Below, in pieces: positions 1 to 64,000 of a stretch of DNA of 64,000 bases. Both the position numbers and the translations under genes were made by a program. The notes beneath the pieces were generated by a model, which worked only from the letters and a program-made list of their open reading frames with translations, did no database searches and was not told the origin of the DNA. Source of the DNA: Candidatus Sericytochromatia bacterium (GTDB taxonomy: Bacteria; Cyanobacteriota; Sericytochromatia; S15B-MN24; UBA4093); contig JAKFCT010000052.1 in NCBI GenBank assembly GCA_036676495.1, forward strand, positions 19,246 through 83,245, given 5' to 3'. Numbering within the stretch: the first letter of the stretch is position 1; each line of letters opens with the position of its first letter.

Positions 1-683
1 ACGGCCTGCAGACGATATCCAGCAGCAAATCCGCCTTCATCACCGCGCTTTACGTGCCGCTGGTCCCGTTGTTCCAGTGGGTCATCCTCAAGCGGCCTCC
101 CCACCTGATGAGCTGGGTGGGCATCACCTTCGCGTTCGGCGGCCTCATGCTGCTCGCGGGACCGGAGGGAAGCGCCATCGGCCTCGGGCGGGGGGAAGTC
201 CTGACCGTGGCGGCGGCGCTGGCGATCGCCCTCGAGATCATCCTCATCAGCAAGTTCGCCGGAGAGGTGGATGTCCGGCGGGTCACCGTCGTGCAACTCG
301 CCGTCACCGCGCTCATCTCCTTCGCGGCGATGCCGGTGGCCGGCGAGGGGATCCCCGAGTTCACCTGGTTGCTAGCCTTGAGCGCGGGAGGCATGGGCCT
401 CGCGAGCACGTTGATTCAGCTGATCATGAACTGGGCGCAGCAGCGGGTCTCGCCGACGCGCGCCACCCTGATTTATGCGGGCGAGCCCGTCTGGGCCGGC
501 ATCATCGGGCGCATCGCCGGGGAGCGACTTCCTCCGCTGGCTTTGTTTGGCGGGGCCTTGATCGTCATGGGCGTCATCGTCAGCGAGTGGCGCCCGAAGC
601 GCAAAGGGAGCGACCGCGCGGGCCTCATGCAAAGCCCTTCGACCCAGATTGTCTCAGGCGAGGTACCCGCCGAGAGCCCTTGA
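1..683 (+). CDS. EamA/DMT-family transporter (5' truncated by window edge)
   Basis: Frame open from window start (GLQTISSSKSAFITALYVPLVP...); multiple TM segments; 'TRATLIYAGEPVWA' typical of DMT family. Confidence 0.9.
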   Translation, partial: GLQTISSSKSAFITALYVPLVPLFQWVILKRPPHLMSWVGITFAFGGLMLLAGPEGSAIGLGRGEVLTVAAALAIALEIILISKFAGEVDVRRVTVVQLAVTALISFAAMPVAGEGIPEFTWLLALSAGGMGLASTLIQLIMNWAQQRVSPTRATLIYAGEPVWAGIIGRIAGERLPPLALFGGALIVMGVIVSEWRPKRKGSDRAGLMQSPSTQIVSGEVPAESP

Positions 684-690
684 ATGCGAA

Positions 691-721
691 AGCGAGTTCC
701 TGCACCGAGGCAAGAACTCGC
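691..721. terminator. Hairpin between convergent DMT gene and tRNA
   Basis: GCGAGTTC...GAACTCGC stem. Confidence 0.5.
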
Positions 722-732
722 TTGAAATCAAG

Positions 733-804
733 AGCCGGTGACAGGACTCGAACCCGCAACCCCCTGATTACAAATCAGGAGCACTACCATTGTGCTACAC
801 CGGC
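733..804 (-). tRNA. tRNA-Thr(UGU), CCA not encoded
   Basis: Reverse complement GCCGGTG-TAGCACAATGGTAGTGC-T-CCTGA TTTGTAA TCAGG-GGGTT-GCGGG TTCGAGT CCTGT-CACCGGC-T folds as a cloverleaf; anticodon TGT. Confidence 0.95.
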
Positions 805-1015
805 ACGTTTTCGCATCTTAACACCCCGCTTCTCCGAAGGCAATAAACCTGGCATGCCAGGTATCGAGCGGCACTCTGGTTCTGCTCGCTCCTCAACGAA
901 CGTTTACTACAGCCCTTCCCTTAGCAACAGGTACCCCTGGTCCTGAGGGCGAGTCCAGGCATGCGCGAGAGCAGGCGGGCATTGAGGCCCACCACGTTCA
1001 GGACGACGGTCCGTC

Positions 1016-2260
1016 TCACCGCATCCTCGCTTCCTGCGCCAGCGGATCTCCCGCGAGGACCCCGAGCACCCAGCGGTACTCCTGCTCAAGCGCGCTTACG
1101 AGCCCTTGCTTCAGCGCTGCCGGAAGCACCTCCCAGGTGTACGTCTCGATCTCCAGGTGCTGGCTGAAGGGCCGCTTCAGCCAGAGCTCGAGCAGCCGCC
1201 GGGTCTCGGCCTGCGTGGAAAGGAAGCGCTCGTAGCTCTCCGCGAAGAGCGGGACATGGAAGTGAATCCTCCACTCTTGAGCGCGGTCGTTCGTGAGATC
1301 CAGCAGGGCTTGGGGCAAATCCGGGAAGTAGCGCTGGAAGCCTCCTTTCATGCGTGCCATGACCTGGTGCAGGTAGATGGGCTCGGCCAAGGGGCCGAGA
1401 TCCTCTCCGGTCCGGCGCCGCTCCGCGAGATCCGTGGGCAGGCTAACTTTGAGAGCGGAGCTGAGCTGGATCTTCCCGATTTGGATGCCGACCCCTTCGA
1501 GCCGGGCGATCGCCGCCTCGGGCTCCTCGTACGCCACCGCCAGGTGGCAGGCGTCCAGGCAGATCCGCACGTGCTCGAGAAGCTTGGCCTCCGCCTCCGG
1601 AACCGCGATGCCCAGCCGCTTGGCCAACGCGTGGCCTCCGCGCGGAAGCAGCCAGCCCTCGAAGAAGCGTACGACGTCGCCGGTATTGGAGAGCGTGCCC
1701 CCGGGCTCCGGCTCGAGATCGAGGTGAATGCGTTTTCCCGTCATCTGCTGGAGGATCGCCAGATTTTCGACGACGGCCACCAGTTGCATGACCGCGCAGT
1801 CGTATCCCTCGCGATTCCAGCGTTGGCTCCAGGCCTTGTAAGAGATGGGAACCGTCGAGATGCTCCCTTCCACTCCCTCCGGCAGGAGGGCGGCAAGGAT
1901 AGCGACAAGCCGCAGGGTGTAGGCACGACGGGCCTCCGTCGTCCAATCCGGAGCAAAGACCTGCTCTTTGACCCGTTGATGGTGAAACGCTCCGTACGGG
2001 AAGCCGATAATCGTGAAGAGGTAGAGCCCCTGTCTCTCGAGGAGATCTCGAAGCCCCTGCAAGCGGTCGTCGATCAGGAGATCCTCGGCTTCGGCGGCGG
2101 AGAGCCGCAACCCGACTCCGAAGGCGCGATCCGGAGCGAGGCGTCGCTTGAGTTCCAGGGTCGTCTCGCGAAGGTTGGCAAATACGTCCTTCCAGCCGTT
2201 GCTGGCATGGACGTTGCCGCAGTAGGTGAGGTGATGGCGGGCGTCGGGTCCGACTCGCAT
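1016..2260 (-). CDS. eboE: EboE-family TIM-barrel (xylose isomerase-like) protein
   Basis: HLTYCGNVH, FGVGLRLS, FPYGAFH..VKEQVFAPDW, LEPEPG, YLHQV, EWRIHFHVPLF, HLEIETYTW motifs; AGGAGG RBS before ATG at 2260. Confidence 0.9.
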   Translation of the reverse strand: MRVGPDARHHLTYCGNVHASNGWKDVFANLRETTLELKRRLAPDRAFGVGLRLSAAEAEDLLIDDRLQGLRDLLERQGLYLFTIIGFPYGAFHHQRVKEQVFAPDWTTEARRAYTLRLVAILAALLPEGVEGSISTVPISYKAWSQRWNREGYDCAVMQLVAVVENLAILQQMTGKRIHLDLEPEPGGTLSNTGDVVRFFEGWLLPRGGHALAKRLGIAVPEAEAKLLEHVRICLDACHLAVAYEEPEAAIARLEGVGIQIGKIQLSSALKVSLPTDLAERRRTGEDLGPLAEPIYLHQVMARMKGGFQRYFPDLPQALLDLTNDRAQEWRIHFHVPLFAESYERFLSTQAETRRLLELWLKRPFSQHLEIETYTWEVLPAALKQGLVSALEQEYRWVLGVLAGDPLAQEARMR

Positions 2261-2271
2261 GGCGTACCTCC

Positions 2272-2508
2272 TCAAGCGGGTTCGCGCCGTGGAGGGCGGA
2301 ACTTGGGGGACTGGCTCAGAAAGCGGATCGGGTTGTCGTAAACGATCGTGCGGATCAGCGACTCGGCATGCTGGCGCATCTCCAGGATGAACTGCACGGC
2401 CGTGGGAACGCTCGATCCCCAGTCGCAGGCCGGGTTCACCGTGAGGCGCTTCGCGCCGTGAACGTCGCTCATGTCGGCTCGAGGTACGGGCGCGCGCTGC
2501 CTCGCCAC
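2272..2508 (-). CDS. Possible small hypothetical protein upstream of eboE
   Basis: Short ORF ending 11 nt before eboE start; no recognisable motif; start uncertain. Confidence 0.3.
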   Translation of the reverse strand: MARQRAPVPRADMSDVHGAKRLTVNPACDWGSSVPTAVQFILEMRQHAESLIRTIVYDNPIRFLSQSPKFRPPRREPA

Positions 2509-2775
2509 TCCCGCTCAAAGGCTTGCATGATTGGCCTCCCGCTCGACGCGCGCGCTCCCGGCGCGCTTCCTCATCTTCGTTGGCGACCCCCGGGAGCGGC
2601 TAGAGAGGAATCGCTAACGAATTTACCCACGGGGGCGGCGGCCTGTTTCCGTGAAAGCTTAACCCAAGCTTAGCGATTCGGAGGTTCGTTTACGTTCCGT
2701 TAACGCCCGATAGAGGGAAAAGAAGCTCTCCCCTCGGAGAAGATCCGCCGTCCCGCGCTTTCGAAGGAGGCCGTC

Positions 2776-3417
2776 ATGTCGCAGGTGAACGCCGTCCGGC
2801 AGGCTACGTTCCGCCCCGCCGTACAAGGATTTACCAACCCGATCAAGGACACCGAGACCGCCCTGGGTGCCGTGCGGGTGGCCACTCCCGTCGTGAAGGC
2901 CGGCCTGGATCATTTCGGGGGGTCCTTGCTCTCGCGCATCGGCGGTGGGGCCACACCGCTGGCGAATGGCGGCTTCACGGCCTTGCCCAGCGCCGGCGTT
3001 TCGCTGGGTGGGGGAGTTTCCGGCGGCGTCATGACCGGTGGAGCGCGCGGCCTCGTCTCGCGAGCCGGGACGGCGGTCTCGGGAGCGCTCAACACCGTGC
3101 TCGGAGCCATGAAGTCCAATGCGCTCGTCGCGGCGGCCGTCTCGGCCCTCACCAACGGCATCTCCTTCCTGACCGGAAAGACCTCCGGCCAGCGGGCCGC
3201 GAGCAACTTCGTCGTCGATACCGGCGCCTACACGGCCATCGGCGCCTCGAGCACCCTGGTGGGCGCCGCCCTCGGGTCGCTCATCCCCATCCCCTTCGTG
3301 GGGACCGCCATCGGCCTCGCCGCCGGCATGGGCCTCGGCTACCTCTACGAGAAGACCCTGCGCAAGCCGCTTTCGGACAAGCTGGCCGAAACCGTCTTCC
3401 AGAAGCTTCCCGATTAA
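2776..3417 (+). CDS. Hypothetical Gly/Ala-rich protein with C-terminal glycine-zipper hydrophobic domain
   Basis: AAGGAGG RBS; strong GC3 bias; [26 protein letters not shown] motif; no Sec signal. Confidence 0.85.
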   Translation: MSQVNAVRQATFRPAVQGFTNPIKDTETALGAVRVATPVVKAGLDHFGGSLLSRIGGGATPLANGGFTALPSAGVSLGGGVSGGVMTGGARGLVSRAGTAVSGALNTVLGAMKSNALVAAAVSALTNGISFLTGKTSGQRAASNFVVDTGAYTAIGASSTLVGAALGSLIPIPFVGTAIGLAAGMGLGYLYEKTLRKPLSDKLAETVFQKLPD

Positions 3418-3456
3418 CCCGCCGGCCCTCCCGGCCGTCATCCCGTTCACCCGCGA

Positions 3457-3488
3457 ACACCGCCTCCGCAGCTCGGAGGCGGTGTTTG
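3457..3488 (+). terminator. Intrinsic terminator-like hairpin
   Basis: ACACCGCCTCCG-CAGCT-CGGAGGCGGTGT followed by TT. Confidence 0.6.
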
Positions 3489-3617
3489 CGGTCTTGGCGG
3501 GCGCAAGGTTAAGAGAAGGCAAAGGACGAGCAAAGGTTTGGCGAGCTGAAGCAAGCCGTTTAATAATCGCCCTATAACCCTCGTATAACCGGCTCACCCC
3601 ATCGAGGAGGGATGCTC

Positions 3618-4739
3618 ATGGCGATTCAGAACGTTAACTCGGTCACCCGCATTCAGACCGCTGCGGCCAGCACCCGCACCTATACCGTCAAGAAGGGGGA
3701 CTACCTCGCCAAGATCGCCCGTGAGCAACTCGGGGATGCCAGCCGCTGGCCCGAGATCTACGCGATGAACAAGAGCGTGATCGGATCCAACCCCAACCTG
3801 ATCTACGCAGGCCAGGTTTACCGCCTCCCGGCCAAGACCCAGACCCCGGCCCCGACTCCTGCTCCCAAGCCTACCCCCGCTCCCAAGCCTACCCCCGCTC
3901 CCAAGCCTACCCCCGCTCCCAAGCCCACCCCGGCCCCCAAGCCGACTCCGGCTCCGAAGCCCACCCCGAAGCCCTCGCCGGATCCCATCAAGTTCAAGGT
4001 CGATCCCGAGGATATCCGCATCGGCACCCCCTTGATCGCCAAGGTGGGCAACTGGATCGCCGACCGGGTCGGACTCGGATCCATCGGCGGCGGCCCGAGC
4101 GGCGGCTTCATGAACCCCGGCCTCGACCCCACCATCGGTGGCCCGATCGATCCTGGCCTGGGCGGCGGCTTCGGCGCAGACCCGATCATGGCGGACCCGG
4201 GTCTCGGCGGAGCTCTCCCCAGCGAGCCGGTCGCCCTCGACCCCGGCATGGGCGACCCCTCCCTCGCCACCGACTTCTCGGGCGGCACCATGGGCGGCAT
4301 CTCCGGTGGCGTCAGCAACGTGATGAGCCGCCTGGGCGAGGCCGTGAGCGCCGGATTCCAGGCCGCCAAGGGCGCCCTGAAGCGGAACTTCATCTTCGCG
4401 GGCATCACCTCGGCCGTCAGCAACGGCATCGCCTACTTCACGGGCAAGGCCACCGGCAAGCAGGCCGTTAGTGGCTTCGTCGCCGACACCGGCGCCTACA
4501 CCGCCATCGGTTCGGCCAGCACCTTCGCCGGAGCGGCCCTGGGCACCCTGATCCCCATCCCCTTCGTGGGCACGGCCATCGGTATCGCCGCCGGTATGGG
4601 CCTCGGCTACCTCTACGAGAAGTTCGTCCGCAAGGACCTCGTGAAGAAGGTCGAAGGCGTCGTCGACGAACTCGGCGGAGCGACCGGCAAGAACGCCCTC
4701 GCCCAGGGCAAGAGCGCGCTCGACAGGCTCTCCCTGTAA
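3618..4739 (+). CDS. LysM-domain protein with Pro-rich stalk and C-terminal glycine-zipper domain (paralog of upstream gene)
   Basis: [13 protein letters not shown]...[28 protein letters not shown] is a LysM; GAGGAGG RBS; C-terminal domain matches 2776..3417. Confidence 0.9.
3852..3959 (+). repeat. 18-bp coding tandem repeat x6 (PTPAPK)
   Basis: Unit CCTACCCCCGCTCCCAAG identical at 3870, 3888, 3906; three further synonymous variants. Confidence 0.95.
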
Positions 4740-4748
4740 GCCAAATCC

Positions 4749-4788
4749 AAAAGAAAGCGCCGCCGAGAAATCGGCGGCGCTTTCTTTT
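4749..4788. terminator. Bidirectional intrinsic terminator
   Basis: AAAAGAAAGCGCCGCCGA-GAAA-TCGGCGGCGCTTTCTTTT between convergent genes. Confidence 0.9.
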
Positions 4789-4835
4789 GGATGGTAGGCG
4801 ATGGCAGGCGACGCGGCCCCGTGGGCAAGCGCCTG

Positions 4836-5411
4836 CTAAGCTTTGGCGGTCGCGTTGAAGCGGTTCATCGCCTCGGAGTAGCCCTTGGCCAGGGCGGTTT
4901 CCACGGCAATCACCGCGTCGTTGAGCCCCTGGTCGAGGGTGTCGCGCTCCGCAGGAGCGAACCGGCTGAGGACGAAGTCCTTGGTCGACCAGCGCGGGGG
5001 AAGCGGGCCCACACCCACCCGGAGGCGAGCGAAAATCTGGGTGCCCAGGTGCTGGATGATCGAGGAGATGCCGTTGTGGCCGCCGGCGGAGCCCTGGATC
5101 CGGATCCGGATGGAGCCCAGTGGAAGCGCGAAGTCGTCGTAGACGACCAGCAGGTCGTCCGCCGTCAGCTTGTAGAACTGCAAGACCTTCTGGATGGAGC
5201 GCCCCGACAGGTTCATGTAGGTGATGGGTTCGACCAAGAGCACCTTCTGGCCCGCGACATGCGCCTCGGCCACCAGGGCCTCGAATTTCGGCTCGAGGCG
5301 CGCCTCGGCTCCCCATGCCTTGGCCAGCCGCTCGATCACCATGAACCCGGCGTTGTGTCGGGTCTCCTCGTATTGCTTGCCGGGATTCCCCAGCCCCACG
5401 ATGACCTTCAT
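4836..5411 (-). CDS. pth: Peptidyl-tRNA hydrolase
   Basis: MKVIVGLGNPG..YEETRHNAGF, TYMNLSG, GGHNG. Confidence 0.97.
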   Translation of the reverse strand: MKVIVGLGNPGKQYEETRHNAGFMVIERLAKAWGAEARLEPKFEALVAEAHVAGQKVLLVEPITYMNLSGRSIQKVLQFYKLTADDLLVVYDDFALPLGSIRIRIQGSAGGHNGISSIIQHLGTQIFARLRVGVGPLPPRWSTKDFVLSRFAPAERDTLDQGLNDAVIAVETALAKGYSEAMNRFNATAKA

Positions 5412-5414
5412 GGC

Positions 5415-6410
5415 TTAGTCGAAGAGCGTGCTGATCGACTCGTCCTCGTGGATACGCAGGATGGCTTCGCCCAGCAGGGTCGCCACCGAAAGGACCTTGA
5501 TCTTGCTGATCTGCTTTTCGGGAGGCAGGGGAATGGTGTTGGCGACGACCATCTCGCGCAGCGGAGCCGCCTCGAGGCGCTCGATGGCGGGCCCGGAGAG
5601 CACGGGATGGGTGACGGCCGCGTAGATCTCGCGGGCGCCCTCGCGGGCGAGCAGCTTCGCCACCTCGGTGAGCGTGCCGGCCGTGTCGGCCAGGTCGTCG
5701 ATGATGACGCAGGTCCGGCCCTTGATCTCGCCGATGACGTTGAGGACTTCGGCGGTGTTGTGCTTGGGACGGCGCTTGTCGATGATGGCCAGGGGAGCGT
5801 CAAGCTTCTTGGCGAAGGCGCGGGCGCGGGCGACGCCGCCGACGTCCGGGGAGACGATCGTCAGGTCTTCGAAGTTCTTGCTGCGGATGTAGTCGATCAG
5901 GACGGGCAGCGCTTGCAGATGATCCATCAGGATATCGAAGAAGCCCTGTATCTGCGGCGCGTGAAGGTCCATCGCGAGCACGCGGGTGGCGCCCGCCGTG
6001 GTGATCAGGTCGGCGACCAGCTTCGCGGTGATGGCCTCGCGGCCGGCAGCCTTGCGGTCCTGGCGGGCGTAGGCGTAGTAAGGAATCACGGCCGTGATGG
6101 AGCGGGCGCTCGCACGCTTGAACGCGTCGAGCATGATGCAGAGCTCCATCATGTGGTAGTTGACCGGGTGACAGATGGGCTGAATCAGGAAGACATCCGC
6201 GCCGCGCACCGAATCCTCGATCTGCACGTAGATCTCGCCGTCCGAGAAGTTGGCGATCTTGACGCCACCGAGCTCAGTACCCAGCTGGCTGGCGATCTCC
6301 TGGGCCAGCGCCGGGTTGGCGGAGCCGGAGAACAGCTTCATCGTGCGGTGAGGAACGCGGGCGCGCTCCCCGGCACGTTGGGCAAGGACGCTCGTCGGAT
6401 TGTCAATCAT
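5415..6410 (-). CDS. prs: Ribose-phosphate pyrophosphokinase
   Basis: FSDGE, YARQDRK, DLHAPQIQGFF, VSPDVGG, DDLADTAGT; ATGA overlap with glmU stop. Confidence 0.97.
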   Translation of the reverse strand: MIDNPTSVLAQRAGERARVPHRTMKLFSGSANPALAQEIASQLGTELGGVKIANFSDGEIYVQIEDSVRGADVFLIQPICHPVNYHMMELCIMLDAFKRASARSITAVIPYYAYARQDRKAAGREAITAKLVADLITTAGATRVLAMDLHAPQIQGFFDILMDHLQALPVLIDYIRSKNFEDLTIVSPDVGGVARARAFAKKLDAPLAIIDKRRPKHNTAEVLNVIGEIKGRTCVIIDDLADTAGTLTEVAKLLAREGAREIYAAVTHPVLSGPAIERLEAAPLREMVVANTIPLPPEKQISKIKVLSVATLLGEAILRIHEDESISTLFD

Positions 6411-7801
6411 GTCGTGATTCCTTTGCGTTGCAGGGCCCATCCTTCCTTGACGACCTGCCGGGCCCGGCCGAGCGCCAGGGAACCCGCCGGAACGTCCGAG
6501 ACGATGGTGGAGCCCGCCGCCGTGTAGGCGTGGTCTCCGATGGTGACGGGAGCCACCAGGGTGTTATTGGTCCCGATGAAGGCTCCCTCCCCGATCATCG
6601 TCGGGTGCTTCCGTGTGCCGTCGTAGTTACAGGTGATCGTGCCTGCCCCGATGTTCGCCTTCGAACCAATCGTGGCGTCACCCAGGTACGCGAGGTGAGC
6701 GGCCTTGGCGCCGTCGCCAAAGCGGGAACCCTTGACCTCGACGAAGTTGCCGATGCGGACCTTGCGGCCGAGCGCCGCCCCGCCCCGCATCCGGGCGAAA
6801 GGACCGATGGTCGTCTCATCGCCGACCGTGGTGTCTTCCAGGTCGGACTGGCGGATCTCGACGCGATCGCCGAGCGCCGTGTCGCGAAGGCGGCTGAAGG
6901 CCCCCACGCGGCACGCCTGCCCGACGACGGTCTTGCCGTAGAGGGCGACGCCCTGCTCGATGACCGTGTCCTCGCCAATCTCGACCCGGGGGCCGATCCA
7001 GGTGGTCGCGGGGCTCTCGACGGTCACTCCGTTGGAGAGCCAGTAGGAGGCGCTGCGCTTCTGGTACTCGGCGGCAAGGGCCACCAGCTCGGCGCGCGTG
7101 TTGATGCCGGAGACTTCCGTCGCGTCCGCCGTCACGTGCCCGATGACGACCTCACCGGCCTCCACCAGCCGTGCGACTGCATCCGTCAGGTAGTACTCGC
7201 CCTGGGCATTGGAATTGGAAAGTGTGGCGATCGCCGCCCGCAGCTTCGACCAGTCGGCCAGGTACACGCCCGCGTTGATCTCGCGGATCTCCCGCTGGGC
7301 CGGGGTGGCGTCCTTGTGCTCGACGATGCCCTTCACGCGGCCGCTCTCGCGGACGATCCGGCCGTAGCCCGTGGGATCGGCAAGCTCGGTGGTGAGGAGG
7401 GTGAGGGCCGCGCCCGCGTCGCGGTGGGCCTGCTGCATGTCCGAGAGGGTCTCGGCGGAAAGGAGCGGCACGTCGCCCGACAGGATGAGCACGTCGCCCT
7501 GGAAATCGCTCAGAGACGGAACGACCTGCTGGACCGCATGACCGGTGCCCAGTTGCTCGCGCTGCTCGACGGTCTGGACCCAGCCCGGAAGGGTGGCGCG
7601 GACGCGCTCGGCGCCGTGGCCGACGATGGCGATCGCCCGCGGTATGCCCATGCGCTCGACCGTGGCGAGCACATGACCCAAGAGCGTCTCCCCCGCGATC
7701 TCATGAAGGACCTTGGGCAGCTGCGACCGCATGCGGGTTCCCTTGCCCGCGGCGAGGATGACGACGGTGACTTCCGCGTGGTCAGTTCGGCTCGAAAACA
7801 C
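6407..7801 (-). CDS. glmU: Bifunctional UDP-GlcNAc pyrophosphorylase / glucosamine-1-P acetyltransferase
   Basis: ILAAGKGTRMRSQLPKVLH, LGTGHAV, GEYYLTD, hexapeptide repeats, ITCNYDG. Confidence 0.97.
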   Translation of the reverse strand: MFSSRTDHAEVTVVILAAGKGTRMRSQLPKVLHEIAGETLLGHVLATVERMGIPRAIAIVGHGAERVRATLPGWVQTVEQREQLGTGHAVQQVVPSLSDFQGDVLILSGDVPLLSAETLSDMQQAHRDAGAALTLLTTELADPTGYGRIVRESGRVKGIVEHKDATPAQREIREINAGVYLADWSKLRAAIATLSNSNAQGEYYLTDAVARLVEAGEVVIGHVTADATEVSGINTRAELVALAAEYQKRSASYWLSNGVTVESPATTWIGPRVEIGEDTVIEQGVALYGKTVVGQACRVGAFSRLRDTALGDRVEIRQSDLEDTTVGDETTIGPFARMRGGAALGRKVRIGNFVEVKGSRFGDGAKAAHLAYLGDATIGSKANIGAGTITCNYDGTRKHPTMIGEGAFIGTNNTLVAPVTIGDHAYTAAGSTIVSDVPAGSLALGRARQVVKEGWALQRKGITT

Positions 7802-7853
7802 GTTCTTTCGCTCTCCTTGGCTGACAAGTATAACACTACCATTCTAACAGGGG

Positions 7854-8966
7854 TTAGGGGTCGTGGAACTCCTCATCGTCGGCATGCAGGTCCCCGTCCT
7901 CGTCTTGCAGATCGAAGTCGTCCAGGGAGACGCCGGCGAGCTTCTGCTTGGCCACCCGGCGGGAATCCGTGCGGGCCACCACGCCCAGCTTGACCAGCTT
8001 CTTCTCCGCGCCGCCCCCGGCAGACTTCCGTTTGATCGTCTCCTCGACCTTGATGCTGGTGTCGGAGAGCCGCTTCTCGGTGGCGAGCAACTCCTCGAGG
8101 AAGCGCAAGTAGCTGGCGTAGCGCTCGGGGGTGATCGCCGCATGGGCCTTCACCGCGCAGTCGGGCTCCTCGCGATGCAGGCAGTCCGGAAAGCGGCAAT
8201 GCGGGATATGCGGCTTCATCTCCGGGAAGAGCCAACCCAGGTCAGTCGGAGGCAGGGCTCCGAAGTCCATGTGCGAGTAACCGGGCGTATCTCCGACCAA
8301 CGCCTCGCCGTCGGGGCCGTCGAGGACGTAAAGCGAGGCATAGGTGGTGGTGTGGCGGCCGCGGCCCAGCTTCTCGCTGACCTCGTTGGCCTTGAGCGCG
8401 AGGCCCGGCTGCAAGGCGTTGAGGAGCGAGGACTTGCCGACTCCGGACGGTCCCGCCAGGACCGAGACCCGGTTCTCCAGCACCCGCCAGAGTTCCGAGA
8501 CCTCTCCGCCCTTGGCGGTGGTGGTCACGACCGGATACCCGGCGGCCTCGTAGGGGGAGATCATCTCATGCAGGCGCTCGGCCGATACCCGGTCGCGCTT
8601 GTTGATGCAGATCACGGCGTCGATCCCGCTCTGGGCCGCCAGCGTGAGGAAACGATCGAGGGTCTGGGGGCTGAAGGCCGGGGCGTCTGCCGCCATGACG
8701 ATGACGACCTGATCGACGTTGGCCAGGGTCGGGCGCGGCAGCAGGTTGAAGCGCGGCTCGACGCCAACGATCCAGGCGGTGTGGTGGGTCTCGTTGATCT
8801 CGTCGAGCGTGACCCGGTCCCCGATGGCGACCTGGATCTTTTCCTTCTTCATCCGGGCCCGGAGCATGCAGGCATACTCCTGGCCATGGTGACGCACGTA
8901 GTAGTAGCTCCCGATGCGCCGGATGACGGTCGGCGCCTCGGGGCTCCACCCCGTGCGGTAGGTCAT
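7854..8966 (-). CDS. rsgA: Ribosome small-subunit-dependent GTPase A
   Basis: NKRD, GPSGVGKSS, GRHTT, DTPG, C-x4-C-x-H-x5-C zinc finger. Confidence 0.95.
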   Translation of the reverse strand: MTYRTGWSPEAPTVIRRIGSYYYVRHHGQEYACMLRARMKKEKIQVAIGDRVTLDEINETHHTAWIVGVEPRFNLLPRPTLANVDQVVIVMAADAPAFSPQTLDRFLTLAAQSGIDAVICINKRDRVSAERLHEMISPYEAAGYPVVTTTAKGGEVSELWRVLENRVSVLAGPSGVGKSSLLNALQPGLALKANEVSEKLGRGRHTTTYASLYVLDGPDGEALVGDTPGYSHMDFGALPPTDLGWLFPEMKPHIPHCRFPDCLHREEPDCAVKAHAAITPERYASYLRFLEELLATEKRLSDTSIKVEETIKRKSAGGGAEKKLVKLGVVARTDSRRVAKQKLAGVSLDDFDLQDEDGDLHADDEEFHDP

Positions 8967-10021
8967 GCGCCCTTCCCCGCTTCCTGGGGAAGCGTCTCGC
9001 CGGGAACCACTTCGGCCTGGCGGCGCAGCTGGCCGCAGGCGGCCGCGATGTCCGCGCCGCGCTCGACCCGCACCGTGACCGGGAAGCCGGCGGTTTCGAG
9101 GATCTTGGCGAAGGTCTGGATGTCTTGGGGCCGGGACGGCTTGAAGTCGGCGTCCGTGGCGTTGTAGGGGATCAGGTTCACGTGGACGTGAAGGCCGCGC
9201 AGCCACTCGGCCATCTCGCGGGCGAGATCCGGAGTGTCGTTCACGCCTCCGAGCATGACGTACTCGACGGTGATCCGGCGGTGGGTCTTGTCATGGTAGT
9301 CCCGCAGGGCGGTCTTGAGCGCCGCGAGGTTGTAGCGCCGGTTCAGGGGCACCAGGTAGTCGCGTAGCTTGTCGTTGGGCGCATGAAGCGAGAAGGCCAG
9401 GGTCAGCTGAAGGTTCTCCTCGGCGAGCTTCTCAATGCCCGGGACGACCCCCGAGGTCGAGACGGTGAGGTGCCGCATGCCGATGCCCACCTCATGGTTG
9501 AGCAAATGGATGGCTTTCACGGTGGCCTCGTAGTTGTGCAAGGGCTCGCCCATGCCCATGAAGACGACGTTCGTCACGCGATCGCCGCATTCCTTCTGCA
9601 TCAGGGCGACCTGCTCGACGACCTCGCCGGCCGAGAGGTTGCGCTGGAAGCCCGACAATCCCGTCGCGCAGAAGGCGCACTTCACCGCGCAGCCGATCTG
9701 CGTCGACACGCAGACCGAAAGGCCGTACTCGCTGGGCATCAGGACCGACTCGATCATCCCGCAGCCCGAGGAGTCGAAGAGGAACTTGCGCGTCCCGTCC
9801 GAGGCCACCTGGACCTTGGCAACTTGCAGCGCGCCACCCCGGTACCCCTCGGCCTTGAGCTTCTCGCGGAAGGCCTTGGGCAGATCCGTCATGGCGTCGA
9901 GATCGGTCACGCCCTGCTTGTAGAGCCACTTGGCGATCTGGGTTCCCCGGTAGGCGGATTCTCCCAGGCGCTCGGCCAGTTCCTTCAATTCTTGGGCGGT
10001 CAAGCCCATCAACTCAGCCAT
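8963..10021 (-). CDS. rlmN: 23S rRNA m2A2503 radical SAM methyltransferase
   Basis: CAVKCAFC, FMGMGEP, DIAAACGQL. Confidence 0.97.
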   Translation of the reverse strand: MAELMGLTAQELKELAERLGESAYRGTQIAKWLYKQGVTDLDAMTDLPKAFREKLKAEGYRGGALQVAKVQVASDGTRKFLFDSSGCGMIESVLMPSEYGLSVCVSTQIGCAVKCAFCATGLSGFQRNLSAGEVVEQVALMQKECGDRVTNVVFMGMGEPLHNYEATVKAIHLLNHEVGIGMRHLTVSTSGVVPGIEKLAEENLQLTLAFSLHAPNDKLRDYLVPLNRRYNLAALKTALRDYHDKTHRRITVEYVMLGGVNDTPDLAREMAEWLRGLHVHVNLIPYNATDADFKPSRPQDIQTFAKILETAGFPVTVRVERGADIAAACGQLRRQAEVVPGETLPQEAGKGA

Positions 10022-11348
10022 GCTGCCTCTCCAGTCGCGCCACGAAAAATCCCTCAACCCCGTGCCGGTGCGGGACCAGCTGAATCATGCTTCCGCCGTC
10101 CTCGGCGTCTGCGCGCCACGCGTCCGGAAGCCAGCCGCGCAGGTCGCTCGGAGCGAACTCCGGGTGATCCGCGAGGAAACCGCGGATGACGTCCTGGTTC
10201 TCGGCCCGGTTCACCGTGCAGGTCGCATAGACCAGCACGCCTCCCGGCTTCACGTCCGCCGCCGCCGCGTCGAGGATTCGCCGCTGCAGCGCCGGAAGCG
10301 CGTCCACCTCCACGGGCGTCGCCCGCCAGCGCAGGTCCGCCTTGCGGTACATCACCCCGAAGCCCGAACACGGCGCGTCCACCAGGGCCCGATCGACGGG
10401 AATCCCCAGGGGCTGCGTGCCGTCCTGTGTCCGGGCCTCCACGATCGTCACCCCGAGGCGCTTGGCATTCTCGGCGAGGACGCCGAGTCGGCCCTCATGC
10501 GGGTCGACGGCCAGGACGCGGCCTTGGTTGTTCATCAAGGCCGCCAGGTGCGTGGTCTTGCCACCCGGTGCCGCTCCGATGTCCGCGACCGATTCGCCCG
10601 GCTGGGGATCGACGATCTGGCTCACCAGCATCGCCGCCTCACCCTGGACGTACCAGTCTCCCTCATTATAACGCGGGATCCGTGCCAGGGGGACCGCCTC
10701 CGGCAGTCGAACCCCATCGGGATCCACCGGGGACGCTTCCGCCGCGATGCCCAATTCTGCGAGGCGGGCGAGGAAGTCCGCGCGGGTCGTCATGAGGCGG
10801 TTGACCCGCAACGTCAGCGGCAACTGCTGGTTGGCGGAGCGTGCGAGCTCGGTGGCTTCTTCCAGGCCATATTGGTCGACCCAGCGGCGGATCAGCCAAT
10901 CCGGGAGGGAATGCCGGACGCCGAGGGCGGCGATTGGATCGTCCTCGGGGAAGCTCAGCGTCCCGGCTTGCCGTTGCAGGCTTCTGAGGACCCCGTTGGT
11001 CAGCCGGCTCACGCCTTCGTGTCCGAAGCGGCGCGCAAGCTTCACCGCCTCGTTGATCGCGGCATGCGGGGGAATGTCCGTGCAAAGGAGCTGGTAGGCG
11101 CCCATGCGCAGGATGTTCCGGAGGGCGGGGGTGAGCGCGTCGAGCGGTGTCTTGGTGAGGAACTCCGCGAGCACCGTGTCCAACATGCGGCGCATGCGCG
11201 TGACCCCCTGGACCAGGGAGACGATCAGGGCGCGGTCGCGCGGATCCAGGGTGCGGGGCAGAACTTTCAGCGCGAGGTTGGAGTAAGCGCCCTTCGTTTC
11301 GATGGCGATCAGGAGATCGAGGGCAAGCCGGCGGGGGTTAGGGGACAT
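10014..11348 (-). CDS. rsmB: 16S rRNA m5C967 methyltransferase
   Basis: NusB-like N-terminus, AAPGGKT, DAPCSG, YATCT. Confidence 0.95.
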   Translation of the reverse strand: MSPNPRRLALDLLIAIETKGAYSNLALKVLPRTLDPRDRALIVSLVQGVTRMRRMLDTVLAEFLTKTPLDALTPALRNILRMGAYQLLCTDIPPHAAINEAVKLARRFGHEGVSRLTNGVLRSLQRQAGTLSFPEDDPIAALGVRHSLPDWLIRRWVDQYGLEEATELARSANQQLPLTLRVNRLMTTRADFLARLAELGIAAEASPVDPDGVRLPEAVPLARIPRYNEGDWYVQGEAAMLVSQIVDPQPGESVADIGAAPGGKTTHLAALMNNQGRVLAVDPHEGRLGVLAENAKRLGVTIVEARTQDGTQPLGIPVDRALVDAPCSGFGVMYRKADLRWRATPVEVDALPALQRRILDAAAADVKPGGVLVYATCTVNRAENQDVIRGFLADHPEFAPSDLRGWLPDAWRADAEDGGSMIQLVPHRHGVEGFFVARLERQHG

Positions 11349-11429
11349 GGGCCTCCAAATGCACGGGGCGACCCGTAGGCCGCCCCAGAATTCCGATTAG
11401 GGGTATGCGTATTATCGCACGGAAATCGG

Positions 11430-12077
11430 CTAGCGAAGCGTTTCGGCCTCTTGGAGGATGTTGATGATCGCTTCCTTGTCTTCCAGCCAGCGATGGAAGA
11501 GGCCGTTCGGCTTGATGGGATCCTCGCCCAGGACCCACTTCCAGACGATGGGGAAGAGGCGCTTCCAGAGGAAGCCCGCGGGAAGGCCGGCGACGCCCTG
11601 CGAGAGCATGCCGTAGATGACGGCCTTCGCGAGATCCTCGCGGCTGAAGTTGGAGCCCGTGTGGTTGTTCTTGTACCAGAAGTAGGCCCGGGTGCCGCCG
11701 TAGATCATCCGGACGGCGACCCAGACCAGGCGCCAGCTCTGGATCTGGCTGTCCTGGTAGTCGAGCTCGGCGACGTACTCGCCGGCCCGGAACGTGACCT
11801 TGCCGGTCGACGGCGTCCGGGTGAAGTCGTACTGGACGGGACCGCCCTCGGGCGTCACCAGGGTCACGACCGCGCCGCGGACGGTGACCTTGCCCTGACC
11901 CTCGAGCGTGACCGCGAAGCGCTGCGCCATGTCGGTGGACTTGACGGACGCGGCGGACAGCGAGTTATCGGTGGACTTTTGGCCGTAGGCGGTCGGCAGT
12001 TGGCCGCAACCAGCCAACGGCAGGGTCACGAGCGAGCAAGCGAGCAGGATGCGAAGGCCGGAATGGACGCTGGGCAT
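11430..12077 (-). CDS. Hypothetical lipoprotein
   Basis: Signal with LAGC lipobox; AAAGGAGA RBS; Trp-rich amphipathic C-terminal half. Confidence 0.8.
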   Translation of the reverse strand: MPSVHSGLRILLACSLVTLPLAGCGQLPTAYGQKSTDNSLSAASVKSTDMAQRFAVTLEGQGKVTVRGAVVTLVTPEGGPVQYDFTRTPSTGKVTFRAGEYVAELDYQDSQIQSWRLVWVAVRMIYGGTRAYFWYKNNHTGSNFSREDLAKAVIYGMLSQGVAGLPAGFLWKRLFPIVWKWVLGEDPIKPNGLFHRWLEDKEAIINILQEAETLR

Positions 12078-12245
12078 GAGGGCGCTCTCCTTTGAGGGGC
12101 TCGGACGGAGCTTTACTTAAATTTAATCCAAAGTTAAGCATAGCGGATTTGGTTCACGAAAGCAACCGCTCGCTATAATCGGGGGGTCCCCTGTTCCCCA
12201 GCGGCGCCTCCGGCCGGTTGGGGCCTCCTTTGAAAGTAAATTCGC

Positions 12246-12770
12246 ATGACGCATCCGCTTCGCATCGCGCTGGTCGAGCCCGAAATTCCCCCCAATACCG
12301 GCAATATCTCTCGGCTCTGCGCCGGTCTCGACGTTCCCCTGGATCTGGTGGGGCGGCTGGGGTTCGATATCTCCGAGCGCTCGATTCGGCGGGCGGGCCT
12401 GGATTACTGGGAGCACGTGAAGCTGACGCATCACAAGCACTGGGATGCCTTCAAGGAAGCTTTGGGAAAGACGCCCGAGTCGGGCCCGCGCTTCATCTAC
12501 ACGTCGGCGTTCGCGGAGGCGCTCTACACCGAGGTGGAGTACCAGCCGGGGGACGTCTTGCTATTCGGTCGGGAGTCGAAGGGGCTGGATCCGCGTCTCT
12601 GGGAGGAGACGCCGGGACTTTTGGTGAGGATCCCGCACTGGGGGCCGGTGCGGAGCCTGAATCTCTCGAACGCGGCGGCGGTCGTGGCCTACGAGGCGAT
12701 GCGCCAGCTTCGCGAGCGGGGGCTGGTTCCTCCGCCGATTCCGCGGGCTGCAGACAAGCCACGGGACTGA
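12246..12770 (+). CDS. trmL: tRNA (cytidine/uridine-34 2'-O)-methyltransferase
   Basis: EPEIPPNTGNI, RRAGLDYW, FGRESKGL, RSLNLSN. Confidence 0.95.
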   Translation: MTHPLRIALVEPEIPPNTGNISRLCAGLDVPLDLVGRLGFDISERSIRRAGLDYWEHVKLTHHKHWDAFKEALGKTPESGPRFIYTSAFAEALYTEVEYQPGDVLLFGRESKGLDPRLWEETPGLLVRIPHWGPVRSLNLSNAAAVVAYEAMRQLRERGLVPPPIPRAADKPRD

Positions 12771-12773
12771 GAC

Positions 12774-14138
12774 CTAGAGCGGCAGGCGGGAGTAGTCGAT
12801 GCGGCCGTAGCCGAAGTTGCGGTCGCGGCCGCGCGGCCCGAGGTCGACGCAGGCGGCGAAGAGCGCCCGCTCGATTTGCTCGACGGTCCAGTCGGGGTGG
12901 GCCGCCCAGAGGAGGGCGGCGGCTCCCGAGACGAAGGGAGCGGCCATCGACGTCCCGCTCATGATCTTGTAGCTGCGGTTCGGGATGGTCGAGAGGATGT
13001 CGGCGCCGGGCGCCGAGAGGGTGATCTCGGGGCCCGAGTTGCTGAACGAGGCCAGTTGCTCGTAGCCGGAGGCGGTTTGTTCGGTCGCGCTGACGGCGAT
13101 CGCCCCCGGCGAGTTGGCCGGCAGCCCCACCTTGCCGCGGTCGTTGCCGGCGGCCACCACCACCACGGCGCCCTTCTTGCGGGCGTACTCGATGGCCAGG
13201 TCGAAGAGCGGATTGGACGATTCCGACGGGCGGCTGAAACTCAGGTTGAGCACCTTGGCCCCCATCTCCACGGCGTACTTGATGCCGGCCAGGGCCGCGA
13301 AGTCCGTGCCTCCCTTCTCGTCCATGATCTTCACCGGCAGGATCTCGGCGTCCCAGGCCACTCCCGCGATGCCCAAGCCGTTGTTGCCGGTGGCGGCCAG
13401 GATCCCCGCCACGTGCGTGCCGTGTCCCGAGAGGTCCTTGGAGTCGCCGTTGCTGTCGTTGAAGTTGTAGCCGAGTTCCCAGCGGACGCGGCCTTGCAAC
13501 TCGGGATGGTAGGGATCGACGCCCGTGTCGATCACGGCAATCCGCACCCCCTTGGCGCTCTTGCCCCGGCCCCAGACGCTGCTCGGCCGGGTCACGTTCT
13601 CGGCGAACGCCCAGACTTCTCCGAGCATGGGATCGTTCGGGCGGTAGGCCGACGGCAGGAAGCGGGGAGCGCGCCACGGCAAGGCCATCGTCTCCCGGTG
13701 CGGGGAAATCAGCATCACCGCCGGATGCGCCTGGAAGGCCGCGATCCCTTCCTCGATCGTCGCTCCCTTCGGAAGCTTGACGACCAGGACCTCGTTGTCG
13801 AAGGCCACCCGGCCGATGATCTGCGGCTCCTGCCCGCGGATCTGCGGCATCGGCACCAGCGGCCAGTGCTCACCCGGCTTCAGGGCGATCATCAGCTGCC
13901 CGCGCTCGCCTTGGGCGGGGACCGTGATCTGGTGATCCTTCGGATCGATCTGCGAGGCCGGCGGAGTGGCCGGCGGAGGCATCGGCGTCAAGGGGAAGTT
14001 GAAGGAGCAGCCTGCCAATAGGACGGCCAAGCCGCTCAGCAGGACGGAGGGCTTTTGGGGACGCCCGGCGCCCCTCGGCTCCGTGACGCCGGAGGGCCGC
14101 TTGGAACGGCCTTTCGGACCGGCAAAAGGGCACATCAC
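12774..14138 (-). CDS. S8 subtilisin-like serine protease, lipoprotein
   Basis: IAVIDTG, HGTHVAG, SGTSMAAP triad; LAGC lipobox; start uncertain. Confidence 0.92.
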   Translation of the reverse strand: MMCPFAGPKGRSKRPSGVTEPRGAGRPQKPSVLLSGLAVLLAGCSFNFPLTPMPPPATPPASQIDPKDHQITVPAQGERGQLMIALKPGEHWPLVPMPQIRGQEPQIIGRVAFDNEVLVVKLPKGATIEEGIAAFQAHPAVMLISPHRETMALPWRAPRFLPSAYRPNDPMLGEVWAFAENVTRPSSVWGRGKSAKGVRIAVIDTGVDPYHPELQGRVRWELGYNFNDSNGDSKDLSGHGTHVAGILAATGNNGLGIAGVAWDAEILPVKIMDEKGGTDFAALAGIKYAVEMGAKVLNLSFSRPSESSNPLFDLAIEYARKKGAVVVVAAGNDRGKVGLPANSPGAIAVSATEQTASGYEQLASFSNSGPEITLSAPGADILSTIPNRSYKIMSGTSMAAPFVSGAAALLWAAHPDWTVEQIERALFAACVDLGPRGRDRNFGYGRIDYSRLPL

Positions 14139-14498
14139 ACCCTCCCTCCCCCAGGCCGGCGTGCCGACCTGTGCGTAGCTGGAGCGAGAGCGGCGGCCAC
14201 CGCGCGGAAAGCCCGGGGCTTTCCCGTCGCTTTGATCGTGGCTGATCCGTTGCGTTTATCGTTGCTTGACCGTCTTTCCGAGTGCTTGCCTGGTGCATGC
14301 CCGTGGCTGCCGGTTCACGCTCACCCACACCGCTTCTCCCTCACCCTAACGCGAAGGAGGCGGGTAGGCGTAGGCCGCCCGCGAGAAAAGCATGGTCGAA
14401 AGGGGAGGCCAGGGAGCAAGCAACGGTCCGGGAGAACCGAAAGGCCGGGCATCGCCCGGCCTCTCGAGAACGCTTGGTTGGCAGGTAGGGATCCCGGA

Positions 14499-14792
14499 CT
14501 AGTCCACGCAGCCGCGCTCGGCGCCGCCCACGCCGGCCGTCTGGACCAGACCCTTCTCCACGAGGAAGGCTTCGAGCTCGTCCCCGCCGATGTCCGCCAG
14601 CATCTGGCCGTCGATCTCCACGCACGGAGACAACGGCTGACCGCTCTTGGCCACCATTTCCTGGTAATTCGTCCGGTTGTTGATGATGTCCTTGTCCTCG
14701 AACTCGAGGCCATGCTTCCGGAGCACCTCGCGGACGCCGGCGGACCACCCGCAAACGGGCTTGAGATATGCAACAATCTTGGGCTGTGCCAT
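14499..14792 (-). CDS. Glutaredoxin-like protein (monothiol CGWS)
   Basis: KPVCGWS, SGQPLSPCVEIDG; AGGAGG RBS. Confidence 0.85.
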   Translation of the reverse strand: MAQPKIVAYLKPVCGWSAGVREVLRKHGLEFEDKDIINNRTNYQEMVAKSGQPLSPCVEIDGQMLADIGGDELEAFLVEKGLVQTAGVGGAERGCVD

Positions 14793-14893
14793 GGTTATTC
14801 CTCCTAGAGCAAGGTAATGGGCTTTGCTCTCCCGCGGTCTTGCGCCAACGTCGTCGGCGCGAAACGGACTATGCCTTCAAGTGTAGCACGCCC

Positions 14894-16003
14894 TCACCTG
14901 TCGTCGGGCATCCAGGGGAATCCCGCGCTCGGGCGCGTCACGAACGTTCCCGGCTGCGCTCCGGCCATCACCCAGAGCGCCTCCGCCCCCGGATAGCCAG
15001 CCAGGACGCGGCTTCCCGCCTCCGGGCCCAGGACGTAGAGGGTCGTGGAGAGGGCGTCCGCCGTCTCCGCGTCGGGGGCCAGCACCGTCACGCTCACGAT
15101 CCCCTGCACCGGCCGGCCCGTTCGCGGATCGATCACATGCCCGAAGCGCACGCCGTCCTTCCAGAAACCGCGTTCGGCATCCCCGGAGGTCGAGACGCTC
15201 CCCGTGCGCAGCGAGGTCCACCCCAGCACCTCGCCTTCCAGGCGCGGATGGCGGACGCCGAAGATCCAGGAATCGCCCCCGGGGGGCTCTCCCCAGACGC
15301 GCTGATTGCCTCCCGCATCCACCCGGGCGGTGGTCATGCCCCGATCCCGCAGGATCTGCACGGCCCGGTCCACGGCGTACCCCTTGGCGATCGCCCCCAG
15401 GTCCAGCTCGAGGCCGGGCCGCCGGAAGCGGATGCCGCGCCGCGCATCGACCTGCACCTCCGCGAAGCCCACCCGCTTCCGGGCCTCGCCGATAGCGGCC
15501 TCTGCCGGGACCCGGTAATCCAGGTGCTTGAAGCCCCAGATCTTGACCAACGGGCCGACCGTCGGGTCGAACGCTCCCCCGCTCGCACGGGAGTACGCCA
15601 GGGATCGCTCCACGAGGTTCCGGGTCTCGGCGCTGACGGCGACCCAGCCGTGGCCTCCCTCCCGGTTGAGGCGGGAAAGCTCGGAATCGGCGCGGTAGGT
15701 GCTCAGCAGGCGGTCGAGGCGCCCGATCTCCGCGAAGGCCGCTTCCATGGCGGCGGCGGCCTCGGGCCCGCGCGCCTGCACCGTCCAGAGCGTGCCCATG
15801 TGATAGCGAACCTGCTCGACGCTTTGTACGGAGGTCGGCGTTGCGGACGGTCGCGCAGCGGGAGACGGGGCCGGGGCGGCCATGGCGGGAATCGCTCCCA
15901 GTAGGGCCGGCCCCACGGGGGCCATTTCCGCTGGGACCCGTCCCGCTGGGATCAGTCCCGCGAGCGTGAGGCTCAGCGCGGCGACGAGCCCCCCGCGTCT
16001 CAT
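14894..16003 (-). CDS. apbE: FAD:protein FMN transferase
   Basis: MGT, GAFDPTVGPL..WGF, LDLGAIAKGYAVD, STSGD, HVIDPRTG, ADALST. Confidence 0.95.
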   Translation of the reverse strand: MRRGGLVAALSLTLAGLIPAGRVPAEMAPVGPALLGAIPAMAAPAPSPAARPSATPTSVQSVEQVRYHMGTLWTVQARGPEAAAAMEAAFAEIGRLDRLLSTYRADSELSRLNREGGHGWVAVSAETRNLVERSLAYSRASGGAFDPTVGPLVKIWGFKHLDYRVPAEAAIGEARKRVGFAEVQVDARRGIRFRRPGLELDLGAIAKGYAVDRAVQILRDRGMTTARVDAGGNQRVWGEPPGGDSWIFGVRHPRLEGEVLGWTSLRTGSVSTSGDAERGFWKDGVRFGHVIDPRTGRPVQGIVSVTVLAPDAETADALSTTLYVLGPEAGSRVLAGYPGAEALWVMAGAQPGTFVTRPSAGFPWMPDDR

Positions 16004-16743
16004 ACGGCGGCCTTTTCCCGTGCAGGGGCCGCGGCGGCTTTCCTGCGGGCGAGCCGGCGGCGAATCTCCCGGCCGAAGAACAAGAAGTATCCGCTCAAGA
16101 CCAGCACGATGAGCGAGCCCGAGACCGCATCCGTGATGGGGACGCCGTAGCTGCCCCAGAAGCGGCCGTCATGCAGGTCGTAAATCAGTTGAATCGCGGC
16201 GTTGGCCTTGGGGGCCGGCGGAGCCGAGCCCACGCTCTCCCAGTCGCTTCCGCGTTGCCGGTAGAGGCCTGCGGTCGTCGCCAAGGTCACCTGTCCCTGG
16301 GCGTCCAGGGACAGGCCCGCGAGGTGGGTGCCCTCGGGAGGGTAAAACGGCAGCGCGACCTCTTCCCAGATATCCCCGTGATCGTCGGAGCGATAGAGCC
16401 CGATTTCCCGGAACGCGACGTAGACCCGGCCTGCCGTGCGGGGATCGAACTGGATGGCGCCGACTTGTTCGGCGGGAACCGGCAGAACGATTTCTTCCCA
16501 GTTCTTCCCGCCGTCCAAGGAGCGGAAGAAGCCGTCGTTCGTTCCCATGAGGATCCGCTGGGGATCGCTCGGGTCGACGGCCGTGGAGAGGACGTACTTG
16601 GAGAACGGTCCGTCGCTCGTCACGGGAGAGCGGCGGAACCAGTCCTGGTGATTGAGTCCGATGGCCGTCCCGGCGGCCACCAGGATCAGCAGGCCCGCGA
16701 TCAGGCCCAGCCAGCGGTGGAGCAGGAGCATGTTCTTGGTCAA
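16000..16743 (-). CDS. PepSY-associated TM protein with BNR-like periplasmic insert
   Basis: LHRWLGL N-terminal and DLHDGRFWG C-terminal PepSY-TM motifs; SLDGGKNW and SDDHGDIW Asp-boxes. Confidence 0.85.
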   Translation of the reverse strand: MTKNMLLLHRWLGLIAGLLILVAAGTAIGLNHQDWFRRSPVTSDGPFSKYVLSTAVDPSDPQRILMGTNDGFFRSLDGGKNWEEIVLPVPAEQVGAIQFDPRTAGRVYVAFREIGLYRSDDHGDIWEEVALPFYPPEGTHLAGLSLDAQGQVTLATTAGLYRQRGSDWESVGSAPPAPKANAAIQLIYDLHDGRFWGSYGVPITDAVSGSLIVLVLSGYFLFFGREIRRRLARRKAAAAPAREKAAV

Positions 16744-16752
16744 GGCATCCTC

Positions 16753-17313
16753 CTAGGGCTTGACGAGCGTTTCGAAGATGACGAGGGCCTTCTTGACGCC
16801 GGCCGCGATGGACCAAGACGAGACGGTGGCTCCCGTCAGGTGGGTGATGTCCCGGTTGACCATGAGCGGATCGGAACTGGACTTGCCCTCGAACTGGTTG
16901 AGGAAGCGCCCGCGCCGCACCGCGTCCCCGCGGCGCTCGCGGTAGACCATGACGGCCACTTCGCGCACCTCCCCGTTGGGCTTGATCCCCACGATGAAGG
17001 TGATGGGGTAGTACTTGCCGATCTCGTCGACCACCAGCGCGTAGCCGAGGGTCTTGCCGCCACGGGTTCCCTCGTGGAACACGTAGGCCTTCTCCTCGAG
17101 GCGACGGCCGAGCCGGCGCTCCATTTGCTTGCGCTCCTCGGCCGTCGGGGTGACGGGGCGAGGCGTGACCTTCTCGGCGTCCGGAATCGCGACGCGCAGG
17201 GCCTGATCCTGGGTCAGATAGACCTGCTCGTAGTGTTCAGGAGTTTCTGCGAGCGCCGGGCGGGTCGCCAGGCAAGCAAGCAGAAGGGTACCGAAGAGGA
17301 ATCGCCTCGCCAT
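16753..17313 (-). CDS. Exported FMN-binding protein (ApbE substrate)
   Basis: Signal peptide; DITHLTGATVSS flavinylation-type motif; YRERRG, FLNQFEGK. Confidence 0.88.
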   Translation of the reverse strand: MARRFLFGTLLLACLATRPALAETPEHYEQVYLTQDQALRVAIPDAEKVTPRPVTPTAEERKQMERRLGRRLEEKAYVFHEGTRGGKTLGYALVVDEIGKYYPITFIVGIKPNGEVREVAVMVYRERRGDAVRRGRFLNQFEGKSSSDPLMVNRDITHLTGATVSSWSIAAGVKKALVIFETLVKP

Positions 17314-17327
17314 GTCTGGATCCTTTC

Positions 17328-18554
17328 CTAGAAGCCGACCGCCACCGAGCTCCAGATGGCATCATCGACCTTGCCCGTCGCGGGCTCGTTGATGCGCTGC
17401 CATTCGAGCTTGGTCACGAAGGTCGGGATGGGCCGGTAGTTGAGGCCGATCACGGTCTCGTTCTTGTTGTTCTTGTCGTAGACGGCCTGGTCGGTGTCGG
17501 CCTGGCCGAAGCGGCCCACCAGCGTGAAGGTCGCCTGATCGTAGCCGCCGGCGCGCCCGAGGAAGGTGTTGTTGAGGAACTCGGGGAAGAAGTGCTGGCG
17601 ACCCTCGACGTACCAGCCCTGCATGGAGCCGGGAATGACGGTGGGGGTGGCGCCCGGGGCGGAGCCGGGGGCCAGGTAGGAGCCGCCGTCGGTCTGAATG
17701 TTGGCGTACTCCCCGATCAGCTCGAAGGATCCGAGGGTCAAGGAGTTGTCGAGGCCGAGCATGGTGAGGCGGCGGGAGTTGGCGGGATCGTAACTGCCGG
17801 TGTAGCCGTTGAGGCCGAGCTCCCAACCGAGCCAGGGGCTGATGCCCACGCGTCCGGAGAGCGCCTTGTTGCCGTTGTTGTCGTTCTTGAAGCCCGGACG
17901 AGCCTTGCGGATGCCGTCCGTGGCGCTGATGGCGTCGGTGAGGCCGTTGGTGACGTAGGCCTCGTAGCTCAGCATCATGTCGTCGGTGGGGTAGAAGATG
18001 CCGTGCACGCCGGTACCCGCGTCCATCCAGGTGCTGGGGATGATGGTCGAGGCCATGAGGGGGCGGGTGGTGGTGTCGCGGACGTCCGAGTCGTGGAGGA
18101 CGTTGACGATGCCGAAGGGGATGAGCACGATGCCCGAGCGGAAGTTGAGCGCGTCGTTGACCTTGTAGTCGGCCCATGCCTGCTCGATCTTGAGCTCGCC
18201 CGTCTTGTCGAGGGCGTTGATGGCGCCGCCATACTCGTACTCGATCTCGGTGTTGAACATCAGGTTCTCGTGCAGGTAGCTGGAGACCTGGAGGATCAGC
18301 CGGTGCTGGTTGAACGTGCTGTAGCCGCTGGTGAGGGGCTGCTTGAACTCGACGTCGTAGTAGCCGCCGACGCGGGTCTGGGTGCTGCGGTCGAAGGCCG
18401 TGATGCTGCGGCCGCCGGGGCCCTGCAGGGTCGTGATGGCCTCGGGAGCGGCAGCGGCCGGGGCTGCAGGAGCCGGAGTGGTCTTCATTTGCGCCATGGC
18501 GGGGCTGGCGATCGCCAGGCTCAAGGCGGCAAGGGCATAGAGGGGCTTGCGCAT
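17328..18554 (-). CDS. Outer-membrane porin-like beta-barrel protein
   Basis: Signal peptide, FNTEIEYEYG, IEQAWADY, IIPSTW, C-terminal Phe (VAVGF). Confidence 0.85.
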   Translation of the reverse strand: MRKPLYALAALSLAIASPAMAQMKTTPAPAAPAAAAPEAITTLQGPGGRSITAFDRSTQTRVGGYYDVEFKQPLTSGYSTFNQHRLILQVSSYLHENLMFNTEIEYEYGGAINALDKTGELKIEQAWADYKVNDALNFRSGIVLIPFGIVNVLHDSDVRDTTTRPLMASTIIPSTWMDAGTGVHGIFYPTDDMMLSYEAYVTNGLTDAISATDGIRKARPGFKNDNNGNKALSGRVGISPWLGWELGLNGYTGSYDPANSRRLTMLGLDNSLTLGSFELIGEYANIQTDGGSYLAPGSAPGATPTVIPGSMQGWYVEGRQHFFPEFLNNTFLGRAGGYDQATFTLVGRFGQADTDQAVYDKNNKNETVIGLNYRPIPTFVTKLEWQRINEPATGKVDDAIWSSVAVGF

Positions 18555-18590
18555 GTCGGGATCCTTTCGAGGATGAGAGTTCGACGCGTT

Positions 18591-18605
18591 TGAGAATCAT
18601 TCTCA
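18591..18605. promoter_or_regulatory. Fur-type box 1 (perfect 7-1-7 palindrome)
   Basis: TGAGAAT-C-ATTCTCA, 36 nt upstream of porin start. Confidence 0.8.
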
Positions 18606-18628
18606 GCGGATCCCAAGGTAGCGCTAAC

Positions 18629-18643
18629 TGAGAATAACTGTCA
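18629..18643. promoter_or_regulatory. Fur-type box 2 (degenerate)
   Basis: TGAGAAT-A-ACTGTCA. Confidence 0.55.
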
Positions 18644-18716
18644 ATTAGTCTTGGATTAAGGATTGTATCGGACCTCGGAGGACCGCCTGGCCGCCAGCCG
18701 GGCCATGGCCCCCCAG

Positions 18717-18755
18717 GACGCGGCCCCGCCCCCTTCAAGGGGGCGGGGCCGCGTC
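18717..18755 (-). terminator. GC-rich palindrome / hairpin after TPR gene
   Basis: GACGCGGCCCCGCCCCCTT-C-AAGGGGGCGGGGCCGCGTC (19-nt arms). Confidence 0.65.
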
Positions 18756-18766
18756 GATCCGAGGCG

Positions 18767-19291
18767 CTAGCGAGAGCGTTTGAAAAGCTGTCTGAGCCGC
18801 CACCCGAGGCGCGATTGCCGGGCGACTGTCTTGCGGATCTGATGGTACTCCGAGATGGCCCAGGTCTGCTGGCTTCGCAGCGAGCCTTCCTCACCGGGCG
18901 TCAGCGCCAGCCGCTGGGCATTGAGCTCGCGAAGCAGCTCCATGGCCTCCAGGCAATCGGGGTCGATCAGCAGCGTGCGTCTGAGCTGGCCCACGGCCCA
19001 GTCGTACTTCCCCTGCAGGCCGTAGGTACGCGCCACCAGGACGCTGGCCTCCACGTGGGCACCGTCGAGTTTCAGCGCCCGCTGGCAGAGCGGCAGCGCC
19101 GCGTCATGGCGCCCGGCATCCAGGTGCAGCCGAGCCAAGCCCAAGAGGGTCGGCATGCGCTCGCCGTCGACCTCGAGCGCGGCTTCGAACGCGGCCTGCG
19201 CCTCCTCGGCCTGGCCGTCCGCGAGCAATCCGATGGCCCGCTTGTGATGCTCCGCGGCCATGTCCACCGGCTTCGACTTACTCCAGAACAT
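18767..19291 (-). CDS. TPR-repeat protein
   Basis: About 3 TPR units; GGAGAAGGG RBS before MFWSKSK. Confidence 0.8.
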   Translation of the reverse strand: MFWSKSKPVDMAAEHHKRAIGLLADGQAEEAQAAFEAALEVDGERMPTLLGLARLHLDAGRHDAALPLCQRALKLDGAHVEASVLVARTYGLQGKYDWAVGQLRRTLLIDPDCLEAMELLRELNAQRLALTPGEEGSLRSQQTWAISEYHQIRKTVARQSRLGWRLRQLFKRSR

Positions 19292-19345
19292 CCCTTCTCC
19301 TCCCTCGCTCTCCGTCAAGCTCTATACCCGAGCGTTGGCGTCGGA

Positions 19346-20962
19346 TCACGTCAGGGCCTCGATCATCGCGCGCTCCGCCAGGGGGACCGGGATGGTTCCG
19401 AGCGAGAGCAAGCGGTCGTGAAACGCGCGCAGGTCGAAGCGATCGCCCAGCGCCTGCTGATAGGCCTCGCGAATCGCCAGGATGCCGCGCTTGCCCATCA
19501 GATAGCTCATCGGATAGGCCGGTGAGTAGGAGTACCAGGTGACTTCGGACTCGGCATTGATCCGCTCCAGCTTGGCCTCGTCGACCAGGAAGTCCACGGC
19601 CTCGTCGAACGACATCCGCCCCGTCTGGAGGCTGGCGTCGACGATCACGCGGCATGCCCGCCAGAGCACGTCCTTGAGCTGGAAGAGGCGCGTGAGCTCG
19701 TCCGGGTAGAACCCCTGCTCGTACATCATCTCCTCGCAGTACAGGGCCCAGCCTTCGCAGTAGGCGTTGTTGCCGAAGAGGTGGCGGATGGGCATATCCT
19801 GCCGGTTGGCCAGGGTCAGCTGCATGTGGTGGCCGGGGTAGCCTTCGTGCAGGGCCGTCACCGGAATGCCGAAGCGGTTATGGCCGCGCAGCTGCTCGGC
19901 TTGATCCGCAGGCGTATTCGCGGGATCCACGGGGGTGACGTAGAAGAGCCCTTCCTGCACCCGGTCGTAGGTGCCCGGGGATTGGTAGGCCGCATAGGGC
20001 ATGACGCTGCGCATGAACCGCGGCGTCTCGATCACCTGCAAGGAGTCGCCTTCCGGCAAGGTGGCGATGCCCTTCTGCTTCACGAATTCGCGGGCGCGCT
20101 CCATCTCCCGGCGATAGGCGTCCAGAAGGCCTTCCGCCGTGGGATGTTCGTCCTTGTGGCGCTCGACCAGGTCCTGCCAGGTGGCGTCGGGATCGATCCG
20201 CCGAGCGGTCTCTTCGAGCTGAAGCAGCGTGGTCCGGCGGGCTTCCTCGCCGATGGCCAGCAAGTCCTCGGCCTTGAGATCGAAGTGGTGCTCATGGCGC
20301 AGCTTGTAGTTGTAAAGGAAGGTGCCGATCCCGAGGGGCCGGTCCGAGCGCGGCAAGAGCTCGGTTTCGAGGAAGCGCTTGAAGTCGATGATGGCGCGTT
20401 TGGCTTCTTCCACGGCGTCGGCCAGGCCGGGTTGCTGGGGCGCGAGCGGAAGCACGACCTCGTCGAGGAAGTCGCAACCCCCTTCGGCCACCTCGATGGC
20501 CGATTCGGTCCAGCGCCGTGCGGGCCGCGTAAGAGCCGCCTTGCCGTCCGCGAGGACCTTGGGGGCTTCCTTGAGGCGAGAGAGCACGTTCTTCAAGCGC
20601 TCCGGCAGCGGAGCGAAGTCGCGGCTCAGGAGGACATGGACGCCGTCGAGCACGGTCTCGAGGTAGGTCTGAGGAAGCAGGCGGTGCCAGCCGATTTCCT
20701 CGTGTTCGAGCGTGAGCACCTTGAGCATGCCATGCAGCACGGCCTCGTCGATGGCGCGTTCGGCGGGAACCTCCGCGGGGTCGAACTCGGCCAGGCGCGC
20801 CTCGAAGTCCTTGAGGCCCTCCTGGAAACGCTCGCTGGCTTCCTCGCTTTGATCCCCGAGCTGGTGATCGAAGCGATGGTCGCCCATGTAGGAGGCGAGA
20901 ACGGGATGATACGAGAGATAGAAGTCCTTGAACTCGTGGATGAAGGCATCGAATGCGTGCAT
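19346..20962 (-). CDS. DUF885 family protein (metallopeptidase-like)
   Basis: LHEGYPGHHMQ, YCEGWALYCE, WRACRVIVD, SYLMG, FHDRLL. Confidence 0.92.
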   Translation of the reverse strand: MHAFDAFIHEFKDFYLSYHPVLASYMGDHRFDHQLGDQSEEASERFQEGLKDFEARLAEFDPAEVPAERAIDEAVLHGMLKVLTLEHEEIGWHRLLPQTYLETVLDGVHVLLSRDFAPLPERLKNVLSRLKEAPKVLADGKAALTRPARRWTESAIEVAEGGCDFLDEVVLPLAPQQPGLADAVEEAKRAIIDFKRFLETELLPRSDRPLGIGTFLYNYKLRHEHHFDLKAEDLLAIGEEARRTTLLQLEETARRIDPDATWQDLVERHKDEHPTAEGLLDAYRREMERAREFVKQKGIATLPEGDSLQVIETPRFMRSVMPYAAYQSPGTYDRVQEGLFYVTPVDPANTPADQAEQLRGHNRFGIPVTALHEGYPGHHMQLTLANRQDMPIRHLFGNNAYCEGWALYCEEMMYEQGFYPDELTRLFQLKDVLWRACRVIVDASLQTGRMSFDEAVDFLVDEAKLERINAESEVTWYSYSPAYPMSYLMGKRGILAIREAYQQALGDRFDLRAFHDRLLSLGTIPVPLAERAMIEALT

Positions 20963-20987
20963 GGGGATCCTTAAAACGACTGAAGCG

Positions 20988-21878
20988 CTAGGGCGCTCCG
21001 ATGGAATGGGGCTTGGTGTCCATGACCTTGCGGCCGGTCGGGGTGATGGCGAGACCGCCGCAGGAGGTCTCCTTGTAGGCCGGCGGCATGGCCTCGCCGA
21101 TTTCCTTCATGGCGGCGATGACCTCGTCGGGCGGGATGAAGCTCGAGATACCGGCGAGGGCCATCTCGGCGGCGGTGATCGCCATGATCGAGTAGAGCGA
21201 GTTCCGCTTCACGCACGGGACCTCGACGTAGCCTCCGACGGGATCGCAGACCAGGCCCAGGCTGTTCTTGACCGCCAGCGCCATGGCCTGGGTCACCTGG
21301 AACGGGGTGCCTCCTGCCAGCTCGCAGACGGCTCCGGCGGCCATGCCGGTGGAAACGCCGACTTCGGCCATGCAGCCGCCCTTGGCGCCTGAGATGGTCG
21401 AGTTGTTGGCCATGACCATGCCGAGGCCGGCCGAGACGAACATGGCGTTGACGATGTCGTCGGGCGTGCTGTTGAGCTTCTGAGAGGCGCCCCAGAGGCT
21501 GGACGGCAGGATCCCCGACGAGCCCGCGGTGGGAGCGGCGACGATCCGGCCCATGGCCGCCGAGCACTCGTTGACCGACATGGCCCGGGCGGCGGTCTGG
21601 GCCAGGATCGGATCGAGGAGCTTGGGCTCGTAGGATCCCATGCGGTAGCCGTTGCCGCTGACGAGGTTTCCGAGCCCGGTGATGGGGCGGTTCAGGCCGG
21701 CCTCCATGGCCTCCTGCATGATGCTCCAGCGGGCGAGCATGGCGTTCCAGATGAACTCGCGGGTGAACCCGGACTGCTGCATCTCGAAGCGCAGGGTGAT
21801 CTCGCCGATGCCGCAGCCTTCCTGCTCGGCCAGCGCGAGGAGGTCGGCGATGGACTGGAATTGAATCTCGGTGCTCAT
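20988..21878 (-). CDS. sdaAA: L-serine dehydratase alpha subunit
   Basis: IVAAPTAGSSG, GGCMAEVG, LGLVCDPVGGYVEVPCVKRN. Confidence 0.95.
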   Translation of the reverse strand: MSTEIQFQSIADLLALAEQEGCGIGEITLRFEMQQSGFTREFIWNAMLARWSIMQEAMEAGLNRPITGLGNLVSGNGYRMGSYEPKLLDPILAQTAARAMSVNECSAAMGRIVAAPTAGSSGILPSSLWGASQKLNSTPDDIVNAMFVSAGLGMVMANNSTISGAKGGCMAEVGVSTGMAAGAVCELAGGTPFQVTQAMALAVKNSLGLVCDPVGGYVEVPCVKRNSLYSIMAITAAEMALAGISSFIPPDEVIAAMKEIGEAMPPAYKETSCGGLAITPTGRKVMDTKPHSIGAP

Positions 21879-21887
21879 GGGTCCCCC

Positions 21888-22565
21888 TTAAGTCAGCTTG
21901 GGCAGGTAGCGGGTGAGGCGGATGCCGTCGACGGCGGCGATCGCCGAGATGGCCTCGGGGGGCACCTCGTGGTCGCCTTCGATCGTCATGAAGGCCTCCC
22001 GGCCCCGTTGCTTGCGGGCCACGTTCATGAAGGCGACGTTGACGCCTTGCTCGGCCAGGATCCCGGTGACCTTCCCGATCACGCCGGGCTTGTCCTCGTG
22101 GACCGTGATGACCGTGGGGTACTCGCCCGAAAGCCGCACCTGGTAGCCGTCGACCTCGGTGATGGCCACGTTGCCGCCCCCAATGGAGGTCCCGATCACG
22201 TCGATCTTGCGGCCGTCCTGGGTCTCCAGGATCAGCTTGGCCGAGCACGGGTGGACCTTGGGGCCCAAGTTGACGTCGCCGATCGTGAAGGTCATGCCTT
22301 CCTGGGCGGCCACGTCGAAGCTCTCCTTCACCTGGGGATCGAAGGTCTCCATGCCGAGCAAGCCCGCCACGATACCCTTGTCGGTGCCGTGCCCCGGCCC
22401 GGTCTCCAGGAAGGAGCCATGCAAGAGGATGGTCGCGTGGCGGGGCGTGCCGCCGAGGATGGTCCGGGCGAACCGCCCGATCCGTACGGCGCCGGCCGTG
22501 TGGGACGAACTCGGACCCACCATGATGGGGCCGATGATGTCGAAGACGCTTTTGTACTTGCTCAT
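21888..22565 (-). CDS. sdaAB: L-serine dehydratase beta subunit (with ACT domain)
   Basis: SVFDIIGPIMVGPSSSHTAGA, GHGTD, SIGGG, DKPGVI. Confidence 0.95.
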   Translation of the reverse strand: MSKYKSVFDIIGPIMVGPSSSHTAGAVRIGRFARTILGGTPRHATILLHGSFLETGPGHGTDKGIVAGLLGMETFDPQVKESFDVAAQEGMTFTIGDVNLGPKVHPCSAKLILETQDGRKIDVIGTSIGGGNVAITEVDGYQVRLSGEYPTVITVHEDKPGVIGKVTGILAEQGVNVAFMNVARKQRGREAFMTIEGDHEVPPEAISAIAAVDGIRLTRYLPKLT

Positions 22566-22718
22566 GCTGTTTGACTACCTCGTCAGCCGCCAATAGGCGT
22601 AAGGTCGGGGCCATTCCCGACCATCGCCTCATTTTATCAGGGATTGCTGCTCCCGGTGGAACGGCCTCGCGACCCGCCTCCCATGGCCCATCAAACGGTC
22701 AGAGGCTGTTTCTGGCGC

Positions 22719-24026
22719 TTACTCGGCCGGCGTGACGATCCGGGCGATCGGAGCTTCCGGATCGTTGCCCCAGGTGAAGGCGATTAAGCCGACTTGCGGC
22801 TGGTAAACTTCGGTCCAAGCAACCGGCTCGCCCTTCAGATGACCCGTGACAGTGACGGTCCACGTCTCCGGCGCGTCCTTCTCCGCGGGCGTCCGGATCG
22901 CCTTGGCCGTCAGGCCCGGGGCGGGAACCCAATCGGCGCCGTCGGTGAAGGGCAGCGGATAGGTCAGCTCAGGCCGGTAGGGCAGCGAGAGCTTGACCCG
23001 GTCGGCCTGCACCTTGAGCATGAAGCGAGATTGGGTAGTCTTCCCGTCGACAGTTCGAGTCAGGCGCCCCGAAGCCAGCGTTCCGTCGGTTTTCTCGGTG
23101 ACCCGCGTCAGGGTCCGGACGGCCTGGCCCAACGGCTTGTCATCCGCGTCGAAAAGCATGTAGGTCGTGCTCGCCCCGCCCTTCAGCGGGAAGAGATCCG
23201 CGCCGATCGCGGCAACTGCCGGCGACGCCGTCGCAACGAGCGAGGCGGTGGCGACCGGCGTGGCGGAGGCCGTCGCGCTGGGCGTGGCCGTCAGGTCCGG
23301 GATGCGAGCCGTGAAGACCTGGCGGAAGGCCGTCCGGACCTTTTCATGGCGATTGATCAGTTCTTGGGCAACGCGCCGCACGTCTTTGGGTTCCGTGAGG
23401 TCGGGCAGCGACGCCGTCCGGTAGCCCTCCGAACCCGGCTTGAGCACCTGAGAGACTTCCCGGGTGGCGGTCAGCACGTGGGCAGGATCGAGGTAGCGGA
23501 TTTGCTCCGGGGTGTAGCGCTCCTGAAGGTGCGCGGCCACCAGCGTGCTCGCCAACGACAAAGTCAGCGGCTCATTGAGCTCTCGCATCGAGGGCACTGA
23601 AACCGTGTTGGGCCCGCTCTTCTGCTCGCGCTCACGGCTGAAGGGCAAGCCCATCATGCCTTCCAGCACCATGGTGCCCGCCGACGTCCGGACCTCCGCG
23701 CGAATCAGCTGAATGCCGTTGACCGGAATGGTCAGGGGCGCGATGCCCTCGGAATCCGTGCGCGCGTTGTTGCTCGGGTCCAGCGCCAGGTAGACCTTCG
23801 CACCTTCGGCGGGGATCTCGCTGCGCTCGCTCGCTCGGCGGCTAGACGAGGCTTCTGCCGGCAACATCACCCGGATGGGCACCCGTGCCAAGGTGTAGGA
23901 CTCGAGCCCCAGCCCCGGAACCACCGAGTCCCCGTTCAAGCCCATGAAGCCGGGCGCCTGACAGGCAACCAGCACTCCGACCAGAAGGCCGGCGGCAAGA
24001 AGGGTTTTAACGGAGCGGGCGGACAT
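22719..24026 (-). CDS. Hypothetical lipoprotein
   Basis: LVAC lipobox; GAGGAG RBS; TA(S/T)P linker; beta-rich C-terminal domain. Confidence 0.75.
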   Translation of the reverse strand: MSARSVKTLLAAGLLVGVLVACQAPGFMGLNGDSVVPGLGLESYTLARVPIRVMLPAEASSSRRASERSEIPAEGAKVYLALDPSNNARTDSEGIAPLTIPVNGIQLIRAEVRTSAGTMVLEGMMGLPFSREREQKSGPNTVSVPSMRELNEPLTLSLASTLVAAHLQERYTPEQIRYLDPAHVLTATREVSQVLKPGSEGYRTASLPDLTEPKDVRRVAQELINRHEKVRTAFRQVFTARIPDLTATPSATASATPVATASLVATASPAVAAIGADLFPLKGGASTTYMLFDADDKPLGQAVRTLTRVTEKTDGTLASGRLTRTVDGKTTQSRFMLKVQADRVKLSLPYRPELTYPLPFTDGADWVPAPGLTAKAIRTPAEKDAPETWTVTVTGHLKGEPVAWTEVYQPQVGLIAFTWGNDPEAPIARIVTPAE

Positions 24027-24119
24027 AGGGACTCCTCACTAGCAAGCAATCGGTCATGATTCTAACGGATGTCCTGTTAGAGCTCAAATCCAGTATACCC
24101 CCTCGGGGCCTAAACTACG

Positions 24120-24151
24120 AAGCGGTGCCCCGCAATTGGGGCGCCGCTTCG
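24120..24151 (-). terminator. Hairpin terminator
   Basis: AAGCGGTGCCCC-GCAATT-GGGGCGCCGCTT. Confidence 0.55.
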
Positions 24152-24228
24152 CTCTCTTGTGCAACAGCCGTGATGCTGACGGGGGCGTTGCTTCAGGACC
24201 GCACCGCGGTCTTCAACGGCCGCGAGGG

Positions 24229-25461
24229 TTAGCGCTGGGCGAGCATGGCCGCCAGCGGCATGCCATTGAACGCCATGAGCCGCTGCAGGGGCGCATGCTG
24301 GGCGGGCTCGACCCGCTCCTTGATCAGGAGGTAGGCATCGACCATCGAACCCACGGGCTTCTTGCCGTTGTTCTTGGCGAGCGCTCCCCAGATCTGGCTG
24401 AACTCCAGCGAGACCTGATCGTCCTTCTCGTTGTGGCGATCGTAGAGGTCCCAGAGCGTGGCCGTGGTCCACCACTCGTTGGTGGGCCCGCCGCAGACGT
24501 CTCCGGGCATGTTCTCGAAGCGCAAGGGCGCGCGGCGGGGCACCATGAACTCGAACTTGGCATCCGTGTCGTCGCGCTCCAGCGAGACCGCGGCGCTGAA
24601 GAACGAGGCGAAGCCCTCGGACCACGCGAGGTTGCTGGTATAGCACTCGTCGATCTTGTGCTGCCCGCCGCCCATGCGGCCGTTGATGCCCAGGTCGTGG
24701 AGGGCGTGGCCGATTTCGTGGCCGTTGACGTCCCACCACTCGGCGTTGCTGAGGTTCACGGTGCCCCAGGAGTAGTAGTTGCCGTTGGCGGGCCAAACCG
24801 TGTCGAGCTGCCGGTTCCACCAGTCGAGGGAGATGCCTTCACGCGCGAAGAGCGCGAGCGACCTGTTGTAGATCTCATGAATGTAGGCAGCCTGCCCATT
24901 CGCAGTCTTGGCGTCCAGCTGGGTGGTCCCGGCATCCACCACGCCCGAGAGGGTCTCGAGCTTCGGCCCCTGCCAGGAGTAACGGGAAAGCTTCCAGTAG
25001 CGGTTGCTCAGCTCGAAGCGAAGCTCGGCGGCGCCGCCGGCGGCCGCCGTGATCTCGAAGGCTCCGTCCAGCCCGACCTGCGCCGAGCCGATTTCCCGGC
25101 CCCCCGCGATCAGCTTCACCGTGGCGTTGGCCCCCGGAATCATTCCTCCGGCCAAGGCCGGCACCATGAAGCGGCCGGTCACCTTGGCCGGTCCCGAAAA
25201 AGCGCCGGGACGGACGGCCACCTTTCCGGTCTTCGCCGGAAAGAGCATGGTGTCGGGGGTCTGGGCGATCGCCTCCACCTTCAATCGGTTGGCGGTCGCG
25301 CTGAACGCGCCGATCCGTCCCCCCAGATCCGTGTCGTCCGTCGTCACCTGGGAGAACCCGCGCACGCTCCCGGGATCCTTTCCGACCTGCGGAGCCGTCC
25401 CGCTCAAGCCACAACCAGCAAGCAAGCCGAGGACCGTGATGAGGGCGATGGGATGGCGCAT
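24229..25461 (-). CDS. Lipoprotein zinc metalloprotease-like protein
   Basis: LAGC lipobox; GHEIGHALH (HExxH) plus AWSEGFASFF gluzincin-like third ligand. Confidence 0.85.
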   Translation of the reverse strand: MRHPIALITVLGLLAGCGLSGTAPQVGKDPGSVRGFSQVTTDDTDLGGRIGAFSATANRLKVEAIAQTPDTMLFPAKTGKVAVRPGAFSGPAKVTGRFMVPALAGGMIPGANATVKLIAGGREIGSAQVGLDGAFEITAAAGGAAELRFELSNRYWKLSRYSWQGPKLETLSGVVDAGTTQLDAKTANGQAAYIHEIYNRSLALFAREGISLDWWNRQLDTVWPANGNYYSWGTVNLSNAEWWDVNGHEIGHALHDLGINGRMGGGQHKIDECYTSNLAWSEGFASFFSAAVSLERDDTDAKFEFMVPRRAPLRFENMPGDVCGGPTNEWWTTATLWDLYDRHNEKDDQVSLEFSQIWGALAKNNGKKPVGSMVDAYLLIKERVEPAQHAPLQRLMAFNGMPLAAMLAQR

Positions 25462-25597
25462 GGGGCTCCCTTTCTGCAAAACGGAGGGTGAAGATTAAGC
25501 TTATTTTAAGAAATAGATAATCGGAAGTAAAGACTTGCGGATTTTTTGCCCGCTCCACCTTGCCGAAGCGGCCGCGTCCCCGTACGATGGCCGAGTG

Positions 25598-26833
25598 ATG
25601 CGCATTAGCTGGCTTTCTTCCCTCAAACACGCCGTCCCGATGGGCCCTGAAGGCTTGGTCTGGTGGCTCGCCCTGGTCCAGGCCTCGGGCATGACCGCCG
25701 TCCTTCCCATCCTTCCCCTCTATGCCGACAAGCACGGAGCGGATCTCAGCTTCATCGGCCTCATGGTCGGCGCGTACATGGCGGCCAACCTCGTCGGGCT
25801 GCCTCCCGCCGGCTGGCTCTCGGACCGCATGGGCCGCCGCCGCCTCATGGCCGTCGGACTCCTCGGCTTCGCCCTCGCCTCCTTCGGCTTTCTCGTCTTC
25901 GACTCCCCCTGGGCGTTCGTCATCCTGAGAGCGTGTGAGGGCTTGGCTGCTGCTTGCTTCACGCCCGCCGCGTTGGCCTACGTGGCCGATCGCGCCCCCG
26001 AGGGTCAGCGCGGCACGCGAATCGCCCAGCTTACGGTGGCGCAGAACGTCGGAACACTCGTCGGGCCGGTCTTCGGCGGGGCCCTCGTGATGGCTTTCGG
26101 CCTCGGTGCCCCCTTCTGGGCGCTCGCCATCCTCTGCGGGGTCGGCGGCTTGCTGGTCGCTCGCCTGCCGGGCGGCGGCCATGCCGAAGCTCAGGCCCGT
26201 CGCGAGAAAACCGGGGGGCGCGATCCGGTGGGCATCTGGAAGGAAATCCGCTGGCTTCCCTTCGCGGGCCTTTCCATCAGGGTCCTCTCCAACGGCTTCG
26301 CCATCGGCATGTACGAGTCCATCTGGGCCATCTACCTGAGGGACCTGGGGGGCACCCCCTGGCATATCAGCTTGAGCTGGACCCTCTTCGCCCTTCCGGC
26401 CATCCTGCTGGCCGGGATTGCCGGCCGCACCATCGATCGCGCGGGGCCCGTCCGCCCGCTGGTCCTCGGAGCCCTCTTCTCGTCGATCCTCGTCATGAGC
26501 TACGGCATGACCCAGAGCGTCCCGCTCCTGCTCTGGCTCGGAGTCGTCGAAGGCATCGGCTTCGCCTTCGCCTACCCCGCCCAGAGCGCCATGATGGTTC
26601 AGCTCGCCCCCGAGGCCCTGCGTGGCCGGGTGATTGGCCTCATCACCGCCATGAGCACCATCGGCGCCCTCATCGGGGCCATGGTCACCCCCCTTCTGTA
26701 CAAGAACAGCCCCTTCTGGGTCTTCGCCGTCACCTCGTCCCTGCTCTTCTTCTCCGCGCTCCTGCTCGCGCTATCCATGGCCTGGGCCAAGCGCCCCCGC
26801 CCCGAGGAGTCGCCCCTCGGCATCCGTGGGTAA
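25598..26833 (+). CDS. MFS transporter (DHA1-like)
   Basis: GWLSDRMGRR motif A; about 12 TM helices. Confidence 0.92.
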   Translation: MRISWLSSLKHAVPMGPEGLVWWLALVQASGMTAVLPILPLYADKHGADLSFIGLMVGAYMAANLVGLPPAGWLSDRMGRRRLMAVGLLGFALASFGFLVFDSPWAFVILRACEGLAAACFTPAALAYVADRAPEGQRGTRIAQLTVAQNVGTLVGPVFGGALVMAFGLGAPFWALAILCGVGGLLVARLPGGGHAEAQARREKTGGRDPVGIWKEIRWLPFAGLSIRVLSNGFAIGMYESIWAIYLRDLGGTPWHISLSWTLFALPAILLAGIAGRTIDRAGPVRPLVLGALFSSILVMSYGMTQSVPLLLWLGVVEGIGFAFAYPAQSAMMVQLAPEALRGRVIGLITAMSTIGALIGAMVTPLLYKNSPFWVFAVTSSLLFFSALLLALSMAWAKRPRPEESPLGIRG

Positions 26834-26883
26834 AATGGGGATGACGCCGCCGATTCAACTGCCCGCGCCCGTGAGGATGGACC

Positions 26884-27597
26884 TTGTCTGAGATCGAACG
26901 CCGCATTCCCCAGACCCTGGAGCGCCTCCAGCTCAAGCTCGCCTACGCCTACCTCGCCTCCGGCGAGACCGCGGAAGCCCTCGCCGCCTTCGACCGCGCG
27001 GCTGACGACGAGCCCCATGCCTTCGAACCCCTCTTCATGCGGGGTGTCATCAAGCTCCAGCAGGCTCGCTACGAAGAGGCGTTCCATGCCTTCGTTCGCG
27101 TCATCGAGCTCGCTCCCGCCGTTGCCGAGAGCTACAATAATCTGGGCATCGTCTACTGGCACCAGGAGGATCGGGAAGCTGCCCACCGTTGCTTTGAAAG
27201 CGCGTTGGGCGTGAGAGAGGACTTCCCGGCGGCGACCGCCAACCTCGGGGTCTCCTACCTCTCGCGCGGCATGCCTCACGAGGCCTTGCCGTGCTTCGAG
27301 CTCGCCGTCCGCCATTATCCGCGTGCGGCATGGGCCTACAACAACCTGGGCGTGGCCTTCTGCTTCCGAGGTGCCTTCGGCGACGCCGAGGCATGCTTCG
27401 AAACGGCCATCCGCCATGACGATCAGCTCGTGGCCCCGGTCCTGAATCTGGCGCATCTCTACGCCTGCAAGGGCCTGGATGCCGAGGCCGTCCGCAGCCG
27501 GACCCATGCGGCCACCCTGTCCAAGCATGACGCGGTCCAGGTGCCCCCGTTCGAGCTCTGCCTCGAACGCGTGGAGCGCCCCTTCGAGCGATCCTGA
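26884..27597 (+). CDS. TPR-repeat protein
   Basis: AESYNNLG, ATANLG, WAYNNLG repeats. Confidence 0.85.
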   Translation: MSEIERRIPQTLERLQLKLAYAYLASGETAEALAAFDRAADDEPHAFEPLFMRGVIKLQQARYEEAFHAFVRVIELAPAVAESYNNLGIVYWHQEDREAAHRCFESALGVREDFPAATANLGVSYLSRGMPHEALPCFELAVRHYPRAAWAYNNLGVAFCFRGAFGDAEACFETAIRHDDQLVAPVLNLAHLYACKGLDAEAVRSRTHAATLSKHDAVQVPPFELCLERVERPFERS

Positions 27598-27661
27598 AGA
27601 CCCCCCTAGCATTGACGAGGCCCTCCCAGCGGGAGGGCCTCGTCAATGCTAGGGGGGTCTT
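27597..27661. repeat. Perfect inverted repeat (31-bp arms, 3-nt loop); probable bidirectional terminator
   Basis: AAGACCCCCCTAGCATTGACGAGGCCCTCCC-AGC-GGGAGGGCCTCGTCAATGCTAGGGGGGTCTT. Confidence 0.9.
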
Positions 27662-29123
27662 AGACGATGAACTCGGGGCTGCCCTTGGGCCGTGCCTCGA
27701 ACTCGTCGCGTGCCGCCTGCATGTCGGCGCGTCCCAGGTTGGCGAACATGAAGCGCTTGTAGGCTTCGACTCCCGGCTGATCCAAGGGGTTGATGCCCAT
27801 GAGGTAGCCTTCGGCCACGGTCGACAGCTCGAACAGGTAGATCAGCTGTCCCATGGTGAAGGCGTTGAGCTCCGGGATGTGGAGGGTCATGCTGGGACGT
27901 CCCTCGCGGGCGTAGGCATAGACGGTTCCTTCGAGGGCCTTGCGGCTGACCTCCGAGAGCTTCTTGCCGGCGACGTAGTTCAGGCCGTCGGGGTCGCCTT
28001 CCACGAAGGGAACTTCGACGTCCTGACCGGGCGTCGCGACCAGGAGGTTGGTGACGACCGTGTTGCGCTGGCCTTCCTGGATCTGCTGCCCGCGGGCGTG
28101 CAGGTCGCGGGTGTTGACCGAGGTCACGGGAACGCGGCCCTGCTCTTCCTTGCCGAGGCTTTCGGCGGCGAGCTGGTCGTACCAGAAGCCGAAGAACTCG
28201 AGACGCTTGCTCCAGGCGGCCATCAAGGAGATGTCGTAGCCCTTCTTCACGGCCTGGACTTGGATCGCGGCATAGAGATAAGCCGGGTTCTGGTGCAGAT
28301 CCGCCGTGCGGCAGCGTTCGGCCATGAAGCGGGCACCCGCCAGCAGTTCGCGAATGTCGATGCCGGCCACGGCGGCGGGCAGCAGGCCGACCGGCGTGAG
28401 GACCGAGTAGCGGCCCCCGACGTTATCGGGGATGACGAAGGTCTCGAAGCCTTCCTTTTTGGCCAGTCCAAGCAGATTGCCCTTGGAGCCATCGGTCGTG
28501 GCCACGATGTACGGGGCGTACTCCGCGCCGTAGACCTGCCGCATCCGCTCATGGAAGATGCGGAAGCTGACGGCGGTTTCAAGCGTGGTCCCGGACTTCG
28601 AGATGACGTTGAGGGTGAAGGCCCGCTCGATGCGGTCAGGTCGGGACTCCGGAAGAATGCCCAGCAGGGCGGCCATGGCGTCGGGGTCGACGTTGTTGCC
28701 TTCCCAGTAGATGCGCGGGCGGCCGTTGCGCGCGTCGCGCGGCAGCTCGTTGCGGTACGGGTGGGTCAGAGCCTCGATGAGGGCCCGTGCGCCCAGGTAG
28801 GAGCCGCCGATTCCCATGACGACATGCGTGTCGCCGAGGGAGGCGAGGCGATCCGCCGCGGCCTGGATGGTCACGAGGACGTCGTCACTCTGATAGGGCA
28901 AGTCGAGGAATCCGAGGAAATCGGCTCCGCGGCCCGTGCGCTCGGTGATCTGCCGGTGAACCTTGTCGACGTCACCTTGCAGACCGAAGATATCCTGGGG
29001 ATCCAGGCCATAGGCGTCTCCGAGAGTCGGCTTGAGCATGGCATTGAAGTCCAGCCGGACGGCCATCTTGGTTTGCCATTGGGGGTCGCGGGCTTCGATC
29101 GTGGGCATGCGTGATGCGGGCAT
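27660..29123 (-). CDS. pgi: Glucose-6-phosphate isomerase
   Basis: GIGGSYLG, ISKSGTTLET, VGGRYSVL, QLAAESLGK, DQPGVEAYK. Confidence 0.95.
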   Translation of the reverse strand: MPASRMPTIEARDPQWQTKMAVRLDFNAMLKPTLGDAYGLDPQDIFGLQGDVDKVHRQITERTGRGADFLGFLDLPYQSDDVLVTIQAAADRLASLGDTHVVMGIGGSYLGARALIEALTHPYRNELPRDARNGRPRIYWEGNNVDPDAMAALLGILPESRPDRIERAFTLNVISKSGTTLETAVSFRIFHERMRQVYGAEYAPYIVATTDGSKGNLLGLAKKEGFETFVIPDNVGGRYSVLTPVGLLPAAVAGIDIRELLAGARFMAERCRTADLHQNPAYLYAAIQVQAVKKGYDISLMAAWSKRLEFFGFWYDQLAAESLGKEEQGRVPVTSVNTRDLHARGQQIQEGQRNTVVTNLLVATPGQDVEVPFVEGDPDGLNYVAGKKLSEVSRKALEGTVYAYAREGRPSMTLHIPELNAFTMGQLIYLFELSTVAEGYLMGINPLDQPGVEAYKRFMFANLGRADMQAARDEFEARPKGSPEFIV

Positions 29124-29291
29124 GGGCTCTCCCTTCGGCGTTGGCTCGGTGGGGTGACGGACGATGGGTTGCCCATCGACCATGGAGGCTTTACACTGGC
29201 TTAAGCATAATCAACCGAGCGTTACCTTGCAAACGCCGCGAAAGCCACCCCCCCAAAGTCGCAGCAACCTACCTGGAGGAGACTCATCACC

Positions 29292-30377
29292 ATGGCCAAG
29301 CGTATTGGCATCTCGACCGGCGGTGGAGACGCCCCCGGCCTCAATGCCGTTATCCGTGCCTTCACCAAGACCGCCATCTCCGAGTTCGGATGGGAAGTCA
29401 TCGGCATCCGCGATGGCTTCGATGGCCTGATCAAGCCGGATTTCACGATGCCCCTCGGCCTGGATGACATCCGCGGCATCACTTCCCGGGGCGGGACCAT
29501 CTTGGGGACCACCAACCGTGGCAATCCCTTCAAGTATCCCGTTCATGAGAACGGACAGGTCGTGCTCAAGGACATCTCCGATCAGGTCATGGAGAATTAT
29601 CATCGCCTGGGCCTCGACGGCATGGTCATCATCGGCGGCGACGGCACCATCGGGATCGGTCACCAGCTGGCCAAGAAGGGCATGAAGATCATCGGCGTGC
29701 CCAAGACCATCGATAACGACCTCTCCTCGACGGACCAGACCTTCGGCTTCGACACCGCCGTGAACACGGCCACCGAGGCGATCGACAAGCTGATCACGAC
29801 CGCCGAGAGCCATCACCGGGTCATGGTGGTGGAGGTCATGGGGCGCGATGCCGGCTGGATCGCCTTGTACTCGGGCATTGCCGGTGCGGTCAACGTCGTG
29901 CTGATTCCCGAGATCCCCTTCGATATCCAGCATGTCGCCGACGAAGTTTACAAGCGCTCGGAAGCCGGAAAGAGCTACTCGATCGTGGTCGTGGCCGAAG
30001 GCGCCAAGCCCAAGGGCGGAGACGTGATCTACGCGGAATTCGATCCGACCAAGGGCGTCGCTCGCCTGGGAGGAGTCGGCAACTGGGTCGGCAGCCAGAT
30101 TTCCGAGCGCACCGGCCTCGAGACCCGCGTCACCGTCCTGGGCCATATCCAGCGCGGCGGATCCCCCACGCCCTTCGACCGGATCCTGGCGACCCGCTAC
30201 GGCACGCATGCCGCCCACCTGATCAACGAGGACAAGTTCGATCAGATGGTCATCCTGCGGGGCGGCAAGATCATGGGGGCCCCGATTTCCGAGGCCGTGG
30301 CCCAGATCAAGTGCGTGAATCCCGACGGCGATGAGGTCATGGTCGCCAAGGACACCGGCATTTATTTCGGCGATTAG
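29292..30377 (+). CDS. pfkA: 6-phosphofructokinase (GGDG / PKTIDND type)
   Basis: TGGGDAPGLN, GGTILGT, GGDGT, PKTIDND, EVMGR, LGHIQRGG. Confidence 0.95.
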   Translation: MAKRIGISTGGGDAPGLNAVIRAFTKTAISEFGWEVIGIRDGFDGLIKPDFTMPLGLDDIRGITSRGGTILGTTNRGNPFKYPVHENGQVVLKDISDQVMENYHRLGLDGMVIIGGDGTIGIGHQLAKKGMKIIGVPKTIDNDLSSTDQTFGFDTAVNTATEAIDKLITTAESHHRVMVVEVMGRDAGWIALYSGIAGAVNVVLIPEIPFDIQHVADEVYKRSEAGKSYSIVVVAEGAKPKGGDVIYAEFDPTKGVARLGGVGNWVGSQISERTGLETRVTVLGHIQRGGSPTPFDRILATRYGTHAAHLINEDKFDQMVILRGGKIMGAPISEAVAQIKCVNPDGDEVMVAKDTGIYFGD

Positions 30378-30404
30378 CCTCCAGAAACTGGGGTTCGGCC
30401 GCGA

Positions 30405-30965
30405 CTAGCTGTGGCTGGTCTTGGGAGCACGTGAAACGGCGGACGTCTCGACGAGGCGTCCGCCTCGTCGTTGAATGATCGTCCGGACCTGTTCGTCGAG
30501 GGCCGCCGGGGATTCGACGGTCAGGATGTAGTGGGAGTGCAAGGGCTTCTCGGCCGAGCGACGTCCCAGGATGCCCCAGGCTTCGGCCACCGTCGCGGCG
30601 AGCATCCCTCCCAGGATGGCGCCGCTGAGACTCCAGCAGGCAATGATGAAGAGCCTGAGCATCCAGTCGAAGAGGCTGAACGTCACGGGATCGCTGGCCG
30701 CCCGCTCGGCTCCCGGCACGGCATCGAGCGGCCAGAAGACCGCGGCGACCCCCAGGGCAATCCCGAGCAAGGCGCCAAGGCCTTGTCCAATGGGCAAGCT
30801 TTCGCAGCTTCCCGGGGAGAGCGCGTCTCGCTCGTAGGCGCAGGCGGGACAGTCGTCGTCGAAGGTCAAGGAGAGCTGACTCTGGGCGATTCCGGAACCC
30901 TCCAGCTGTCGGCAAACGCGCTCCGCGGATTCGAGGTTCACAAAGACGCCGCTCAGAGTCTTCAT
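30405..30965 (-). CDS. Hypothetical membrane protein (general-stress-protein-like architecture)
   Basis: N-terminal GVFxxxxxAE...L...G motif, two Gly-rich TM segments, C-terminal ILTV...G; alternative start at 31109. Confidence 0.65.
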   Translation of the reverse strand: MKTLSGVFVNLESAERVCRQLEGSGIAQSQLSLTFDDDCPACAYERDALSPGSCESLPIGQGLGALLGIALGVAAVFWPLDAVPGAERAASDPVTFSLFDWMLRLFIIACWSLSGAILGGMLAATVAEAWGILGRRSAEKPLHSHYILTVESPAALDEQVRTIIQRRGGRLVETSAVSRAPKTSHS

Positions 30966-31235
30966 GCGTGCTTCCCCCCTTCTACCGGCATTTTCCTGGA
31001 TCGGTTCACTCACGGCCTTGCAGGCATCGCCCCAAAGCAGCCGGTCGCCGTTTTCACCGGCATGTGGGTCGATGACAAAGCCGACAGCGAACTGGTCTAG
31101 GGGTAACATATCCCCACCCTCTGAACAATCGCCGCTTCTCACCTCGGGCGCGCATCGTTTCCCTGCTTGGCCGATTCCTTGCCCGCTCGGGTATGAGGAG
31201 CTTGGTTCCCTGCCCTGCGCTTGGAGATTTCCGGG

Positions 31236-32957
31236 ATGAATCCGCTCGTCGAAAAAGGCATCAAAGCCTTCCAGGCCAATCGCTACGCGGAGGCGATCGC
31301 CTTCTATGAAGAGGCCCTCGCCGCAGAAGTGAGCGATCCCCGCCTCCACGTGCTCTTGGCCAGCGCCTATCACCACAACGGCCAACTGGAGCTGGCCCGC
31401 AACCACTACGAGATCGCGCTCGACCGGAGCGATGCCGAAGCGATCCTGCGCGCCGCCCAGGCCGGACTCTCCAAGGTCGTCCAGGGAGTGGTGCCTCGCC
31501 GCGATCCTGTCGTCTCGACGGACGGGCTTCGACTTCCCGCGCGCCCCCGGGATGGCCTCTTGGCCTGTCCGCATTGTGGCGAGGTCCTGGTCAAGCAGGC
31601 CTGCGTCTGCGGCTTCCTGCTCACGGATCCGGAGCGGCTCGGCCTGGATCTCGTGCAACGCTACTGCGAACAGGCTGAAGTCGTCATGTTCGCGCGCCTG
31701 GGTCTCGATACCTACCTGATCGACCGGGACCGGGTCTGTTACCGGACCGCCAACGATCAACTCGCGGCCATCGACCCCCGGATGGTCTTTCGGCCTCTTC
31801 ACGGCATGCCGATGATCCGCAAGAGCGAGCTTCAGCCGATATCCCCCTTTCAGTCCCTCTGGGTGGCCTACCCGCGCCCGGGCCAACCAGGCGAGCCTCG
31901 CCCGTACACCTGGGAAGCCTTCGTTCAGGCCGTCTCGGACAAGCTGGCCGTGGAGCTTCCCGAACGCTTGAGCGCCTTCGATGCGCGGCGCCTCTTCGCC
32001 ACGTTTCGCCTGCTCCCACCCGGCGAGCTTTCCCGCATCCAAGATGACGCCCAGCGCTGGGGCCTCTCGTTTGGCCAGGGCCTCATGCGGGCGACCAACA
32101 TGCCGCCCGAATCGCTCTTGCAGGAGATGCAGGGGGCGGGCTCCTACTTCAGGCCCTCCAATCGGATGGCCAACTCGCTGGGATGGGACCTCATGTCGGA
32201 CGGCCTGCTGGAACCTGACGAACTTCGCGAGGCCATCACCCGCCAGGTGGAGTATCCCAAGCCGCTGATTCAGCTGATCCTCGCGAGCACTCCGCTCTCC
32301 CCGGAAGAGGTGGAGCCGGTCGCAGAGGCCGCACGCCAGCGCAAGGTGACCCGGACTCAGCGCGATCGCCTCGGGGAGATCCTGATTCGCCAAGGCGCGC
32401 TCTCGCGGGCCCACCTTCAGGATGCGCTGGATCGCCAGGCTCGCCTCCCGGGGACGCCCTTGGGAGAGCTCCTCCGCGACATGGGAGTGTCGGGGAGGGT
32501 GATCGACGATGCGCTGCAGCGCCAGCGGATCAAGGATCAGTTTCGCTACGGGGGGCAGGCCCGCCTCGGAGAGATCCTGGTGAAGCGCGGCGCCATCAGC
32601 CGCCAGCAACTTCTCGAGGCCTTGCTCGCTCAGATTGACCAGCCCTTGCCGCTCGGCGAGATCCTCATTCGTCGGGGCATGGCGTCGCCGGAGCAGATTT
32701 ACCTGGCGCTCGAGCAGCAGGAGACGACGTTCGACGAACTGGTCGAGAGCGAACGGGCCATGGAGTTGCAGGATCAGGCGCCCGGGGCGCCGTCGCTGAC
32801 GCTCTCGATTGATCTGGAGCGGGAGAAGCAACGTCTTCATCAGCTCTGGGGTGGCCTCAAGACCGGTTTCAAGGCCGGGGTCAAGGAGGTCAAGACGGCC
32901 ATCGAGGCGGTCCGGGAGTACGAGGCGGCCAAGCGCGATGAGGCGCAAGACGCGTGA
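31236..32957 (+). CDS. TPR + Zn-ribbon + multi-MshEN (c-di-GMP-binding) protein
   Basis: N-terminal TPR; CPHC..CVCG; RLGEILIRQGALSRAHLQDALDRQ and RLGEILVKRGAISRQQLLEALLAQ plus further copies. Confidence 0.8.
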   Translation: MNPLVEKGIKAFQANRYAEAIAFYEEALAAEVSDPRLHVLLASAYHHNGQLELARNHYEIALDRSDAEAILRAAQAGLSKVVQGVVPRRDPVVSTDGLRLPARPRDGLLACPHCGEVLVKQACVCGFLLTDPERLGLDLVQRYCEQAEVVMFARLGLDTYLIDRDRVCYRTANDQLAAIDPRMVFRPLHGMPMIRKSELQPISPFQSLWVAYPRPGQPGEPRPYTWEAFVQAVSDKLAVELPERLSAFDARRLFATFRLLPPGELSRIQDDAQRWGLSFGQGLMRATNMPPESLLQEMQGAGSYFRPSNRMANSLGWDLMSDGLLEPDELREAITRQVEYPKPLIQLILASTPLSPEEVEPVAEAARQRKVTRTQRDRLGEILIRQGALSRAHLQDALDRQARLPGTPLGELLRDMGVSGRVIDDALQRQRIKDQFRYGGQARLGEILVKRGAISRQQLLEALLAQIDQPLPLGEILIRRGMASPEQIYLALEQQETTFDELVESERAMELQDQAPGAPSLTLSIDLEREKQRLHQLWGGLKTGFKAGVKEVKTAIEAVREYEAAKRDEAQDA

Positions 32958-32996
32958 GGGCCTCCGGATTCTCGCCATTGCGGGTAGAATAGGGGC

Positions 32997-35900
32997 ATGC
33001 CCCACTTACCTCTCATCAATCGAAAGCTGCTGCCACCGAAGGTGCCGGCTTCCTATGTGCGAAGAGATCGCCTGATCGACCGCCTTGAGGCCGGTCAGGA
33101 TCCGCGCATCAAGCTGACCTTGGTGAGCGCGGGGCCCGGTTACGGCAAGAGCACGCTGGTGGCCGATTACGTGGCCGAGAGCGGCGCGCCGGGCTGCTGG
33201 CTGAACCTCGAGCCGCATGATGCCGATCCGTCGACGTTCCTGAGCTACCTGATCGGCGGCTGTTACCGGAACTGGCCCGGTGAGGCGTCGCGGGCCCTGG
33301 AATTGCTGCATACCGCTTCGAACCCCGCGGCGATCCTGCCCAGCCTGATGGGGCTTTTCGCCGAGGAATTGTCCGAGCGCGTCGGCGAGCGTTTCGTGCT
33401 CGTCCTCGACGACTTCCATGCCGTGCAGCATGCCGAGCCGGTGGTGGCGGCCGTCGAGGCCCTCATCGCCTACCTGCCGGAAGCCGTTCAGCTCATCGTC
33501 GTTTCGCGCAAGGACCCTCCGTTCAAGCTGCCCCAGCTGCGGGTCCGCCAGCAGCTGGTCGAACTCGGGATCCCGCAGCTGCGCTTCAGCCTCGAGGAGA
33601 TTGCCGCGCTGTTCCGTGCCCTGACCGGCATGGCCTTGAGTCCCGAAGAGCAAGGAACCCTTTCGGCGTCGACCGAAGGCTGGGCGGCCAGCCTCGTCAT
33701 GGCGGCTTACGCCTCTCAGGGCGGCTCGCTGGCCCAGGGGCTCGGTGAGGGCCGGACGCTCTTTTTCGAGTACCTGGCCCAGGAGGTCTTCGACCAGCAG
33801 CCGGAGGAGGTCCGAGAGTTCTTGCTCCGCACGGCGCTCATGCCGACCCTGGACGTTTCGGTCTGCCGCGAAGAGCTGGGGATCGTGGGCATCGACGAGA
33901 TGGTGGCCGGTTTGCTGCGCTCCAACATGCTCTTGACCCGCGCTTCCGCCGAAGCCACGGAGTACTACTACCATCCGACGCTTCAGGCCTTCCTCAAGGA
34001 AAAGGCGCGCGCCTCCTGGTCCGAGCAGGAGATTCAGGCGATCGCCCTCAAGCTCGGCAAGCGCCTCACGGAGCGCGCTCCCGAAGATGCCCTGAGGCTG
34101 TTCTTCGATGGCGGCCTCTGGGAGGACGCGGCGGAGACCCTGGCCAACCTGGCCCCGGTCTACCTCTCCCAAGGCCGGGTCACGGCCTTGGAGCAGCTGC
34201 TGGGGCAGTTTCCCCCCGAGGTGGCGCACGCGAATTCCCGGCTCAACCTCTATCACGGGGAAGTCTGTCGTGCACTGGGCCGCTTCGACGAGGCCTTGCG
34301 CCATTACGAGGCGGCTGAACGCCTGGCTGGCGAGCAAAAGGACCCCTCCGCGGCGGGCCATGCATTGGCCTTCCAGGCCGCTATCTGGGGCAGCCGGGGA
34401 GATTCCCGTCTGAGGAGCTTGGCGACCAAGGCCCTAGAGTTGCTGCCCGAATCCGATCAGGCGGGACGGGCCTTCGCCGAGAATGCCCTGGGCCTGTCCT
34501 ACCAGATGGCCAACGACATGAACCGGGCCCTCGAGCATTTCGAGCGGGCCCGAGAGCTTTACCTCGCGCTGGGAGACGCGGCGGGCCTGAGCAAGGCCCT
34601 GCATAATGTGGCGCTCGCCACGTTCCGCCAGGGGGACATCGACCGGGCGCGGGCCACCTACAAGGAAGCCATCCGACAGGCGGAACGGGCGGGACGGCGT
34701 GGCTACCCCGCGACCTACAGCAACCTCGCCATCGTTCACCTGGCCTTGGGGGAGTTCGATGAGGCCCGGACCATCGCCGAAGAGGGCCTGATGCTCGCTC
34801 AGGCGCTCGGCGCCCGCCGCGATGAGGGCTGGACCTTGTTGACGCTGGGCGAAGTCGCGAGTGCCCAAGGCCAGCCGATGCGGGCACTCAATTACTTTGC
34901 GCGAACCCGCGAGGTCGCGGTCTCGCTGGGTGACCGCGTGCTCGAAGCTCAGGCGCTCTCGGGTGAAGCGGAGCTTTCCCGCCTGCAAGGCCAAAAGGAT
35001 CGGGCCTGGGAGTTGATGCAGCTCGCGATCTCCTTGAGAGGCCTACCTGCCGAGGACCCGGCGATGGTCGACTTCCAGATTCCCCTGGGAGTGCTCTGCA
35101 TGGAGCGCGGCGAGCATGCGCGCGCGCAGGAGCTGCTGAGGCTGGCGCGCGAGACCCTGGCGTCGCAGGGGTACCGCTACCGGCTCGCGCAGCTGCGTTT
35201 TTACGAGGCGCGCCTGAGCCAGGCCACCGGAAACGCGGACGAGGCCCGGGCGATTGCACAAGAAGCCCGCAGGCTTTGCGAGGCGAACGGCTATCACTAC
35301 CTGATCATGACCCAGGGAGGCTGGGAGGGAGCGGCCAAGGAGCTGCCGCCGGACCTGGTCACGGTGCTGCCGCAGACCCCCGATCTTCAGATCCGGGCGC
35401 TGGGCGAGCTCGAGGTCGTCAACGCGAACGGGGCAATCGCCCCCAAGCAATGGCAAGGCTCCAAGACCAAGCTCTTGCTGGCGTGCTTGCTCCAGCACCG
35501 GCAGGGAGTGACCCGCGAGCAACTCGCCGAAGAGCTTTACGGAGAAGAAGACGTCTCCCGCTCCGCCATCCTGATGCTCATCAGCCGCTTGCGGCAGGCC
35601 CTGGAGCCCGACCTCGCCAAGAACGCTCCGTCCCGCTTCGTCCAGTGGCGGGAAGGGCGCTACTGGTTCAACTTCGACGCCCATTACACGCTGGATGCCG
35701 ACGAGTTCACCTACCACCTGGCCCAAGCCAAGCGGGAGGGCCTGTCGGCCGACGATCGGATCTCCGAGCTCGGAAAGGCCCTGGATCGTTACCGCGGACG
35801 CTACATGAACGATCTGGCGAATTCCGGAGCGCTCTGGCTGATCGGAGTGCAGGAGCATCTTCACCAGCTCGCGATGGCGGCTTACGGCACGCTCTTCGAG

Positions 35901-36143
35901 GAGCTCCAGGCCTTGGAGCGCTACGAGGACGCACTGCAGCGCGCAGAGCAATGTCTTGCGGTGGATCGCTGCTCGGAGCCTGCTCACCAGGCTAAGATGC
36001 GGGCGCTCTTGGCCCTCGGAAACCGCACGGGCGCCTTGCGCCACTACCAGCAACTCATCGACATCCTCGACACCGACCTGGGCATTGCCCCGGATGCCTC
36101 GTCGAGACGCCTTTTTGAGCAGATTCAAGCCGGCATCTCCTGA
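32997..36143 (+). CDS. MalT-like STAND ATPase-TPR transcriptional regulator with C-terminal wHTH-BTAD
   Basis: KLLPP..R.RL start, AGPGYGKST Walker A, VLVLDDFH Walker B, LRFS.EE, TEGW, YLAQEVF; TPRs; LGELEV..W...K.KLLL, ISRLRQALEP, YRGRYM, SEPAHQ BTAD. Confidence 0.92.
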   Translation: MPHLPLINRKLLPPKVPASYVRRDRLIDRLEAGQDPRIKLTLVSAGPGYGKSTLVADYVAESGAPGCWLNLEPHDADPSTFLSYLIGGCYRNWPGEASRALELLHTASNPAAILPSLMGLFAEELSERVGERFVLVLDDFHAVQHAEPVVAAVEALIAYLPEAVQLIVVSRKDPPFKLPQLRVRQQLVELGIPQLRFSLEEIAALFRALTGMALSPEEQGTLSASTEGWAASLVMAAYASQGGSLAQGLGEGRTLFFEYLAQEVFDQQPEEVREFLLRTALMPTLDVSVCREELGIVGIDEMVAGLLRSNMLLTRASAEATEYYYHPTLQAFLKEKARASWSEQEIQAIALKLGKRLTERAPEDALRLFFDGGLWEDAAETLANLAPVYLSQGRVTALEQLLGQFPPEVAHANSRLNLYHGEVCRALGRFDEALRHYEAAERLAGEQKDPSAAGHALAFQAAIWGSRGDSRLRSLATKALELLPESDQAGRAFAENALGLSYQMANDMNRALEHFERARELYLALGDAAGLSKALHNVALATFRQGDIDRARATYKEAIRQAERAGRRGYPATYSNLAIVHLALGEFDEARTIAEEGLMLAQALGARRDEGWTLLTLGEVASAQGQPMRALNYFARTREVAVSLGDRVLEAQALSGEAELSRLQGQKDRAWELMQLAISLRGLPAEDPAMVDFQIPLGVLCMERGEHARAQELLRLARETLASQGYRYRLAQLRFYEARLSQATGNADEARAIAQEARRLCEANGYHYLIMTQGGWEGAAKELPPDLVTVLPQTPDLQIRALGELEVVNANGAIAPKQWQGSKTKLLLACLLQHRQGVTREQLAEELYGEEDVSRSAILMLISRLRQALEPDLAKNAPSRFVQWREGRYWFNFDAHYTLDADEFTYHLAQAKREGLSADDRISELGKALDRYRGRYMNDLANSGALWLIGVQEHLHQLAMAAYGTLFEELQALERYEDALQRAEQCLAVDRCSEPAHQAKMRALLALGNRTGALRHYQQLIDILDTDLGIAPDASSRRLFEQIQAGIS

Positions 36144-36163
36144 AGACGTCCAGCGGAGACCTG

Positions 36164-36199
36164 GGCCCCGGAGCTTCAATGCGAAGCTCCGGGGCCTTT
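36164..36199 (+). terminator. Intrinsic terminator
   Basis: GGCCCCGGAGCTTC-AATGC-GAAGCTCCGGGGCC-TTT. Confidence 0.8.
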
Positions 36200-36251
36200 C
36201 CGTTGGGGGCATAACCAAAATTTAACCGATCAAAATCGACTGCTTGCTCGT

Positions 36252-36286
36252 CATGTGATCAACCACGTGATCGCTTGCACGTAGTC
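36252..36286 (+). promoter_or_regulatory. Direct repeats, candidate operator for adjacent BTAD regulator
   Basis: CATGTGATC (36252), CACGTGATC (36264), CACGTAGTC (36278). Confidence 0.45.
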
Positions 36287-36323
36287 TACGCTCAGGAACG
36301 GTTGAAACCGACAGGAGGTCGCT

Positions 36324-37157
36324 ATGATTCGCCCGACGCTTTACACTCTGCTGGCCACCACCGCGCTGGTGACGTCCCTTTCGGGATGCGTGATCGTCGA
36401 CAAGAACCCGACATCGATGGTGGGCTATCCCGGGGCGACCGAGCCGAGCTCGGTGAGCAAGCGCTACCCCTGGGATCAGATCACGACGATGGAGGGCTCG
36501 ACTCTTTACGACGCGCATCACCAGGTGAAGCGCTACTTGACCCTGCACTTCCCGGACGCCAAGCTGGTCTCCGTGAAGGCCATGCAGGTCGGCGCCAACG
36601 GCAAGATCGCCAAGACCAGCTCCTGGCAGTTCACCTACCAGGCGATGGTCCGCAAGCAGCCGGACCCGACCCCCTCGCCGTCGCCCACTCCGAGCGTCCA
36701 GGCAGTCGAGATCCCGACCCTGTATGACGTTCGCCTGCTCACCTTCACGTTCACCGGCGACGGCAAGCTCCTGGCTCCCGAGGCGGATACCGTCTCCACG
36801 GACTCGGGCGTGACCATCGACTTCGACCGGGTGCTCTACTTCAACAAGGTGATCGAGACCTGCCTGGACATCGGCATGGGCATGGGGCCCGCCGGCATGC
36901 AGATTGCCTTGCGCCCGACCTCGAGCGGGGGGGCCGTCTACGAGATCGACACCTCGGTCTCCGGACGGGAAATCATGGCGCATACGTCCAGCTCCGGCAG
37001 CTACTGGTACGAGGATTTCTACTACGACGAGCCCAGCTACTCCTACCAGAAGCCGCAGCCCACTCCCACGCCGACCGTGTCGACGCAGTACTATCGGGGT
37101 AAGTACGTGATAAACGCCTACACGGGCGATATCATCGAACGTCCTACCCGGCTGTAG
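36324..37157 (+). CDS. Hypothetical lipoprotein
   Basis: AGGAGG RBS; LSGC lipobox; PT/PS linkers; C-terminal YVINAYTGDII PepSY-like strand. Confidence 0.8.
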   Translation: MIRPTLYTLLATTALVTSLSGCVIVDKNPTSMVGYPGATEPSSVSKRYPWDQITTMEGSTLYDAHHQVKRYLTLHFPDAKLVSVKAMQVGANGKIAKTSSWQFTYQAMVRKQPDPTPSPSPTPSVQAVEIPTLYDVRLLTFTFTGDGKLLAPEADTVSTDSGVTIDFDRVLYFNKVIETCLDIGMGMGPAGMQIALRPTSSGGAVYEIDTSVSGREIMAHTSSSGSYWYEDFYYDEPSYSYQKPQPTPTPTVSTQYYRGKYVINAYTGDIIERPTRL

Positions 37158-37181
37158 CCGGGTAGGGATAGGGGGTACCGG

Positions 37182-38114
37182 ATGGGCTTGAGATCGTCCC
37201 GCCGTTTGAAGGCGCTGCTGGGCTTGACCGCCGCAGCGCTCTCGGCGGGTTGCCCTCCAACCAGCACGCCGCCGAGTGGCGTCAATCCGAACGAGGCGGC
37301 CGATCGACAGGCCATTTCCTCGGTGCTCGGAGAATCCGAGGTTGCGCCACTCTTCCCGTCCCGACTCATCAACGATGGGGTCGGCATCTTCAGTGCCGGC
37401 ACCGAGGTCCTGCCGTCGGGCTTTCCAAGGCGCTGGGGGCGCAGTTACTCCTTCACCGTCCAGGGAAAAGAGACGTCGATTCCCGAGTCGACGTCTCTCC
37501 AGTTCACCTCTGCGACCGAGGCCACGGGGCTTTTCAAGCAGGATCGTGCCGGCAAGCTCGTGCTCGATTACACCTGGCAGCGCAACCTGCTCTCCAAGCC
37601 GTTCGTCGAGACCGCTCAGCGGAAGGCCCACTTCCGCAAGACCGCGGGGACTTGGCGCTTGACCGACGTCAACCTGGTCAAGATCCAGCCCGAGGGCTCG
37701 GCGTTCAAGGCAGGGACGATCGTTTTGACGGTGGACGGTCAGCCCCCGCGGCGCTTCCTGCCGGATGGCTGGATTGCGATCGACGACCTGCCGCGCGTCA
37801 AGGCCGATCAATGGGCATCCCTCGAGGTCGAACTCTCCTTCGAGGGGGCGACGACGGATCCGGCGTTTTACGCCTTCCTTTCCGTGCCCCCCATGCGCGA
37901 TCGCCTCAGGCTGCGGGACGACGGCCTCGGCGAGGACCGCCAGGCCCGAGACGGGGTTTACACGGCTCACTTCCGTTTCGGCGGAGAGGCGGGCCTGCGG
38001 CACCTGGTGATCGACGCGATCGCCGGCAAGACTTTCGCTGATCCGGCGATGACCAATTATGACGGCACCCAGTGGGGAATCCCCTACCGGGTCGAAGGAG
38101 GTGAGGGACGATGA
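37182..38114 (+). CDS. Hypothetical lipoprotein with C-terminal LxDDG..D..AxDGVYT motif
   Basis: SAGC lipobox; LRDDGLGEDRQARDGVYTAHF. Confidence 0.8.
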   Translation: MGLRSSRRLKALLGLTAAALSAGCPPTSTPPSGVNPNEAADRQAISSVLGESEVAPLFPSRLINDGVGIFSAGTEVLPSGFPRRWGRSYSFTVQGKETSIPESTSLQFTSATEATGLFKQDRAGKLVLDYTWQRNLLSKPFVETAQRKAHFRKTAGTWRLTDVNLVKIQPEGSAFKAGTIVLTVDGQPPRRFLPDGWIAIDDLPRVKADQWASLEVELSFEGATTDPAFYAFLSVPPMRDRLRLRDDGLGEDRQARDGVYTAHFRFGGEAGLRHLVIDAIAGKTFADPAMTNYDGTQWGIPYRVEGGEGR

Positions 38115-39172
38115 CGCGGATTTGGACTCCCTTTGGGAGGTCCCTAGCGGGATTGTGCCTTGCCGTGGTCCTTTCCGGGTGCGCGAGTACCCTCCCGAAC
38201 GGTACCTTCGGCCCCTACTGGCCGGTCGGTAACGGTCTTTCCGAGGAGGACAAGTCGGGAGGCGTCGAAGGCAAGCCGGGCTCGGAGACGGAGCAGCCGC
38301 CTTTCGTGGGCCTCTACCAGACCTTGCAGGGACCGCTACTCTCCAGAGACGGCAAGCTCTACTCCCTGAGCACGGGGGCGCTCAAGGAATGGGGGAAGGC
38401 CCCCCGGTCGGGTATGGCCTGGTCGATTTTCATGCTCTCGTCCCAGGAGGGCTGGAGTGTCGGTGGCGAAGGCATCGCCCGTTACAAGAACCAGCTCTGG
38501 GAGCCGGTCGTCAACGGCAGCCATGAGCTGCTCTCGCCAGCGACCAACAACGGGGTGGCGGTGCGGCTCACCGACGTGGCCTTCTCCGACGCGGGTCGCG
38601 GCTTCGCCGTCGGGACCCACGGGACGGTTCTCGAGTACGCCAACGAGAAATGGACCCGGGTTGAGCGTCCCGAATTCGGCACCAAGCACTTCGGAACGGT
38701 GCGGACCTCGGGGCAGGAGGTCTGGGTGGCCGGCGAGGACGTGCTGCGCTTCAACGGAACCGCTTGGGTGAAGGTCGGCCCCCCCCAGGCAGGCTTGGAG
38801 GTCAGCGGATTGCTGATCCGCGACGATGCGGTCTGGGCGAGCACGGGGACGGACCTCTGGCGCTGGGACCGGGTCGCCCAGAAATGGGATGCGAAGTCGC
38901 ACCTCTCCGCCGATTACCTGGGGGGACTCCAGGCGATTCCCGGGAATCCGGCATCGCTGCTCGCGGTGGCCATGGAAGTCGGAGTTCCGGGAGGCCGGAT
39001 CTTCGGGCTGGGAAGCGGGGGCAACTGGAACGCGCTTTCGCCTCAGACTCCCGTGCAGGTCGGTCTCGATTCCCTGGTGATGCTGGATCACGATACGGGA
39101 TTCGCGCTGAGCTTCGACGGCGCGGTGCTTTACAAGTTCGATCAAGGAGTCTGGACGACGCTGCCCTTCTAG
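38111..39172 (+). CDS. Lipoprotein, beta-propeller-like (Trp-Gly blades)
   Basis: LSGC lipobox; GWSVGG, GFAVGTHGTVLEY...W, VWVAG, RFNGTAW; ATGA overlap with upstream gene. Confidence 0.8.
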   Translation: MTRIWTPFGRSLAGLCLAVVLSGCASTLPNGTFGPYWPVGNGLSEEDKSGGVEGKPGSETEQPPFVGLYQTLQGPLLSRDGKLYSLSTGALKEWGKAPRSGMAWSIFMLSSQEGWSVGGEGIARYKNQLWEPVVNGSHELLSPATNNGVAVRLTDVAFSDAGRGFAVGTHGTVLEYANEKWTRVERPEFGTKHFGTVRTSGQEVWVAGEDVLRFNGTAWVKVGPPQAGLEVSGLLIRDDAVWASTGTDLWRWDRVAQKWDAKSHLSADYLGGLQAIPGNPASLLAVAMEVGVPGGRIFGLGSGGNWNALSPQTPVQVGLDSLVMLDHDTGFALSFDGAVLYKFDQGVWTTLPF

Positions 39173-39201
39173 CCCACCCAGGGCCGCGAGGTGTTTCGAT
39201 G

Positions 39202-39230
39202 GCAACGGCCCCGCTCGGCGGGGCCGTTGC
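39202..39230. terminator. Hairpin between convergent genes
   Basis: GCAACGGCCCCGC-TCG-GCGGGGCCGTTGC. Confidence 0.7.
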
Positions 39231-39272
39231 GCGTTGCGGTGGGAACGACGGGACGCGTCCCGCGGGACGGGG

Positions 39273-39470
39273 CTAACGCTGCATGTCGCGGCGAATGTCC
39301 TCGGCTTTCTCCTTGATGTCGCCCCAGGCCTGGCGCAGATTGCCCTTGGCCTGATCCATCTTGCCTTCGCGCTCGACGCGCTCCTCGCCCATCATCTCGC
39401 CCTTGAACTCGCGCATCTTGCCGCCGAGTTCCTCCTGCTTGCCTCTGAGCTTGTCGTGTTCGCCTGCCAT
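39273..39470 (-). CDS. csbD: CsbD family stress protein
   Basis: DKLRGK.EELGGK..E..G...G.E....EGKMDQAKG. Confidence 0.85.
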   Translation of the reverse strand: MAGEHDKLRGKQEELGGKMREFKGEMMGEERVEREGKMDQAKGNLRQAWGDIKEKAEDIRRDMQR

Positions 39471-39647
39471 GGTCCTACCTCCCTCTGCCAAAGCCCGCAC
39501 GTTCGGCCGCCATGCGCGGGAACCCGCTGGGATCGTGGCGGGAAACGGCGTTCGGGCCCGCTTTTAATAGTTATTTGATACTCCTTTGATGGGTCTTTGT
39601 CACCAGCCGGGTATAGGATCACTGTCGGTAAGAGAGTGAGGTGTGCC

Positions 39648-39821
39648 ATGTCCCGTCGCATTCCTGTGAAACGGCCGGTGGCGATTGCGACCGCCCGTCC
39701 CATGCCCAAGCCCATGACGGGCTCGCTGGTGGCCGTCGTGGCCGCAGGCGCGTTCTTCATCCACCCTTTTCTGGGCCTCGGCATCGTGGGCCTCGCCCTC
39801 TGGCAAACGCTCGGCGAATAA
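39648..39821 (+). CDS. Small membrane protein (57 aa)
   Basis: GAGGTG RBS, basic N-terminus and hydrophobic hairpin, followed by strong terminator. Confidence 0.7.
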   Translation: MSRRIPVKRPVAIATARPMPKPMTGSLVAVVAAGAFFIHPFLGLGIVGLALWQTLGE

Positions 39822-39835
39822 GTTCTCAATAGGTC

Positions 39836-39869
39836 GGAGGGGCGGGAAGATTCCCGCCCCTCCTTTTTT
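39836..39869 (+). terminator. Intrinsic terminator
   Basis: GGAGGGGCGGGAA-GA-TTCCCGCCCCTCC-TTTTTT. Confidence 0.9.
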
Positions 39870-40006
39870 CGTCTAATCTAGTGCCCGCGGCTGTTGCGCA
39901 AGGCCGCGAAGCGGTCCTGAAGCAACTTCGATTGCTCTAGGGACCAAGCGGGTATAATACGGAGTAGGGAACGATGGGGTTCCTGAGAGCCTGAGAGGAC
40001 GATGCG

Positions 40007-40552
40007 ATGTCCATCTCGCGTACGACGTTTCGCTTGATTCAACGGTCCCAGCAGGGACCCGAGGCCATGAACCTGGCCTTACTGGCGCTTCGCGCGGTCA
40101 TCCCCTATGCGCAGATCGACTGCGTGCAACTGAACCGCACCAAGTTCTGGATCGATTCCTCCCGTTACCCGCAAGCCATCTGGCACCAGTTGCTGCAAAA
40201 CCCGGAATGGCATACCAAGCTGGTCTTCCACCTGGCCAACAGCCTGGTGGCGAGAGATCATGCCGAGCGCTGCGAGTTGCAGGGCGATTTCGGCAAGCTC
40301 CTCAACGAGCCGGATACCAAGGTGATCCTGCATGGGTCCATGCTCTTCGAGAGCGAAGGCACCCCGGCCTTGCTGGCCGGACAGGGGTTGCCGATGATGG
40401 AGTCCTTCGGCTGCGACCTCCAGGTCGACGCCTACACGGAGTACGTGAAGCAGCTCCGGCGTGACGAGCAGCTCAGCGGGAAGCTGGCGCTGCAGCAGTC
40501 GCTCTACGAGACGATGGAGTTCTCGGTTTCGGTGAGCCGCACCGCGGATTAG
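40007..40552 (+). CDS. Hypothetical cytoplasmic protein
   Basis: GAGAGGA RBS, upstream TATAAT, coding-like GC3. Confidence 0.75.
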   Translation: MSISRTTFRLIQRSQQGPEAMNLALLALRAVIPYAQIDCVQLNRTKFWIDSSRYPQAIWHQLLQNPEWHTKLVFHLANSLVARDHAERCELQGDFGKLLNEPDTKVILHGSMLFESEGTPALLAGQGLPMMESFGCDLQVDAYTEYVKQLRRDEQLSGKLALQQSLYETMEFSVSVSRTAD

Positions 40553-40947
40553 CGCTCCAGGACCACCATGGCCATGGCCTGCCCTGCCGTATGGGTCAGG
40601 CTCAAGTGGGCCCGCTTCACCCCGAGCTCGTTGGCGAGCTTGGCGGCCGCTCCGTGCAGCTTGAGCACCGGTCGGCCTCCCGGTTCGCGCATGACCTCGA
40701 AGTCCGTCCAGCGCATCCCATGCGTCCACCCCTTGCCGAGGGCCTTGAGTGTTGCCTCCTTGGCGGCGAACCGGGCGGCGAGGCTGATGTCCGGGTTCTT
40801 CTGACGCAGGCAGTACGCGGATTCCGCGTCCGCGAAGACGCGCTTGAGGAACTGCTCCCCGTGGCGGGAGCGGACCTCCGCGATGCGGTGAATCTCCACC
40901 ATGTCGACCCCGATCCCGAGGATGCGCGACTCGTCGAAGGACGTCAT
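40549..40947 (-). CDS. acpS: Holo-ACP synthase
   Basis: GIGVDMVEI.RI, AARFAAKEA, HLSLTH. Confidence 0.95.
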   Translation of the reverse strand: MTSFDESRILGIGVDMVEIHRIAEVRSRHGEQFLKRVFADAESAYCLRQKNPDISLAARFAAKEATLKALGKGWTHGMRWTDFEVMREPGGRPVLKLHGAAAKLANELGVKRAHLSLTHTAGQAMAMVVLER

Positions 40948-42065
40948 GCCGGTACCCGCGCGGCCATGGCGAGGGCCTGCCGGAGCGTGTCGAGCGCCTG
41001 GCTCAGCGCCTCCGGATCCCGGTGCCCGAAGCCGATCCGCAGGGCCCCCGGGTAGCCGAGGCAGGATCCCGGGACCACGAAGCAGTCATGCGATTCGCGG
41101 AGCTGCCGCCCGAACGCCATGTCGTCATGCGTGCCGTGCGGCCAAACCAGGGTCATGACCCCGGCGGGCGGCAGCTGCACGTCGGCCCACTCCGACACCG
41201 TGGCAAGCCAGTCGGCGACACGGGCGCGGTTCTCCTGGGCGATCGCCGTGTTCTCGGCCCAGAGGACCTCGCGCTGTGGCCAGAGCCATTCGAGCATTTG
41301 CTCGCTCATCCGGCTGACCGAGCACGTGAGATGTTCATGCCACGCCAAGATCCGTTGAGCGACCCGGGGATCGGCGCAGGCCACCCAGCCGAGCCGGAAG
41401 CCGGGCAAGCTCCAGCGTTTCGAGAGGGCGTTAACGGCGATGCCGCGCGGGGTGAGGGTGGCGATGCTGGCATCCAGGCCAGGAGTGACGCCCCGGTAGA
41501 TCTCGTCGACCAGCAGGTAAGCCTCCGGCAGCGACTCGACCCGTCGCGCGATGGCCGTGAGGGTGGCCGCGGACAGGACACGGCCTGTCGGGTTATGCGG
41601 GGTGTTGAGCACGACGAGGCGAGTGCGGGCGTCCAGCAGGTCCCAGAGCCGGTCGAGGTCGGGATCCGCGAAGGGATCGGCGGGCAGCGTCCAGCGGCGC
41701 ACCTCCACTCCCAGCCCCTCCGCGAGGCCCGCGAACTGGTAGTAGAGGGGATCTTGGAGCACGAGGTTGCTTCCCGGCTCGAGCAGGGCGAAGAGCACGG
41801 AGGCATTGGCCTCGGTGGCGCCGCTGGTCAGGATCAGCGCATCCGGGTCCAGGCCGTCGGAAGCGGCGAGCGCGTGGCGCAGGGTCTCTGAGCCGGGGGT
41901 GCTGGTGTAGCCGGTCTCGAAGGTGGCCGGCGACCAATCGGAAGGCAGCAAGGATGCCAGGCGGGGGCCGGGTAGCGGCGCGATCATCGTCCCGCCGAGC
42001 TGGTGCTTGGCGCCGCCTTGGTAGCGATTGAACCATGCTTCCAGGGATGGGCTTTCAAGTTTCAC
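40944..42065 (-). CDS. PLP-dependent aminotransferase class I/II
   Basis: TSGATEAN, NTPHNPTG, VDEIY, SKRWSLPGFRLGW. Confidence 0.92.
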   Translation of the reverse strand: MKLESPSLEAWFNRYQGGAKHQLGGTMIAPLPGPRLASLLPSDWSPATFETGYTSTPGSETLRHALAASDGLDPDALILTSGATEANASVLFALLEPGSNLVLQDPLYYQFAGLAEGLGVEVRRWTLPADPFADPDLDRLWDLLDARTRLVVLNTPHNPTGRVLSAATLTAIARRVESLPEAYLLVDEIYRGVTPGLDASIATLTPRGIAVNALSKRWSLPGFRLGWVACADPRVAQRILAWHEHLTCSVSRMSEQMLEWLWPQREVLWAENTAIAQENRARVADWLATVSEWADVQLPPAGVMTLVWPHGTHDDMAFGRQLRESHDCFVVPGSCLGYPGALRIGFGHRDPEALSQALDTLRQALAMAARVPA

Positions 42066-42205
42066 GGCGGACTCCCTTCACATCGCCTCGATGCTACCAA
42101 GAAACCGGGCCCCGGGCAAACGTCCCCTCCCTTGACGCCCCGCCCCGCACAGGGAATAATGAAAGCCCTTTAAGACCCTCTCGACTTCCACTGAGGAGGA
42201 AAGAC

Positions 42206-42853
42206 ATGTCGACCGCAACGATGCAAAAGTACGAGGTTCGCGAGTATAACCTGGCCGGCCTCGAGGGCATCTCCGAAGAGCAGATCGCCCAGCACAAGAA
42301 GCTCTACGAGGGCTACGTCAACAACACCAACAAGCTGCTGGACGAGACCCGCAAGATGCTCGAGAGCGGCGAGGCTGATGGCCTCAACCCCCATTTCGCC
42401 GAGCTCAAGCGCCGTTTCGGCTTCGAGTTCAACGGCATGGTGCTTCACGAGTACTACTTCAGCAACCTCAAGGCCAACGGCGGCAGCCTTCCCGCTGGCG
42501 GGCGCCTGGCCAAGGCCCTCGAGGATTCCTTCGGTTCCGTCGAGAACTGGATGAAGGACTTCATGGGCGTCGCCAAGATGCGCGGCGTGGGCTGGGCCAT
42601 CCTGTACCAGGACAACCGCACCGGCAAGCTGACGAACCACTGGATCACCCTTCACGAGGAAGGCAACGTGGCGGGCTACCGCCCCGTGCTGGTCATCGAC
42701 GTCTGGGAGCATGCCTTCGCCGTGGACTACAAGCCCACCGAGCGCGGCAAGTACCTGGATGCCGTCATGAAGAACATCGACTGGGCCAAGGTCGAGTCGC
42801 GCCTGATGACGGACGACGAGGTCGCCAAGAACCGCCAGATGGTCAGCAAGTAA
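42206..42853 (+). CDS. sod: Fe/Mn superoxide dismutase (divergent type)
   Basis: H..LY.GYVNN, LHEYYF, DVWEHA; GAGGAGG RBS. Confidence 0.9.
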   Translation: MSTATMQKYEVREYNLAGLEGISEEQIAQHKKLYEGYVNNTNKLLDETRKMLESGEADGLNPHFAELKRRFGFEFNGMVLHEYYFSNLKANGGSLPAGGRLAKALEDSFGSVENWMKDFMGVAKMRGVGWAILYQDNRTGKLTNHWITLHEEGNVAGYRPVLVIDVWEHAFAVDYKPTERGKYLDAVMKNIDWAKVESRLMTDDEVAKNRQMVSK

Positions 42854-42868
42854 CCGATAACCGGTCTC

Positions 42869-42905
42869 GGAGCGCGGAGGGCACGACCCTCCGCGCTCCT
42901 TTTTT
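42869..42905 (+). terminator. Intrinsic terminator
   Basis: GGAGCGCGGAGGG-CACGA-CCCTCCGCGCTCC-TTTTTT. Confidence 0.9.
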
Positions 42906-42950
42906 GTGCTTGCTTGCATGACGACGCGGAATCGGTTTTAATGTCCCCTA

Positions 42951-44411
42951 ATGAACCGCATGCTTCCGCTCTCCTGGATAGCCGGGCTGCTCGCCCTCAT
43001 GCTGCTGGTCGTTCCGGGCTGCTCCCGGGCGGAGGCGCCGTCTGCCGATGCGCTCGAGCGCGTGCGCCAGGCGGGTGAAGTCGTCATCGGCACCGATGCC
43101 ACCTACCCCCCCTTCGAAAACAAGGTCGGATCCGAACTCGTCGGCTTCGACATCGAGCTGGGCCAGGCCGTCGCCCGGAAGCTGGGAGTCAAGCCCCGCT
43201 GGGTCAACTCGTCCTTCGACGGGATCTTCCCGGCCCTCCTGAGCCGCAAGTTCGACATGGTGATCTCGGCCTCCACCATCACCCCCGAACGCAAGAAGAC
43301 CCTCGCCTTCAGCGACCCCTACTACGACGCGGGCCAGGTCATCACCCTGCGCCAAGAGCAGCAGCCCCTCAAAGTCGACGACCTCACCGGCAAGACGGTC
43401 GGCGTCCAGATCAACACCACCGGCCATGTCATGCTGGAGGCCCGGACGGGCATCCGCCTCAAGAAGTTCAACTCCATCGACCTCGCCTTCCTCGACCTCC
43501 AGAATGGCCGCCTGGACGCGGTGGTCAACGATGCGCCCACCACGCGCTACATGCTGAAGCAGAGCTTCCCGAGCCTGGTGGTTTCGGGAGAACCCTTCAC
43601 GTCCGAGCACTACGGCATGGCCTTCCATCCCTCCGACGGATCGCTCGTCAAGGCCGTGAACCAGGCCCTGGCCGAGATCCGGGCATCCGGGGAGTACGAC
43701 CGGCTTTACTCCAAGTGGTTTGCCACCAGTGACGTGGCCGCGCCGGCCCCATCTGCCCCCAAGCTCTTCGACCCGTCCTTGCTCAAGGATCTCTGGAAGT
43801 ACTTGCTCAACGGCATGGTCTGGACCGTTCAGCTCACCGCCTGGGGCCTGCTCTGCGGCCTGCCGGCAGGCTTGTTGATCGGACTCCTTCGGGTCAGCCC
43901 GTTTCGTCCGCTTTCGCTGGCGAGCATGGTCTACGTGGAGGCCATCCGGGGCACGCCCCTTTTGGTCCAGATCTTCACCATCTACTTCGTCCTGCCGGCC
44001 TTCGGGATCCGGATCCCCGAGTACCTGGCCGCGATCCTGGCGCTCAGCATCAATGCCAGCGCGTACATCGCCGAGATCTTCCGGGCCGGGATCGAGTCCA
44101 TCCCCAAGGGACAGATGGAGGCCGCCCGCTCTCTGGGCTTCGGCTACGTTCCGGCCATGGGGCTGGTGATCCTGCCGCAGGCCATGCGTCGGGTCGTGCC
44201 GCCCTTGACCAACGAGGCGATCGCCCTGCTCAAGGACTCCTCGCTCGTCTCCCTGATGGGCATGACCGAGCTGACCCGAACCGGACAGGAGCTCGCGAGC
44301 CGCCTCGCCAATCCCATGACCGTTTGGCTGGCCGTGGCCCTTTGCTACCTCCTGCTCACCATCCCCTTGACCAGTGTCTCCCGCCTGCTCGAGAAGCGGT
44401 GGACCTACTAG
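42951..44411 (+). CDS. Polar amino acid ABC transporter, fused substrate-binding / permease
   Basis: YPPFE, GFDIEL, FSDPYY SBP3 domain; [27 protein letters not shown] permease. Confidence 0.95.
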
Positions 44412-44451
44412 TGCCGCCGCGACTGCTAGCATCCGAGCGAGGAGGCCGCCG

Positions 44452-45198
44452 GTGATCCGCTTCGAAGGAGTCGTCAAACGTTTCGGCCGCCATACGGTGC
44501 TCGACGGGATCGACCTGCACGTCCCGGCCGGCCAGAAGCTCGTCCTGCTCGGACCCAGCGGATCCGGCAAGAGCACGCTCTTGCGCTGCATCAACCGCCT
44601 GGAGCGCATCGACCAGGGGCATATCTGGGTGAACGGGGTGGACGTGGCGGACCGCCGCACCGACCTGAACCTCTTGCGGATGGACGTGGGAATGGTCTTC
44701 CAGTCCTTCAACCTCTTTCCGCATCTGACGGTGCTGGAGAACATCACCCTGGCTCCGCGGCGCCTGCGCGGAGAGAAGAAGCCGGACCTCGTCGCCATGG
44801 AGCTGCTCGAGCGCGTCGGCATCCCCGACAAGGCCCGCTGCTTGCCGGGGCAACTCTCCGGCGGACAGCAGCAGCGCGTCGCCATCGCCAGAGGGCTCGC
44901 GATGCGTCCCAAGGCCCTGCTTTTCGACGAGCCGACCTCGGCCCTGGATCCGGAGATGGTCCAGGAAGTCCTCGGCGTCATGACGGACGTCGCCAAGGAC
45001 GGGCTGACCATGATCGTGGTGACCCACGAGATGGGATTCGCGCGGGAAGTGGCCGACCGGATCCTCTTCATGGACGGAGGCCGGATCGTCGAGGATGCCC
45101 CGCCGGAAGATTTTTTCGATCGTCCGGCAACCGAGCGCTCGCGGGCGTTTCTGGCCAAGCTGGCACGCCCGACGCTGCCCCAGCTCCCGGCCGTGTGA
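44452..45198 (+). CDS. Polar amino acid ABC transporter ATP-binding protein (GlnQ-like)
   Basis: [36 protein letters not shown]; GTG start after GGAGG. Confidence 0.95.
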
Positions 45199-45268
45199 TC
45201 GCGGTCCTGTTGCAACACCCTGTTACCGGGTAAGATGCCTGCATGGACTAGTATGAGGGGATGAGGCA

Positions 45269-47428
45269 TTGGTCGTGAAACCATTGGAACGCCTACCCAG
45301 GGGAGGCGCGCTTCTCGAGACCTCGGCGGGCTGGATCCAGTTCGGAGCCGTTCCCGAGACCATCAAGGACACGCTGGGCACGGCCTCCGGGGTGCCCCAG
45401 ATCTTCGTGGTGCCTCCGAAGCTCATCTCGCTCGATCGCGGCGTCTCCTTCGCCGACCTCGAGTTTCCCGTCTACTTCAACTTCTTCGCCCTGGGCCGCC
45501 GGATCACCGTGATCTGCGACGAGGCCCAGCAGGAGATCATCGGCACCGTGCTGCGCGAGGCGGTCTTCGGTCCCGAGCGGATCGACGTCACCCTGGATCA
45601 GCCGGCCTGGCGCCCTTCGCGAGCGGTCGCGGACCTGGAAGCCGAGCTCGCATGGTTCCGCAAGCACCCCACGAAGCCGGGATCCCGCATCGAACTCGAG
45701 GACCTGGTGGAGTTCGTGACCTACGACCCGTCGGGAACGGCGCGGATCGGGGAGGTCGCCGTCACCCGCCGTGGGGAGGCTTTCCTGGTCGTGGACGGGG
45801 ACGAGGTCGTCGCCGAGATCGGCGCCGAACTCAAGCTCCCCCCGCTCAAGCAGGAGCCCGTCGGAAAGCGCAAGCCCTTCATCCCCCCGTACTTCGGCAT
45901 GACGTTCATCGGGACGGGACACGGCTTCGACCCTTCCGCCAAGACCTCGGGCTTCATCCTCTGGGTCAACGGCCGCGGCATCATGGTCGATCCTCCCGTC
46001 GACTCGATCGAGTGGCTGACCGACTACGAGGTCAACCCCAAGCATATCGACTCGTTGATCCTCACGCATTGCCACGCGGATCACGATTCCGGCACCCTCC
46101 AGAAGATCCTGGAGGAGGGCCGCATCAAGCTCTACACCACCCGCACCATCATGGGATCCTTCGAGCGCAAGTACCGCACCCTCCTGGGCCTGGACAAGCG
46201 CCGCTGGGAGGACCTCTTCGATTTCGTGCCGGTGACGGTCGGCGAGCCCATCCGGATCGCCGGCGGGGAGTTCTGGTTCCAGTACACCCTTCACTCCGTG
46301 CCGTGCATCGGGTTCGAGTGCTTCTTCGGCGGCAAGTCCATGGTCTACACCTCCGACACGCTCTACGATCCGGCGATCTTCAACCGCCTTTTCGAGGAGG
46401 GGATCCTCAGCGAGGAGCGCCGGGACGAACTGCTCAACTTCCCCTGGCACCATGACTTCGTCATCCACGAGGCGGGTGTGCCGCCGATTCATACTCAGGT
46501 CGAGATCCTGGCCCAGCTTCCCGACGAGGTGAAGGACCACCTCTGGCTGGTTCACACCAACCCCAAGAGCCTGCCACCCGACTCGAACCTTCGCATCGCG
46601 GCGACGGGCCTTGACCAGACCCTGGTCATCGAGGCCGAGGCCCTTCCGACCAGCGATGCCATCGAGCTCCTGCAGGTCCTTTCCAAGGTCGACCTGTTCA
46701 AGGGCTTCACCGTGGACAAGGCCGCCGAGTTCCTCGGCATGGTCTCCAAGGTGAGCTTTAAGGCCGGAGAGCAGATCATCTCCAAGGGGACGCCGGGCGA
46801 TCGCTTCTACATGATCGTCTCGGGCAAGGCCGCCATCCGGGACGGCTTGCACGACGTGAGGCACTACGGCCCCTACGATTACTTCGGGGAGACCGCCATC
46901 ATCCTGGATCAGCCCCGCAATGCGGACGTCTTCGCGACGACCGACATGACGGCGCTGGCCATCGACCGGCATGATTTCCTTTACTTCGTTCGCGGCTCGG
47001 GGATCGTGGAGATGCTGCGTCGCCTCGCGGCCGTACGCCTGCTGGATTCCTGGGAGTTGCTGGACTCCGTTGACGCCTTCGGCTCGCTGACCGCCACGCA
47101 GAAGACCATGCTTCAGACGCTCATGGTGACGCAGTCCTTCGCGCCCGGTGAGGTGATCGCGTCGTCGGGCGAGCCCCTGCGCGCGTGTTTCCTCTTGGTA
47201 GAGGGAGAGGCCGAGATCCTGCTCGGGGATGACGTGGTCGGACGCGTGGAGGCGGGAGGCTTCCTCGGCGAGGTGAACTTACTCTACGAATCCTCCAAGC
47301 TTGGCGTCACGTACCGGGCATGTGGCGACGTGAAGGCGTACCGCTTGCCCAAGCGCGATCTGGTCTGGTTCTTGAAGAAGAATCCGGGCGTCTATGTGCG
47401 CCTGGCCGCAATGGCGCACGGCGCCTAG
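45269..47428 (+). CDS. MBL-fold cyclic-nucleotide phosphodiesterase-like protein with two cNMP-binding domains
   Basis: HGFDP, LTHCHADHDSG, HSVPC, YTSDT, HEAG..PIHT; cNMP domain with FYMIVSG, FGE...PRNADV; second degenerate cNMP domain. Confidence 0.88.
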   Translation: MVVKPLERLPRGGALLETSAGWIQFGAVPETIKDTLGTASGVPQIFVVPPKLISLDRGVSFADLEFPVYFNFFALGRRITVICDEAQQEIIGTVLREAVFGPERIDVTLDQPAWRPSRAVADLEAELAWFRKHPTKPGSRIELEDLVEFVTYDPSGTARIGEVAVTRRGEAFLVVDGDEVVAEIGAELKLPPLKQEPVGKRKPFIPPYFGMTFIGTGHGFDPSAKTSGFILWVNGRGIMVDPPVDSIEWLTDYEVNPKHIDSLILTHCHADHDSGTLQKILEEGRIKLYTTRTIMGSFERKYRTLLGLDKRRWEDLFDFVPVTVGEPIRIAGGEFWFQYTLHSVPCIGFECFFGGKSMVYTSDTLYDPAIFNRLFEEGILSEERRDELLNFPWHHDFVIHEAGVPPIHTQVEILAQLPDEVKDHLWLVHTNPKSLPPDSNLRIAATGLDQTLVIEAEALPTSDAIELLQVLSKVDLFKGFTVDKAAEFLGMVSKVSFKAGEQIISKGTPGDRFYMIVSGKAAIRDGLHDVRHYGPYDYFGETAIILDQPRNADVFATTDMTALAIDRHDFLYFVRGSGIVEMLRRLAAVRLLDSWELLDSVDAFGSLTATQKTMLQTLMVTQSFAPGEVIASSGEPLRACFLLVEGEAEILLGDDVVGRVEAGGFLGEVNLLYESSKLGVTYRACGDVKAYRLPKRDLVWFLKKNPGVYVRLAAMAHGA

Positions 47429-47514
47429 GCGCACCAAGCCGTCTGATGAGGCTCACGCAGCCCCGCCGGGTCATCGACCCGGCGGGGCTGCCGTCTTGCG
47501 GAGGGGATGGGGGG

Positions 47515-47973
47515 CTATAGCCCCGAAGGCGAGCTGGAGTAGCGGCCTGCCAGCATCTGCGCGAACGCCTTGGCGCCGGCGTCCGGCGCGAAGGCTTTGA
47601 CCTGGTGCAGGGCCACGATCTCGGCGTGGCGGTCGTGAAGGGCTTCTTCCAGCTTGGCGATGGCATGGTCGGCGCTGAAGAGGTGGGTGGCGAAGACCGC
47701 GGCCTGCTTGCCCTCCAGGGAGGGCAGGTTGGCGACGAAGTTCAGGATCTCGCGCGAGGGAAACTGCACGAAGAACAACGGGTAAACCCACGTGCCGACC
47801 ACGAGCAACTGGTAGTCCTTGACCTCCTCGGGATCGCTCACATGGACCGATTTGAGGCTGACGTGATACCCCTCGGTCCGAAGCTCATCGGCCACGGCCT
47901 TGGCGGTGGCCTCGGAGCGTCCGCCGATGCTGTCGTATACGATGAGGGCGCGTAAGGCGTTGTTGGCGTTCAT
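47515..47973 (-). CDS. Flavodoxin-like protein
   Basis: IVYDSIGGRSEATAKAVADEL, YQLLVVGT, LEGKQAAVFAT. Confidence 0.8.
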   Translation of the reverse strand: MNANNALRALIVYDSIGGRSEATAKAVADELRTEGYHVSLKSVHVSDPEEVKDYQLLVVGTWVYPLFFVQFPSREILNFVANLPSLEGKQAAVFATHLFSADHAIAKLEEALHDRHAEIVALHQVKAFAPDAGAKAFAQMLAGRYSSSPSGL

Positions 47974-48040
47974 GCCATCTCCTCTCTGATCCCGAGGCGA
48001 GTTGACCTGGGGGCGCAAGCACGGAACTATCTCGGATGAT

Positions 48041-48057
48041 TGTAAACATATTTTACA
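48041..48057. promoter_or_regulatory. Palindromic operator TGTAA-N7-TTACA
   Basis: TGTAAACATATTTTACA in divergent intergenic region; fits TGTNA-N7-TNACA. Confidence 0.55.
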
Positions 48058-48099
48058 TTCCAGGCAATCCCCTGTTAGACTGGACAGCAGGAGGTGGCC

Positions 48100-49509
<1,410 letters not shown>

Positions 49510-49521
49510 CGGCCCGCGAGG

Positions 49522-49776
49522 CTACCAGAACTTGGCTTTGCCCCAAAGGACGGAGCCTCGGTGGGCGCGGCCTTCTTCTGCGCGGATCTCGCAGCGCAGG
49601 GCGTGCTCCGCACCGATCAGGCGGGTGGCGAGAACGGGTTCGGGGGCCTCGTTCTCGGGCGCGAGCTCCGTGGGTTTACGCCCGAAGAGCCTCTGGCCGT
49701 AGCATTCCGGGCAGAGCGTCCGGCTCATGGTATTTTGGAAGAGCTTGGTGCATTGGGCGCAGTTCGAAAGGGCCAT
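49522..49776 (-). CDS. YvyF-like zinc-ribbon protein
   Basis: MALSNCAQCTKLF......LCPEC resembles N-terminus of flagellar-operon YvyF; GAGGAG RBS. Confidence 0.7.
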   Translation of the reverse strand: MALSNCAQCTKLFQNTMSRTLCPECYGQRLFGRKPTELAPENEAPEPVLATRLIGAEHALRCEIRAEEGRAHRGSVLWGKAKFW

Positions 49777-49808
49777 GACTCTCCTCCTCATCGTCTCGCC
49801 TACTCATG

Positions 49809-49836
49809 GTATCGACCGGTTGTCCCGCCGTCTTGA
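49809..49836 (-). promoter_or_regulatory. Sigma-28 (FliA)-like promoter
   Basis: TCAA-N16-GTCGATAC versus consensus TAAA-N15/16-GCCGATAA. Confidence 0.55.
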
Positions 49837-49854
49837 GGGCGGGGCGAGGCCCCG

Positions 49855-50658
49855 ATGACCGCTGGTTATTTGGATGCGGCCGTCGCAGCCTTCAATCGCC
49901 GCGCCTTTTACGCCTGCCATGAGATCCTCGAGCAGCCCTGGACGTACGCGACTCCCGCCAGGAAGCCCTTCTACCAGGGCCTCATCCAGGTGGCATGCGC
50001 TTACCTCATGCTCGAGCGTGGGAAGCGCGGCCCCGCGATCCGCCTCTTCCGGCGCGCCCTGCCCAAACTGGCTCCCTGCCGGAATTTTGGCCCCTTGGCC
50101 GGGTTCATGCGCGCGGCCTCGGAGGCCCTGCCGGCGCTCGAGCTCGGGGAGGAACTCGGTGCCGTTCTTGAGCGGGCGCCACGCCTGCCGCCCGCCCTCG
50201 CTTCGCTTGAGGAGGCCATATGGCGCCTGTATAATGCAAGCGGAGGGACCCATATGCTGATTACTCGCCGCTTCCGCTTTTCGGCAGCACACCGGTACTA
50301 CGACGAGTCGCTCTCCCCCGAGGAGAATCAGCGTCTTTTCGGCAAGTGCGCCGGAGCCCATGGCCACGGCCATAACTACGTCCTCGACGTCACCGTCCGC
50401 GGGCCGATCGATCCGAAGACGGGCATGATCGTCAACCTCAAGGATCTCAAGGCCGCCGTCAACGACCTCGTCATCGAGCGATACGACTTCAAGCACCTGA
50501 ACTTCGACGTCGACGACTTCCAGGGAACCCAGCCCACCTGCGAGCAGATCGTCGTCACGGTCTGGAACTTGCTCGAGGGGCGAATTCCTGGTTGTGAGCT
50601 CGCGCGCTTGCGGCTCTACGAATCCGACGAGCTCTTCGCCGAATACGAGGGCCGCTGA
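49855..50658 (+). CDS. DUF309 domain in frame with 6-pyruvoyl-tetrahydropterin synthase (internal start at 50254)
   Basis: FN...FYACHEILE..W...FYQGLIQ (DUF309); FSAAH...CAGAHGHGHNY...GMIVNL...D.KHLN, TCE, LYES (PTPS). Confidence 0.85.
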   Translation: MTAGYLDAAVAAFNRRAFYACHEILEQPWTYATPARKPFYQGLIQVACAYLMLERGKRGPAIRLFRRALPKLAPCRNFGPLAGFMRAASEALPALELGEELGAVLERAPRLPPALASLEEAIWRLYNASGGTHMLITRRFRFSAAHRYYDESLSPEENQRLFGKCAGAHGHGHNYVLDVTVRGPIDPKTGMIVNLKDLKAAVNDLVIERYDFKHLNFDVDDFQGTQPTCEQIVVTVWNLLEGRIPGCELARLRLYESDELFAEYEGR

Positions 50659-50659
50659 C

Positions 50660-51109
50660 ATGGCCCGCGTACGCCTGGGCCGCGTCTACCATTTTTCGGC
50701 GGCTCACCGGCTTCACAGCCCTTACCTCTCGGCCGAGGAGAACACGGCCCTCTACCGGGATTGCAACAACCCCGGCGGCCACGGGCATAACTATGTCCTG
50801 GAAGTGCTGGTGGAAGGCGAGATGGATCCCAAGCTCGGGATGATCATGGACCTGGGCGAGCTGGATCGGCTGGTCCAGGAGCGCGTCCTGGATCGCCTGG
50901 ACCATCAGTTCATTGGCCGGATGGACTGGTCGGAGACGCCGGCGGAGGCCTTCATCTCGACCTCCGAGTCGGTCACCTACGTCATCTGGTCCTGGCTGGA
51001 AGGAGCGCTTCCTGCTCACGTTCGGCTTCACCACGTTCACCTCGAGGAGACGCGCTCCAACTTCTTCGACTATCAGGGGGAAGATCACCCCGGGAGGGCC
51101 ACGGCATGA
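50660..51109 (+). CDS. 6-pyruvoyl-tetrahydropterin synthase, second copy
   Basis: FSAAHRLHSP.LS.EEN...CNNPGGHGHNY, GMIMDL, LDH, STSE, EET. Confidence 0.88.
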   Translation: MARVRLGRVYHFSAAHRLHSPYLSAEENTALYRDCNNPGGHGHNYVLEVLVEGEMDPKLGMIMDLGELDRLVQERVLDRLDHQFIGRMDWSETPAEAFISTSESVTYVIWSWLEGALPAHVRLHHVHLEETRSNFFDYQGEDHPGRATA

Positions 51110-51798
51110 GGGTCGCCATCGTCACGGGAGCCAGTCGGGGGATCGGCAGCGCCATCGCGCGCGTGCTGGCCGCCAAGGGCTGGAAACTCGTCCTCGCGGC
51201 TCGGAACGCGCAGGACCTGGAGGCGCTGGCGGGCGAGTTGCCGGAGGCGATCGCCCTCCCCACGGACGTCACGCGCCCCGACGAGGTGCAGCGCCTCGTC
51301 GACGCGGCTCAGAAGCGCTGGGGCCGCGTCGATGCCCTCGTCAACAACGCGGGCATGACGCATGTTTCCCGCTTCGAGGAGATCAGTCCCGAGGTCTTCG
51401 ACCAGCTGATGGCCGTCAACGTGAAGGGCCCCTTCCTCTGCACCCGGGCGGTGCTTCCGCTGATGCGCGCGCAGGGCTCGGGCGAGATTCTCAACGTGGT
51501 CTCCGTGGCCGCCAAGCGCGTCTTCCCGGAGTGGAGCGTCTACTGCGCCTCCAAGTTCGCGCTCGACGGCATGGGCAAGGCGCTCGCCGAGGAGCTCAAG
51601 GGGACGGGCATCCGCGTGGGAGCGCTCTACCCGGGGGCCACCGACTCTCCCCTTTGGGACGTCGTCGGACCGGATATCCCGCGGGGAGGCATGATGCGGC
51701 CCGAAGCCGTCGCGGAAGCGGTGGCCTTCATGCTGGACCAACCCGCCTCCGCCCGCATCTCCGAGCTCGTGCTGGATCCCGCCGCCGGAGACATCTAG
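51106..51798 (+). CDS. SDR oxidoreductase
   Basis: TGASRGIG, NNAG, YCASK; ATGA overlap with PTPS. Confidence 0.92.
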   Translation: MRVAIVTGASRGIGSAIARVLAAKGWKLVLAARNAQDLEALAGELPEAIALPTDVTRPDEVQRLVDAAQKRWGRVDALVNNAGMTHVSRFEEISPEVFDQLMAVNVKGPFLCTRAVLPLMRAQGSGEILNVVSVAAKRVFPEWSVYCASKFALDGMGKALAEELKGTGIRVGALYPGATDSPLWDVVGPDIPRGGMMRPEAVAEAVAFMLDQPASARISELVLDPAAGDI

Positions 51799-51894
51799 CC
51801 CTCAAGATGGCGTTGACGCCCCCTTTCTCCGCGCTATGCTCTGCCGTGACGGGATGCGACGCCCGCACGGATGGGCTTCGCGGGGGAGGGCCGC

Positions 51895-52083
51895 ATGGCA
51901 CAAGAGCCGGAACGGAATCGCGAGGAGCTCCAGCCGGAAGCTCCGCATGCCCCGCCGGGACCGATGACCGGAGATATTCCCGAGGAGTGGCGTGCGGGTC
52001 GCTTCGTCACCTTGACGGTGGGGGGCGACGTCGACATGGCCGAAACACACCCCACCGCGGCGAATCCCGAGGCGAGAGGCTAA
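51895..52083 (+). CDS. Small acidic hypothetical protein (62 aa)
   Basis: GGGGAGG RBS; upstream TTGACG-N16-TATGCT at 51813-51840. Confidence 0.5.
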   Translation: MAQEPERNREELQPEAPHAPPGPMTGDIPEEWRAGRFVTLTVGGDVDMAETHPTAANPEARG

Positions 52084-52085
52084 CT

Positions 52086-53294
52086 TCAGGGAGCCGGCTT
52101 CGGAGTCGGCAGCCACTCCCGGCTGGGAGCGGGTTGCTCGCTGCCTTCGCCGGAGCGCAGCAGCGCGTGACGGGTCAGCAAGGGCCCCACCGTCTCGAAG
52201 ATCACGATGGCTCCCAGGGTGATCGGGATGATCGGTCCGGCCACGTCGGGGAACTTGGCCTCGACCATGGCGGCGAGCCCGATGGCCATGCTCGCCTGGG
52301 GGACCAGACCGTAGCCCATGTAGCGAACGCTGACGGGGCCGGCTCCTGCCGCCCATGCGCCGAGGCTGCCTCCGGCAACCTTGCCGATCAGGCGGCCACC
52401 CACGTACGCCAACCCCAACCACCCGAGAGCTCCCAGCTCCGCCAGGTGCAGGCTCGCCCCGGAGAGGGTGAAGAACATCACCAGGAGCGGGGCTTCCATC
52501 GCCCGTCCCTGGTCGAAGACCTGCCCCTTGAAGGGATGGGTGTTCGCGACGACCGCTCCGAAGGTCAGCATGCTCAGCAGCACCGAGAGGTGGGCGGCTT
52601 CCGAGATGCCGGCTCCCAGCATGACGAGGCCCAGGGTGGGGATCTTCGATGAATCCCTTCCGAAGCGGCTCAGTGACCACGCGCGAAGGCCGAAGCCGAG
52701 CGCGAGCCCGAGGGCCATGGAACCGCCGATCTCCAGCGCGGGGCCCTGCATGAGGGTCATCGGGTCGGCCCCACCGCTGCGGAGGACGGTGACCACGGTC
52801 ATCAGGGCGCTGAAGAGCACGATCTCGACGAGCCCGTTGAGCGCGACCACGGCGAGCAGCGTCTTGACCAGCTCTCCCTTGCCGCGCAGCTCGCGGATGA
52901 CCGAGACGGTCGCCGCGGGATCGGTGGTGCCGGCGATGGCGCCCAGCAGCAGCGCCACCTCGATGCTGGCCCCGCAGAGCCTTGCGAGGACCGTAACGAC
53001 GGCCAGCGTGACGATGGATTGAATCACCGTCAGGGTGAGGAAGCGCTTTCCCAGCTTTTGGAGCTCGCTGAGCCGGAACTCCTCGCCGAGCAGGAAGAAG
53101 ATGGTCGCGAGGCAGAAGGCGCCGAGCGGTTTGAGGGCGGCGATGGCGTCACCGCCCACGACATGCAGCATGGAGGGGCCGATCACGACCCCGGCGAGCA
53201 GGTAGCCCGTGACGGCAGGAAGACCGACGCGCTTGAGCAGGCGCGAGCCGAAGAACCCGATGAGGATGAGCAGCCCGAGGGAAAGCAGAATCAC
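52086..53294 (-). CDS. Cation:proton antiporter
   Basis: LPAVTGYLLAGVVIGP, TDPAAT, FFTLSG, GRLIGK, LVPQA, IFETVGP. Confidence 0.92.
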   Translation of the reverse strand: MILLSLGLLILIGFFGSRLLKRVGLPAVTGYLLAGVVIGPSMLHVVGGDAIAALKPLGAFCLATIFFLLGEEFRLSELQKLGKRFLTLTVIQSIVTLAVVTVLARLCGASIEVALLLGAIAGTTDPAATVSVIRELRGKGELVKTLLAVVALNGLVEIVLFSALMTVVTVLRSGGADPMTLMQGPALEIGGSMALGLALGFGLRAWSLSRFGRDSSKIPTLGLVMLGAGISEAAHLSVLLSMLTFGAVVANTHPFKGQVFDQGRAMEAPLLVMFFTLSGASLHLAELGALGWLGLAYVGGRLIGKVAGGSLGAWAAGAGPVSVRYMGYGLVPQASMAIGLAAMVEAKFPDVAGPIIPITLGAIVIFETVGPLLTRHALLRSGEGSEQPAPSREWLPTPKPAP

Positions 53295-53656
53295 AGGCGC
53301 TCTCCCCTCGTGGCAGTGGGCTTGTCACCCTGGTAGCAGCGATACGTGCCGACCTTCCAGCTACAGAGCATGCCGCTGTAGGGGGCCGAGAACCCGCCGA
53401 GGACGCGGTCGGCAGCTGAGATGACGGCCTCGGCGACGTCCTCCGGGACGACGGTCAGGATGGTCTTGCCGGTTTCGTGATCCGTGCCTTCCATGCCCCA
53501 GTGGCGGGCCATGGCCGGGTGCATGCCGAGCCAGCCGAGTAACTGCATGCCTTGGCTGTCGTAGACCGTGGCGCCGGGAGCCCCTGCGTCCGTGATGGCT
53601 TCCATGAGGTCGGTAAGACGGTCGGAAGAGGGAAGAGTAATGAGAATGGCTTCCAA
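53291..53656 (-). CDS. PII-like protein coupled to antiporter
   Basis: TTG start after AAAGGAGA; G.PGATVYDSQGM, KTILTVV, PYSGMLC; 4-nt overlap with antiporter. Confidence 0.7.
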   Translation of the reverse strand: MEAILITLPSSDRLTDLMEAITDAGAPGATVYDSQGMQLLGWLGMHPAMARHWGMEGTDHETGKTILTVVPEDVAEAVISAADRVLGGFSAPYSGMLCSWKVGTYRCYQGDKPTATRGERL

Positions 53657-53785
53657 GGAGGTCTCCTTTCCAGACGGAGGCGGTCGCCTCGAGAGTCCTC
53701 CCAGTTTAGGCAAGCGGAGTTACCCCGGCTTAACGAGGGGAAAAAGCGGGGATGAACTAACCCTTAGCTGCTTTTAGCAGGTTGA

Positions 53786-55306
53786 TTACGCGAAGAAGCG
53801 CATGGATTCGGCGAGCAGGTAGCGGGCGGTGCGGTCGCCCAGGGCCGCGATGGTGATCTGGGGGTTGACGCCCAGCGAGGACGGGAAGAGGCTGCCGTCG
53901 CAGACGAAGAGGTTCTCCAGGCCGTGCAGGCGTCCCCAGGAGTCGGTGGCGGCGTGATCCGGGTCGGCCCCCATGGCGGCGGTGCCCATCTGGTGGGCGG
54001 AGAAGACGGCCATGCGGTTCGGGACGATGGGCATGCGCTCCAGGTGCGCCAGGTCGGCCTCGCTGCGAATGACGAAGCCGTCGGAATGCGGTACCAGGAC
54101 CTCGCGCGCTCCTGCGGCCAGGTAGATCCGGGCCAGCGCGTCGAGGCCCTTGCGGAACTTCTCCTGGTCCTTGGCGTTGACCCAGTAATCGATCTCGGGA
54201 AGGCCCCATTTATCCACGCCGACCTGCCCGCGGCCGTCGTCGTGAAGCAGGACGATGGCGGCGGCCATCTTGTCGTACTGGGCCATGCTCTCGACGGCGC
54301 GGTTTCCCCAGCGAAAGAGGTTGGAGCCCATCAGGCCGGGGTAGGCGAAGATGGACTCGATCAGGATGCCGTCGGGTTCGAGGTCCGAGACGTAGGTGGT
54401 GAAGTGAATCCCCTGGTAGGCCTTCACGTCGTGGTCGAAGAGGCCGACCGCGGCGGTGGTGGGGTGCACGGTGAGGTTGCGGCCGACGTGCGCGTTGCCG
54501 AGGCCGTTCTGCTTGAGCAGGACCGGGGTGCTGACGGCACCGCCCGAGACGCTGAAGACCTTGGCGCGGACGCTCACCTGGTACTGGGCGCCGGTCTCGG
54601 GATTCGTGAGGATGCCGCGGACGGCCGTGATGCGATCGCCCTCTCGCTCGAATTCCGTGGCTTCCGCGTTGGGAAGAAGCCGCGCTCCGAAGTGGAGGGC
54701 GCGCGGGACGTAGGTGACCAGCATGCTCTGCTTGCGATCGTACGCGCAGCCGAGGATGCAAAACCCCGAACTGAGACATTGCGTGCGGTTATGCTCGAAG
54801 ATGCCGCCCGTCATGCCGAGCTTTCGGGCGCCTTCCAGCAGCAGCCTGCCGTTCTCGTTGACGGCCTCGGGGGGGATGGGCTGGACGTTGAGGATCCGGC
54901 GGACCTTTCTGAGGCTGGGCTGAAGATCCTCCAGGCGGATCCGGTCGATGCCGTGCCGGGTCGCCCAGTCCTCGAGCACCGCTGCCGGAGGGTCGAAGCA
55001 GATGGCCCAGTTGACGGTGGTGCTGCCTCCGACCGAGGTGCCATGCAGGACGGAGATGCCGCCGTCCTTGGTGGTGCGAGCTCCTCCTTCCTCGAAGAGC
55101 AGGGGCATCATGTCCCGCTCCTGCTGGTTGAAGGCCTTGCGGGTGTGGTAGCCGCCCTTTTCAAGCATGACGACGGAAAGGCCGGCTTCGGCGAGCTCGC
55201 TGGCGAGCACCGCGCCGCCGGCCCCGGTTCCGATGACGCAGACGTCCGCAACGAGGTCCTGGTCGCGATCGTAGGCCGAATCGACCTGGGGCATCCAGTC
55301 CGTCAT
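53786..55306 (-). CDS. GMC family oxidoreductase
   Basis: VIGTGAGG, VGGSTTVN, C...G.C.LGC, GRNLTVHP, SAHQMGT, GVNPQITI. Confidence 0.92.
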   Translation of the reverse strand: MTDWMPQVDSAYDRDQDLVADVCVIGTGAGGAVLASELAEAGLSVVMLEKGGYHTRKAFNQQERDMMPLLFEEGGARTTKDGGISVLHGTSVGGSTTVNWAICFDPPAAVLEDWATRHGIDRIRLEDLQPSLRKVRRILNVQPIPPEAVNENGRLLLEGARKLGMTGGIFEHNRTQCLSSGFCILGCAYDRKQSMLVTYVPRALHFGARLLPNAEATEFEREGDRITAVRGILTNPETGAQYQVSVRAKVFSVSGGAVSTPVLLKQNGLGNAHVGRNLTVHPTTAAVGLFDHDVKAYQGIHFTTYVSDLEPDGILIESIFAYPGLMGSNLFRWGNRAVESMAQYDKMAAAIVLLHDDGRGQVGVDKWGLPEIDYWVNAKDQEKFRKGLDALARIYLAAGAREVLVPHSDGFVIRSEADLAHLERMPIVPNRMAVFSAHQMGTAAMGADPDHAATDSWGRLHGLENLFVCDGSLFPSSLGVNPQITIAALGDRTARYLLAESMRFFA

Positions 55307-55902
55307 CCGGGGATCCTCTCGAAGACATGGGGATTGGGGTTGGCGGGCATGTCGCCCTGGTTGTCCAGGCCTTGCCCGAAGTTATACCGGCCGATCCAGG
55401 GTCCGGGGTACCGGATCTGGGGCCAGGAGTCGGGGTCCATGTAGAAGAGCATGGCGGAGATCTTGGAAAGCGCGATGAAGCCCTGGCGCTGGAGGCCCAG
55501 GGGGCTGCGTTCCCAGGACGTGAGGTAGGCGTCCTGCTCGGGGCCGTCCATGGCGGTGAAGGGCTGAAAGCGCAGGTTCAGCCAGGCGAGGTCTTCCAGG
55601 GAGTTGAGGAGTTGCTTGAGGTCGCTGCGCAGGCGCGGGGAGGCGGTCGCGAAGAGCCGGTCGACGGCGGAGGCGACTTGCAGGTCGGAGGCTCCGACCT
55701 TGCCGGGCAAGCGTGGGATGAGGCGGTTCGAGGCCGCGTCGAGGATGGCCCACTCCTTGGGGGTGAGGAAGTGGAGCGCGCGATCCGGGTAACGAACCGG
55801 AGCGCAACCGCTCAAGGGGACGGATCCCGCGAGCCAGCCGGCAGTCAAGCCGAGCGCGCTCTGGAGAAAGCGGCGCCGGCTGAGGCGGGACGCCTCGCTC
55901 AC
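55303..55902 (-). CDS. Tat-exported gluconate 2-dehydrogenase subunit-3-like partner
   Basis: SRRRFLQ twin-arginine signal, LSGC, FLT..E..ILDA...RLIP, FY..P..W..I.YPGP. Confidence 0.8.
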   Translation of the reverse strand: MSEASRLSRRRFLQSALGLTAGWLAGSVPLSGCAPVRYPDRALHFLTPKEWAILDAASNRLIPRLPGKVGASDLQVASAVDRLFATASPRLRSDLKQLLNSLEDLAWLNLRFQPFTAMDGPEQDAYLTSWERSPLGLQRQGFIALSKISAMLFYMDPDSWPQIRYPGPWIGRYNFGQGLDNQGDMPANPNPHVFERIPG

Positions 55903-56057
55903 GACTGGGGCTGGGCCTCGGCGGCAGCCGCCGCGGCTTCACGGGCGAGCCGCTGGGCCTTCTTGGTCCGGATCATCGCGACCAAGGTGAAGATGATGAG
56001 CCCCCAGCCGACCAGGGAACTGACAATGGCGACAAGGGGAAGCCAGGACGGGATCAT
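55899..56057 (-). CDS. Small single-TM protein (52 aa), not in ORF track
   Basis: TAAGGAG RBS; MIPSWLPLVAIVSSLVGWGLIIFTLVAMIRTKKAQRLAREAAAAAEAQPQS; GTGA overlap with next gene. Confidence 0.7.
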   Translation of the reverse strand: MIPSWLPLVAIVSSLVGWGLIIFTLVAMIRTKKAQRLAREAAAAAAEAQPQS

Positions 56058-56129
56058 CGGAAGCTCCTTACTGAGAAAGTCCCCTCACCCGAGGGGACCT
56101 ACCCATTATAGGCGCTAAGCGCGCTCTCG

Positions 56130-56162
56130 AAAAGGAAAGAGGGAGGCCGCGGCCTCCCTCTC
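56130..56162 (-). terminator. Intrinsic terminator after icd
   Basis: AGAGGGAGGCCGCGGCCTCCCTCT palindrome followed on minus strand by TTCCTTTT. Confidence 0.7.
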
Positions 56163-56168
56163 GAGGGG

Positions 56169-57266
56169 TTACGCCCGGGCGGGAATCCGCTGGAGCTTCT
56201 CGATGATCGCGTCGGCGAACTCGGAGGTCGAGAGCGCCTTGTCGACGTTGTTGGTGATGAGGTCGGGGGTGACCTTCTTCTCGCGGAGGCACTCGACGAT
56301 GGCCTGCTCCATGCGGCGGGCTGCGTCGGTCTCGCCGAGGTCCTTGAGCATCATGATGGCGGAGAGCATCTGGGCCATGGGGTTGGCCTGGTTGGTGCCC
56401 GCGAACTTGGGAGCCGAGCCATGCGTGGGTTCGTAGACGGTGGCGATGCTGCCGATGTTGGCGCCAGGAGCCACGCCCAGGCCGCCGATCAGGCCCGCGC
56501 CGACGTCCGAGAGGATGTCGCCGTAGAGGTTCTCGGTCACGATGACGTCGAAGGACTCGGGACGGATGACCAGCTGCATGCAGGTGGCGTCGACGATCAG
56601 GTCCTCCAGCTCGATCTGGGGGAAGTCCTTGGCGACCCGGCGGCCCACCTCGAGGAAGATGCCGTCGGTGTACTTCATGATGTTGGCCTTGTGGACCACC
56701 GTCACCTTCTTGCGGTTGTTGGCCACGGCGTATTCGAAGGCGGCGCGGATGATCCGCTCGGAGCCCGACTCGGAGATGGGCTTCAGGGTGATCGCCGACC
56801 CTTCCTTGATGGTCTTGCCGGTCGTGCGCTCGACCAGGGCGCGGATTTCCTTGACGCCCTCGGACTCCTGCTCGAACTCGAGGCCCGCGTAGGTGTCCTC
56901 GGTGTTCTCGCGGAAGATCACGAAGTCCACCTTGTCGAAGCGTGACGGGATGCCGGGATACAGCTTGCAGGGACGGACGCAGGCGTAGAGATCAAGCTCC
57001 TGGCGCATCGCGACGTTGACCGAGCGGAAGCCGGTTCCGATGGGCGTGGTCAGGGGGCCCTTCAGGGCGATCTTGTTCTTCTTGATCGAGTCGATCACCG
57101 CCTGCGGCAGGGGGGTCGTGTCACCGGTCCGCGCCATGTAGTCGGCGCCAGCGTCGAAACGCTCCCAATCGAAGGCGACTCCGGTCGCTTCGAGGACGCG
57201 AACGGTCGCTTCGGTGATCTCGGGACCAATGCCGTCTCCGGGAATCAGGGTCACGCGGTAGGCCAT
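56169..57266 (-). CDS. icd: Isocitrate/isopropylmalate dehydrogenase family, likely isocitrate dehydrogenase
   Basis: IPGDGIGPEI, KGPLTTPIGTGFRSVNV, FRENTED, HKANIMK, NLYGDILSD, EPTHGSAPK. Confidence 0.88.
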   Translation of the reverse strand: MAYRVTLIPGDGIGPEITEATVRVLEATGVAFDWERFDAGADYMARTGDTTPLPQAVIDSIKKNKIALKGPLTTPIGTGFRSVNVAMRQELDLYACVRPCKLYPGIPSRFDKVDFVIFRENTEDTYAGLEFEQESEGVKEIRALVERTTGKTIKEGSAITLKPISESGSERIIRAAFEYAVANNRKKVTVVHKANIMKYTDGIFLEVGRRVAKDFPQIELEDLIVDATCMQLVIRPESFDVIVTENLYGDILSDVGAGLIGGLGVAPGANIGSIATVYEPTHGSAPKFAGTNQANPMAQMLSAIMMLKDLGETDAARRMEQAIVECLREKKVTPDLITNNVDKALSTSEFADAIIEKLQRIPARA

Positions 57267-57400
57267 GAAGAAAGTTCCTCCGTTTTACTTGGCCGAGCAA
57301 ATGCCCGGTTGCTTCTCATGAGAAAATGATGCCACGCCCCTAGGGGCTTGTCGAGGTTTCTTAGCGAAGTTTTAACCTCGCGCGATCCCGGAGGAATGGC

Positions 57401-58333
57401 ATGACGACCCGTTTGCAGCGTGCCCAGGGCCCTGAAAGCCTGTCGCTATCGGATGATCAGCTCGAAGTCACGATCCTGCCTGCGCATGGCGGCAAGCTGC
57501 TCAGCCTGGTCGATCGCCGGACGGGCCGAGACTGGCTGTGGAAAAACCCTTACCTGGAACACAAGCCCCCGCAGCCCGACGCGTCCTTCGTGCGCGACCA
57601 CGACACGGGAGGCTTCGACGAGTGCTTTCCAGCCGTGAGCGAGGGGCCCTATCCGGCTGCCCCGTGGCAGGATCGACGCATCCCGGATCATGGCGAGCTC
57701 TGGGCGGTCCCCTGGGACGTCGCGCCGGCGGAGGACGGCTGGACCATGGTCGCCCGGACGACGCGCTTCCCGATGCGCTTCGAGCGCCGGGTCAGCCTCA
57801 GGGAAGGGGTTCTGCGCCTCGATTACCGGGCGTTCAATCCGACGGAGCACCCGTTTCCGTTCATCTGGAGCGCGCACCCCTTGTTCGCCCTGGAGGAAGG
57901 GATGCGGCTTGCGCTGCCCGACGCGCATCCCCTGGAGGTCTTCGGGTCGGATCGGCTGGGCGATCGCCACACCCGCCTTCGCTGGCCACATGCTGCGGGC
58001 CTCGACCTGTCGCGGGTCTCCCGGACGGGCTGGTCGGCCAAGCTCGCGGGCCCTTCCCCCGCGCGCGGCTGGGTGGGTCTCAGGCATCAACACCGCATGC
58101 TGCGCCTTTCCTACGACCCGGCGCAGGTCACGGATCTCGGCCTCTGGCTGAACATGGGCGGCTGGTGCCCGATCCCAGGCAAGGAGCCTTACTTCAACCT
58201 GGGCCTCGAGCCCTGCATCGGCTGGGGGGACGATCTGGCCTATGCCGTGACGCATGGCTTGAGCCATGGCGTCTTGCCGCCCCACGGGGAGCGCCGCTGG
58301 TACCTGGAGCTGCGTTTCACCGACGCACGCTGA
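57401..58333 (+). CDS. Aldose 1-epimerase / galactose mutarotase-like protein
   Basis: GGKLLSL, GGFDECFP, DHGELW, WSAHP, LGLEP. Confidence 0.85.
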   Translation: MTTRLQRAQGPESLSLSDDQLEVTILPAHGGKLLSLVDRRTGRDWLWKNPYLEHKPPQPDASFVRDHDTGGFDECFPAVSEGPYPAAPWQDRRIPDHGELWAVPWDVAPAEDGWTMVARTTRFPMRFERRVSLREGVLRLDYRAFNPTEHPFPFIWSAHPLFALEEGMRLALPDAHPLEVFGSDRLGDRHTRLRWPHAAGLDLSRVSRTGWSAKLAGPSPARGWVGLRHQHRMLRLSYDPAQVTDLGLWLNMGGWCPIPGKEPYFNLGLEPCIGWGDDLAYAVTHGLSHGVLPPHGERRWYLELRFTDAR

Positions 58334-58416
58334 CCTGGAATCGCCGCAGAGAGCGCCGGGCCGGGGGAGATGGTAAGATCGTCAACAGCCGGTCACCCCG
58401 TCATTCGATCTAAAGG

Positions 58417-58920
58417 ATGTCAGCCATGATCAAGGTTCTGTTCGTTTGCCTCGGGAATATCTGTCGTTCTCCCCTGGGCGAGGGGATCTTTCGTCACCTG
58501 GTGGCGGAGCGCGGGCTCGAGGATCGCTTTCTGATCGATTCGGCCGGGACCGGCAACTGGCACATCGGCTCGCCGCCGCATGCCGATTCCCAGCGGGTGG
58601 CCCGCGAGCGCGGCATGGACATCTCCGATCAGCGCGCCCGCCAGCTCACCCCGCTCGATCTGCGCGAGTTCGACTACCTGATCGCTATGGACACGTCCAA
58701 CAAGGAAGGGATCCTGGCGCTGGATCCGAACGCGCGCTTTGCCGACAAGGTGAAGCTCATGCTCGAGTATCACCCGACATGTGGGTTCAAAGACGTTCCG
58801 GACCCCTATTTCGGGGGTCCGGAAGGGTTCTATCCAGTTTTGGACTTGATCGAGGAGGCGGCTCGCAACCTCCTGGACGAGATTCTCAGCGAGCGGGGAC
58901 TGCAAGCGCCGGGGCGCTGA
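58417..58920 (+). CDS. Low-molecular-weight protein tyrosine phosphatase
   Basis: [22 protein letters not shown]. Confidence 0.95.
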
Positions 58921-59860
58921 GGTCCAGCATCCGCTGGAGGGGTTTGAGGGCCCGGAGGCGCAAGTCTTCGGGCAGCGTGATCTCGGGGGTCATGTCCCGC
59001 ATGCAGAGATACAGCTTCTCCAGCGTGTTGAGGCGCATGAAGGGGCACTCGTTGCAGGCGCAGGTCTCGTCCTTGGGGGGCGCGGGAATGAGCGTCGCGT
59101 CCGGGCTGTCCTTGGCCATCTGGTGCATGATGCCGGGCTCGGTGGCGACGATGAACGTGCCGCGGGGATGCTTGCGGACATGCTCGAGCAGGGCCTGGGT
59201 CGAGCCGATCACGTCGGCCAGCGCGAGGACCGACTCCTCGCATTCGGGGTGGGCGATGACCGTGGCTTCCGGGTGCTGCACCTGGAGCTGCGCCACGCGC
59301 CGCGCCGAGAAAGTCTCGTGAACGATGCAGGAGCCTTGCCAGAGCACCATGTCGCGGCCGGTCTGGCGGATGAGGTAGCGGCCCAGGTTCTGATCGGGGG
59401 CGAAGATGATGCCCTGATCGGCGGGGATGCTGTTGATCATGCGCACCGCGTTGCTGGAGGTGCAGATCAGGTCGCTCAGGGCCTTCACGTCGGCGGAGCA
59501 ATTGATGTAGCTGACGACCGCGTGGTCGGGGTACTGCGCCTTGAGGGCGGCAAGCCCTTCGGGGGGGCAACTGTCGGCTAGCGAGCAGCCCGCGGCGAGA
59601 TCGGGAAGCAAGACGGTCTTGCTGGGATTGATGATCTTGGCGCCCTCGGCCATGAAGTGGACGCCCGCGAAGACGATCACGTCCGCTTCGGTCTTGGCGG
59701 CCGCCTGGGCGAGCGCCAGCGAATCTCCAATGAAATCCGCCACGTCCTGGATATCGGGCTCCTGGTAATAGTGGGCCAGGATAACGGCATTACGCTCTTG
59801 CTTGAGCTCCGCAATCGCCTCGAAGAGATCGAGGTTGGGATCAATCGGTTTTTGCATCAC
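58886..59860 (-). CDS. nadA: Quinolinate synthase
   Basis: ILAHYYQ, GVHFMAE, AGCSLAD, YINCS, CTSSNA, CIVHE, AHPEC, CPFM. Confidence 0.97.
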
Positions 59861-59966
59861 GGTACTCTGAATACCCTTTCGCGGGGTGCCTCCCCGCTCT
59901 ATTAATCCTCCAGTCTACCCCGGTTTCGGGGTTTTGGGTATGAGGAGGCTCACGCTATGACTCACT

Positions 59967-60248
59967 CTAGAACGGGCTATCGAGTTTTGACAGCCGCTCG
60001 TACATCTTTTGCAACTTGGAGAGCTGGTTGCCGACGCTTGAAAGTTCCACGTGATCCGTCGGCTTCTCCAGCAGCTTGGCCAGCAGGCGGCTGGTTTCCG
60101 CCATCTTGCGCCTCAGCGTGAGCGCCTCCTCGATTCGCTCGAGCTCGGTCTGGGTCTTCTTCTCGGGAACCTTGCCCAGCAGGTCTTCGAGTGAGGGGGG
60201 CTTGAACATGCCCTTTTCGAACTTCAGGAAATCGTCGTCGTTGCGCAT
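59967..60248 (-). CDS. Small coiled-coil hypothetical protein (93 aa)
   Basis: MRNDDDFLKFEKGMFKPP...; K/E/L-rich helices; follows Rieske gene. Confidence 0.65.
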   Translation of the reverse strand: MRNDDDFLKFEKGMFKPPSLEDLLGKVPEKKTQTELERIEEALTLRRKMAETSRLLAKLLEKPTDHVELSSVGNQLSKLQKMYERLSKLDSPF

Positions 60249-60277
60249 GGCTTTCGTTCCAGTGATCGGGTCGGGGG

Positions 60278-61279
60278 TTACAGTCTGAAGCGGACGTCCT
60301 TGCTGGGACGTTCGGCGGAGGCATGGCCCTCGGCATGCTTTTGCCGGAAGGCGTGAATCCAGAGGTTCGCCGTGTCGGCCGGCGTGGAGACGAAGGACGC
60401 GGGCTCCCGCTGAAGCTGCTCGGCCTGATTGATGAGCACGCCCATGTCCTGGTTCAGGATGATCCGTCCCATGAGGGGCACGAACGGAGTGATGAGGGGC
60501 GTGAGCACGCCCAGGTTCCAGGCCACGTGGACGAAGACGCGGGTCTCGAAGTCGGAGACGGGCGTGCAAATCTGGTGGCCGATGATCGTGCCGCGACGGC
60601 CGAATTCGTAGCTCACCTTGACGATCGACGGCATGATGAAGCGGTCCACGTGGGTGACCTTGCTTCCTTTGGGGATGAGCAAGCGGCCTAGCAGGCTGTC
60701 GGTCTTCGCTTCCTCGTCGATTTCGATGACGACGCCGTCCTCCACCTGCTGGATGCGGGTCTGGACGTCTTTGCAGGCGGGGGTGCGGAAGAGGCCCCCG
60801 TGGACGTAGCCCGTGTGGCAGCAATCGATGAAGTTCTCGATCACGTTCTCCACGGCGTTGGGAAGCATGGCCTCGATGCGTGAATCGCCCCAGCCGCGCT
60901 CTCCCGCGTGCGGGATCCGGTAGGGAAGGCCCTCGGGAGCGTCTCCCATGAAGACCCAGAGGTAGCCGTCCTGCTCGACCACGGGGTAGGAAGGGACCTG
61001 GCTGCCCTTGGGGATGCGATCGCCCGCACAGAGGGAGGGAATGCCCACGCATTGCCCTTGTCCGTCGAATTGCCAGCCGTGATAGGCGCATTGCAACCGG
61101 CCCTCCTCGACCTTGCCCAGCGAGAGCTGGACGTTGCGGTGCGGGCAGCGATCCTTGAGGGCGCGCGCTTCCCCGCTCGTCTCGCGAAACAGCACGATTC
61201 GCTCCCCGAGCACGGTTGCGGCCAAGGGCTTGCCCTTGAGTTCGGCTGCGGCTGCGGCGACGTACCAGTGGTTTCGCAT
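60278..61279 (-). CDS. Rieske non-heme iron oxygenase (VanA/PobA-like alpha subunit)
   Basis: CPHR...CAYHGW Rieske motif; ENFIDCCHTGYVH; QD distal ligand. Confidence 0.92.
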   Translation of the reverse strand: MRNHWYVAAAAAELKGKPLAATVLGERIVLFRETSGEARALKDRCPHRNVQLSLGKVEEGRLQCAYHGWQFDGQGQCVGIPSLCAGDRIPKGSQVPSYPVVEQDGYLWVFMGDAPEGLPYRIPHAGERGWGDSRIEAMLPNAVENVIENFIDCCHTGYVHGGLFRTPACKDVQTRIQQVEDGVVIEIDEEAKTDSLLGRLLIPKGSKVTHVDRFIMPSIVKVSYEFGRRGTIIGHQICTPVSDFETRVFVHVAWNLGVLTPLITPFVPLMGRIILNQDMGVLINQAEQLQREPASFVSTPADTANLWIHAFRQKHAEGHASAERPSKDVRFRL

Positions 61280-61284
61280 GCGCG

Positions 61285-61956
61285 TTACCTCCCGAAGCGC
61301 TTCATGGCGAGCGTCACGCCGTCACCGAGCGGCAAGAGACTCATCTCCACTCGCTCGTCCTGGTGGATCTTGTCGTTGAGCGCTCGGATGGCCTGGGTGT
61401 CGTCGTCCTGATCGCTGGGATCGGCCACGGACCCTCCCCAGAGCACGTTATCGATGGCAATCAGGCCTCCCGGACGAACCAACCTCAAGGCCCGCTCGTA
61501 GTAGGCATCGTAGCTGAGCTTGTCGGCATCGATGAAGGCGAAATCAAAGGTCTCCGCCTCCCCGGCGTCCAGGAGGCGGTCGAGCGTCTCCAGGGCAGGA
61601 GCGATGCGAAGGTCGATCTTTTCGGCGATTCCAGCCTCTTGCCAGTAGCGCATGCCGATGGACGTCCACTCGGCGCTGACGTCGCAAGCGACGTGGCGCC
61701 CCTCGGTGGGAAGGGCTTGGGCGACGCAGAGGCTGCTGTAGCCCGTGAAGACCCCGACTTCGAGGGTCTTGCGGGCCCCCATCAGCCGGACGAGCAGGGC
61801 CATGAACTGGCCTTGCTCGGGCGAGATCTGCATCCGGGCCATCGGAAGCTTGGCGGTCTCTTCGCGCAGACGTCGCAGGACGTCGTTTTCGCGCAGCGCA
61901 TGTGCGGTGAGGTAGTCGTAGAGGCGATCGGTGACGGTAAGGGTGCGAGTGGACAT
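61285..61956 (-). CDS. SAM-dependent O-methyltransferase (caffeoyl-CoA OMT type)
   Basis: MQISPEQGQF, LEVGVFTGYS, FDFAFIDADK, DNVLWGG. Confidence 0.95.
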   Translation of the reverse strand: MSTRTLTVTDRLYDYLTAHALRENDVLRRLREETAKLPMARMQISPEQGQFMALLVRLMGARKTLEVGVFTGYSSLCVAQALPTEGRHVACDVSAEWTSIGMRYWQEAGIAEKIDLRIAPALETLDRLLDAGEAETFDFAFIDADKLSYDAYYERALRLVRPGGLIAIDNVLWGGSVADPSDQDDDTQAIRALNDKIHQDERVEMSLLPLGDGVTLAMKRFGR

Positions 61957-62029
61957 GGCGTGGGCCCTCCTCGCCCCATGATACCAACACCCATGGTATC
62001 CTGCTTATCGCCCACCTGGAGGGGGTTCG

Positions 62030-62380
62030 ATGCAGCCTGTCAAACTGATGATCGAGGTTCAAAGCGATTTGGAGGGGATCCGGCGCTTCCTCCTGGGGAT
62101 GGCCCCGAAGCTCGAGAGCCGCCAGCCCGGAATCACGACCCAGCTTCAACACGCGGATCTTCACCATCCCATGGTCATGCCCACTCGGGGAGGCGATACC
62201 ATCACGGTGCTTCTCGAGCCTCGAGGGGAGCGCACGGCCATCAAGGTGAGCATTCAGCCCTCCATGCGTCCCCGGGCGAAATGGGCGGACGCCTGGTGGC
62301 GGTGGCGTAACCGCTTAATTGCCCGACTCGTCCTCAAGCGCCTCCGGCCCGCCATCGAGCGGGCCGCAAAGCAACCCTAG
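62030..62380 (+). CDS. Hypothetical protein (possibly SRPBCC-like)
   Basis: GGAGGGG RBS; C-terminal amphipathic helix L.RL...IE. Confidence 0.6.
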   Translation: MQPVKLMIEVQSDLEGIRRFLLGMAPKLESRQPGITTQLQHADLHHPMVMPTRGGDTITVLLEPRGERTAIKVSIQPSMRPRAKWADAWWRWRNRLIARLVLKRLRPAIERAAKQP

Positions 62381-62409
62381 CGCCGACGGCGACTGTTTTA
62401 GGAGAACCC

Positions 62410-63051
62410 ATGGATCTCATTCTTATGCTGGTCGACTTCATCTTGCACTTCGACAAGCACCTGAGCCAGATTATCCTCGACTACGGCACGCTCACCTACC
62501 TCTTCCTGTTCCTGATCGTCTTCTGCGAGACGGGGCTGGTCGTCACGCCGTTCTTGCCGGGCGATTCGCTGCTCTTTGCCGCCGGGGCCTTTGCCGCCGC
62601 GGGATCCCTGGAAGTCAGCTTCCTCTTCCTGTTGCTCTTCGCGGCCGCCGTGATCGGGGACTCCACCAACTACTGGATCGGCCGGACGCTGGGTCAGAAA
62701 GTCACGGCCATGAACGTGATCAAGCCCGAGCACCTGGCCAAGACGCATGCGTACTTCGAGAAGTACGGCGGCAAGACCCTGATCATCGCGCGCTTCGCGC
62801 CCTTTCTCCGGACGTTCGCGCCCTTCGTCGCTGGAGTCGGTCACATGACCTACCGGCGCTTTCTGATGTTCAGCGTCACGGGGGGCTTCCTGTGGATCTC
62901 ACTGTTCACCTTCGGGGGCTACTTCTTCGGTAACCTGCCGGTCGTCAAGGAGAACTTCAAGCTGATCATCCTCGGAGTGATTGCCGTTTCGCTGTTGCCG
63001 GCGGCGATCGAGTTGCTGCGCCACCGCCTGAAACCCGCTAAAACGCCTTGA
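62410..63051 (+). CDS. dedA: DedA family membrane protein
   Basis: FCETGLVVTPFLPGDSLLF, GDSTNYWIG, ARFAPFLRTFAPFVAG. Confidence 0.95.
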   Translation: MDLILMLVDFILHFDKHLSQIILDYGTLTYLFLFLIVFCETGLVVTPFLPGDSLLFAAGAFAAAGSLEVSFLFLLLFAAAVIGDSTNYWIGRTLGQKVTAMNVIKPEHLAKTHAYFEKYGGKTLIIARFAPFLRTFAPFVAGVGHMTYRRFLMFSVTGGFLWISLFTFGGYFFGNLPVVKENFKLIILGVIAVSLLPAAIELLRHRLKPAKTP

Positions 63052-63128
63052 TCGAAGGGCTCGCTTGCCGCTAGAATGAGGCAGGCGCTCGTGACGAAGC
63101 CCAGGGGAGCCTCTGGGCCCTGAAAGGA

Positions 63129-63404
63129 TTGGTCGTGCACCAGCTGGGACTGTCTGCCGCCGAGTTCGTAGCCCTCGTTCACCAGGAGAGCGAAACGTGG
63201 GCGGAAACACTCTCGAAGTTCGAAGCCGCCAACCGGCATGCCGGGTTGGAGCCTGAACAAGCGCAGAAACTGGCCATGATCCAGTACCTTCACGAATTCT
63301 CCGCGACGCTGCTCGAAGCGAACAACCGGAAAATCGCGGCCGACCTCATCCGCCTCGGCGTGCTACCTGGCACGATTCGCCGTGGCGGCGAAGCGACCTT
63401 TTAA
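63129..63404 (+). CDS. Small hypothetical protein
   Basis: AAAGGA RBS; helical; start uncertain (TTG or GTG). Confidence 0.6.
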   Translation: MVVHQLGLSAAEFVALVHQESETWAETLSKFEAANRHAGLEPEQAQKLAMIQYLHEFSATLLEANNRKIAADLIRLGVLPGTIRRGGEATF

Positions 63405-63421
63405 GAAAGGGCCCCCTCCGT

Positions 63422-64000
63422 ATGCACAAGCTCATCGGGATCGTCGGCATCGTGACGATTCTGGCGATCGCGTTCGCCCTCTCCTCCAATCGCCGGGCCA
63501 TCAAGCCCCGGGTCATCCTCTGGGGCCTCGGCATGCAGCTGGCCCTCGCGGTCTTCATCCTCAAGGTCCCCATCGGCCACCAGATCTTCCAGGCCCTCGG
63601 AGCCGGCGTCAGCAAGATCCTCGACTTCACCAAGGTCGGTAGCTCCTTCGTCTTCGGCGACCTCGTCACGAAACTCGACTCCTTCGGCTTCATCTTCGCC
63701 TTCCAGGTCCTGCCCGCCATCGTCTTCGTCGGCAGCTTGATGGGCATCGCCTACTACCTCGGCATCATGCAGTTCATCGTCAACCTCGTCGCCAAGCTCA
63801 TGGTCAAGACCATGGGGACCTCTGGCGCCGAGAGCTTGTCTGCCGTCGGGACCGTCTTCGTCGGCCAGAGCGAGGCCCCGCTGCTCATCAAGCCCTACAT
63901 CCCCGACATGACCAAGTCGGAGCTGATGGCCATCATGACCGGCGGCATGGCCACCATCGCCGGCTCCGTCATGGCCGCCTACATCGGCATGCTCGGCTCG
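63422..64000 (+). CDS. nupC: NupC/CNT nucleoside transporter (3' truncated)
   Basis: MHKLIGIVG..S.NRRAI, FAFQVLPAIVF, TSGAESL, FVGQSEAPLLIKPY, GGMATIAGSVMAAY. Confidence 0.92.
   Translation, partial: MHKLIGIVGIVTILAIAFALSSNRRAIKPRVILWGLGMQLALAVFILKVPIGHQIFQALGAGVSKILDFTKVGSSFVFGDLVTKLDSFGFIFAFQVLPAIVFVGSLMGIAYYLGIMQFIVNLVAKLMVKTMGTSGAESLSAVGTVFVGQSEAPLLIKPYIPDMTKSELMAIMTGGMATIAGSVMAAYIGMLGS

Follow-up and report, generated by a model that had tools for sequence, protein, structure and literature searches.

How proteins that carry wall-binding parts and no recognisable export signal might come to meet peptidoglycan is the question raised by two adjacent genes in the window, that is, the 64,000-nucleotide stretch of a Candidatus Sericytochromatia genome that was analysed here. 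A sequence-only reading had proposed the genes as a candidate two-protein system of envelope attack or translocation. Comparative analysis instead identifies gene 1 and gene 2 as a short and a long member, paired, of a class-wide, multi-copy and uncharacterised Candidatus Sericytochromatia family, for which we tentatively favour a role in the producer's own envelope.

Both genes are encoded on the + strand. Gene 1 (2776..3417), preceded by a ribosome-binding site AAGGAGG (2764..2770) that is kept in both orthologous loci, is an ORF of 213 aa and represents the short form. It comprises a conserved, polar N-terminus (residues 1–20), the motif VRVATPVVKAGL (residues 33–44, from the family alignment), a Gly/Ala-rich stretch predicted to be disordered (residues 45–92), and a C-terminal module (3052..3414, residues 93–213) delimited by BLASTP, the family alignment, an AlphaFold2 model and the charge/hydrophobicity profile. 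Gene 2, the long form, was listed as an ORF of 375 aa at 3612–4739. Its start is likelier the ATG at 3618 (M-A-I-Q-N) than that at 3612, because both orthologous loci have ACG in place of the upstream ATG, and a GGAGG(G) box stands just before 3618; from this conserved ATG, the gene spans 3618..4739 and would encode 373 aa. The protein is ordered as N-terminus, LysM domain, Pro-rich spacer, motif, (L/M)G/Gly-rich stretch, C-terminal module and a 21-aa tail. The LysM domain (3681..3818; residues 24–69 of the 375-aa form) scores 25.7 bits for PF01476 against a cut-off of 20.9 (E 1.1e-5). The spacer (3834..3980), whose length differs between orthologs, contains in its translation a tandem PTPAPK repeat, which Tandem Repeats Finder reports as an 18-bp unit × 5.9 at 3861–3967; the LysM plus (PTPAPK)6 arrangement originally proposed for gene 2 therefore holds. 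The module of gene 2 (4314..4673) is homologous to residues 93–211 of gene 1.

Two terminator-like elements accompany the pair. Between the genes, an inverted repeat CCGCCTCCG-CAGCT-CGGAGGCGG followed by TGTTTG (3460..3482, + strand) was seen in the sequence alone; it is partially conserved in the orthologs, has a weak T run and is unlisted by the terminator scan. Downstream, between the convergent gene 2 and pth, the scan reports a long GC-rich hairpin with T runs and a 20-pair stem (4746..4791).

As judged by alignment, the C-terminal similarity of the two genes is far beyond chance. BLASTP matched residues 93–211 of gene 1 with residues 237–354 of gene 2 at 71/119 identities (60%, E 6e-42), giving a shared domain of ~120 aa, of which the 55/79 identities counted earlier are a sub-stretch. 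Ahead of this domain, both genes show extra similarity in a motif, R-x-A/G-x-P-hydrophobic-hydrophobic-K, and in a Gly-rich stretch. In gene 1, the module runs from an amphipathic helix 1 through a basic loop into a glycine-zipper hairpin (helix 2, an IPIP turn, helix 3) and ends in a basic amphipathic tail. The hairpin consensus of the family module includes ADTxAYTxIG; D148, Y152, G156 and G176 (gene 1 numbering) are invariant, and the GxxxGxxxG glycines G176, G180 and G184 vary little or not at all among the 26 aligned family members, which bears out the glycine-zipper hairpin first read from the two genes. Positive charges (mean K + R per sequence) number 2.42 in the tail and 0 in the turn, with 1.65 ahead of helix 1 and 1.54 within loop 1, a pattern that fits a hairpin inserted from the side of the N-terminal part, not a static N-out anchor. 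Helix 3 alone reaches ordinary transmembrane hydrophobicity (19-residue Kyte–Doolittle mean 1.8–1.9), as in inducible membrane-active proteins.

The AlphaFold2 model of gene 1 places helices at residues 39–48, 92–132, 138–167, 173–194 and 196–209, with a mean pLDDT of 60.7 and values of 72–88 per 10-residue block from residue 141 onward; the model of a 429-aa distant member has a mean pLDDT of 58.9. Foldseek, one of the checks suggested at the outset, was run with these models of modest confidence and returned no PDB match at E ≤ 0.001 for either, and a profile search of PDB sequences with the family found nothing significant. The ESM Atlas yielded unnamed clusters only, the best of which (0.90) is labelled Candidatus Blackallbacteria, and hence no functional lead. 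Complex prediction of both C-terminal modules scored 0.00 and carries no weight either way.

The shared domain is covered by no Pfam or NCBIfam model. DUF1269 (PF06897, cut-off 26.9 bits) gives 13.9 bits for gene 1, 15.7 for gene 2 and 26.0 for the best paralog, all under the cut-off, with matches at E ≤ 0.01 in 4/26 family members. Gly-zipper_Omp (PF13488) matches 5/26 members at E ≤ 0.01 (best 2.7e-6), with gene 1 and gene 2 unmatched; two paralogs scored singly reach 17.0 and 17.1 bits, under the 25-bit cut-off. In PADLOC, the hairpin weakly matches the candidate model PDC-M09B (E 3e-5, about 20 bits), with no defence-system membership. Zorya-type defence was also considered for the MotAB genes beside one paralog and rejected: the MotB matches ZorB generically, and the MotA has no ZorA match. 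By these database comparisons the family is undescribed and without a curated model, as had been supposed for the two proteins.

The two-protein system originally envisaged gives way to a much larger set. The genome-wide paralog count that had been called for returned five strong, one moderate and two weak paralogs, and the family was found in 46/47 Candidatus Sericytochromatia genomes with 1–8 matches each, including 23/23 high-quality genomes. Searching 1.84 billion representative proteins with phmmer gave 73 matches at E ≤ 1e-3, in most of which the domain occupies or approaches the C-terminal end. Each family member consists of a conserved, signal-less N-terminus, a disordered Gly-rich stretch with one short conserved helix, and the ~120-aa C-terminal module. 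In several genera the synteny is fixed, with the family adjoining pth-prs-glmU or accD-accA. Identity between gene 1 and its counterparts in two relatives is 91.5% and 77.9%, where its neighbours show 90.7–98.5% and 84.2–96.2%; on these figures it evolves about as slowly as the housekeeping genes around it. The gene 2 orthologs are 76.5% and 67.6% identical. Short and long forms are also paired elsewhere: on contig C70 of the genome, a 203-aa short form accompanies an amidase form, and on contig C5 an unfused LysM protein adjoins a weak paralog. At one syntenic locus (L010) a third paralog lies between gene 2 and pth, and distant families likewise contain adjacent pairs and tandem arrays.

In the long forms, the passengers placed ahead of the module are LysM alone (gene 2), Amidase_2 + LysM, or CHAP + LysM, together with Pro-rich spacers. 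The Amidase_2 and CHAP relatives likewise have no signal peptide: two full-length proteins (P0013, P0030) are Amidase_2 + LysM + module without one, and the paralog on C70 has the same order, its N-terminus being cut off by the contig end. Against PHROG, the amidase forms match the endolysin family phrog_380 (E 1e-43 to 8e-45), and the LysM of gene 2 has its best match in the wall-binding part of that family (E 5.3e-22); the PHROG holin families gave no match. In Pfam, no catalytic domain was found in gene 2, which has LysM only, and gene 1 has no passenger at all.

Neither gene 1 nor gene 2 has a Sec/Tat-type signal. The best 10-residue Kyte–Doolittle mean in the first 35 residues is 0.27 for gene 1 and 0.46 for gene 2, in line with what had been said of them. 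The polar leaders noted earlier are also real: M-A-I/V occupies positions 1–3 in most of the 26 aligned members (family start M-A-I/V-Q/S/N...), and this extreme N-terminus is conserved while its synonymous codons vary, indicating constraint at the protein level. The first ~90 residues of gene 1 are predicted to be disordered. Cysteine is absent from gene 1 and gene 2, and occurs 4 times in 5,289 residues of the family. The missing signal extends beyond the family, since neither a signal peptide nor the glycine-zipper membrane module is present in at least 10 of the genome's 24 frames with LysM, a lower bound given that the N-terminus of about 9/24 LysM loci was left unassigned. A double-glycine leader with a C39-ABC exporter is retained as no more than a lead. 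The sequence A-G-G-G, found ~20–35 residues from the start in many relatives, is absent from gene 1 and gene 2, and the genome's three Peptidase_C39 matches fall within open frames of 215–450 aa, too short for a full peptidase-ABC exporter.

Upstream of many family genes stands a promoter-like motif with a sigma-28-type -10. The family motif, TTTACCGA(A/T)T-N13/14-CCCGATAA, was found at 16/42 distinct family genes examined, with the clear sites 36–61 nt upstream of the start. It was derived from two paralogs, so that its presence at those two is circular, and the strict pattern has 10 genome-wide matches vs about 6 estimated by chance from base composition; its weight rests on its conservation in other genomes and its placement upstream of ORFs. 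In the genome it also precedes signal-less LysM and LysM + CHAP proteins, a C39-like peptidase and lipoproteins. The -35 element, TTTACCGAWT, is non-canonical. The canonical sigma-28 promoter, of consensus TAAA-N15-GCCGATAA, has no match before the six genes scanned and was set aside, the family motif having another -35. Upstream of gene 1 (2658..2713, + strand), two promoter-like blocks are almost invariant in a three-genome alignment whose flanks diverge: CTTAACCCAAGCTTAG at 2658–2673, and GTTCGTTTACGTTCCGTTAACGCCCGATAG at 2684–2713, which ends in the sigma-28-like -10 CCCGATAG. They form a shorter-spacing variant that the family pattern does not match, and the G of the -10 is not kept in the orthologs. 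Before gene 2, the same alignment shows a conserved block (3550..3599, + strand) with two copies of CTATAACC; the promoter scan gave a single match, sigma-70-like, at 3538–3567.

What, then, do these proteins do? The explanation that we favour, while regarding it as far from assured, is a system acting on the producer's own envelope, in which the glycine-zipper tail would enter the cytoplasmic membrane and give the wall module access to its substrate. In this mechanism, the hairpin would insert from the inside, both basic flanks staying cytoplasmic, and oligomerisation through the glycine zipper would let the signal-less wall module reach peptidoglycan, with the Pro-rich spacer bridging membrane and wall. 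Short forms such as gene 1, which lack a passenger, might enter these assemblies by way of the shared module and govern their threshold or timing, much as in a holin/antiholin pair. Because the promoter with the sigma-28-type -10 is common to many family genes and to other signal-less LysM/CHAP proteins, the proteins could belong to a regulated wall-remodelling programme, for instance cell separation, insertion of envelope machines or controlled lysis. The proposal is consistent with the class-wide spread, the conserved synteny and the housekeeping-like conservation of gene 1, with passengers that are all wall modules matching phage endolysin families, with the charge pattern, the lack of a hydrophobic N-terminus and the transmembrane hydrophobicity of helix 3 alone, and with the recurrence of short plus long pairs.

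There are precedents for parts of this mechanism. In holin/pinholin plus endolysin cassettes, a small membrane protein whose C-terminal tail is charged is encoded beside a signal-less wall enzyme, and the pore-forming helix packs by a glycine zipper. Our pair resembles such cassettes in the adjacency of membrane-protein and signal-less wall-protein genes, but differs in that the short forms, at 170–230 aa, are disordered over a long N-terminal half, the 'endolysin' bears the membrane module of its partner, and there is no phage context. Similar in architecture are M4Lys of Salmonella phage BSPM4 and ORF39 of the Hafnia phage Enc34, in which an N-terminal enzyme is joined to a C-terminal transmembrane domain that lysis needs, with neither holin nor Sec. 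The likeness, full only in the Amidase_2 + LysM relatives, lies in a signal-less, wall-active N-terminal part followed by a putative C-terminal membrane domain made of an amphipathic and a hydrophobic helix, and it is one of architecture only. The enzyme families differ, the passengers here matching Amidase_2/LysM endolysins and not the PHA02564 type. Unlike the phage proteins, the family is chromosomal, class-wide, multi-copy and placed by housekeeping genes outside any lysis cassette; gene 2 offers a binding domain alone and gene 1 no passenger, and the family has in addition a conserved N-terminal peptide and a Gly-rich region.

Several facts sit uneasily with action from within. First, it gives the conserved extreme N-terminus no role, for which an export signal fits better. 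Second, the LysM frames with neither signal nor module need another route, perhaps common to the family. Third, a lysis device would not usually be retained as five to eight potentially lytic genes per genome throughout a class. Fourth, gene 2 is predicted to bind the wall but lacks a catalytic domain, and gene 1 lacks either function. Fifth, the family promoter pattern has no match at gene 1, gene 2 or their orthologs. Finally, the structure models are of modest confidence and have no structural relative.

The strongest rival, which we consider unlikely, is flagellar type III export. Here, the disordered, conserved N-terminus with small hydrophobic residues at positions 2–3 would be a signal for the flagellar gate, the proteins would leave unfolded, the LysM or amidase parts would dock on or cut the cell's own wall, and the hairpin would enter a membrane from the periplasmic side. 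FlgJ, for example, is a wall hydrolase exported by the flagellar type III route in some bacteria; in this genome it is a 111-aa rod-binding domain without the hydrolase part, which the family might replace. No type III export apparatus other than the flagellar gate was found in the genome, both FlhA loci being flagellar, and FlhA (PF00771) occurs in 45/47 class genomes vs 46/47 for the family; this co-occurrence is uninformative, however, FlhA being near-universal (150/151 in the sister family searched). An exported, unfolded protein would also suit the N-terminus constrained at the protein level, the predicted disorder of the first ~90 residues, the near absence of cysteine and the many other LysM frames without a signal peptide.

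In Salmonella FlgD (PMC8983047), hydrophobic signal residues lie at 2–5 (SIAV) and a second motif at 36–40, the two at least 19–30 residues apart. The family shares with such early flagellar substrates the lack of a Sec signal and an unstructured N-terminus with small hydrophobic residues within positions 2–5, a likeness that is qualitative only. Where the gate-recognition motif (F-x-x-x-hydrophobic, no fewer than 30 residues after the start) would be expected, short forms carry a different conserved motif, R-x-A-x-P-hydrophobic-hydrophobic-K, roughly 26–56 residues from the start as read from the alignment. In long forms, though, it comes after the passenger, at no fixed N-terminal distance. 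Moreover, gene 1 and gene 2 have no rod, hook or filament domains, lie outside any flagellar neighbourhood and adjoin no chaperone gene.

The promoters speak to this rival in both directions. The CCGATAA -10 of the family promoters also precedes flgB and a flgG-like gene, and two genes of FliA/WhiG-family sigma factors are located in flagellar clusters; against this, no flagellar gene with the family -35 element was found among the 17 PWM matches. The Bacillus subtilis autolysins LytC, LytD and LytF, which depend on sigma-D (sigma-28), bear amidase or LysM domains and have Sec signals and no membrane module, offer a parallel for amidase/LysM wall proteins under a common promoter with a sigma-28-type -10. 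The family departs from them in lacking Sec signals, in having the membrane module and in its -35, TTTACCGAWT.

The idea of an attack device, from which interest in this locus started, now appears quite improbable. It would have the proteins secreted, with LysM, amidase or CHAP parts docking on and opening a target wall, the hairpin acting as a pore or translocon in the target membrane, and gene 1 and gene 2 forming a mixed oligomer. The comparison with pore-forming toxins stands in part: more remote versions of the hairpin form the C-termini of an RHS-repeat protein (P0064; L026) and of weakly WXG100-like proteins (P0041 and, putatively, L031/L032), and the moderate hydrophobicity is that of soluble-to-membrane proteins. 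In addition, the type VII toxins TelE and EsxX damage or depolarise membranes by a C-terminal glycine zipper, a single glycine of which is critical in TelE, and the TelE paper names CdzC/D and Tse4 as glycine-zipper toxins. With these toxins the module shares a C-terminal helix rich in small residues with GxxxGxxxG. The matches to toxin C-termini are nevertheless weak (E 4e-7 to 1e-4) and limited to the compositionally biased hairpin, and P0041 scores 23 bits for WXG100, under the 27.3 cut-off.

An interbacterial toxin fits poorly because of the housekeeping-like conservation, the fixed synteny and the lack of an immunity gene. The membrane domain is conserved and the N-terminal part variable, the reverse of polymorphic toxins, and strain-to-strain polymorphism is not seen in a family that is core to the class. 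Gene 1 is as conserved as its neighbours, and the gene order by pth-prs-glmU or accD-accA is fixed across several genera. No LXG/WXG100, RHS, PAAR or other trafficking domain of secretion systems was found in gene 1 or gene 2, and none of the three syntenic loci (the window, L010, L011) has an ORF for an immunity protein between gene 2 and pth, in agreement with the sequence-only reading. A pore-former directed against other kinds of cell would need no such gene.

Least probable, and in our view very unlikely, is that these are plain tail-anchored inner-membrane proteins whose hairpin is a mere anchor, with cytoplasmic N-terminal parts and a LysM that serves some purpose other than wall binding, like that of the cytoplasmic protein which PRK11198 matches: the absent export signal, the charge pattern predicting N-in, C-in, the weak similarity to the membrane family DUF1269 and the best NCBIfam match of the gene 2 LysM (LysM of PRK11198, E 7.8e-15, 55.6 bits vs cut-off 134) would agree with this, but three wall-specific passengers (LysM, Amidase_2, CHAP), Pro-rich spacers and phage endolysin matches make a purely cytoplasmic life unlikely, and the conserved N-terminus and short plus long pairing are left unexplained.

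A broader proposition we put forward as possible, if doubtful. Sericytochromatia, and some members of the non-photosynthetic sister lineage, may use an undescribed non-Sec route that places wall enzymes and wall-binding proteins in the envelope of living cells, one version of which would be a self-inserting glycine-zipper module carrying or admitting its own endolysin-like passenger. This would be a novel means of bringing peptidoglycan hydrolases through the cytoplasmic membrane. Only for phage lysis and a few secretion systems is it understood how a wall hydrolase that lacks a signal peptide gets through this membrane. Here, throughout a class, several proteins that bind or cut the wall have no signal and are each fused to the same small module, and many of their genes have a promoter-like motif in common with other signal-less wall enzymes. 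Should they prove to be plain membrane proteins, the family would be just a new lineage-specific one; should the flagellar gate be their route, the use of flagellar export would be wider. If, on the other hand, the module gives wall access in living cells, it would represent a new export principle and a compact tool to deliver wall enzymes from inside. The family may also provide a first functional handle on the envelope of an uncultured, non-photosynthetic lineage that is relevant to early cyanobacterial evolution.

Gene 1 (2776–3417, forward strand; 213 residues in the ORF listing) and gene 2 (3612–4739, forward strand; 375 residues as listed) lie in a window with a G+C content of 62–69% along its whole length. 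Translation of gene 2 more likely begins at the second ATG, at 3618 (M-A-I-Q-N): both orthologous loci have ACG in place of the first ATG, and just upstream of 3618 there is a GGAGG(G) box. Residues 93–211 of gene 1 and 237–354 of gene 2 are identical at 71 of 119 positions (60%; BLASTP E 6e-42), bearing out the shared C-terminal domain (the module hereafter) that the sequence-only reading had proposed. The LysM domain and PTPAPK repeats described for gene 2 are also present; the former exceeds the Pfam cut-off and the latter are encoded by an 18-bp × 5.9 tandem repeat at 3861–3967. Neither product has a hydrophobic N-terminal stretch, in agreement with the claim that a Sec-type N-terminus is missing, and neither contains cysteine. 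Ordinary transmembrane hydrophobicity is reached only by the last helix (19-residue Kyte-Doolittle mean 1.8–1.9). With the ORFs, shared domain, LysM, repeat, signal-less N-termini and hydrophobic last helix all confirmed, the description was thus correct. The divergent upstream gene (1016–2518, reverse strand) is a long ORF that probably starts considerably further in than listed; its match to a xylose-isomerase-like TIM barrel is weak (17.2 bits, below cut-off).

The two-protein unit suggested by that reading did not survive; what we see instead is a core family of the whole class that has endolysin-like relatives. With the module as query, the window's own assembly (4.1 Mb in 106 contigs, 92% complete) yielded further copies, and an HMM built from 26 members, run over the six-frame translation, returned five strong paralogs: gene 1, gene 2, a 203-residue short form and an Amidase_2 form with two LysM domains (both on contig C70), and a 177-residue short form (C57). 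One moderate paralog lies on C30 (E 3e-10), and two weak ones on C5 and C38. Within the class, the family was found in 46 of 47 genomes (E ≤ 1e-5; 1–8 matches each), including 23 of 23 high-quality ones, and the sole genome lacking a match is 74% complete. Across a phylum sample, 60 of 251 genomes had a match: all but one of the window's class, 12 of 99 in a family with small genomes (1.7–2.2 Mb), 2 of 31 in one with large genomes, and none in the other families listed. A phmmer search against 1.84 billion representative proteins gave only 73 matches at E ≤ 1e-3 (20 at ≤ 1e-10), in most of which the domain is at or near the C-terminal end. Scanning one genome per species gave 23 loci; besides the Stenomitos contigs described below, the close ones are in MAGs titled Candidatus Sericytochromatia, whose proteins are 92% and 78% identical to gene 1. 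On the module, every Pfam and NCBIfam model stayed below its cut-off, the near misses being DUF1269 and Gly-zipper_Omp. Three contigs carrying family genes (L012, L014, L017) come from a MAG titled Stenomitos sp. and labelled a photosynthetic cyanobacterium; they share gene order and high third-position G+C with contigs of a Sericytochromatia MAG (L015, L013, L016) and are probably mis-binned. A large cyanobacterial genome (G079) encodes, at locus L075, a 338-residue protein in which a part that looks HNH-like by eye precedes a weak module match (E 1.3e-9).

In an alignment of 26 short forms (gene 1 numbering), M1, D148, Y152, G156 and G176 are invariant, and G134, G163, G167, P173, G180, G184 and Y191 nearly so. 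Most members begin M-A-I/V, and a short motif, R-x-A/G-x-P-hydrophobic-hydrophobic-K, can be read by eye in the short forms roughly 26–56 residues from the start. The N-terminal residues are kept while their synonymous codons vary (GCG/GCT/GCC/GCA, ATT/ATC, CAG/CAA), and therefore the constraint acts on the peptide. The AlphaFold2 model of gene 1, computed with this alignment, has a disordered N-terminal half except for one short helix (39–48), followed by helices 92–132, 138–167, 173–194 and 196–209; the mean pLDDT is 60.7, with 72–88 per 10-residue block from residue 141 on. The long forms carry LysM only (gene 2 and the phmmer matches P0001, P0011 and P0015), Amidase_2 with LysM (P0013, P0030 and the C70 paralog) or CHAP/DUF1287 with LysM (P0016). 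Signal peptides are missing from all full-length members of these types, which start, for example, M-A-V-R-L-D. An A-G-G-G run some 20–35 residues from the N-terminus, absent from gene 1 and gene 2, occurs in P0003, P0008, P0012, P0013 and P0030 and at loci L015, L016 and L017; given a C39-like peptidase in the same putative regulon, it could be a processing site.

Two other genomes preserve the order gene 1, gene 2, pth, prs, glmU, and one of them has an additional, third family gene at this place. Identities to the first and second relative are 91.5 and 77.9% for gene 1, 76.5 and 67.6% for gene 2, 92.7 and 88.5% for Pth, 98.5 and 96.2% for Prs, 90.7 and 84.2% for GlmU, and 92.3 and 87.9% for RlmN. 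A second arrangement, short form, ABC ATPase, amidase form, accD, accA, is complete in four further loci and partial in another two. Paralogs are widely found in pairs or arrays: the more distant families of the class have two to four in tandem, and a sister lineage has adjacent family genes of 292 and 388 and of 299 and 567 residues. On C5, an unfused signal-less LysM protein adjoins the weak paralog, mirroring the LysM-module fusion of gene 2. The 177-residue paralog directly follows a second MotA/MotB pair in two genera and lies within ~5.5 kb of it in a third; the adjacent MotA gave no ZorA match. This pair (L009, 5922–8213, on C57; also L048 and L050) is separate from that of the flagellar cluster, and besides the adjoining paralog it has a CsgG-like gene, a PMT-type glycosyltransferase and a TPR protein nearby.

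The region upstream of gene 1 contains two blocks that hardly vary among three genomes, one of them ending in CCCGATAG about 60 nt before the start. Since gene 2 has its own conserved upstream block and a terminator-like hairpin separates the two, the genes are probably transcribed separately. Two paralogs share TTTACC...-N-CGATAA, from which the promoter pattern TTTACCGAWT-N13-CCCGATAA was written. In relaxed form it lies within 150 nt upstream of the start in 16 of 42 distinct family genes at the loci examined, a count that is circular for the two genes from which the motif was derived; the genes, from several genera, are short forms, amidase forms and two other subtypes, and exclude the orthologs of gene 1 and gene 2. 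Clear sites end 36–61 nt before the start; for two relaxed matches the distance is 52 and 99 nt. Genome-wide, the strict pattern exceeds chance expectation only modestly. A weight matrix from 15 relaxed sites gave 17 matches of at least 16 bits in the window's assembly, and the nine best are all 37–71 nt upstream of ORFs: the C70 short form, a signal-less LysM protein, a signal-less LysM and Amidase_6/CHAP protein, a C39-like peptidase, a 79-residue protein whose N-terminus resembles that of gene 1, three lipoproteins (one clostripain-like) and a 207-residue protein. The −10 part equals the sigma-28 consensus; flgB and a flgG-like gene have it upstream as well, with another −35, of TAAA type. 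The two flagellar clusters hold two FliA/WhiG-family sigma genes, whose products are candidates to read the family motif.

The CCGATAA heptamer, followed 15–110 nt downstream by a ribosome-binding site and a coding-like ORF, gave 130 rows in this assembly, unfiltered for chance (e.g., C23:28698, forward; C38:52097, reverse). It precedes the flgG-like gene, flgB and strikingly many lipoprotein genes, often with a TAAA/AAGnTTT-like −35, and suggests a large sigma-28-type regulon. Two 77–79-residue proteins (C9:15818–16054, forward; C8 near 300, reverse) share a conserved C-terminal part (…EFKALHAHLFDPGNMPDGKFIPQ) and an upstream TTTAC-N-CGATA pattern, that of C9 being the third-best matrix match. 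The C9 protein starts MAIRQFSQAYRPAVQG, similar to the N-terminus of gene 1, and had no Pfam or NCBIfam match when scanned.

How these proteins would leave the cell bears on a first alternative, flagellar type III export. In the available part of a study of Salmonella FlgD (eLife, PMC8983047), a hydrophobic signal at residues 2–5 and a docking motif at 36–40 must be at least 19–30 residues apart. The short forms are laid out similarly, unlike the long forms, in which the second motif comes after the passenger. Both FlhA loci of the window's assembly (C38:27430–29388, reverse; C45:58017–60008, forward) are flagellar, and its FlgJ is a 111-residue rod-binding domain without the hydrolase part. 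Co-occurrence cannot test this route, since FlhA is near-universal (found in 45 of the class's 47 genomes and in 150 of 151 examined from the sister family). Overall, we regard flagellar export as rather doubtful. In nearly every genome of the class there are two full-length FlhA (FHIPEP) genes, both within flagellar clusters, plus additional ORFs that match FlhA only in its cytoplasmic C-terminal half (here C38:14629–15312 and C47:3164–3892, both reverse); one family has 7–12 FHIPEP matches per genome. A 627-residue FliF-like protein on C45 (L045, 10051–11931) matches the FliG middle domain at residues 555–623 and may be a FliF-FliG fusion. The assembly also has 33 LysM matches in 24 frames (e.g., C3:880, C5:445, C10:69772, C31:71706, C73:14899, C88:38167, C91:48564, C94:47555). 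With 9 of the 24 left out of the N-terminus survey, four have a clear hydrophobic start and at least ten readable ones, including proteins of 937–1315 residues, have none. Thus, the absence of signal peptides on wall-binding proteins is a wider trait of the organism.

A second alternative is the role in attack that the sequence-only reading favoured. Type VII glycine-zipper toxins (TelE, EsxX), as the accessible portions of their reports describe, have membrane-damaging or depolarising activity and are accompanied by immunity proteins; in contrast, no extra ORF able to encode one lies beside the pair in the window or related loci, as that reading had itself remarked. The expected signs of an interbacterial toxin are missing and the family is class-wide, core and endolysin-related; we consider an attack role unlikely. 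Weak relatives of the hairpin appear at the ends of an RHS-repeat protein, of weakly WXG100-like proteins, and of two long proteins from Paenibacillus and Pseudomonas that look phage-tail-like. Among phage protein families (PHROG), the passengers hit those of endolysins (phrog_380, E 1e-43 to 8e-45 for amidase forms; 5e-22 for the gene 2 LysM), and gene 1 had no match. The closest architectural precedent is the M4Lys/Enc34-type endolysins with a C-terminal membrane domain. In the portions available, these lysed E. coli without holin or Sec, only with the membrane domain present, by a mechanism their authors call unknown. Our literature search found no paper mentioning both Sericytochromatia and LysM.

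Mean K+R counts per sequence are 1.65 before helix 1, 1.54 after it, 0 in the IPIP turn and 2.42 after helix 3. With basic residues on either side of helix 1 and after helix 3, and an uncharged turn, this pattern speaks for an in-out-in hairpin whose two flanks stay on the side of insertion, and against a static anchor whose N-terminal part lies outside. That the products are plain tail-anchored proteins is very unlikely. The original interpretation is partly supported: the two-gene unit falls and the toxin reading is weakened, and the idea of a membrane-active, non-Sec, wall-docked protein stays plausible. What we observed is anatomy, distribution, synteny, conservation and a shared promoter-like motif, and every mechanistic step is inferred. 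Of the readings weighed, we tentatively favour one in which the family works on the producer's own envelope: the C-terminal module would insert into the membrane and open the way to the wall.
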